A DNA stretch of 64,000 nt from Eledone cirrhosa (lineage: Eukaryota). Made by a program: the position numbers and the translations under genes. The notes beneath the pieces were generated by a model, which saw nothing but the letters and a program-made list of their open reading frames with translations, did not search any database and was not told the DNA's origin. This document shows, piece by piece, positions 1 through 64,000 of the stretch (the first letter of the stretch is position 1; the number at the start of each line of letters is the position of its first letter). The stretch lies in the NCBI GenBank assembly GCA_964016885.1, contig OZ024758.1, forward strand, positions 8,122,001 to 8,186,000, written 5' to 3'.

Positions 1-49
1 ATCTGTTTGAACCAGTCCACAACTCAAAAATATTTTCAATATGCCTGAT
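1..49 (+). CDS. NUP188: Possible 3' end of the preceding NUP188 exon (LFEPVHNSKIFSICL)
   Basis: Frame 3 is open, donor GTAAGC at 50, and the phase-2 end fits the next exon; homology is weak. Confidence 0.35.
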
Positions 50-247
50 GTAAGCTTTTTAATAATCTTAGCATATGATTTCCTTTCATAAAAATCATAG
101 GAACTTGCTGGAAGGGAAATTTGGTTCAGTAAAGAGATAGGGCATATCTTCTGACTCAGAAATAAAGAACTTTAGTTCAATAGTTAAACTACCAGTAAAC
201 ATGGCATAAAGTTACAATTTGAAATCTAGTGATTCTAATGATTATCA

Positions 248-490
248 ACATCATCATCATCATCACCACCACCATTTAACGTCCACTGTACATACTAGCA
301 TGGGTTAGGCGGGTTATCCCATTTGAGGCAAGTTGGGTCAGGTGACCGTGTCTTGCTCATATAGAACTGTTTCTGGCTAAGTTTCTACGACTGGATGCCC
401 TTCCTAACACCAACCTCATTTACAGTGTGTGCTGGGTGCTTTTTGTTGTGACACCTACATGACCACATTACAGTGTGGGCTGAGTCCTCA
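248..490 (-). mobile_element. Retroposon 3' fragment with GGAAGGGCATCC block and (GAT)n tail; dozens of copies in the window
   Basis: The same block recurs near 4580, 16800, 24700, 28000, 41000, 47200, 51800, 54270, 55400, 59000 and 62400. Confidence 0.8.
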
Positions 491-611
491 CATTGTAAAT
501 AAACAAGTAAAGTTTATTTACTATGTAGCAGCAAAGTCTGCTAATATGACAAATGTATGCTATAAGCTGTCAGCTTATTTTTCTCCTTCAAAAGTGTTCA
601 TAATAATTTTG

Positions 612-936
612 TTAACCCTTTAGCATTCACATTACTCTATATATACTATTATATTTTCATGGTAAAGGCTTTACCTCACATAGCATTCACATTACTCTAT
701 ATATACTATTATATTTTCATGGTAAAGGCTTTACCTCACATAGCATTCACATTACTCTATATATTCTATTATATTTTCATGGTAACAGTTTTAACTCACA
801 TAATATCGAATCTATGAGATTTTGAAAGTATTTATTTTGAGAACAATACCTTAATATCAGTTTGAGTGACTAGTTACAGCCAGTTTCAACAGAAAGAGGT
901 AGAGAATTTGGGCCGGTTTGAATATTAAAGGGTTAA
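612..936. mobile_element. piggyBac-like MITE family A with internal 3x60 bp tandem (621-802); relatives at 8921-9149, 18574-18802, 57246-57445
   Basis: TTAA-CCCTTT...AAAGGG-TTAA termini. Confidence 0.8.
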
Positions 937-3012
937 TGGATTCTGTGTGACAGTTTTTCTTTGTTGTTGTGTTTTTTTTGTTAATTCAGATTATTAATTC
1001 ACAACAAAAGTTCTTATAGATCAGAAACTAAATGAATAAAATATTAACCCTTTTGTTATCATATTTCAAATGAAATACCCTGCCTATGATTTTCAAATAA
1101 TTTTGAAAATACAGGGGTCAGCTGAAAAGTTTATAGGTTGACCAAGACACTCTCATGGAATGGTCCAATGAGGTTTATTTTTTTTTAATACTCCCTGGAA
1201 AGAAACAATACAGTTATTAATAAAGAGAGTTGGTATTAGTGCATGTAAAATTTCACAGCTCTAGCATCACTCCTTCATAGTTTGACCGAGATACTCTCAA
1301 TGAATGACAAAACGAGTTTATTTTTTTAACATAGTCTTTAGAAAGAAACAATGCATTTATTAATAAGAAGAGTTGAAATTAATGTATGCAATGTTTCACA
1401 GCTCTAGCATAACTCCTATGAACTTCCCAGCTAACACTCATATAAATACAATTTTTTAAGCAAAACAGCAAAGAATCAGACAATGTATTTATTTATTTAT
1501 AGAATATCTTTTATATAAAATGTGTACAAAATATTAAGTGGATACCCTTAGGGTTTTCTCTCTGGCTAAAAGTCAGCATCTGGGAATGGTTAATCTTTTA
1601 TATACTGTTTTGCTACTGTAACCAAAATTCACTTAATTCCTTTTGCTGCCATAAAAAAAATAGCAACCTTCATTTATTTACTTAGGAATAATTAATATAC
1701 TATCTGGTTTCATTTAGCACGCTGGCTGACAGTGGGAGAGAAAGAAAGAGAGAGTGAGGCAAGGGCTGTTCTCACCTTTTGATGTTAAGATGGTGGTGTG
1801 GTGTTGTGTTGGGAAAAATTTATATATACAGTGCTTGCATAACATATTTCTGTTGAGAAAATTGCCCTCGTCTGACACAAATGGCTACTGCAGACATTGA
1901 CAAACTTTTTTTGGCTGTAGCATATATTTTGTTGTTCTGTTATTCAATAACATGATGTGGGACACTCAAATAATTTGGGTGAGATTTAGATTTAACAATA
2001 TATATATGTGTGTATGTGTATATAAATATATATATATATATATATATGGAAAGATTCAGGGCTGCGACGGATGAGCTCTGGCCATTTTGACAGCTAGATC
2101 CGTTCAGATCTAGCTGTCAAAACGGATCTAGCTCAGCCATCGGAGCCCTGAATCTTTCCATATTACCCACTCTACTACCTCAAGTATCGAGTACTCTGAT
2201 GGTTTATGGTCTACCTGGTTTTTTACCCCACCCTATCTGATATATATAAATAAAGTATTTGTTTAGGGATTAGTAGGTTAATGGAATTACTGGTGTCAGA
2301 TAGGGTGCTCTCAAGTTTCTGATCCAGCTCTCTCTCTCTCTGTTTTAAGTTCAAATCCTAGGAGTTGCAACTGAGAGTATCAGCAATGAGAAGACAAATG
2401 AAAACATTCATTCATCCCTTGGCCAAGCCTAATAATTGGGTCCTTTCCTTCTTTTTTTACATGCCCAGTACTAACTATATAATCTTCACCTGCTAGGACT
2501 TAAACTTACCATCTAAAACAATAAACCCCCCCCCCTCCTGCTTTGGTCACAAATGACCATGGGAATTGCACCTATAAAGTTCCCCTCCAAGGCACAAGCC
2601 TGGGCAAAATTGTTTGTGGAAGACCAGCAGTCACCCATACATACCAGGTTCCCCTCTCCACGCCACCGATGTCCAAAGGAAAGGCAATGGCCGATACAGC
2701 TTGGCACCAGTGATGTCGTAATTCATTTCTACAGCTGAGTGAATGAATGGAGCAAGGTGAAATAAAGTGTCTTGCTCAAGAACACAACACACAACCTGCC
2801 TAGGAATCAAACTCACAACTTCCCGATTGTAAGCCTGACTCTCTAACCACTAAACCATACCATGTACAGATACATATCAGATGTATCCAATCTGATTCCT
2901 CTATTCCACCAGCTTTATAATCATTGTATAAAACTATTTTGTTGTTGTTTTACTTTCATTTCTCTGGAATCAACAATTATCTCTGAAATGTTTTGTTTTA
3001 TATATATATATA

Positions 3013-3155
3013 CTAGCAGGTGTACCCGGCGGTGTTGCTCGGGAAATGAATGACAGCTTGTTTGTCCGTAATAGCCTAGTACTTCAAAAGTTAAAAGGAG
3101 CCTAGTATTTGTACACAAACAGACACACACACAGACCAACTTGCTTTTATATATA
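3013..3155 (-). mobile_element. Non-autonomous Helitron
   Basis: On -: TATAAAAG...(TG)n start, GC hairpin CCCGAGCAACACCGCCGGG, CTAG|T end. Confidence 0.75.
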
Positions 3156-3159
3156 TATA

Positions 3160-3199
<40 letters not shown>

Positions 3200-3269
3200 G
3201 TGTGTGTGTGTGTTCTTGAGTATGGTTTGCTAATTTATTTGAGTATGTTTTGCTAATTTGTTTGGAACT

Positions 3270-3373
<104 letters not shown>

Positions 3374-3554
3374 TATTTATTTATATATATGTGTGTATAT
3401 ATTTAATATAGAAATGGCTTCTACAGGACTAGAACTGTTTCATTCGAAGAAAACAGCACTAGTCCTGTAGAAGCCATTTCTATATTAAATATTTAGACCC
3501 TGCTATGTATTGAGTAGCTTACTTACTGTGGTTACCCCCGATTGAACCTGGGAT

Positions 3555-3599
<45 letters not shown>

Positions 3600-3646
3600 C
3601 ACATACACAATCAACTGTACAAATACTTGTTTGTCATATTTTGCAG

Positions 3647-3761
3647 TGCTCAAGGTCTCCGTCCGGGGATGTATGGAACATTGCTGGCTGGTTTTGAATG
3701 CTCACAAGGAAGATATCCACTTTCATTAGCATTTCTAGACTTTATTTCCAGCACATTAATG
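3647..3761 (+). CDS. NUP188: NUP188 exon ([38 protein letters not shown])
   Basis: ttgcag|...|gtaaac; homology. Confidence 0.92.
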
Positions 3762-6700
3762 GTAAACTTCGATTATTTTTAACAGAATTCTTTTTATACA
3801 CATTATTGTTTATTTATATTAGTAGGTATTATTTGTATGCAACTATTAGGGGCCTCTTGTGTCTCACACTGTTTCTCTAATTTTCAAATGATTTTGAAAA
3901 TAACCAAAATTAATTTAAATATAGATATACCTAGAACAAACACAAAGTAATCACTGAATGTCCCTAAATGTAAATAATACACTCCCAAAACAAAACAACC
4001 GGTGGATAAGACCACTGAATACCAAGCTTGTAACTAATTACACTCATTGAAACAAAGCTAATTACACACTAAATATCTTTACTCGATCCAAGATATCATC
4101 TATAATTCCTACCTCAAACATTATCTATATTTCTTGATTAAAATTATATAAACCCAACAACCAGCCTGCTCTAAATACCTGTATGGGGGGAGACGGGCTT
4201 CCTCAAACTGCAGCTGTCATATTACACAGTTTCTGTATAATAATAAACAATATTTACTATTATCTGCAGTGACCCCAACATAATAATCTACACCAACAGC
4301 TAAAAATATATAACTTTCTCCATTATTAACCCTTTTGATACAAAACTGCCCCTTGTTCTATGATACAAAGTTGTTTATGTTAAAGCATGCTGTTGATATT
4401 CTATATAAGAACCATTGTTAAATTATGCTCCACACATAATTTAATAATAACAAGAAAATTAGATATATTACTAAATATTTCAAAATTCTTGATTATTCTC
4501 AAAATGATTTAAAAATCATAGCCAGTGTCCATCATTAGAAATATGGTAACGAAAGTTCAGAAATAAAATGATGATGGAAAGGTTTGGCATTAAGAAGGAC
4601 ATCCAGCCGTATAAAACCAACCAGAAACTCTCCTATATGAGCGAGACACGGTCACCCGACCCAACTTGCCTCTAAATGGGGCAAACCCGCCTAACCCATG
4701 CTAGCGTGGAAGATGGATGTTAATCGATGATGATGGTAAATGCTTTAGAACAACAATCATAGAACTTGGATTGGTTTGAGGCTTTTTAGCATCAAAAGGG
4801 TTAAGTAGTTACTTGATAATAATTAAATGGCATCAATGCTACTACAACAGCAGCAGAAATATCTTCAGTTTAATTCTTAACGTCCTGTTCCACATGAAAC
4901 CACATTAGCAAGACATTCTTGAAAAGCACAAAATAGCATTATGATTGCATCACATCCCTGGCTGGAAAAGGTTGAGGACTGCTGTTATAAAGGACATGTT
5001 CTGAAATATGTACCAAAATTGTGTCAAATCCATAATTTTTCAAACTTCTTCTTCTTCTTGTTCCAGGAACTGAGTCAACTTCCCGTTGACAATGAAATGT
5101 CAGCAACAGTACTGTTTATCCTGACAGAAGTATTCCCATCATTCTATAAATGGAGATATTACAATGCCACTAGAAGGGAAGCTATAGGTAATCATAACTT
5201 AGCTGAACATTTTGCTTATTATTTATTTAGATAACTTGTTCTTCTGATATTAGAATATTTCAGCAATAATTTCAAATTAAGTTTACCACATTCTCTGAAG
5301 TTGTGTAGAATAATATCAGTCTTTGAAAGAAACATTGGATTGGTAGAAGGTAAGATGCCATGCTTTGCAACATAGAGTTACGGCCTTTTATGATCTGAGT
5401 TCAAATTCCACCGAGATTAACTTTTGCCTTTCACCCTTACAGGGTCGATAGAATAAAGTACCAAATCTTTGGTATTCTGCTATAAATTTTTATATCACCA
5501 TTGTTGTATTATAAATAGATAATTTCTGATGTTTATTCTGTTAGGTCACAAATGCCTGGAGATTTTCCACAATATTCTGGATGTTATGGCTAAACCTAAA
5601 ATCGATCAAACTAAAAAATTGTAAGATAATCTTATTTATTTCATTGTAAACTTCTCGTGTGTGCGTGCGTGTGTGTGTGTCCTTATTATTTCGTAAAGTT
5701 TTTGTGTGTTTATCTGAGTGTGTACATGTGTGTGTGTCCTCATATTTACATTCATTTTGTTGTAAAGTTTTTGTGTGTGTTTATGTGTGTGTGTGTGTTT
5801 GTGTGTATGCATGTTTGTGCATGCACATGTGTGTGTGTGTGTGTTTGTGCATGCACATATGTGTGTGTGCATGTCCTCATATTTACATTTATTTTGTAAA
5901 GTTCTCGTGTGTGTGTGTGTGTTCTCATATTTTTTGTCACAATCTTACTTATCACTCCTAACCAGTAACCAGATTATTGAATTATATCAATAAATTGATT
6001 ACAAGAAAGTGTCAGACATTGGACGTGCTCTTTCTGTTTTCAGACCAAATTTACAAGAAATGTGTGTACATAATTTACTATATACCGAAGCCGGTCAGTC
6101 TCTGTTGAAAGTCATATCCATAGGTCTTGATGCTTTTAATGACAGCTCTTCCGAACAAAAATGGTAATCTACTTTCCCAAATTTATAATTTATTTTTCAT
6201 ATATAAGTCTAAAAAAATTACTACATATACTCAAATATAAACCAACCCCACTATTTTATGTCTGAGAAGTGGGCAAAAACCCAAACTTTATTTACATGGA
6301 ATTTGAAGTTGGTGAATACCATCGAAATATTAACCCTGAATATAATCGACCCTCCCACTTCCATTGATTCTTAGGTCACATATTCTCTGGCTTATATTTG
6401 AATATATTTGATTAACATTTCTTTCTCATTTTTTTTACCATTTGCTTTCTTCATATTTCTTTTTGTAATTTTCTTAATTCTTAATGATTTCGTAGAAAAT
6501 ATCTAAACGTGGGTTTATTTTTTTACTAATGAGCAAATTGTTGTGAAAATTTGGTGTATTAAAATAAAGATACTGATCTGGTGCCACAACAAAAGCACCT
6601 AGTCCACACTGTAAGGTGGTCATGCTGGTGACAACAACAAAAGCACCCAGTAAAGCCTGTAAGGTGGTTTTGTTGTCTGAATATAAAGTTTTATTCTATT

Positions 6701-9700
6701 TTCATAACTTTATAAATGTTTATAAAGTTATTTACATATTGAACATTTGTAAAGATTGTAAATAAAATCGAATACTTTTTGATAAATGCTGTATGTTTTG
6801 TTTCCAGGTCTACTAACACAAAAGGTAATGACTTGATAGACTTAATACAGATGTCTTTCTCAGTACTAAATAGATTGTTATTATTAAAAGCACCTGATCT
6901 ACCTGTGTCCCCAGTAGAGAGAGCATTGTCATTACCTGCTGCTAGTCAACAAGAGCAACATATAGTGCTCACTGTGGCACAATATATATTTCACCAACAT
7001 TCACCTAAACTACCAACAATGGCTATCCTCCTACTCAAACGACTTGCTGTGGTAAGTTTCACCATAATTTCAAAACTATTTTGACTAAAGTCTGTTTTTT
7101 TCTCTTTTCAATGTGAGATACGAGGGCTGGTTTAAAATTCCTAGGCTGACCAAGATACTCTCATGAAATAACCAGATGAGGTTTATTTTTCAACATAATC
7201 CCTGGAAAGAAACAATGCAGTTATTAAGAAGAGCTGAAATTAATGGATGCAAGATTTCACAACTCTAGCATCACTCTTTGATAATCAGCCTATGAACTTT
7301 TCAACTCACCCTCATATACATCTAAATATATAATATAATACCCTAGAATTAATTTTTTTAACAATCCACATCATCGAGGGTACTTTTAAATTTTTCCCAC
7401 TGACCAACCACTGCCCAGTCCCTAAACACCCTGGAAATCAATGGAGCTTGCCAGGAAGTTCATATTCTGACTAATTTTTTTGCCTTCAGTTTTAGGCTTG
7501 TCATGTAACATCAGAGGAGGTGTTAAATTTTTTTTTAAAGTTTCATTAGTACCCTCGATGGTGTCGCAGACTGTAAATAAATGCCATATAGTGTGAGATA
7601 CTAGAATATTGACTTCAGAGTCAGAAGTTGAAACCTTACTACATTATAATGTGTCTGCTATGCAGTATAGAGTTACGGCCCTTTATGGTATGAGTTCAAA
7701 TCCTGCCGAGGTTAACTTTGCCTTTCATCCTTACTAGGAAGAACATATGGGTGTAAAATATTATCTCAAAAAGAACTCCATAAAGAGGATGACATTTGTT
7801 GAGGGGTCCCCCGGAGATAACCCCTGTTTTAGCAGGGAAAATAACCTTAAAATGTTTGGTGTTGGTGCCTAGATTTAAGAAAAATCTTTTTTTAAAATAA
7901 TAAAAGAGGTATCCATTCTTTTCTTTAAGATATCAGAATAGAAATTACTACTAAAAGGTTTACTTTTTAATGGTCTAACTTGTAAAACACTAATAAATGC
8001 CATAAAGGTCTGTCTCAAAGCCAGAGATTAATCAGGCCAGTGCTTATCCCAGTTTCTGTGCTGTGAAGTGACTGAAAGTACAAGAATCACCCCTGGACGG
8101 GACACAAGTCCTTCACAGGGTTAAGCCCCCAGCTATTACTACTGGTACTCATTTTTAGCTGAGTATACTGGAGCAACATGGAATGAAGTGTTTTGCTCAA
8201 GAACACAACACGCAACCCAGTCCAGGATTCGAACCCATGTCATCATTTCATCATCATCATCATCATTTTACGTCCGCTTTTCCCTGCTTGCAAGGGTGGG
8301 ACGTCAATATGATCATAAGTCAAACACCCTTACCACTAGACTACACAGTTCCTCCATAAATAAATGCCATATCTAACCAATATTATGAGAGCAGAGAAAG
8401 CTTGTTACTAATCACCATCACTAACAAATAATTATCTGCTGCTCTCAGAGTTAGGGTTCATTTCCAGTGGTAAATGCTATAACTTCTTTGTGTATAATTA
8501 AATATACATTCCTCCTATGAGTGGGGGTGAGGGTGGGAAGTCAAATCAATTAGGATTTTCATGCTAATGCGATTTCTGATTAATTGGAATAATTTGCTAA
8601 AATTATAAGTGGCATTTTGTATCTAAGTAGCTACATTTTTTTTATGTTTGAAATATTAATTCTAATTGACATGCTATTAAATTTCATAACAGGTCTCCCC
8701 AATGTCTATCCTGGCTATTCTGGGAAATGATGCAGAACCTATCAGAAACAAAATGTTATCTCGCCTTGCTGCTTTAACTGAGGTTCGGGGTCTTTTTAGT
8801 ATTTTTTATGTGAATATGTATGTGTGTGTGTATAAATATATATATATATATAACAAAGGAATTCTGGTAAGGGACCAGATGGACCAATAGAAGCCATTTC
8901 TATATTAAATATATATTTGTTTAACCCTTTAGCATTCAAACCGGCTATATCTGGCCAGAATTCTCTCACCTCTTTCTGTTCAAAGTGGCTGTAACTGACT
9001 GATCATACTGATGTTAAGGTATTGTTCTCAAAATAAATAATATCAAAATCTCATAGATTCGATATTATGTGAGATAATTATGCGAGGTAAAGCCTTTACC
9101 ATGAAATTACAATAGTAAATATAGAATAATGTAAATGCTAAAGGGTTGAATCCATTTTCTTCTTTATAAAATCATTTACCGTCCATTTTTCTGTATTGGC
9201 ATGGGTTGGACGGTGGTCACAGACTAAGTTAATACTTAATTGGAATTACCGTTCTCCCAAACGGTCTGGAAACCATGTCTCACTCACATACTTTCCAGTT
9301 TTGGCTTGGTTTCTATAGATCTTCATATTTATAACATCTAACATAGGCTGACCAAGATACTCTCATGGAATGACCAAATGAGGTTTATTTTTCAACATAG
9401 TCCCTGGAAAGAAACAATGTAGTTATTAATAAGAAGAGTTGAAATTATTGCATGCAAGATTTCACAGCTCTAGCATCACTCCTTCATAGTCAGCCTATGA
9501 ACTTTCCAGCCAATCCTCATAAAGCATACAATGGCCTTTGTTTGCCATCATCATCATCATCGTTTAACATCTATCTTCCACGCTAGCATGGGTTAGACAG
9601 GAATTGTCCCACTTGAAACAAGATTGATCGGGTGACCGTGTCTCGCTCGTATAAGACTGTTTATATTCTGCATAAACCACACAACTCACATCAGTTCTGT

Positions 9701-12700
9701 ACAGATGAGTGGTGTGTCATATTGTTATAATATATATATATACATACTAATATATTTATGGGAAACAAATCATAATTTTAGGACTTGCAACTAAAAGTGG
9801 CCATTCTTGAGCTTCTGTCAGTATGTGTTGTTACTCAGCCTGGACTTATTGAACTCTTCCTTAACCTGAAGCTTGAAAAACCTGATGATCAAGGAAAAAA
9901 GGTATGTTTTTTTCTTTTCCTTTTACTTTGGATAACACAAATAAATATTGGATATGAGACACCCTATAAAAACAGTCATAGACCCTGCCTTTGGTTCTCT
10001 GACTAAGCCAGCAAAATACTTCTAAAAGTATGCTTTTATGGAAGCTCTAACTTAATAGTAGTATGTAACAAAGAAAGTATATATTAAGAAGTGTGCTAGC
10101 AGCTGAAGTGTATGATAAAGTTGTATCTGTATAAATACAGTGAGTGTGTAACCGAGACTGCAACAATGTGTATATAAATATGCACATTTATAATATATAG
10201 ACATGTTAACATAACAGAAAATTTTTTTTAAATGTCTGTAAATTGAAATGATAAACACCTTTAATTGATTTTCGGATCTAATTGGACCCTCATCATAAGG
10301 CGTGTATATACCCATTTATTCTTAGTATTATTCTAAAATGGACATATTAATTTGCATATAATTAGCGCTTGTGTTGATAATTAATTAAGATATATATATA
10401 ATTAAGATATATATAAGAAGTGTACTAGCAGCTGAAATGTATGATAAAGTTATATATATAAGTCTAAAGTCTGTCTTAAGCCAGAAGGCTCATTTGGCTG
10501 GTGCTTATCCCCGGTTTCATGATGTGAAGACTCCCCCTGGACAGGACGCCAGTCAGTTTTAGCTGAGTACTCATTTTCAGCTGAGTATACTAGAGCAACG
10601 TGAAATGAAGTGTTTTGCTCAAGAACACAACACGCAACCCAGGAATCGAACCCACGACATTATGATCGTAAGTCCAACACCCTTACCACTAGGCCACGTG
10701 CCTCCACTATATATATATATATATACAGTGAATGTTTGGAAAGTAGCTGGCATCCATCTTCTGCCATTCAGCGTGTTTATATGCCCCATTATTAGACTAT
10801 ATTTAGTCAAATGTTACAGTGAAGCTTCTATTTCTATTTCAGTTTTTATTCTTTTATATTTGTGTATGATAGGGGAGAAGGACGGCTGATGATATTATTG
10901 GGATTTCCATTTTACTGAGGTAGTCATTATATTTGGGATGAGTTTGAAGATGGCAAAGATTAACACCATCGTTAGAGTGCTTCATTGCCTTTATATTTGT
11001 TCTGGCTCTGTGTTTAAATCCTACAGATGTCAGCTTTGTCTTTCATTCTTTCGGGGTCGATAAATAAAAGGATTGGTGGATTATTAAAGTGTCTGCAGAA
11101 TACTTTACAATATCTCTTCTGGCTTTGTGTATTATGAGTTCCACCCCAGTAGGAGTTGTAACCAGCTCTTTTACAGCTATTTCAGTGTTGGAGATTCCTA
11201 CAATTTTACGAAATATTTACACACTCATTGCTCCAAATCCTTTCATCTTCATCATCGTTGTTTAACATCCACTTTCCACACTAGCATGGGTTCATATCAA
11301 GTGATTTTAATATTTCAAATCTGTTTTCAGGAGCTGACATTGGGAAGTTCCAGTTGCTTGAATTCTGTGATGAACTTAATTGTTGTCGAGAAGCAGGTAA
11401 AGTATTTCTGGATATTAGACTCTTATTTTGTTGTTATTGTTGTTGTTGTTGTAAGTAGGTTTACAAAACATAAAATGAAGTGTTTTGCTCAAGAACACAA
11501 CACACAACCCAGTCCAGGAATTGAACCTATGATATTATGATCATAAGTCCAACACCCCTAACCAAAGGCCACATGCCTCCACAACAATTTATACTGCTGC
11601 CTATGTTTTCAGTAGTTCAGTAACCTTGAATGTAGGCTTCATTGGGTGGTTAAGTTGACTTTGCAATTATTAGGCCCCAGGCTTAGTCCCACTGGATCTT
11701 GGGGTCAACCCAACCCAACCTTGTGGGTGAAACCTTGTGGGTTGATGAAAACTATGTGAATGCCTGTCATATGGTTTGTACCTGTATTTCAAAGTTTTGT
11801 CACATGTGATAATGATTTGGCTTGAGAACTACCTGTGGAATATTCAACCATTTATACTTTAATACAAGGTAGACTATGCCTATAATTCAAAGGTCCAGGT
11901 TTGTCACATACAGGCTGAGTCATAAGTAAGCAGACAGTATCATTTAGATTAGGGGTGTGCAACATATTCCATTGGTGGGCCACTTTTGAACATTGGAACA
12001 ACTATTAGGGTCATTAATATTTATTAAGCACTATTCCAAAGATTCAACACAGAACTGGGGAAATTATAACACACATAACCCTATCAGTGAAGCCCTTTAG
12101 TATAGGCCAACTGGGTAATTATAACACACACAACCCTATCAGTGAAGCCCTTTAATAGAGGCCAACTGGGTAATTATAACACACATAACCCTATCAGGGA
12201 AGCCCTTTAGTACAGGTCAACTAACAGAAAATTGTATTACGGTTACGAAAAAAATTCTAAATAAGCCTGCAAGATAAAAATTTAAAACGGTCATTGTGGG
12301 CCACTCTGACTGATCTGGTGGGCCGGATTGTGGCCCACGGGCCGCCTGTTGCACACCCCTGGTTTAGAATATGTTGGACTGCCCAGTTACTTATATCTCA
12401 CCTTGTGTCGTGATGATTCAGCTTGGGAATTGTAGGGTACACGTGTCTGTGGAATATTTATTCAAACACATACGCAGTAATTGATGAGTTGGATGAACAG
12501 TTGATCAAACAACTGAATGGTCATTGTCGAAAGCAAAGGAAACTATCATCATCATCATCACCACCACCACCACCACCATCATCATCATCATCTAATATTT
12601 ATTGTGGAAAGTATTGTGTTTCATGTTATATTATCTGGGGTTTTAATATTTTATCACAGAAAACTTACCAGTGCCCTCCAAATCTTCTGTGTGCCTGTAT

Positions 12701-12844
12701 TGAGTTCCTTCATGCTCTTTGGGCTGGTATGAGAGAAACAGCAATGAGTGTTCTCAGAACCAAGTAAGTCATATGTTATATTAAAACAAATCATTATTCT
12801 AAATAGATTGTATGTACATACTTATATATATATATATGTGTGTG

Positions 12845-12875
<31 letters not shown>

Positions 12876-12876
12876 G

Positions 12877-12907
<31 letters not shown>

Positions 12908-12989
12908 GTATATATATGTGTATACAATACATTAACAGAGAAAGCATTAAGCTATACTCTGACTGGCTACCATCTCACTCAACAAACAA

Positions 12990-13027
<38 letters not shown>

Positions 13028-16000
13028 CAAAATTAAATTAAGGATGTCATGTCTGAGAAAGATGCGCCATATAACCTCTGTAGAATAAGTTCAAATATTC
13101 TTTGGGATAGATCTGAGCATTTATAAGCATTCAATTAAAAATCGATTCACATATACGACATAACATCGGGGGACTCATTTCTACAGCTGAGTAAACTGGA
13201 GCAACGTAAAATGTGTCGTCTTGCTGGAAAACAAAATGCACCACCCGATCCGAGAATCAAACTCACAACCTCATGATTGCAAGCCTAATGCTCTAACCAC
13301 TAAGCCATGTGCCTTCCCTCATTATGTTGCCAGTATTGCCACTGAAAAGGAACACACACACACACACACACACCATATGATTTGAAAATCATATAGGAAA
13401 TACGTTTTATTAGAAATATGTTAACAGAAAGGTTAATATAATTGTTTCTACTTTTGGCACAAGGCCAGCAATTACCCAGTACATTACTGGTACTTTATTT
13501 TATCGAGCCTGTAAGGATGAAAGGCAAAGTTAACCTCGATGGTTTAATATAATATTGCTAAATAGCTTCCAGATGTGTAAATAAACCTATCATGTGTCGT
13601 AAAGTTCTTGGGAAATATTTCCTTTATGAAAGTTAACTAAATTTTTGTTTTCCTTAATGAAACAGAGAGAGTTTCTGGGTTAGTATCTGTGCTCCCATGA
13701 AGGGGGATATTGAAGATGACCATGAGGACAAAGAGGAGGTAAGTTTCTAATTTACAGATTTATTGAATCATCAATATCGTCACCACCACTGTCATCACTA
13801 CCATCACCCCCACCACCAGCTTCATCATTACGGCCACCACCATCAGATTCGCCCCCACCACCATCATTACCATCACCCCCACCACCATCATTACCACCAA
13901 CATCATCACCATCATCATCTAACATCTGTTTTCACATAGTCAAAACTGAAACAGGGCTACTGACATCTTAGATTGACTGGGGTCGTCTTACATACAGTCC
14001 CATAGTTTTCTGACTACATCTTATCAAGACACCAGTACTAGGGAGTTTTGTATGTCCTCCTGACCCTTTCTTTGCCAAAATATTAGTTTTCACTTACTTT
14101 CCATATTAAAAGTACAATTTCATCCATTGAAACTTCTCAATATATCAAACTATTTTCTACTTACCTCTATGTCACTTATACATTAAAATGGGAATGTTAT
14201 TTTCAATACAATCTACTGAAGTGGAGGCTTCCAGAATTCTTGGTCCTGAACCACATCCCAGTCACTGCTATCAGAGCAGAGTTGGCTGTCACAGGTGTGA
14301 ACCCTATGAGGTGGAGTGGCTGTTACAGTATGTCTCCCTCACCATCCTCTGGCCTCCCACAGGTGTCTCCCTCACCATCCTCTGGCCTCCCACAGGTGTG
14401 AGCCCTGCAATGTGGTTGTCTGCTCCAGTGTATCTCCCTCACTCCTCTGGGACAATATATTCTCCATCCTGTCAGCTGGGACCACGAGGCGGAGGGTAAG
14501 TTAGTTGGTGGTGGAGGATATTTGTGTAGTCATCATACATATACACACATACCAAACAGATATAATGTAAATCTTGTTAAATAACACTGTGAATCTACTG
14601 AAGTGTCTTGTAAATAATTCACTGAAATATTATTCCAACATGTCTACAACTACCAAATACTACCCCACCATGTCTACAGCCAACAAATAATACCCCACCA
14701 TGTCTACAGCCAACAAATAATACCCCACCATGTCTACACCCAACAAATAATACCCCACCATGTCTACAGCCAACTACAGCCAACAAATACTACCCCACCA
14801 TGTCTACAGCCAACAAATAATACCCCACCATGTCTACAGCCAACAAATAATACCCCACCATGTCTACACCCAACAAATAATACCCCACCATGTCTACAGC
14901 CAACTACAGCCAACAAATAATACCCCACCATGTCTACACCCAACAAATAATACCCCACCATGTCTACAGCCAACTACAGCCAACAAATACTACCCCACCA
15001 TGTCTACAGCCAACAAATACTACCCCACCATGTCTACAGCCAACAAATAATACCCCACCATGTCTACAGCCAACAAATAATACCCCACCATGTCTACAGC
15101 CATCTACAACCAACAAAAGTATATCAAATTTAACAGCCAGTTTCTTATGACTTACAGATGCAGTTGTATAGGTTTGCTGACATCAAAACTGTCGCCTATG
15201 TCTTCCTAATCCTGGCACAAGAGAGTTATACAGTTCCAAGGTAAGCCATTACATAGCTTGTTTAAAACTTGTTTTTTATTGGTTTGGTTTGATATACAGG
15301 GTTATGTCTAGGGCCTTTGTAGGGCCTACACTTATTGTTTTCATCTGATTTACAGGGCTAAGCTTACAGCCATTGCAAGCTGGTCACTTATTGGTTTGGT
15401 CAGTATGGAATGAGGAGGGTTAATGGTATTAGAGGCTGACCAGTCACTTATTGGTGAGGTCATTATGGAATGAGGAGGGTTAATAGTATTAGAGGCTGAC
15501 CGGTCACTTATTGGTTTGGTCAGTATGGAATGAGGAGGGTTAATGGTATTAGAGGCTGACCAGTCACTTATTGGTGAGGTCATTATGGAATGAGGAGGGT
15601 TAATAGTATTAGAGGCTGACCGGTCACTTATTGGTGAGGTCATTATGGAATGAGGAGGGTTAATAGTATTAGAGGCTGACCGGTCACTTATTGGTGAGGT
15701 CATTATGGAATGAGGAGGGTTAATAGTATTAGAGGCTGACCAGTCACTTATTGGTTTGGTCAGTATGGAATGAGGAGGGTTAATAGTATTAGAGGCTGAC
15801 CGGTCACTTATTGGTGAGGTCATTATGGAATGAGGAGGGTTAATGGTGGAGGAGGAGGAGTTCTTAAATGAGGTTTCCATAACTTTTGAAATATTAAAAA
15901 CAAAGTCCATTTCTTTTTCTTTCTCAAATCATTTTCTCTGCAAAATGCAGTGCTTGTCTGAAAAGTTCATAGGCTGACTAAGATACTCTCATGGAATGAC

Positions 16001-18225
16001 CAAATGAGCTTTATTTTTCAACATAGTCCCTAGAAAGAAACAATGCAGTTTGATTGTACTGATAGTGCGTCGGACACCATGCTTCCAGGCATAGAGTTAC
16101 AGCACTTTATGTTCTGAGTTCAAATCCCACTTAGGTTAGCTTTGCTTTTCATCCTTACAGGGTCAATAAAATAAAGTACCAGTAATGTACTGGGGTCCAT
16201 TTAATCAACTATCCCCGCCCCCCTCCCCAAAATTTGTTACCGTTAATAAGAAGAGTTGAAATTAATGCATGCAAGATTTCACAGCTCTAACATCCTCCTT
16301 CATAGTCAGCCTATGAACTTTCAACTGACCCTCATATAATCTTAACATTATTACACAGTAGTTGTCTCATTTTTAACTCTTATTCTATTATTTCATGTTT
16401 CTGGGTTAGTGGATTGGCAGCATCGGTAGAGAGTCGGATACCATGCTTCATGGCATCGAGCTACGTCCCTTTACGGTCTGAGTTCAAATCCCGCCGAGGT
16501 TAACTTTGCCTTTTATCCTTACGGGGGTCGATAAAATAAAGTACCAGTAATGCACTGGGGTCAATTCAATTGACTTTCCCCTCCCCCCAAATTGCTGGCC
16601 TTGTGCCTATATCAGAAACCATTATTTCATGTTTCTCTTTTGTAAATATAAATGTTTTCATATTGAAAGAATCTCCCTGAGTTTCACTGGTAAATGTATT
16701 TTTGTTCTTGTAACAGAGAAAGGTTAGATGGAAATTTCAAATCTGAGATGGCAGTACTTTCTAAAGGAAACAGAATAAAATATTGGTCAACCGTACGTAT
16801 CTTCAGTCATCATCATCGTCACTGTTTAATGTCCATTTTTCTATGCTTAGTATGGGTTAGACAAGTTGTCCCATTGTGAGACAAGTCAGGTCAGATGACC
16901 GTGTCTTGCTCATACAGAACTATTTCTGGCTTGGTTTCTACAGCTAGAGGCCATTCCTAACACCAACCATATTTACAGTGTGGACTGGGTGGGTTTCTTC
17001 ATGATACCTACACGATGTAGTTGTGACAACTACATGAACACTTTACAGTGTGGAGTGGGTGCTTTTTGTTGTGACACCTACACATTCACCAGTTACAATG
17101 AGCAGCTGCTCATTGGTATTAAGTAACTGAGTGTACCAGACACACCCCTGGATAGGACACCAGTCCTTCACAGGTTTAACTCACTACTGCTGCTCATTGG
17201 TGTTAAGTAACTGAGTGTACCAGAGTCACCCCTGGATAAGACACCAGTCCTTCACAGGTTTAACTCGCTACTGCTGCTCATTGGTGTTAAGTAACTGAGT
17301 GTACCAGAGTCACCCCTGGATAAGACACCAGTCCTTCACAGGTTTAACTCACTACTGCTGCTCATTGGTGTTAAGTAACTGAGTGTACCAGACTCACCCC
17401 TGGATAGGACACCAGTCCTTCACAGGTTTAACTCGCTGCTGCTGCTACTCATTTTCAGCTGAATAGACAAGAGAAGTGTGAAGTGAAATACTTTTACCTA
17501 ACAAACCATGCTGTCCATAGACTGGGATTAACTTATAATAATTTGTGTTTGTGAAAATCTGTAATCCTCATTCTAGTTACTATGTATTATTCATAACATT
17601 AACAAACACTTGAATATTTTGTTTTAATAGTTTATCAAGAATTCACTAAAAGAAATTGCTGAACAAGATGGTCTAGATGCCTACTTGACTTATGACAGTG
17701 TCAAAGATGGTTCCACACTGCTTCTTCTAAAATCTTGGAAAAATTGGTTGATTACAATCACCAAATTAAAGGTATGTCTATATTTCAGTATCTTTAGAGC
17801 AACACACAAAATGCTATATGGCATTGAGTTACGGCCCTTTGCGTTCTGAGTTCAAATCCTGCCAAGTTTAGCTTTGCCTTTCATCCTTACGAGGTTGATA
17901 AAATAAAGCACCGGTAATGTACTGGGATAATTGCTGGCCTTGTGCCAAAAGTAGAAACAGTTATTATTATTATTCTTGGAGTCTCAGTCATTGATGGAAC
18001 TGGAAAGTTTGTTGAAATGAACATCAAGCCGCAACAAACACACACACACACACACACACACATGAACACACACACACATGAACAAACACATGAACACACA
18101 CACATGAACACACACAAACAAACACATGAACACACACACACAAACAAACATGAATACACACACACAAACACATGAACACACACAAACACATGAACACACG
18201 CACACACAAACAAACAAACACATGA

Positions 18226-18285
<60 letters not shown>

Positions 18286-21200
18286 ACACAAACACATGAA
18301 CACATACAAACACACACACATGATGGGTTTCTGATCTATCAAATTTGATCTTCCAGATGTCATACAATAGAAATAACCCCCAAAGTAATTACAAAACAAG
18401 CCCCTTAATCCCCACAACCATGCCTAATTTATTGTTTTAATTTTATATTTTTTTTATTTTTCAGGTTCCTGGTGTAAATCTCACTGATGAACTTAAATTA
18501 CAAATTTTATCTGATTTGCTCTCCAGTATCCAATATCTTGTAAGGAAAATTTATGACTTTATAATAAGCTGCTTTAACCCTTTAACATTTACATTACTCT
18601 ATATTTACTATTGTGTTTTTGTGGTAAAGGATTTATCTTGCATAATTATCTCACATAATATCGAATCTATGAGATTTTGATGTTATTTATTTTGAGAACA
18701 ATACCTCAACATAAGCATGAGTGGCCAGTTACGTCTGGTTTTAATAGAATTAGGTGAGAGAATTCTGACCGGATATGGCCTGTTTAAATGCTAAAGGGTA
18801 AATGTAGCCCCTGTGTAAATCTGTGTTCTTGGGGATGATATCTTAACCCTTTTGTTACCAAACAAACCCTGGTTCTATGATACATATCTCTATGTGTTTG
18901 TATATATCTAAAAACATTCCATCATTATTTTATGTAAAACTCTTTAAGTTGTGTTCCAAACAACAGTTTGATAATGAAAGATTTAGTTGGATTATTAAAT
19001 TCCTTCAAATTCTTTACCATTTTCAAAATTATTTGAAAACCAGAAACAGTTTCTTCTATTAGAAATATGACAATGAAAGGGTTAAAGACATAGGTAGTGT
19101 CTTACACTAGAAATATGGTAATGAAAGGGTTAAAGACATAGGTAGTGTCTTACACTAGAAATATGGTAATGAAAGGGTTAAAGACATAGGTAGTGTCTTA
19201 CACTAGAAATATGGTAATGAAAGGGTTAAAGACATAGGTAGTGTCTTACACTAGAAATATGGTAATGAAAGGGTTAAAGACATAGGTAGTGTCTTACACT
19301 AGAAATATGGTAATGAAAGGGTTAAAGACATAGGTAGTGTCTTACACTAGAAATATGGTAATGAAAGGGTTAAAGACATAGACACATGATTTCTTCCCAT
19401 ACAAAATATCTCTCCCATTCTACTAGAGTTTATTCCATGTGTCAAAAATTTCCATAAATTTAATTAGTTAAAGCTAAAAATGACAATGATGATGATGAAT
19501 GTGAATTTCAAATGAAATTCATAATAATATGATGAGTTTAATATATTGAGATTTGGTTTAAATATTGAATATTAATGGATTAAAGCATCAATCAGGAAAT
19601 TGGAAGTTTATAAGATGACAAACTTCATGCTGGTCTCAGGTTTCTTTATCTTTATAACAAGATTTAAAGTCATCATCATCATCATTGCTTTTACATCCAC
19701 CTCCTTCACACTTCCATACACCTCCCACATCCTAATATCCCACTCTTCACTAACGCCCTTACATCTCAGCTCACCCTGGCACCCAGTCCACTCTGTAAAG
19801 TGGTCATGTTGGTACCACAACAAAAAGCACTTAGCCCGCCCTCTAAAGTGGTCATTATGGTGCCATGATAGAAAGCACCCTGCCCACCCTCTAAAGTGCC
19901 ATGATAAAAATCACCCTGTCCACCCTCTAAAGTGGTCGTTATGGTGCCATGATAAAAGTCACCCTGTCCACCCTCTAAAGTGGTCGTTATGGTGCCATGA
20001 TAAAAGCACCCAGTGTACACTGTAAATGTGCTTGGCATAAGAAAGGACATCTAGCTGTAAAAACCAAGCCAGAAACAGTTCTGTGTGACTTGATTCACAA
20101 TGGGACAACTCTTCTAACCCATGCTAGCCTGGAAAATGGACATTAAATGATAATGATGATGATTTTTCCATTTTTTCATGCTGGGATAGGTTGGACGAAA
20201 TTTACTGAGGCTATTTTTCTGCAGCCAGTATCCTTCTTGAATCCAGCCCATACTTTTTCTGTTTAGTGTGTGTGTTTGTGGCAAGGTTCCTTGCAGTTTC
20301 CTTCTGCCAAACTCACCCAATAGGCATTTTTGATGCCATGCAGTGAAACAGAACACAAAAGCATGTGGTTGTAGAGTAAACATTTTAACCTTGCAGCCAT
20401 ACTATGAAATAAAACCACCCATTTTAAAGGTTTCCAAATTATATTGGCAATATCAGTAGCGGGTTGGACGCCATGCTTTCTAGCATAGTTACGTGTCTTT
20501 ACAGTCTGAGTTCAAATCCTGTCCAGGTTAACTTTGCCTTTTGTCATGTCACCAACATGACCACAATGCTATATTTAACTTCTACATTGTTTTTTTATAC
20601 AACATTATTCAATATATGTCTTTGTTCTGCTGTAGGTAAAAGATGACTTATCTGTGTATAAAGTAAAGCTAGCGTGTATCACTAGTGCCACCTATTTTAC
20701 AGTTATGACCAGTTGGGTCAGGTAAATTACATTCTTTTTGTTTTATTCAACCATCAACCATTGCAAATCAGTTACCATATTTATTTCTATTTCAAATGTT
20801 TTATTATTTTATTGGTTGCAATAAATGTCTTTGGCCATGCTGGGGCACCAGTTTATCACTAGTCTTTGGCCATGCTGGGGCACCAGTTTATCACTAGTCT
20901 TTGGCCATGCTGGGGCACCAGTTTATCACTAGTCTTTGGCCATGCTGGGGCACCAGTTTATCACTAGTCTTTGGCCATGCTGGGGCACCAACTTGAAGGG
21001 ATTTAGTTAATCATATTGATCCCAGTACTTATTTTATTGATTTCTTCTTTTTTTTTTGTCAAACTACAAATTATGGGAAGTAAATAAACAGAGAACGTAA
21101 ACACACACACACACATACTCATACACACACACTCTCTCTCTCGCACACGCACACATACACACATTGAACGGGCTTCCATAGTTTCCATCCACCAAACACA

Positions 21201-24200
21201 TACATGAAATATAATGTTATGGTGAAGCCCACCACAAGTACCACCCTAAATTGTTGTTCTGATAACACGGTACTCAGAAAATCACAATATATGTAAGTGG
21301 ACATCACCACCATCACCACCATCACCATCACCACCACCACCATCCCCACCACCACCATCACCACCGTCATCATCCCCACCACCACCATCACCACCGTCAT
21401 CATCCCCATCATCACCACCATCATCCTCATCACCGCCATCCCCATCACCACCATCATCACCATCACCACCATCACCACCGCCATCACCATATGTGTAAGT
21501 GGACATCACCATCCCCACCACCATCGTCATCATCCCCGCCATCACCACTACCATCACCATCCCCCACCACCGTCATCATCCCCACCATCACCACTACCAT
21601 CACCACCGCCATCATCACCCCGCCGCCATTACCATTGTCATCACCCCCAACTATCACCATCATTACTGCCATCCATTACTGGGATGTTAAAAAAAAAATG
21701 TCCCAGAAAATCACCCTGCACCATATGAGGACTAGGGTCAGTTTGTGTTACTGGCTAGTGGAGTTCTAGGGCTGCAGTGACCCTTAAATAAAACCACAAA
21801 CATCTCCACAAATGTAAACACAGTGGTGATTACTTCTACACCAACAATAGCAACTCTTTTCTAAATAAAGTTACAATTTTAATAGATTTTACGATGAATA
21901 AAATATTTCAACAAAAAATACGATGTAAAGAATAAAATAAATTTATTTTCACTTCCTTATGTTTTAAAAATGTACTAAAATATTACAACTAGAATTACGA
22001 TGTAGAATGATAATAAAAAAAATATGATATACAAAGTTTATATCCTTTATTTAACATTCATAGTTTAAACTCATTTACTTTTTTTTATGTCTGCCCAAAT
22101 TGAGGTGACACAGTTTGAAAATTAAACATGTCATTCCATAATAGGAATTTCAACTGAAACATAAAAGAAACCTTTTCCAGTTTTCTTTAAAACCCACAAT
22201 ACTATAGATCTACCAAATAAGTTAGATATTAAAATCATTATAGCATTTTGTCCTAATTTTTCTTTTCCAGTTCTATAACTCAATGGAGAGAAATTCTTGA
22301 GCAGCTACAGTTAACCTTGGACACAAGTTTTAGTAATAAAGAATTCCTTATACCAGCTGTGCAAATAGGTTTGGTGGCTTCCATGACAACCTTGTTACAG
22401 CTTCAGAATCACCAACAAACAAACAGTAAGTTTTAATTGTTTGCATGTACCCATAATTCCTAAAGATGTCATAGAGACGCGATATTGACATATGGTGTTT
22501 CAAGGACATTTTTAAACCTGACAGAGCCCATCTCCAGGACTGAATACAGAATAGAGAGGGATAAAGTAAGAAATGGAGGAAAGAAAATACCAATTCAGAC
22601 ATGACTAACGATGATGAAATATGAAGGGGTTGTGGTGGCAATACAGATGATAAGGCAAAACAAAGAAGCTTGTCATTTGGCCTACAAAGCTAACCCATAA
22701 TTTAGCAGGAAAAATGGCCTTAAAATGTTTATCGATTTCATTGAAAATAGAATTATTTTAATAGTATAAAGGTTGTAGCTCGTGATGGTTGTTAATGTCA
22801 CAGTACTAATGAAAGGTTTTCTTATTATTATTATTATCTTATTCTAGTTTCTGAACAGTGTTTGGTGTCTCTTCTGAAAATAGTCTGTTCTATGTTACTT
22901 GAGTGTGTGCGAAATTTATTCCCACTTCAAACCAACGCTAAAGAAGATATCACTGATGAAGGTCAAATGACATCACTACAGAGAAAACAGAACACAAAAC
23001 TCAAGGTAAAACCAAGCTCCTTTAAACCTATCTTAGGATTAATATATATATTTAACATTATTACTTCATGTCTTTCATGATATACCTAAAACTTCAGGAA
23101 AGGTTGTATATTTACCGTATGTACTCAAATGAAAGTCAACCCCACTATTTTATGTTTGAGAAATGAGCAAAAATCCAAACCTTATTTACGTAGAATTTGA
23201 AGTCACCATAGAGGTAACGGAAAGGAATGTGGCCAGTTTAAGAATCAAAGAGGTCATTATCATCAGCAAGAAGAAAAAAATCACAGATAAATAATAGATT
23301 GGAAATACATGAAACAAATTAGCAACTATAACGACTTCATGCTTGCATATTTCAGACATGTTGGACAGTTAAGATAGAACATATTGATTGTTCGTTTTTG
23401 TTTTGAACCATTTCTATTTCACATTTGAGAAGAGGGTGATAGCCCCGAAATATCATGTTGAAATATACTGGGTTATACATTACTTTGTTTTGTCATCCTT
23501 TGCCCTTTATATATTTCTACCACATTCTACCAGCTTAATGAAACTTAGCCATTTATTACATATCTCACAATGCTTCATATTAACTATACTAATAATAATA
23601 ATAATCTGAGGTATGTCAATACACAAAGCTAACTGACCAGAAAAGAAAAAAATGTCTTTTAATTGATGTATCAATCTCTATAGACTATATATCTACCAAA
23701 AAAAATGAAGGAATTATTCAAATATAAAGATGTAGAGATAGAAACAACCTGAATATGGTTGAAAACAAAAATAATTCCTTATAATAGGTGTTCTGGGAAC
23801 ACATAACCCCTGGACTTAGAAACATTCAACATACAGGGCACTACTAGGTACTGTACACATACTTATGTTATGAAAAGTACTCTCAATACTATAGATTTGA
23901 ACTCAGAACGTAAAGGGACGCAACTCTATGCCATAAAGTATGTTTCAGATGTTCTACCAATACTGCCAATCCACCTCCCTTATTATTAATAATATCAATA
24001 ATTGTTTCTACTTTTGGCACAAGGCCAGCAATTACCCCCAGTGTATTACTGGTGCTTTCTTTTATCAACCCTGTAAGGCAAAGTTAAACTCGACGGGATT
24101 TGAACTCAGACCGTAAAGGGACATAACTCTATGCTACAAAGCATTGTGTCTGAAACAATAATAGTAATAATTCTTTCTAACATTGGCACAAGGTCAGCAA

Positions 24201-27200
24201 TTTGAGGGAAGGAGAAAGTCAATAATATTGATCCCAGTGCATAACTGGTACTCTATTTTTATCAACCCTGGAAGGATGTAAATAATAATATTCTAACCAT
24301 TAAACCATTTCCTCAACTTCAGCTCCTGATGACCAGTGTTCTTCTATTACAAGAAATTATCCAGAACTTAAAGGATTCTAATTCCTGGATATCTGTGTTA
24401 CACAACCATTTGTTGATCCCTACGTTGTTGGCAACAGTTGAAGTGTGGATTAAAGTAAGTATCAGCTCTTAAACTTCTTAACAAATGTTGTATATACATA
24501 GCCGATCTCTCGGACTCTTACGAAGTGCTGAGGTAATAAAGAGAGATTACACTGTTTTTTTACATTAATGTTTCTATAAGTAATTTTTCACTTACCTGCT
24601 AAAATGATTTCCTGAATTTCTAAAATGAAATTCTTCGGAATTATAAACCACTACACCTCACTCCCACTTCTACCCAGACCACCTTTACTCTTGGCATGTT
24701 GGCATCACAAAAACATCCAGCCCACACTGTAAAGTGGTCGTGTAGGTGTCACGACAAAAAGCACCCAGCACACATTGTAAAGTGGTTGGCACTAGGAAGG
24801 GCATCCAGCTCTAGAAGACTAGCCAGAAACAGTCCTATATGAGCAAGACACGGTCACCTGACCCAACTCGCCTCTAATGGGACAAACCTGTCTAACCCAG
24901 GATAGTGTGGATAATAGATGTTAAACGATGATGATGATGATGGTGATATACTGGACTTTAAACTTCTTAAATCCCTTTCATACCAAACAACCTGAAACTA
25001 CTCCTGGTTTCATGATACTAAGCTGCTTATTTTAAAGTACTTATATTTGTCTAAAACTGTACATCATAATTTTATGTAAGAACCTTTGTTAAAATATATT
25101 CCAAACTCTAGATAAATAATGAGAAGTTTATATTACTAATTCCCTCCAAATTATTGATTATTTTCAAAACGATTTGGAAAATTTAAGGGTTGACTTTGCC
25201 TTTCATCCTTACGGGGTCGATAAAATAAAGTACCAGTAATACACTGGGTAATTGCTGGTCTTGTGCCAAAAAGTAGAAACAATTATTGATTATTTTCAAA
25301 ACGATTTGGAAAATTTAAGCAATGCCTTTTATTAAAAATATGGTAAAGAAAGGGTTAAAGTGGAAGGGAGCATAATAGATAATATGGATTATTTGACATC
25401 TCATCACCCAGAGATCATCATCATGCCATCACATGTCGATACCAACACAGTCTTCTCTCTTGTACACTACTTCTGATTCCTCTTATACTCAGTTTTTCCC
25501 TCAGTTCATCCATGCTTTGTCACTTGCACACATTAACATTACACATCCATCAAAGCATGCTTGCCTCATTTCTCTCCAGCCTCCACATGTGCTCTGTGTT
25601 CACTACCATGTAGCATTACACTTTGCACACAGACATCATACAGCCAACCTTTCATTCACAGCACTATCTTATAGATTATCTCTGACAATATCTGATATGT
25701 TATCTACACAGGTGGGCTGAGCAATTCATAGGCTGACTATGAAGGAATCGTGTTAAAGCTGTGAAATCTTGCATGCATTAATTTTAACTCTTCTTTCTAG
25801 GGAAAAATAAACTTCATTTGGTCATTCCATGAGAGTATCTTGGACAGTCAATGAACTCTTCAACAAACCCTTGTATGAATTTGATCTGCTTTCTGTTGAT
25901 CTTTAAATATATTTTATAGAAATGTCTTTCCTTTTCTCCTTTACAGTCTAAACAAGGATTGCTGTTCATTGATGCTTCTTTGACTCTTCTCTTAACAATT
26001 TCTAAAACTGAGAAGGTAAGCTGACAGAAACCAGTTCTTATAAACTTTTATTATTATTTACATCATATGGTGGAATGGCAGTATCGGTAGAGGGTCGGAC
26101 GCCATGCTTTCCAGCATAGTTACGTCCCTTTACGATCTGAGTTCAAATCCCGCCGAGGTTGACTTTGCCTTTCATCCTTACGGGGTCGATAAAATAAAGT
26201 ACCAGTAATGCACTGGGTAATTGCTGGCCTTGTGCCTAAAGTAGAAACAATTATTATTTACATCATATACAATTGATTGTCTGTGTTAGAGTTTCTTGTT
26301 TAATTTTCACCCAATGTAAGACTATTCAACATGGTATCAAAACTGTTTCAAAACTGAATGTTAACAGATAAGTTACTTTCATTGAGTCCCAGCATAGCGA
26401 AACAAAAGGTAAATATAAGCCCTTCACAGTTGTTTCAAGGGAAGATCCTGGGGTGATTTATACTAAAGAATGCAAATATATAATCAATTGAAAAATATCT
26501 ACTTGAATTCGTAATCTCTTGTCTTTGTAGGGTGCAAATATCCTCATGTCTGCAGAGTTTGCAAACCATGTGTGTTTATCCATCAGTTCTCTGTACAATA
26601 TAGATGATCTCTCTCAGAAACTCCTAACATCTAGCAGAGTAAGTAAAATATACTAACCTACTTTTCTTTATGTTTAGAGTGTTAACCCTTTAGTTACCAA
26701 CCCGCCAAAACTGGCTCTGGTTCTATGAAATAAAACCACCCATTTTCACCCTTTTGTTGCTATATTTTATATTTAATTGCTAATTAATAATGTTGGTTCT
26801 TTACAGGAGAGGAATATATCTGATGACCAGAATTGGGATAACATACTCTGCCATTGTATTGACTTATATGCTTCTATGTTGATGACTCTTAAGTATTCAT
26901 TTTTAAAAGAGGCCCTTGATTTTATTGGTGTTCACCAAGACAGACTCCTTCAGGTATGTACTTTTCTATCCTAATTTTACATACTGACACCCATAATAAA
27001 TTCAATCCTCCTAATTTGATGCTAATTAACTCTAAGTACGCACACACATACATTGTTATTAGAGATGTTAGTATAGAATCTTCAGAGAAGAAAGAATTGT
27101 TTATATTGATGTTATTTGAAGTTAGTCCATCTAATCTTCTTCCCTTGGATAAAGATTCCTTTAAAGGAGAGGCAAATAGACGTCACAATTCTTTCTTCTC

Positions 27201-27354
27201 TGAAGATTCTATACTAATATCACTAATAATAATGTATTTGTGTCCGCACACACACAAATATATGTGTGAACTGTTACTTGTTATTGTATAGATGAAACAC
27301 AATGTAAGATGTAAAGTTTGGTTTTTAAATGTATTGCCTTCTCCATTTATTCTG

Positions 27355-27402
<48 letters not shown>

Positions 27403-27936
27403 TATAATCAGTTGGATGTATTCCACAAGGGATGTTTGAGATCCATCTGTGGCCATGTATGAGCAGATAAAATCTCCAACGCCGACATTGGTGGAATTGA
27501 AACTTTCCTTATGCAATCTCAGCTTGGTCGGGCTGGCCATGTCATCCACATGAGTGACAACAGAATTCCAAAAGTCCTCATGTACGGTCAGCTTAGCAGC
27601 AGCAACAGGAAGGTTGGTTGACCATGGTTACAATATAAGTTGAAATCAAGTCTCATTGCTCTTGCAATCCCTTTCCGTGATTGCAAACAAATAGCTGCTG
27701 ACAGAAAGGACTGGAGAGAAAGGGGCCATAGTGGGATCAGGAGCTTTGAATCCAGTCACATAGAGAAATTGTGTGTTGACCGAACAGGGACGAAGCAACG
27801 GGCCTTGATATCTGCAAGACTCTCCATAAACTCTTGCTCTTGAGACCTATGTGGCTTGGTGTGTGGGTCACTGGCAGGATTGAAATGTCACGTGAGACAC
27901 CGCCGTCCAGAGAGCTGTTGGATATCGACGGGAGAG

Positions 27937-27973
<37 letters not shown>

Positions 27974-30900
27974 ACGTTTAACGTCCGTGTTCCACGCTTG
28001 CATGGGTTTGGACGGGGGTAGTCCCACTTGAGGCAAGAGTGACTGTCTTGCTCGCATAGGACTGTCTGGCAGGTTTTCTACAGCTGGATGCCCTTCCTAA
28101 CACCAACCACATTTACAGTGTGGGTCTGGGAGGATTTTACCGTGTTGCCTACACGGCCACATTACAGCGTGGACTGTGTGTTTTTTATCATATATATATA
28201 TATATTCTCAGTGCTGAAAAGTCGAAAATTTTGCTCCATACATTACTAGTAATACTATTTCATCTTAAATATATTATTAAACAGCCTACACAGCTTCATA
28301 TCGCCACCTATAATGCCTGTCTTCTGCTATCTGTTAGCATTAGTATTACTATTTCATCTTAAATAAATGTCACCACTAAGAGAACTCTCACATTTATTTT
28401 ATTTCAGTCTTTAGAATTTGCTCGAATCAACCTAACAGAACCTGCTTTAAAGGAAGCCATGGCTACTTGTGGCTTCATATACCAAATGTCATTCTATTCA
28501 AGAGAGTGGAAGTTTCATTTACCAAAAGTACTCAGTAAACTTATGGTAAATATTATTTTGTAAACCTTTATTTTCAGTTAAAACGGAAATGTGCTGACAT
28601 GTTAAAAGTTAAATTCTGTGCCAACCTCGTTAGACTTGAGTTTATCCCAGTTTAACTGATGTTAAGCAACTGAGAGTACACCAGACTTGCTCACTGCTGG
28701 TATTCACTTCATTACACCTAAGTGGATTTAATATGAAATGAAGTGTCTTGCTCAAAGACACAACATACCACCCAATCAGGGAACTGAAACCATAACTTTA
28801 TGCTCCTTAACCACTAGGCCAGGTGCTATCATATAAAGGCATATCTCTACATGTAGCATCATATAACAAAAGTACTCACTAAACTTGACAAAGATTGTCC
28901 TTTACACCAGGCATGTCAAACTGAGGGTCCCTCGAGGGCCTCATGGGTCACATATGTGTTGTTTGAGGGCCACATAGGTCACATGTGTTGTCTGAGGGCC
29001 ACATGGGTCACATATGTGTTGTCTGAGGGCCACATGGCTCACATATGTGTTGTCTGAGGGCCACATAGGTCACATATGTGTTGTCTGAGGGCCACATAGG
29101 TCACATATGTGTTGTCTGAGGGCCACATGGCTCACATATGTGTTTTCTGAGGGTCACATGGGTCACATAGGTCACATATGTGTTGTCTGAGGGTCACATG
29201 TGTTGTCTGAGGGCCACATAGGTCACGTGTTGTCTGAGAGCGACATGGGTCACATGTGTTGTCTGAGGGCCACATGGCTCACATATGTGTTGTTTGAGGG
29301 CCACATGGGTCACATATGTGTTGTCTGAGGGCCACACACGACAACTAATTGCGCACATTACAACTATTTTTTTTCATTTTATATTACAAAGATAAAACAA
29401 GCTTGCGCTATAAAAATCTTTGTGTGGGCCACAGGTGTGCTTGTAAAGGACTGCAGGCCACATGTTTGACATGCCTGCTTTAAACCTTTATTTCCAACTA
29501 AAAGGTACAGGCAGGCATGGTTATGTGGTTAATAAGTTCATTCCATAACCACCTGGCTTCAGGCTCTATCCCACTAGTCTTTGGCTGATCAATGCAGGGA
29601 GTTGTAAGGGCGCCGTATTGACATACAGCATTTCTAGGGTATTTTCAAAACTGGGAGAGTCCATCTCTTCTCCAGGTCTGAATACAGCAGATTTCTTCCA
29701 GAGAAAGATAGAGAGAATGAAAGAATGGAAGTGAGAAAGAGATATAGAGGAAGAATTGACCCCAGTACTACACTGGTACTTTTTTTGTTGACCTTGAATG
29801 GATAAAAGACAAAGTTGACTTTGGTAGGATTTGAACTCGGAGAACAGAGAGTCAAAATAATAATAATAATAATGAAATTATTGTGTACAGTGCTCAGGTG
29901 CACTACAACTCATCAAAGGTGCATGTATAGTACATAGAATAATGTACAAATGTCAGGAAAATAAACAGTGTATGAGTCATGATATAATAACAATAACGAA
30001 ATATTGTGCACAGTGCCCAGGTGCACCACAACTCATCAAAAAAGTGCATGTACAGTACATAGGGCAATGCACAAACATCAGTAAAATGAACAGTGCACGA
30101 GTCATGATACACACGTGTGCATGTGTATGGAAGGGGTACATCAGGTGTAGTTTTGGCGTATTTTGGGAAGCATGAGTGTCTTAAAGGATGCAGTGTCTCG
30201 GCAGCTAACAATTGACGCAGGCAGTTTGTTCCATGCTTCAGCAACTCTGAGCGTGAAAAAATGTCTGCGAAAGTCATGGGAGCTGTGCTGTTTTCTTATC
30301 TTGTAGGCATGTCCACGTGTGTTAGACACATGGAGATCAAAGAGGCGCTCAGGGTTGCAGTTGGCGAGATGGTTAAAAACTTTGTGGGTATTCACCAAGT
30401 CCATTGCCAGACGTCGGAGCTTCAATGAATCCATGCCCAGGGAAGCAAGGCGTTCAGAGTATGGTAGGTGTCTGATGGAGGGTATGCGCTTGGTTGCACG
30501 TCTCTGAACAGTTTCCAGGAGGTCAATGTTCCGAGCAAGATAGGGGTTCCAGACTGATGATGCGAATTCCAAGTGTGGTCGCACCATAGCTGTATACAGT
30601 TTTAAATAGATGGCTGGAGAGCGGCTAACAAAGGTCTTGCTGAGTGATGCCAAGACACCCTCGGCCTTCTTGACAATCTTAGAGACATGCTTTGTCCAAC
30701 GCAAATCGTTGCTGACAGTAATGCCCAGGTCACGTTCACAAGAATGAACCACAAAGCATTCTATCTGACATTCTATCTGACATTCTTAATACACATCAAA
30801 CTAAAACTATTTGTTTGCATATTGTGAAAATTCAAGTTAAAAAATTCTGTTGTTGCTAGCTTAGGAAACCCTTTTTTTCCAAATAAAATGGCTAAAAAAA

Positions 30901-33900
30901 ATCATCTTTGTCATAAATTGGAAGTCGAAGATTCTGGTAGACTAATGTATTTTTCTCCTTGCTAAAATGGAAACGGGGACTTAAATGTCTGAGGGTCGGA
31001 CATAAGAACTAAATGCACCATATTTTATTTGAAAATTTACGATGCTTTTCAGAATACATGACAAAGAACTTCACCATGGCTTGTTAAGTAAACCAGAAAG
31101 CTGCAATTAGTTATTTAAAACTCTCAATTGTAATAATTATTCTTTCAATTTAAATGTTGAATATTTTATATATTTCTAAGTTTTGTAGCCATGTTCAGTT
31201 ACTTACTGTATATACTTGAATATAAACCAATCCAAATATAAGCTGATCCTGCCTCTTTTATGTCTGAGAACATAAGTTGGTGACATCTGACTTTGAAAGT
31301 AATATATGCCGGCCTCCCATCCATATCTGTTGTTGTACTTAAAAGGAGAGTAAGATTTGCTGGCCACTGCCATCGTGCCACCTATGAGGCTGTGTCCCCA
31401 TTAGTGCTTTGGAAACCACAAGCAGTCACTAATAACAGGGGTCACAAGCTCTCCTATCACAATCTCATCTCCAGAGATTCTGGTATTGAAATCCAGGACT
31501 TGGCAACGTCAATGAACGACAGACCCACGTGGAGATCAATTGTTGAGTCGATTTCGGCTGAGGCTGCCGAATGATGATGATGATGTCTGAGAAATGGGCA
31601 AAAATCCCAACTCATTGATATGCCATGGCAGTTGATCAACACATTGTTTTAATGGCGTATATAAACCGACCCTCACCCAATTTTACCATCGATATTTTTG
31701 GTCTTATGTTCCTCAACTTATAATTAAGCCTATCCCGATTTGCTGCCCACTGCCATCGTGCCACCTATGAGGCTGTGTCCCCATTAGTGCTTTGGAAACC
31801 ACAAGCAGTCACTAATAACAGGGGGCATAAGCTCTCCTATCCCGATTTCTGTTTTCTCTCTACTTTTCTCAATTATTTTTTCAGACCAGCTTTGTGTACA
31901 TGTGTCAAACATTTGTGTCCCTTCTAGTTCAACCACGATACCTGCAATATTTACTTGAGGTCAGTGTCTTACTTGTTCTTTTTTTCCTTATTTTTCTTTA
32001 TATTCTTTGTTCTGGATCTGGTCGAGGAGGAACAAAAAAAGACTTCTAAAACCGTTTAAGGGCCTCGTGTTTGTAGTTTAGCAAGGGAGGCAACTCTGAA
32101 TGAGCCATGGTTGTATTGTTAGCGGTGGCAATGACACTTGATGTCTCACCGCTATCATAACTACCAATGTTATGTTTCCAAACTCAAGAAAGGGTTTAGA
32201 GATAAGTTTGAAAACAGAGGCGATGGAGAGGAGTTCTAATATCTCCAATATCTGCACCAGGTCTTGGAGATAAAATTTTTCAAATTAGATTTTAATTTTC
32301 AGTCAACTTTAAAATTTAGGGAGGGAGGGTAATAAAATATTCTCTAAAACAGGATAGTGGGTCCACAAAATGAGGAATTCTGAGGTGTGTGCTTGTTTCG
32401 TAGACCTCGAAAGGGGACATGACTGCATTCTATGGGACATCTTGTGGAAAGCTCTGCAGGAGTATGGGATCAATGGACAGCTTCTTGTTGCCCTGAGTAG
32501 CAACTGAGACAGATGTGATATGGTCACAGCTTAAGACAGTCACAGTGTGACTTTATATGCTTTTTATACAGAAACATATCACATATGCCTTCATGTACAC
32601 TTCACTTAGCTGCCCGTAAAATATGTCAGCTTTAGTTATTCAATAAATGGTTAAATAAAATTTTTCAAATTATTAAATTTTGATTTTCAATGTATAATTT
32701 TCAGTCAACTTTAAAATGTGGGGAGGGTGGTGTAGTAAAATATTCTCTAAAAAAGGATAGTGGGCCACAAAATATTAAAGGAATTCTGTTTTGATAATAG
32801 GAGATAATATAATTATGCTGCTAAATGACTGCTACTGTGGTATTACAACCAACAAACAACGCCACCTAGTTCTGGGCATTGAGAAACATTCTGGCCCATT
32901 GAAGTAGCTTGAGGGAGGTAGAGGGGCCTTTGATTAGAGGAATTGCTGTCAAAAGGTGCTAATCAATTTATGCAACTAAGACCATCAATTGCCCTAACCT
33001 GTAATTAAATACATTCAGAAAAATCGAAGCTAACCTCAAACTCAAGCCAGACAAACCTTATACCTATACTCCCCCTCAGACACTCTACCATAGAGATTGG
33101 ATCACTGTACGGACACACAACGTTTCTAAAGCATTCTAAAACCTGGTGGAACCCATCTTTCCTGGTCTGAATACAACAGATTTCTTCTATAGAAGGAAAG
33201 AGAGAAGGAGAGGAAGTGAGAAAAAGATATAGAAGAATAATTGACTCCAGTACTTGACTGGTACTTTTTTTATTTACTCCGAAAGGATGAAAAGCAAAGT
33301 TGACCTCGCTGGGATTTGAACCCAGATCACAGGAATACCATTCTGTCTGACATTTTAGTGACTCGGCCAATTTGCCATCCACTAAATACAATAAATTCTC
33401 CCCTTACTTTCTTTTTTTTATATACTTTCAGCATGCTGGTTCTACAAGAGAAGATCTTAATGGGAAACACCAATTTCTTAATATAGCTTCCAAGCCTGCC
33501 TTTTTAGCACATTCCACACACGATGAGTTAGAACAACCAACAGCACAGTGTCTAAAAACACAAAAAAAGTGAGTTCATTTTATACTTTTATTAATTATGA
33601 GAGAGCGGTGGATTGGCAGAATCGGTAGAGCGTTGGACACCATGCTTTACAGCATAGAGTTACGACCCTTTACGCTATGAGGTTAGCTTTGCCTTTCATC
33701 CTTACTGGGTCAATAATATAAAGTACCAGTAATACACTCCGGTTGATTTAATCGACTTTCCCCTCCCCTTCAAATTGCTCTGACTTGTGCCTAGACTAGA
33801 AATCATTATTTCATGTTTCGTTAGGGCGGTAGGTTGGCAGTATCGGTAGAGGGTCGGGCGCCATGCTTTGACGCATAGAGTTACGGCCCTTTATGATCTG

Positions 33901-36900
33901 AGTTCAAATCCCGCCGAGGTTAACTTTGCCTTTCATCGTCCTTACGGGGTCGATAAAATAAAGTACCAGTAATGCACTGGGATAATTGCTGGCCTAGTGC
34001 TAAAATGTATATATCCTTCCATACATACATGTATATATCCTACCATACATGTATATATCCTTCCATACATAGATGTATATATCCTTCCATACATACATGT
34101 ATATATATCCTTCCATACATAGATGTATATATCCTACCATACATACATGTATATATCCTACCATACATACATGTATATATCCTTCCATACATACATGTAT
34201 ATATCCTTCCATACATACATGTATATATCCTACCATACATACATGTATATATCCTTCCATACATATGTGTATATATCCTTCCTTACATGTATATATCCTA
34301 CTATACATACATGTATATATCCTTCCATACATAGGTGTATATATCCTTCCATACATACATGTATATATCCTTCCATACATACATGTATATATCCTTCCAT
34401 ACATACATGTATATATCCTTCCATACATACATGTATATATCCTTCCATACATAGGTGTATATATCCTTCCATACATAGGTGTATATATCCTTCCATACAT
34501 AGGTATATATATCCTTCCATACATACATGTATATATCCTTCCATACATAGATGTGTATATATCCTTCCATACATAGATGTATATATATCCTACCATACAT
34601 AGGTGTATATATCCTTCTATACATACATGTATATATCCTTCCATACATAGATGTGTATATATCCTTCCATACATACATGTATATATATCCTTCCATACAT
34701 ACATGTATATATCCTACCATACATACATGTATATATCCTACCATACATACATGTATATATCCTACCATACATACATGTATATATCCTACCATACATACAT
34801 GTATATATCCTTCCATACATACATGTATATATCCTTCCATACATACATGTATATATCCTTCCATACATACATGTATATATCCTTCCATACATACATGTAT
34901 CCTACCATACATACATGTATATATATCCTACCATACATACATGTATATATATCCTACCATACATACATGTATATATATCCTACCATACATACATGTATAT
35001 ATATCCTACCATACATACATGTATATATATCCTACCATACATACATGTATATATATCCTTCCATACATACATGTATATATCCTACCATACATACATGTAT
35101 ATATATCCTACCATACATACATGTATATATCCTTCCATCATTTACTTAACTCTTTAAGATATCCAATTAGTAATATCTTTATCTCCACGCTATCTATGTT
35201 TTCTTCTGCAGTATAATGGCCATTGTAGGAATCTGTTTATCTGGCCTACGTCAGTTTACTCCAGACCTCTGTGAAATTCTTATGGACCAGGTAATGAATT
35301 GTTCTAATTTACTTCACTACTGTATATATGAGAGATTCCAAGATTCTCGTCCTTCCAGTTTTCTGGCTCTGTTTATTCTTTGCAGTAAATTTTGTTGGTA
35401 AAGAACTTCAGTGTGACCATAGATGTTTCTTAATTCCAACAGCTTTGTAACTAGTTAAAGGTTTTGAAGAAGCCTTGATTGATTTTAATGAACTTACCAA
35501 AAACCTAGACACTGAACCTGTATTCAAGATACAGATTAAGCACTTACTGTATCATCATTGTTTGACATCCATCTTCCACGTTGAATATAAGCTGGCCCAA
35601 CTATTATGTCTGAGAAATGGGTAAAAATACAAACCTTATTTAGGTAGAATTTGAAGTTGGTGAAAATATTGACTCCAAATATAAGCCAACTCCTTTCTAC
35701 CATTGAGTTTTTGGTCACATATTCCTTGGCTTATATTTCAGTATATATACAGTAAGTGAAGAGACATAAAAAAATGACTGGTAAGTGTAGATGATCAGGT
35801 AGCAACTACTGCAGCTATCAATATGAACTAACAAAAGCTTATACAAAGCTAGTGTATCTATTGTTCACAGTTATTAGGCTGCTTGTTGAGAAAGCTCTAG
35901 AGAACATCGATTTTTTTTTTTTTTTGTTACATATTTTTCAGCTTATATTCTAGTATATACTGTAGTTTCTGCAATAACTGGATTTCACTTTTTCTAAAAT
36001 AAAAATCTGTTTTAATTTTACTTTCTAGAGTATGGATGTCAGTCGATATGTTCCTTTCCTCGCTATTGGTTTCAATGCTCCATCTCTTCAGCAAGATGCT
36101 CAACCAACATTTGGAACTTTACTTGCTTGTATCAACATGTGTATGACATTCCTCCCAAAAGTATGTATAGATTTTATTTTAGATTTCTTTGTTTGTTTGT
36201 AAAGTGGTCATGACAAAAAGCACCCAGTATACACACTAAATATGGTTGGCGTTAAGAAGGGCATCCAGCCATAGAAACCAAGCCAGAATTGGTTCTGTAT
36301 GACCATGATATGGTCATTCGTCTTACCCATGCTTGTGTGGAAAAATAAATGTTAAATAGTGATGTACACTTATAAGCTGACTGCCACAGCTTGATTTTCT
36401 CTTGGAGTGGACTCACCTCAAAGTAGCTGAGCCATGATTGATAAGCTGATCACACTTGTAAATAATACTTTGCTACTTATTTTATTGACCTTGAGGAGAA
36501 AAGGTAAAATAACCATGTGATTACGTCTGTTTCCATGCTATTGTGGTATTGATTTTGTTTTTTTTACTTCACCTTTCACAGGGTTTATAAAATATAGTAC
36601 CAGTGAAGTATTAGGGTTGATGTAATCAACTTAGCCCTTCCCATAAATTTGCTGGCCTTGTGCCTAAATTAGAAATTATTATTATTATGTAAATGTGTGT
36701 GTATGCATTTCTTTGTCTAAATTTTTATCAATAACAGAAAATAATTTCAAATTTTTACCTTTAACTTGGATTTTTTTTATTTGAACAGATTGATCCCAGA
36801 GCTTCTCCACAAAAAGGAAATGATTTCATCAGTCACAATATACCTAAGTAAGTAACAGCAATACATAACTTGATCTAGGAACTTATTTGCATTAAGACAA

Positions 36901-37926
36901 TATATTTACAAGGCTGAGCCTTTTAAAGAGAAGTATGATTCAATCAACTCCAATAAAAGCTTTTTTTAGATTGGTTTTCAATTGTATCTGATTTGGATGG
37001 AAGGTATTTCTTGCTTCATATCTTTTGTTTCCATTTTACAGACATTTGGTGCTGTTTGTTCTAGAAAATGCATTAATGTTGATCATGTCCCAAGCTTGTC
37101 GCTATCTAAAGGAACCAACTCTTTCAGCTAGAGAGAAACAACTTCTTAAAAGAGAGCTTGGAGCTGACCTTGTAAGTAAAAATGGAGTTTACTATATAAT
37201 TTCTGGGTATTTAAAACATTTACAAAATTATAATTTAAACTCTTCCATTGAAATATCAAACTTATATTGAATAACCAGATGTCATTGGATGAATTTTAAA
37301 TAAACTGAACTTGTTAAATAAACAAGTATTCTGATTAATGGCTTTTATAAAAACAAAGTGTTGATGAGTTTATGTGACCCAGAAAACATTGAATCAGGAT
37401 GAAGGACTTAACTATTGACAATAATTGCCAAACTTAATAAAACTGATAAAAAAGTACCAGTTTAGTACTGGGATAGATTCTTCCTTTAATATCTCTTTCT
37501 CCACCCTCTCTACTCTGGAAGAGCTCTGCCAGGTTTTAAAATGCCCTAGAAACCCCTTATGGCATCCCTACAACTCTCTCAGGAGTGATGGGACTATACA
37601 TTTATAGGAAAGGAACAGTTATAATAACTCAAATGAATCTTCAATATCATTTCTACAATAAGAAATTTAAAAAAAATTGTAAACTTTTTTTTTTTTGTTT
37701 TTTGCAGAATACATTTTTACAATCAATGCATCGACATATTCGTAAAGGTGGTGCCACCCCTATCTCTCCATGTGGAAGTCAACCTCAACAACAACAGACA
37801 GTTTCTAATACTTCCCCGACAGGTCTAGCAATTGGACGCAGCACAAGTCAAACAGGTTTTTCATCAAATCCAGAACAAGCTTTTTACAAATTAGTTAGTG
37901 AATTTGTAACAAAAGTATTACGATAG
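3647..37926 (+). CDS. NUP188: Nucleoporin NUP188, 5'-partial gene; 29 coding exons joined in frame (3328 nt), stop TAG at 37924-37926
   Basis: The spliced peptide is colinear with human NUP188 as I recall it ([76 protein letters not shown]). Every intron is GT-AG and exon phases match. Confidence 0.97.
4326..4804. mobile_element. piggyBac-like MITE family B with a nested retroposon fragment; relatives at 18843-19085, ~24968-25358, 39850-40052
   Basis: TTAA-CCCTTTTG...CAAAAGGG-TTAA. Confidence 0.75.
5067..5187 (+). CDS. NUP188: NUP188 exon (ELSQLP...[15 protein letters not shown])
   Basis: ttccag|...|gtaatc; homology. Confidence 0.95.
5545..5620 (+). CDS. NUP188: NUP188 exon ([24 protein letters not shown])
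   Basis: gttag|...|gtaaga; phases 1/2 fit. Confidence 0.92.
6044..6163 (+). CDS. NUP188: NUP188 exon ([21 protein letters not shown]...)
   Basis: tttcag|...|gtaatc; YTEAGQ motif. Confidence 0.95.
6808..7051 (+). CDS. NUP188: NUP188 exon (STNTKGND...LLLKRLAV)
   Basis: ttccag|...|gtaagt; homology. Confidence 0.96.
7119..7316. mobile_element. mariner-like MITE; relatives at ~1110-1442, ~9343-9520, ~15945-16337, ~25706-25876, ~57707-57885
   Basis: TA-CGAGGG...TAGGCTGA and TCAGCCTATGAACTTTTCAAC.CACCCTCA-TA terminal inverted repeats. Confidence 0.75.
8693..8782 (+). CDS. NUP188: NUP188 exon ([30 protein letters not shown])
   Basis: aacag|...|gttcgg; homology. Confidence 0.94.
9782..9901 (+). 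CDS. NUP188: NUP188 exon ([10 protein letters not shown]...[12 protein letters not shown]...GKK)
   Basis: tttag|...|gtatgt; homology. Confidence 0.96.
10255..10303 (-). ncRNA. Minimal type I hammerhead ribozyme motif (Penelope pLTR type), C3->A variant
   Basis: ACGCCUU-AUGAUGA-GGGUC(CAAUUA)GAUCC-GAAA-AUCAAU-UA-AAGGUGU. Confidence 0.7.
11331..11396 (+). CDS. NUP188: NUP188 exon ([22 protein letters not shown])
   Basis: tttcag|...|gtaaag. Confidence 0.93.
11950..12361. mobile_element. hAT-like MITE with an internal ~3x56 bp tandem
   Basis: TIR (T/C)AGGGGTGTGCAAC; degenerate 8-bp TSD atttagat/gtttagaa. Confidence 0.75.
12660..12763 (+). CDS. NUP188: NUP188 exon ([10 protein letters not shown]...FLHALW...VLRTK)
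   Basis: cacag|...|gtaagt; homology. Confidence 0.95.
13666..13738 (+). CDS. NUP188: NUP188 exon ([24 protein letters not shown])
   Basis: aacag|...|gtaagt; phase fit. Confidence 0.9.
14630..15112. repeat. Minisatellite, 30-bp unit CAACAAATAATACCCCACCATGTCTACAGC with 40-bp variants, ~15 copies
   Basis: Read directly from sequence. Confidence 0.95.
15158..15240 (+). CDS. NUP188: NUP188 exon ([27 protein letters not shown])
   Basis: ttacag|...|gtaagc; phase fit. Confidence 0.88.
15380..15847. repeat. Minisatellite, 60-bp unit, ~7.8 copies
   Basis: Units align line to line. Confidence 0.97.
16717..16792 (+). CDS. NUP188: NUP188 exon ([25 protein letters not shown])
   Basis: taacag|...|gtacgt; R..YWS motif. 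Confidence 0.9.
17103..17447. repeat. Tandem 84-bp unit, ~4 copies, SINE-derived
   Basis: Units start at 17187, 17271, 17355. Confidence 0.93.
17631..17771 (+). CDS. NUP188: NUP188 exon ([11 protein letters not shown]...[14 protein letters not shown])
   Basis: taatag|...|gtatgt. Confidence 0.92.
18465..18539 (+). CDS. NUP188: NUP188 exon ([25 protein letters not shown])
   Basis: tttcag|...|gtaagg. Confidence 0.92.
19058..19381. repeat. Tandem 48-bp unit, ~6.7 copies, containing a MITE end
   Basis: CTAGAAATATGGTAATGAAAGGGTTAAAGACATAGGTAGTGTCTTACA. Confidence 0.96.
20636..20721 (+). CDS. NUP188: NUP188 exon ([28 protein letters not shown])
   Basis: tgtag|...|gtaaat; phase fit. Confidence 0.9.
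20827..20990. repeat. Tandem 35-bp unit, ~4.7 copies
   Basis: GTCTTTGGCCATGCTGGGGCACCAGTTTATCACTA. Confidence 0.95.
21297..21670. repeat. Degenerate (CAC/CAT)n low-complexity tract with an internal duplication
   Basis: GTAAGTGGACATCACC occurs twice. Confidence 0.9.
22271..22425 (+). CDS. NUP188: NUP188 exon ([13 protein letters not shown]...QNHQQTN)
   Basis: ttccag|...|gtaagt; phase fit. Confidence 0.9.
22848..23005 (+). CDS. NUP188: NUP188 exon ([16 protein letters not shown]...QNTKLK)
   Basis: ttctag|...|gtaaaa; phase fit. Confidence 0.9.
23415..23465 (+). ncRNA. Minimal type I hammerhead ribozyme motif with U3:A8 core covariation
   Basis: UAUUUCACAU-UUGAGAA-GAGGGU(GAUA)GCCCC-GAAA-UA-UC-AUGUUGAAAUA. 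Confidence 0.65.
23603..23870 (+). mobile_element. Decayed 3' end of a restriction-like-endonuclease non-LTR retrotransposon (R4/Dong-like)
   Basis: Frameshifted translation KAN.P...[10 protein letters not shown]...FKYKDVEIE...KTKIIP.IIGVLG...LLGTVHIL. Confidence 0.65.
24323..24454 (+). CDS. NUP188: NUP188 exon ([11 protein letters not shown]...[14 protein letters not shown])
   Basis: cttcag|...|gtaagt; homology. Confidence 0.93.
25947..26015 (+). CDS. NUP188: NUP188 exon ([23 protein letters not shown])
   Basis: ttacag|...|gtaagc. Confidence 0.93.
26069..26249 (+). mobile_element. Young tRNA-derived SINE (Meta-domain-like GCCTTTCATCC...GGGTCGATAAAAT...GTACCAG); more than 15 copies in the window
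   Basis: A/B boxes (TGGCAGTATCGG, GAGTTCAAATCCC) and a 19-bp TSD. Confidence 0.85.
26531..26638 (+). CDS. NUP188: NUP188 exon ([22 protein letters not shown]...)
   Basis: tgtag|...|gtaagt. Confidence 0.92.
26807..26953 (+). CDS. NUP188: NUP188 exon (ERNISDD...[15 protein letters not shown])
   Basis: ttacag|...|gtatgt; strong homology. Confidence 0.96.
27410..27970 (+). mobile_element. RTE (BovB-like) LINE 3' remnant with (CAT)n tail
   Basis: [12 protein letters not shown]...[21 protein letters not shown]...C..CG. Confidence 0.8.
28408..28545 (+). CDS. NUP188: NUP188 exon (SLEFARINL...[14 protein letters not shown])
   Basis: tttcag|...|gtaaat; EW.FHLP motif. Confidence 0.95.
28908..29477. 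mobile_element. hAT-like MITE with an internal ~31 bp minisatellite
   Basis: Perfect 14-bp TIR CAGGCATGTCAAAC; 8-bp TSD ctttacac/ctttaaac. Confidence 0.85.
29857..30745 (-). mobile_element. 5'-truncated CR1-clade LINE with intact ~200 aa ORF2 end and (ATT)n tail
   Basis: ERDLGITV...[20 protein letters not shown]...[10 protein letters not shown]...TRGH...[14 protein letters not shown]. Confidence 0.93.
31271..31582 (+). mobile_element. RTE-like LINE 3' fragment with (TGA)n tail and 11-bp TSD
   Basis: [11 protein letters not shown]...LVLWKP...MNDRPTWR; ATGTCTGAGAA at 31260 and 31583. Confidence 0.8.
31885..31959 (+). CDS. NUP188: NUP188 exon ([25 protein letters not shown])
   Basis: tttcag|...|gtcagt. 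Confidence 0.93.
32385..32500 (+). mobile_element. RTE reverse transcriptase fragment
   Basis: CACFVDLE...[16 protein letters not shown]. Confidence 0.65.
33432..33568 (+). CDS. NUP188: NUP188 exon (HAGSTREDL...CLKTQK)
   Basis: tttcag|...|gtgagt; phase fit. Confidence 0.9.
34004..35138. repeat. Minisatellite, 24-bp unit ATATCCTTCCATACATACATGTAT (26-bp variants), ~45 copies
   Basis: Read directly from sequence. Confidence 0.97.
35212..35290 (+). CDS. NUP188: NUP188 exon ([26 protein letters not shown])
   Basis: ctgcag|...|gtaatg; FTPD motif. Confidence 0.95.
36029..36160 (+). CDS. NUP188: NUP188 exon (SMDVSRY...[19 protein letters not shown])
   Basis: ttctag|...|gtatgt; FGTLLA motif. Confidence 0.95.
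36789..36847 (+). CDS. NUP188: NUP188 exon ([19 protein letters not shown])
   Basis: aacag|...|gtaagt; phase fit. Confidence 0.88.
37042..37171 (+). CDS. NUP188: NUP188 exon ([11 protein letters not shown]...KRELGADL)
   Basis: ttacag|...|gtaagt; homology. Confidence 0.95.
37708..37926 (+). CDS. NUP188: NUP188 last coding exon ([10 protein letters not shown]...EFVTKVLR*)
   Basis: ttgcag| to TAG; resembles the human C-terminus. Confidence 0.95.
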   Translation, partial: NTFLQSMHRHIRKGGATPISPCGSQPQQQQTVSNTSPTGLAIGRSTSQTGFSSNPEQAFYKLVSEFVTKVLR

Positions 37927-37968
37927 CATCGAAATGATAAAATATTTAAAATTTGAAACAGCTTTGCA

Positions 37969-38033
37969 AATAAAACTAAACTTTTATAAAGTAACTAAAG
38001 AACATTGCTGATGTATTTTTGAAGTTCAATAAA
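37969..38033 (+). promoter_or_regulatory. Candidate NUP188 polyadenylation signals (AATAAA at 37969 and 38028)
   Basis: Two AATAAA hexamers within 110 nt of the stop; T-rich sequence follows the second. Confidence 0.55.
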
Positions 38034-38264
38034 TTAATCATTTTACTACTTTGTTAATTTTAGTAATCACACCCTTAAGCTGATGAAATGTGTTGGGACA
38101 AAAGTATAAACTAGCTAGACATGAGGTGAGTGAATTAGACTTTATAAACTCTGAAATAGAAGCTAATTAATTAAAGAAGGTGTTCAAATATTAGAAACAT
38201 TTACATTACACAGCTATAAATCAGTAGCAAAAAAAAAGCAGAAAATGTTTAGACAACGTTGGTC

Positions 38265-38270
38265 TTTATT
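38265..38270 (-). promoter_or_regulatory. Candidate distal GPR107 polyadenylation signal
   Basis: TTTATT on + is AATAAA on -, followed on - by a U-rich tract (A run near 38229-38237). Confidence 0.45.
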
Positions 38271-38657
38271 TAATCTGTACAAAATGTCAATGCATTTGTT
38301 GTTAAGATGGACACATGCCATTTCCAAAAAGGAAAACAGGTTTTTTTTTGTTTTTTTTTTTATAATTCCAGACAAGAATATAATTGATAGTACCAGTCAC
38401 ATCACAGCTTGCTGTTAGTAGAAGACTAGTGGCTGCTGGAATCAATAGGAATGAAAGATTTCATTTGAAATAAATGGTTTATAAAGACAGCTTATTCAAT
38501 ACCTTGACAATCACAGTTGGTGCTCAATAGAGAGTTCTCAGTCGAATACAGTATTTAAGAACCATCACCTTCCATATCAATAAGATATTGACATCTGCCA
38601 TCACATTTTCCCCCTTTCACACTGTTATATGTTATAAGGGAATTTAAATTATCTTTA

Positions 38658-38682
38658 CCCCCCCCCCCCCCCCCCCCCCCCC
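38658..38682. repeat. C25 homopolymer
   Basis: Read directly from sequence. Confidence 0.95.
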
Positions 38683-40544
38683 GCACTACCACCACACCAT
38701 TAATGTTTTCAAAGACTGACATAAAAAATAACCTACACCTGAGAAATTTAAAAATTGAACCATGATTGGTGTATTAACCAAACATAGTTCAACTCCCTCC
38801 TCTCATTATGAATGCTGCTGCTGCTTAATATTTGCTTAGAAGGAGGGGGGTGTATAAAAGAATCACAGTTTATCATTCCCATTAACAATATACATCGTTT
38901 GTGCAGGAAGCAGGCATATTAAAAAGCTTCATTCATACAAAAATTGGTCCCTAGACAGAAAACGGCATTCTGGTGATAGTTTGATAAAGTGAAATCTTTG
39001 CCCTTCATATAAAATGTTTAAAAAAAAAAATAAATAATAAATAGAAGCTTAGAGGAAACCAAACCATGAAAACTGAGTTTAAAAAATGAGAAACTCAACC
39101 ATTTTTCCCTTTCTTTCAAAGCAATATTTGTTCATAGTTTTAATGTTTATTAAGAACCACTTTCAGCAAGAGATGAACAGGAAAATAGTCTATGGGTCAT
39201 CAACTAGAATTTTGACAGGATGTTTAGCCAGACATCATTTACGTTGAGGTTTCTGAGAAAAAAATATCAGGACTCTTCGGGATTGTTTATGCAGAGTAAA
39301 GCTTTCAATTTAATCCCAATTATGAACCAATCAATGTTAATTAAATAACTAATTGTGGCTTGAATCTTTCTTAAATAAATACTGGCAATATTTTATGAAA
39401 ATAATCTGATATTTTTTTAGGTGGGAGGGGAAAGTGGGTAGAGCAATAAACATAAGGGACTAAAATAAAAGTAAGGATGGCCAAGAAAAGCAATGAAGGT
39501 TTCCTGGAGGCTGCCAGTGTTACCATAATATGATTGGGGTTTATCAGCGGAACATCCATAAAAATATGACAAACCACCAGTTGACATGTTGTGTGTTAAT
39601 AAGCTATTTTTGTTTTAAAAAAAAAATTGGTGCAACATTTGAGAAAAAAATAAAAATGATTACTTAAAAACCTGTATTTGCTACAATAAAAGATCTTAAA
39701 TATATCAAGTAGCCAAATGATGTTGAAACATGATCTTCCAATAATACATTGAAAATTAAATTAGAATGCCTCTTGAAAGAACAAGATAAAGTTGAATTAA
39801 TATGACAAAGAAAGAACTCATTTGTTTCAAGATATGGTCAATAGAATTCTTAACCCTTTTGTTACCAACCCGGCCAAAATTGGCTCTGGTTCTATGAAAT
39901 AAAGTCAACCATTTTAAAGGTTTCCAACATAATTTTATATAAGTATCTTAAATAATGAAATAATTAATAATCTAAATAAATCCCTTGAACTTCGTCATTA
40001 ATTAATTAAAATAGAATGTATTTCATTAGAAATATGGTGCTGAAAGGGTTAAAACTCTTACACTGTCTTCAACTCAACTGACCTTGAAATCTCGAATCTG
40101 CTAGCCTCTATATTTTGAAATAAATATCTGTAAATTTGTGTTAGTGAGTGCTGTAATAACCTATAAAATATTAACAAAATCTTGTTTCTAACAGGTGATA
40201 ATAGACCTCAGTTTTGCAGAAATTAGCATATACAGTAAGGAATACAGCTTGCAGTGATAAACAACATTGCACACATTCAAAGACTCACTGAAACAATCTT
40301 CATAAACAATATATTCCCATTCAGTATCATCATCATTAGTATGTTCTTCAACTGACCATAGTTCTCCATGTGTGAGAGATGGTGGTCAAAGTCCTATATC
40401 TGACAAAACAAATTGGTCCTGGAATTAATAATTAAATAATACTCATTTTTCAGAAGATGTGTAGAATTTACAATTGATTTAGGTTCAGTTCTTTTTTTAT
40501 AGTTTATTTACAGTTTTCCAGCTCTCACTAAAGTCTGAGTGACT

Positions 40545-59607
<19,063 letters not shown>

Positions 59608-60065
59608 CTAGAAACAAAACAAAGAACAGATATTAAGCTATAAAGATGGATTAGTCATGAATTCTTACAAAACCACAGCTGTTAAATAAGCAATTAGATA
59701 TATTTGCAGGCTTGTAATTATATAACAATATATTCTGCAGTATGTAAGTTCAATTCCCAGACTGGGCAATGTGTTGTGTCCTTTAGCAAGACACTTTATT
59801 TCATGTTGCTCCAATTCACTCAGCTTAGAAATGAGTTGCAACGTCACTGGTGCCAAGCTGTATCAGCATTACCTCTCTCTTGGACAACATATGTGCTGTG
59901 GAGAGGGGAGATTGGTACGCATGAGTGACTGTTGGTTTTCCACAAAAAGCATCTTGCCCAGACTTGTGCCTCAGAAGGGAAACTTTCTAGGTGTAAATTC
60001 CATGGTCATTCATGACCAAAGGGAGTCTTTTACATTCTGCAGTGTAAAGGTTAACAAACATTATT

Positions 60066-60266
60066 TACTGTATATATTCGAATATAAGTTATATTGACAA
60101 GGAGGGATGATAACTGGAGTTTATAAGCCAAAGCTTATATTCACCATCTAAACATAAAATGTTGATTAGCTACCTCAGCTTATAAACAGGGTTTGTATTT
60201 TGACCCATTTCTCATACATGAAATATAGGGTGATGGGGGTCAGCTTATATTTGAGTATATCTGGTA
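60066..60266. mobile_element. Tc2/pogo-like MITE; relatives at ~6220-6410, ~23113, ~31204-31730, ~35580-35755, ~43295-43675
   Basis: TA-C(C/T)GTATATA.TCGAATATAAG...CTTATATTTGAGTATAT..GG-TA TIRs. Confidence 0.7.
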
Positions 60267-61131
60267 AATAAAATCTCAATCAAAATCTCAGTATAATATA
60301 AATATCATGAGATTTCAGTTGGTCAACACTAGAATATACCATGGAAGCTTCTATCTAGTTGCACTAACTGCTGGAAATAGAAGCTAAATTTTCATGAAAC
60401 CACACCATACCAACTTGAATTTAAATAAAGAAGGGACACATTCCATAACCTAATTCTAAACATCCCTAAAAAAGTATGAGGTGTTCTTCAGAGTTAGAAT
60501 GTGCTTTATCATAGTTCTGTTCGATAAGGGCTGACCTAAGATAACAATCAAATAGTTTACTAAACCCCTCAAAAATGTTGATTTTATTAAAAATTCATTT
60601 CAGAAAAATTATATCTTCCATGGTTGACTAATGACCAAGTAAAACATACACTTCATATATTTTAAATGACACTGATTGAAAAGAAAGCTAACCATCTGTT
60701 ACAGATCAATAAATCTATAATTCTGAAACATGCCTCCACCCATTTTTAATATGTGCGTGTCTTTAGTAAATCTGTAAGAAAGAAAGATACAAAAAGAATG
60801 AAAAAACCATCAACTGCAGTAAAATTTTAGACAAATAAAAACTAAAAGGTTGAATAAGACATATCATTATACATCTATTTTCCATCCTAACATGGGTTAG
60901 ACAAGTTGTCCTATATATATATATTTGTTTAAATTTGCTGATTTACCACTGGGTAGAATTGGTCATTCTGCAATGTTAACCATGATGTAATATGAGAAAA
61001 GCACTCAACATTATGCAACTCATCCATCTTCAATGTTGAATCATGGTGGTGCGGAACGGAGTAACTGTATTATAAAGTGAAATAACAGGAGGCCAAATGT
61101 GTTGAATTTCCTTAATTATTTATTACTGTAA

Positions 61132-61189
61132 ACACTATGCACATTTCTGTGGCCAGGTTACGTAAGAACCAGGTGACCTCATCAGGTGT
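61132..61189 (-). ncRNA. Type I hammerhead-like motif within a probable Penelope pLTR remnant
   Basis: ACAC-CUGAUGA-GGUCA...UGGCC-aca-GAAA-UGUGCA-UA-GUGU, then AAUAAA. Confidence 0.6.
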
Positions 61190-61539
61190 AAATTGAGTAA
61201 TAGATGTATACCAACGAAATTATGGTTAGCTTTAAGGAAACAAGCAAAGAGAAGTAAAGAGGAAAAAGTGTATGTTATGCTTTTGACCCAGAGACAGAGG
61301 TAGTAACATGCTGCTACATTGCTCACCCTCCTGTGAGGCATATCCGAGGAACTTTCGATTCCAGAGTCAGGTTCGATCAATAATGGATCGTTCCTCAAGC
61401 TGATCGACAGTGAAACATATGTAATATTGTTTCTACTTTTGGCACAAGGCCAGTGAAGCATATGTAATATGTTATTAAATATGTTATGATGCAACACTGA
61501 CTCTTTGTTCCTTTTTTCTTATACTATTATACTCTGCTC

Positions 61540-61775
61540 TGCATGAGCATCGAGTGCTCACCCCGCATACTGCCTCTAGACGCAGGTAGGTTTAATTTTG
61601 TACAAAAGGGAAGGTGGGTCTTCTGTATTACTGCATAGCGCCAAAGGTCTCAATCCAGTGACATAGTCTTAGAGAGGTGTAAGTGTTCAAGGTCAGATTT
61701 TATCATGTCATACCAGGTTTTTCTGGGTCTACCTACTCCATAGCTTCGATCAATTTTGATTGCCCTGCACTTTTA
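61540..61775 (-). mobile_element. RTE-type LINE 3' fragment with a different UTR
   Basis: Homologous to 47600-47765. Confidence 0.75.
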
Positions 61776-61794
61776 CCATATATATATATATATG

Positions 61795-62585
61795 AAGTTC
61801 AGCTGAAAGTACAGTAACCAGGGTAAGAACGGGATGGAAGAAGTTCAGGGAGCTACTACCACTACTAGATGCAAAAGGCTTTTCCCTCAAAATGAAAGGC
61901 AGACTACGATGTATGCATACGAACAGCAATGTTACACGGTAGTGAGACCTGGGCGTTGTGTGTAGAAGACTTGCGTAGATTAGAATGAAACGAAGCTTGC
62001 ATGCTCCGATGGATGTGTAATAGTAATATACGTAAACGGCAAAGCATAAACGAATTGAGAGAGAGACTGAGCATAAGAGGAATCAAATGCCATGTACAGG
62101 AGAGGAGGTTGCGTTGGTATGGACATGTGATGTGTATGAAGGATGACAGCTGCATAAAAAGGTGCAGAGCACTAAAAGTCGATGGAAGCCATGGAGTGGG
62201 GAGACCCAAGAAGACCTGGGATGAGGTGATAAAAGCAGACCTTGCCCAATTGCACCTCTCAAAGGCAATGAGACAGGACCTTGACTTCTGGCGTCACACA
62301 GTAATACAGAAGACCCGACTTCCCACAGGAACAAGCTGAAGCCTTTAGATGATATGCCCTCCCACTGCAAAGAAGTCGTGGACGTATCATGACAAAAAGG
62401 TGGCCAGCACTCACTGTAAATGAGGTTGGTGTTAGGAAGGGCATCGAGCTGTAGAAATCGAGCCAAAATCAGTTCCCGTATGAGCAAGACAAGCTCACCC
62501 GACTTGACATTGCTCACAACAGGACAACCCATCTAACCCATGCTAGCATGGAAGAATGGACGTAAAACGATGATGATGATGATAT
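61795..62585 (+). mobile_element. RTE-type LINE 3' end with UTR and (GAT)n tail
   Basis: GWKKFRELLPLL...MLHGSETW...RLRWYGHV...GRPKKTWDEV. Confidence 0.9.
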
Positions 62586-63548
62586 ATATACATATATATA
62601 CCATATATAACAGAAGGTGTGGTAAGATACCAGGTGGACGATAACCCATCAGAGTACTCAATACTTAGGATAGTAAAGTGGGTAATAGGGAAAGGGTCAG
62701 GACCCTGACAGCTGAGCTCCAGCCGTTTCGACAGCTAGATTCGAACTAACCAGGTTTTTTTAGTTCGGATCTTGCTGTGGAAACGGCAGAGAAGAAGAAT
62801 AATAAGACGGCACAGAAGAGAAAGAGAGATAAGAAGATTATTATTGTGGTGAGTGACCTAGGTGTAATAAATCTTCAATGACAACAAGATGTCTTAATAG
62901 ACGGCGGTTAAGTACCAGGTTGATGTAAAAGATAAAATAAAATAAACTAATAAAGTAGACTTTTACTTGAGTGCTCCAATTCCCATATAGTGAAAACATT
63001 GATATATATATATATATATATATATATAATGGCAAGCTGTGTGGTTGCAATTAAGTATAATGAAAAATAAAAGTTACGGGCAAAAGAGAGGAATATCCAT
63101 CGTCAGTTGTCTGCTAGGAATCATAGGTATTTCTTCGCGTTAGAGACAAGATACCTCAGCCTAGGGCGAACAATAACTAAAATAAGTTATTGGGATAAAA
63201 GAAGGGGGGGGGGGGGGCATGTAGACAGACAGACACGAAGGGTGAAGCAACGTAAAGAGAGGAAAAATAGGAAAAATATCAAGTCAACAACTCATTTCGA
63301 ACGTAAGAACTGGCGAATTTTGACGAGAGAGAAAAAAGACACGTCTTAGCTGTAGCAGTGTTAGTGAGAGAAGAGGCTGCGTACAGTGGCGGACGAGGGA
63401 GGGAGTGAGCTAGTGGAGAGAGGATGACTAGCAGAGAGGGAGTGAGTGAAAGTAAGAGGAAGCGAGAAAGAGATAGTTATAGTGGCAGGGTAGCCGAGAG
63501 AAGGTGAGCGAAAGTAAGAGGGAGAAGGAGAGAGAAGGGGGAGAGAGA

Positions 63549-64000
63549 GCATAGAGAAGTTCCCATTGGCACCCAGTCTTAAACTCCTCTGTTATGACTT
63601 GGAGGACTATAATGAACAAGAGTGGGCTGAGGACCGAACCCTGATGTATCTGGAATTCCTCACTAAACTCCATTCCTATTCTCACTTTACTGACAGCACC
63701 CCTGTACATAGCTTGCACTGTCCTCACAAGCCATTCCTCTACACCTAGTTTCCTTAGGGACCACCAGATGACAGATCGGGATACCCTATCAAAAGCCTTC
63801 TCTAGGTCAACAAAAGCTAAGTATACTGGCTTATTCTTCTCTAAGAACCTCTCTTGTAGTTGCCTCACTAAGAAGAGAGCATCTGTTGTACTTTAACCAA
63901 ACTGCATCTCATCTAATTTGACCCTTTCTCTAATCAGTTGCGCTAATATTCTCTCTGCCACTTTCATAACCTGATCCATCAGTTTTATGCCCCTATAATT
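63549..64000 (-). mobile_element. RTE-type LINE reverse transcriptase fragment
   Basis: AFVDLEKAFDRV...HQGSVLSPLLF...WELLYA. Confidence 0.9.

Follow-up and report, generated by a model that had tools for sequence, protein, structure and literature searches.

Among the known mobile sequences that carry hammerhead ribozymes in animals, the non-LTR retrozymes are described as non-coding units of 150-450 nt, with lengths of 350-390 nt in mussel and of 330 and 350 nt in axolotl (PMC7229834; 10.64898/2026.07.22.740005). In animal type I hammerheads, the form whose helix III is an 8-nt palindrome is reported to act as a dimer (PMC4209133, PMC7229834). A tail, inversion, and a preference for microsatellites have been described for endonuclease-bearing Penelope-like elements (PLEs) (PMC8557442, PMC11167929), and the copying of a ribozyme-made circle by a PLE is proposed, and not demonstrated, in the passages cited here.

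How does a hammerhead motif in the genome of Eledone cirrhosa compare with these systems? The motif lies in a stretch of 64,000 nucleotides (contig OZ024758.1, positions 8,122,001 to 8,186,000), which we refer to as the window. We read it, with a probability of roughly 80%, as part of a decayed, probably inactive copy of a dispersed family of 353-nt type I hammerhead units, likely copied in trans by a PLE.

Anatomy of the window copy

The following features, listed by position in the window, make up the copy and its surroundings.

10079..10735, minus strand: whole insertion, ~1.15 units of the 353-nt family, probably interrupted by a SINE near its 5' end
10085..10131, minus strand: 3' copy of a direct repeat, i.e., the family's optional tail of ~30 nt and its outer 3' end, with a short TA run next to it (10084-10079)
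10255..10303, minus strand: type I hammerhead motif, with predicted cleavage between 10262 and 10261, a C3-to-A change at 10296, and CpG decay at 10266 in the helix III palindrome
10304..10311, minus strand: point at which 44 nt have been deleted between two short AT-rich repeats, taking with them the 5' strand of outer helix I
10350..10357, minus strand: octamer-like motif ATGCAAAT, a candidate promoter element, present in the family majority and intact in 31 of the 85 copies that cover the site
10396..10413, minus strand: local AT-rich duplication of 18 nt where the units join, not shared by the family majority (approximate boundaries)
10414..10460, minus strand: 5' partial repeat, which corresponds to the final part (unit positions ~312-353) of the preceding unit
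10461..10707, minus strand: very high-copy repeat with a tRNA-like head and TA runs at both sides, a separate insertion and presumably a SINE
10712..10735, minus strand: on the far side of the SINE, a piece that is probably the stranded 5' tip of the upstream partial repeat, identical at 20 of 24 positions to the copy's own 3' repeat

A preliminary description of this DNA had claimed a type I fold on the minus strand with a 7-bp stem I, a 5-bp stem II, GAAA, a UUA cleavage triplet, and an AUGAUGA core, and this layout is confirmed at 10303-10255. Read on the minus strand, helix I pairs 10303-10297 with 10261-10255 (7 bp, one G-U), the core box AUGAUGA occupies 10296-10290, helix II joins 10289-10285 to 10278-10274 (5 bp, loop CAAUUA), GAAA is at 10273-10270, and helix III consists of 2 bp and a tetraloop, with UUA as the triplet. 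A hammerhead descriptor allowing one core change, composed only after the motif had been seen, matched the window once, at this motif, and matched none of 40 locally shuffled windows. An Rfam scan of 5000-16000 returned no hammerhead match at E<=5, and the folding z-scores of the motif were modest (-1.68 and -2.42); the case for a hammerhead therefore rests on the family. Helices I and II form in the MFE fold, in which the core is mis-paired. Exact matches to a 26-nt hammerhead pattern numbered zero in metagenome contigs. No ORF of at least 120 aa overlaps the unit, which bears out the claimed absence of a credible ORF. On the 3' side of the hammerhead, a T-rich run followed by CAG is a candidate splice acceptor.

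The two direct repeats, announced earlier as ~45 bp long and 329 bp apart, were recovered as 47 nt with 89% identity at a spacing of 329 (repeat family D16). The accompanying estimate of a ~330-nt unit has to be revised: the family unit is 353 nt, from which the window copy has lost 44 nt and to which it has added the 18-nt duplication. Upstream, the SINE-like repeat probably splits the partial repeat, as judged by the letters beyond it: none of 3946 random window pieces, and none of 69 pieces preceding TA tracts, scored as high as the match at 10712..10735. The tRNA match within the SINE-like repeat is weak (10699-10631, E 2.9), and its contig depth in DNA runs is up to ~890,000, compared with ~6 in the flanks; these runs reflect repeat depth and do not bear independently on the A3 change. 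The repeat shares the strand of the hammerhead unit and adjoins it on the upstream side, and related pieces occur at 8145-8365, 11437-11593, and 13173-13318. Elsewhere in the window, three tandem 55-nt repeats with 93% identity occupy 12058-12222, and the open frames at 30141-30785, 47594-48112, and 63428-63892 are presumably LINE C-terminal or RT fragments, going by their appearance to the eye.

The window copy carries three lesions: C3A with G8 unchanged, the 44-nt deletion, and the CpG decay in the helix III palindrome. Two consecutive complete hammerheads, the minimum described for an active retrozyme locus, are absent here, and the copy would not release a circle or a monomer, because its single ribozyme is damaged. 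We consider it probably dead.

A dispersed family of 353-nt units

Is the unit repeated in the genome, or is it single-copy, which would have spoken against the preliminary description? It is multi-copy: a genome search with the unit gave 65 matches from the best 40 scored of 2,476 candidates. The exact hammerhead pattern gave 45 matches and the exact tail pattern 87, against 0 for the reversed-pattern controls, and the hammerhead and tail lists overlap at 2 loci, one of which is the window. From this overlap ~1,300-2,000 loci would be expected, and we place the family at ~1,000-2,500 copies in the 3.0-Gb genome, an estimate good to an order of magnitude only. We analyzed 103 loci, from which 21 duplicates of loci already in the set had been removed. 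Copies are dispersed across many chromosomes and are not arrayed. Literature searches yielded no description of the 353-nt family; Repbase, Dfam, or the supplements of papers may list it.

The majority unit is 353 nt long with 33% GC, and the longest stop-free stretch in the family multimer is 66 aa. The family thus has what is expected of a retrozyme in this respect, namely a non-coding unit of 150-450 nt with a GC content below 50% and one type I hammerhead. A highly self-paired monomer, likewise expected of retrozymes, is predicted from the majority sequence: the circular form reaches -89.3 kcal/mol, compared with -62.5 +/- 5.3 kcal/mol in 60 shuffles (z -5.1). The antisense circle falls equally far below its own shuffles (z -5.0); the fold score does not choose a strand. 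Divergence from the majority unit has a median of 9.6% at non-CpG sites (range 3.9-16.6%; 62 passes from the first 57 loci) and is 8.0% in the window copy, and the family is, by this measure, an old one, ~10% diverged.

Upstream of the hammerhead, the unit contains an octamer (positions 39-46), a palindromic TATA-like hairpin (83-96), and an inverted CCAAT (122-126), which may possibly form an internal promoter. An octamer is cited as an snRNA-type promoter for newt satellite 2 (PMC2220036), and by analogy the same role for the octamer of this unit is a lead only.

Does the family have a hammerhead core? The consensus could have lacked one, which would have refuted the preliminary description, and it does not: the family majority reads CUGAUGA...GAAA...UA. 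At the C3 position, 107 hammerhead rows contain C 86 times, T 13 times, a gap 5 times, G twice, and A once, in the window copy; the C3-G8 pair of a type I core thus belongs to the family and is lacking from the window copy. The full core is kept in 33 of the 107 rows. Helix III has 2 bp and the 8-nt palindrome, and helix I continues past a bulge into a second stem. The helix pairs are mostly preserved across copies, helix I being open-ended and containing one compensatory pair. This is pair 4 of helix I (U-A 30, C-G 30, U-G 12, C-A 7), for which the Fisher p of 4e-6 overstates the number of events, the rows being related copies. The covariation points to two source variants that would have been selected for structure, not to many events, and the compensatory change implies that the ribozyme was under selection during the family's mobile phase. 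Across the genomic copies themselves, the core decays like the rest of the unit (328/358 kept, compared with 9732/10806). Two tandem hammerheads occur in 12 of the 103 loci, and at one of these (L154) both cores are intact; the tandem character expected of retrozymes is weak. L066 is an example of a single copy with an intact core.

Insertion ends

Where do the copies begin and end? Their 5' starts are spread over the whole unit, and for 83 of 134 arms the 3' end falls into one of two 20-nt bins ~30 nt apart, a clustering that is in part selection, given that sets of loci picked by the unit search or by the tail favor tail-bearing copies. At loci found by the hammerhead pattern only, 14 of 35 arms end in the inner zone, 4 in the outer, and 17 elsewhere, i.e., 18 in the two zones (p 0.001). 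A microsatellite begins within 20 nt past the end in 56 of the 88 arms that end in the two zones, compared with 15 of the 46 other arms and with a window background of 255/3199 bins (8%). Arms stand head-to-head in 34 of the 103 loci, and in 9 of these 34 an inner end is paired with an outer one. The ends sit in TA tracts, where target-site duplications, which in retrozymes exceed 4 bp when present, cannot be read. In four loci (L005, L107, L137, and L139), one unrelated repeat adjoins the family's 3' end across the TA tract; it is probably another TA-targeting element sharing the same targets.

The features of PLE insertions thus recur in the family: 5' truncation, partial tandems, and inverted adjacent arms, as well as an optional tail of 30-40 bp and a bias toward microsatellite targets. 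Taken together, and as far as sequence can tell, the ends are the footprint of PLEs.

Insertions are shorter than two units. An arm of one unit or more is present at 52 of the 103 loci, the longest being 692 nt, and the end of the unit runs into its own start at 56 of the 103. Fully 101 of the 134 arms cross the cleavage site, and only one has its 5' start within 3 nt of it.

Proposed mechanism and template

How might such copies arise? We propose copying in trans, in which a PLE that targets TA tracts would have supplied the RT and the GIY-YIG endonuclease for the family. Multimeric transcripts would be cut by dimeric hammerheads through the 8-nt helix III palindrome, and the cut monomers would probably be closed by ligation, as circles of 353 nt. 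Downstream of the cleavage site, the unit has two internal AU-rich sites, at ~145 and ~175 nt; the PLE enzyme, having nicked a (TA)n tract, would begin reverse transcription at either of them. Copying of one unit or slightly more would then leave a short direct repeat such as the one at the window locus, where the copy would have undergone neutral decay and, probably, a SINE insertion.

What was the template? Because most arms cross the cleavage site, a single one starts near it, and half of the loci hold one unit or more, the template would be a circle or an uncleaved multimer and not a cut linear monomer. The same PLE enzyme could have copied a linear, uncleaved multimeric transcript of a tandem source locus, in which case the ribozyme would be incidental to insertion. 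Arms that cross the cleavage site fit a linear and a circular template alike, and variants common to both passes of one arm are only modestly above the family expectation (75 vs. 40.5), as a linear multimer would allow. Such a template calls for a tandem source, however, and no array of more than two units was found among the 103 loci; selection on the ribozyme during mobility, implied by the compensatory change in helix I, likewise tells against an incidental ribozyme. We therefore regard the linear multimer as rather unlikely and favor the circle modestly, on these two grounds. Read in this way, the copies would be a fossil record of a Neptune-type Penelope enzyme that copied a ribozyme-made 353-nt RNA circle from two fixed, target-like AU starts, distant from the cleavage site, and past the ligation point—a tentative reading, to which we give somewhat less than even odds. 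An excess of A-to-G changes, as from an edited RNA template, was not found in the family (3.9% vs. 3.5% T-to-C, p 0.16).

Search for a linked Penelope-like element

Could the unit be the end of a PLE rather than a passenger of one? PLEs with GIY-YIG are abundant in this genome (the best 150 were scored of 10,595 candidates). The family profile had no match in 30 GIY-YIG loci and gave low-score, AT-rich matches only in 20 longer PLE loci. No linked PLE ORF was found in 20 family loci extended to ~10 kb, and none is joined in sense to the unit at any of the 103 loci. PLE protein queries hit three short, separate fragments near family loci (L121, L169/L175, and L190), none of them joined to the unit; at L121 and L169, the GIY-YIG and RT fragments are split from it by unrelated or CA-repeat sequence. 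Among 133 family-masked upstream flanks, 6 share junction-adjacent sequence, in 3 pairs. The flanking RT plus GIY-YIG ORF that defines the pLTR of an autonomous PLE was therefore not found beside the family.

Two same-strand pairs of copies ~4.4 kb apart (L179 and L176) were considered as flanking pLTRs, and no PLE ORF lies between the copies. The first of them was rejected for a further reason: L179 (G000:C1:364086000-364095999) is a tandem duplication that includes a family copy, and its repeats lie 4.4 kb apart and are 99% identical across 2 kb.

The genome does contain a PLE with comparable ends. At L070 (G000:C1:145868000-145877000, minus strand), a 938-aa open frame encodes RT and GIY-YIG with a CxxxxCxxC linker as in Neptune, and the element has two pLTRs ~5 kb apart and its own hammerhead with a U3-A8 core. 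Its relatives have two fixed ends ~65 nt apart, each followed by (TA)n, the same two-end rule as in the 353-nt family. The likeness of the L070 junction to the family unit was discarded as a sign of homology, since 170 of 500 shuffles reach the alignment score. Other, unrelated type I hammerhead families occur near family and PLE loci (L025:~2890, L029:385 and 846, L030, L071:8827, and L077:7485).

These results bear on the choice left by the preliminary description, which had offered either a solo pLTR or a retrozyme-like monomer and had looked to tandem copies and to linkage with RT/GIY-YIG ORFs for a decision. Under the former, the unit would be the solo partial-tandem pLTR of an autonomous PLE whose coding copies escaped our sample of 103 of perhaps 1,000-2,500 loci. 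The tail, the inverted arms, and the TA bias are of PLE type, as this would predict, and solo ends often stand next to few coding copies (PMC4209133). However, where a pLTR would show ORF sequence, 56 of the 103 loci cross from the end of the unit into its own start; the few shared upstream flanks and the three unjoined protein fragments likewise tell against a coding parent, and we consider a solo pLTR improbable. Of the two earlier proposals, the retrozyme-type unit is thus the one that fits, and the solo pLTR is the one that does not. Long copies run from unit end to unit start and never into an RT/GIY-YIG ORF, and for this reason the sequences support a non-autonomous, retrozyme-type unit that would work like a PLE passenger.

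LINE-driven movement of a SINE-like repeat, or the spread of a satellite at the DNA level, with the hammerhead as a passenger, is very improbable. The window is rich in LINE RT fragments and in SINEs, also within simple repeats, but the family has neither a poly(A) or simple-repeat tail of its own nor a tRNA head, its copies are spread across many chromosomes and not in arrays, and the features that it does show, namely two alternative 3' ends, circular permutation, and head-to-head arms, are those of PLEs (PMC8557442). It is scarcely credible, finally, that the window copy itself is a ribozyme with A3 as a core variant, either still active or domesticated by the host, even though its helices I and II are fully paired and a U3-A8 variant core is known in PLEs (PMC4209133) and at L070, because A3 is unique among the 107 rows, the unchanged G8 means that the 3-8 pair is broken and not swapped, a single C3G or G8C change is reported to abolish cleavage of a PLE hammerhead (PMC11167929), one strand of outer helix I has been lost, and the core is no better conserved than the rest.

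Comparison with known systems

The window copy itself is ordinary debris. Its family adds another to the animal retrozymes, a previously known kind of element, and has ends that are clearly of PLE type; it thereby supports the published view of animal retrozymes as riders on PLEs. The two mapped 3' ends and a co-resident PLE with a long ORF (L070) provide a concrete substrate and a concrete enzyme for the question of small-circle copying; if the circle-copying reading is true, the mapped sites make in vitro testing direct with an RT/GIY-YIG element of the same genome. The family is old and decayed, and younger families of the same genome would be better test objects.

How close is the family to each of the described systems? 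At the level of genomic sequence, it resembles metazoan non-LTR retrozymes in size, low GC content, a type I hammerhead whose helix III has 2 bp and a palindromic loop, a predicted circle that is self-paired, and coexistence with PLEs. It differs from them in that it consists almost only of dispersed monomers and partial dimers, is old, and yielded no long arrays. In Xenopus, 24 of 57 retrozyme families are reported to match known transposable elements, nearly all of them PLEs (10.64898/2026.07.22.740005), whereas a homologous pLTR was not found for the 353-nt family.

With the pLTRs of Neptune-type PLEs, as described in the cited parts of PMC4209133 and PMC8557442, the family shares a 5'-truncated partial tandem, an inverted 5'-adjacent arm, an optional tail of ~30 nt, a bias toward microsatellite targets, and a type I hammerhead near the 3' end. 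It differs from these in having no RT/GIY-YIG ORF and in a unit that closes on itself. The hammerheads differ as well: that of the family has helices of canonical size and a long, bulged helix I, whereas the PLE pLTR hammerhead is a minimal form. With the Anolis Poseidon element PAc, as reported in PMC11167929, the family has in common two internal RT start sites that define a tail, AT-rich targets, and read-through of the ribozyme site. PAc is a coding element, however, with start sites that lack homology to its target, whereas both ends of the family fall at AU-rich sites similar to the (TA)n target, to which they could possibly anneal.
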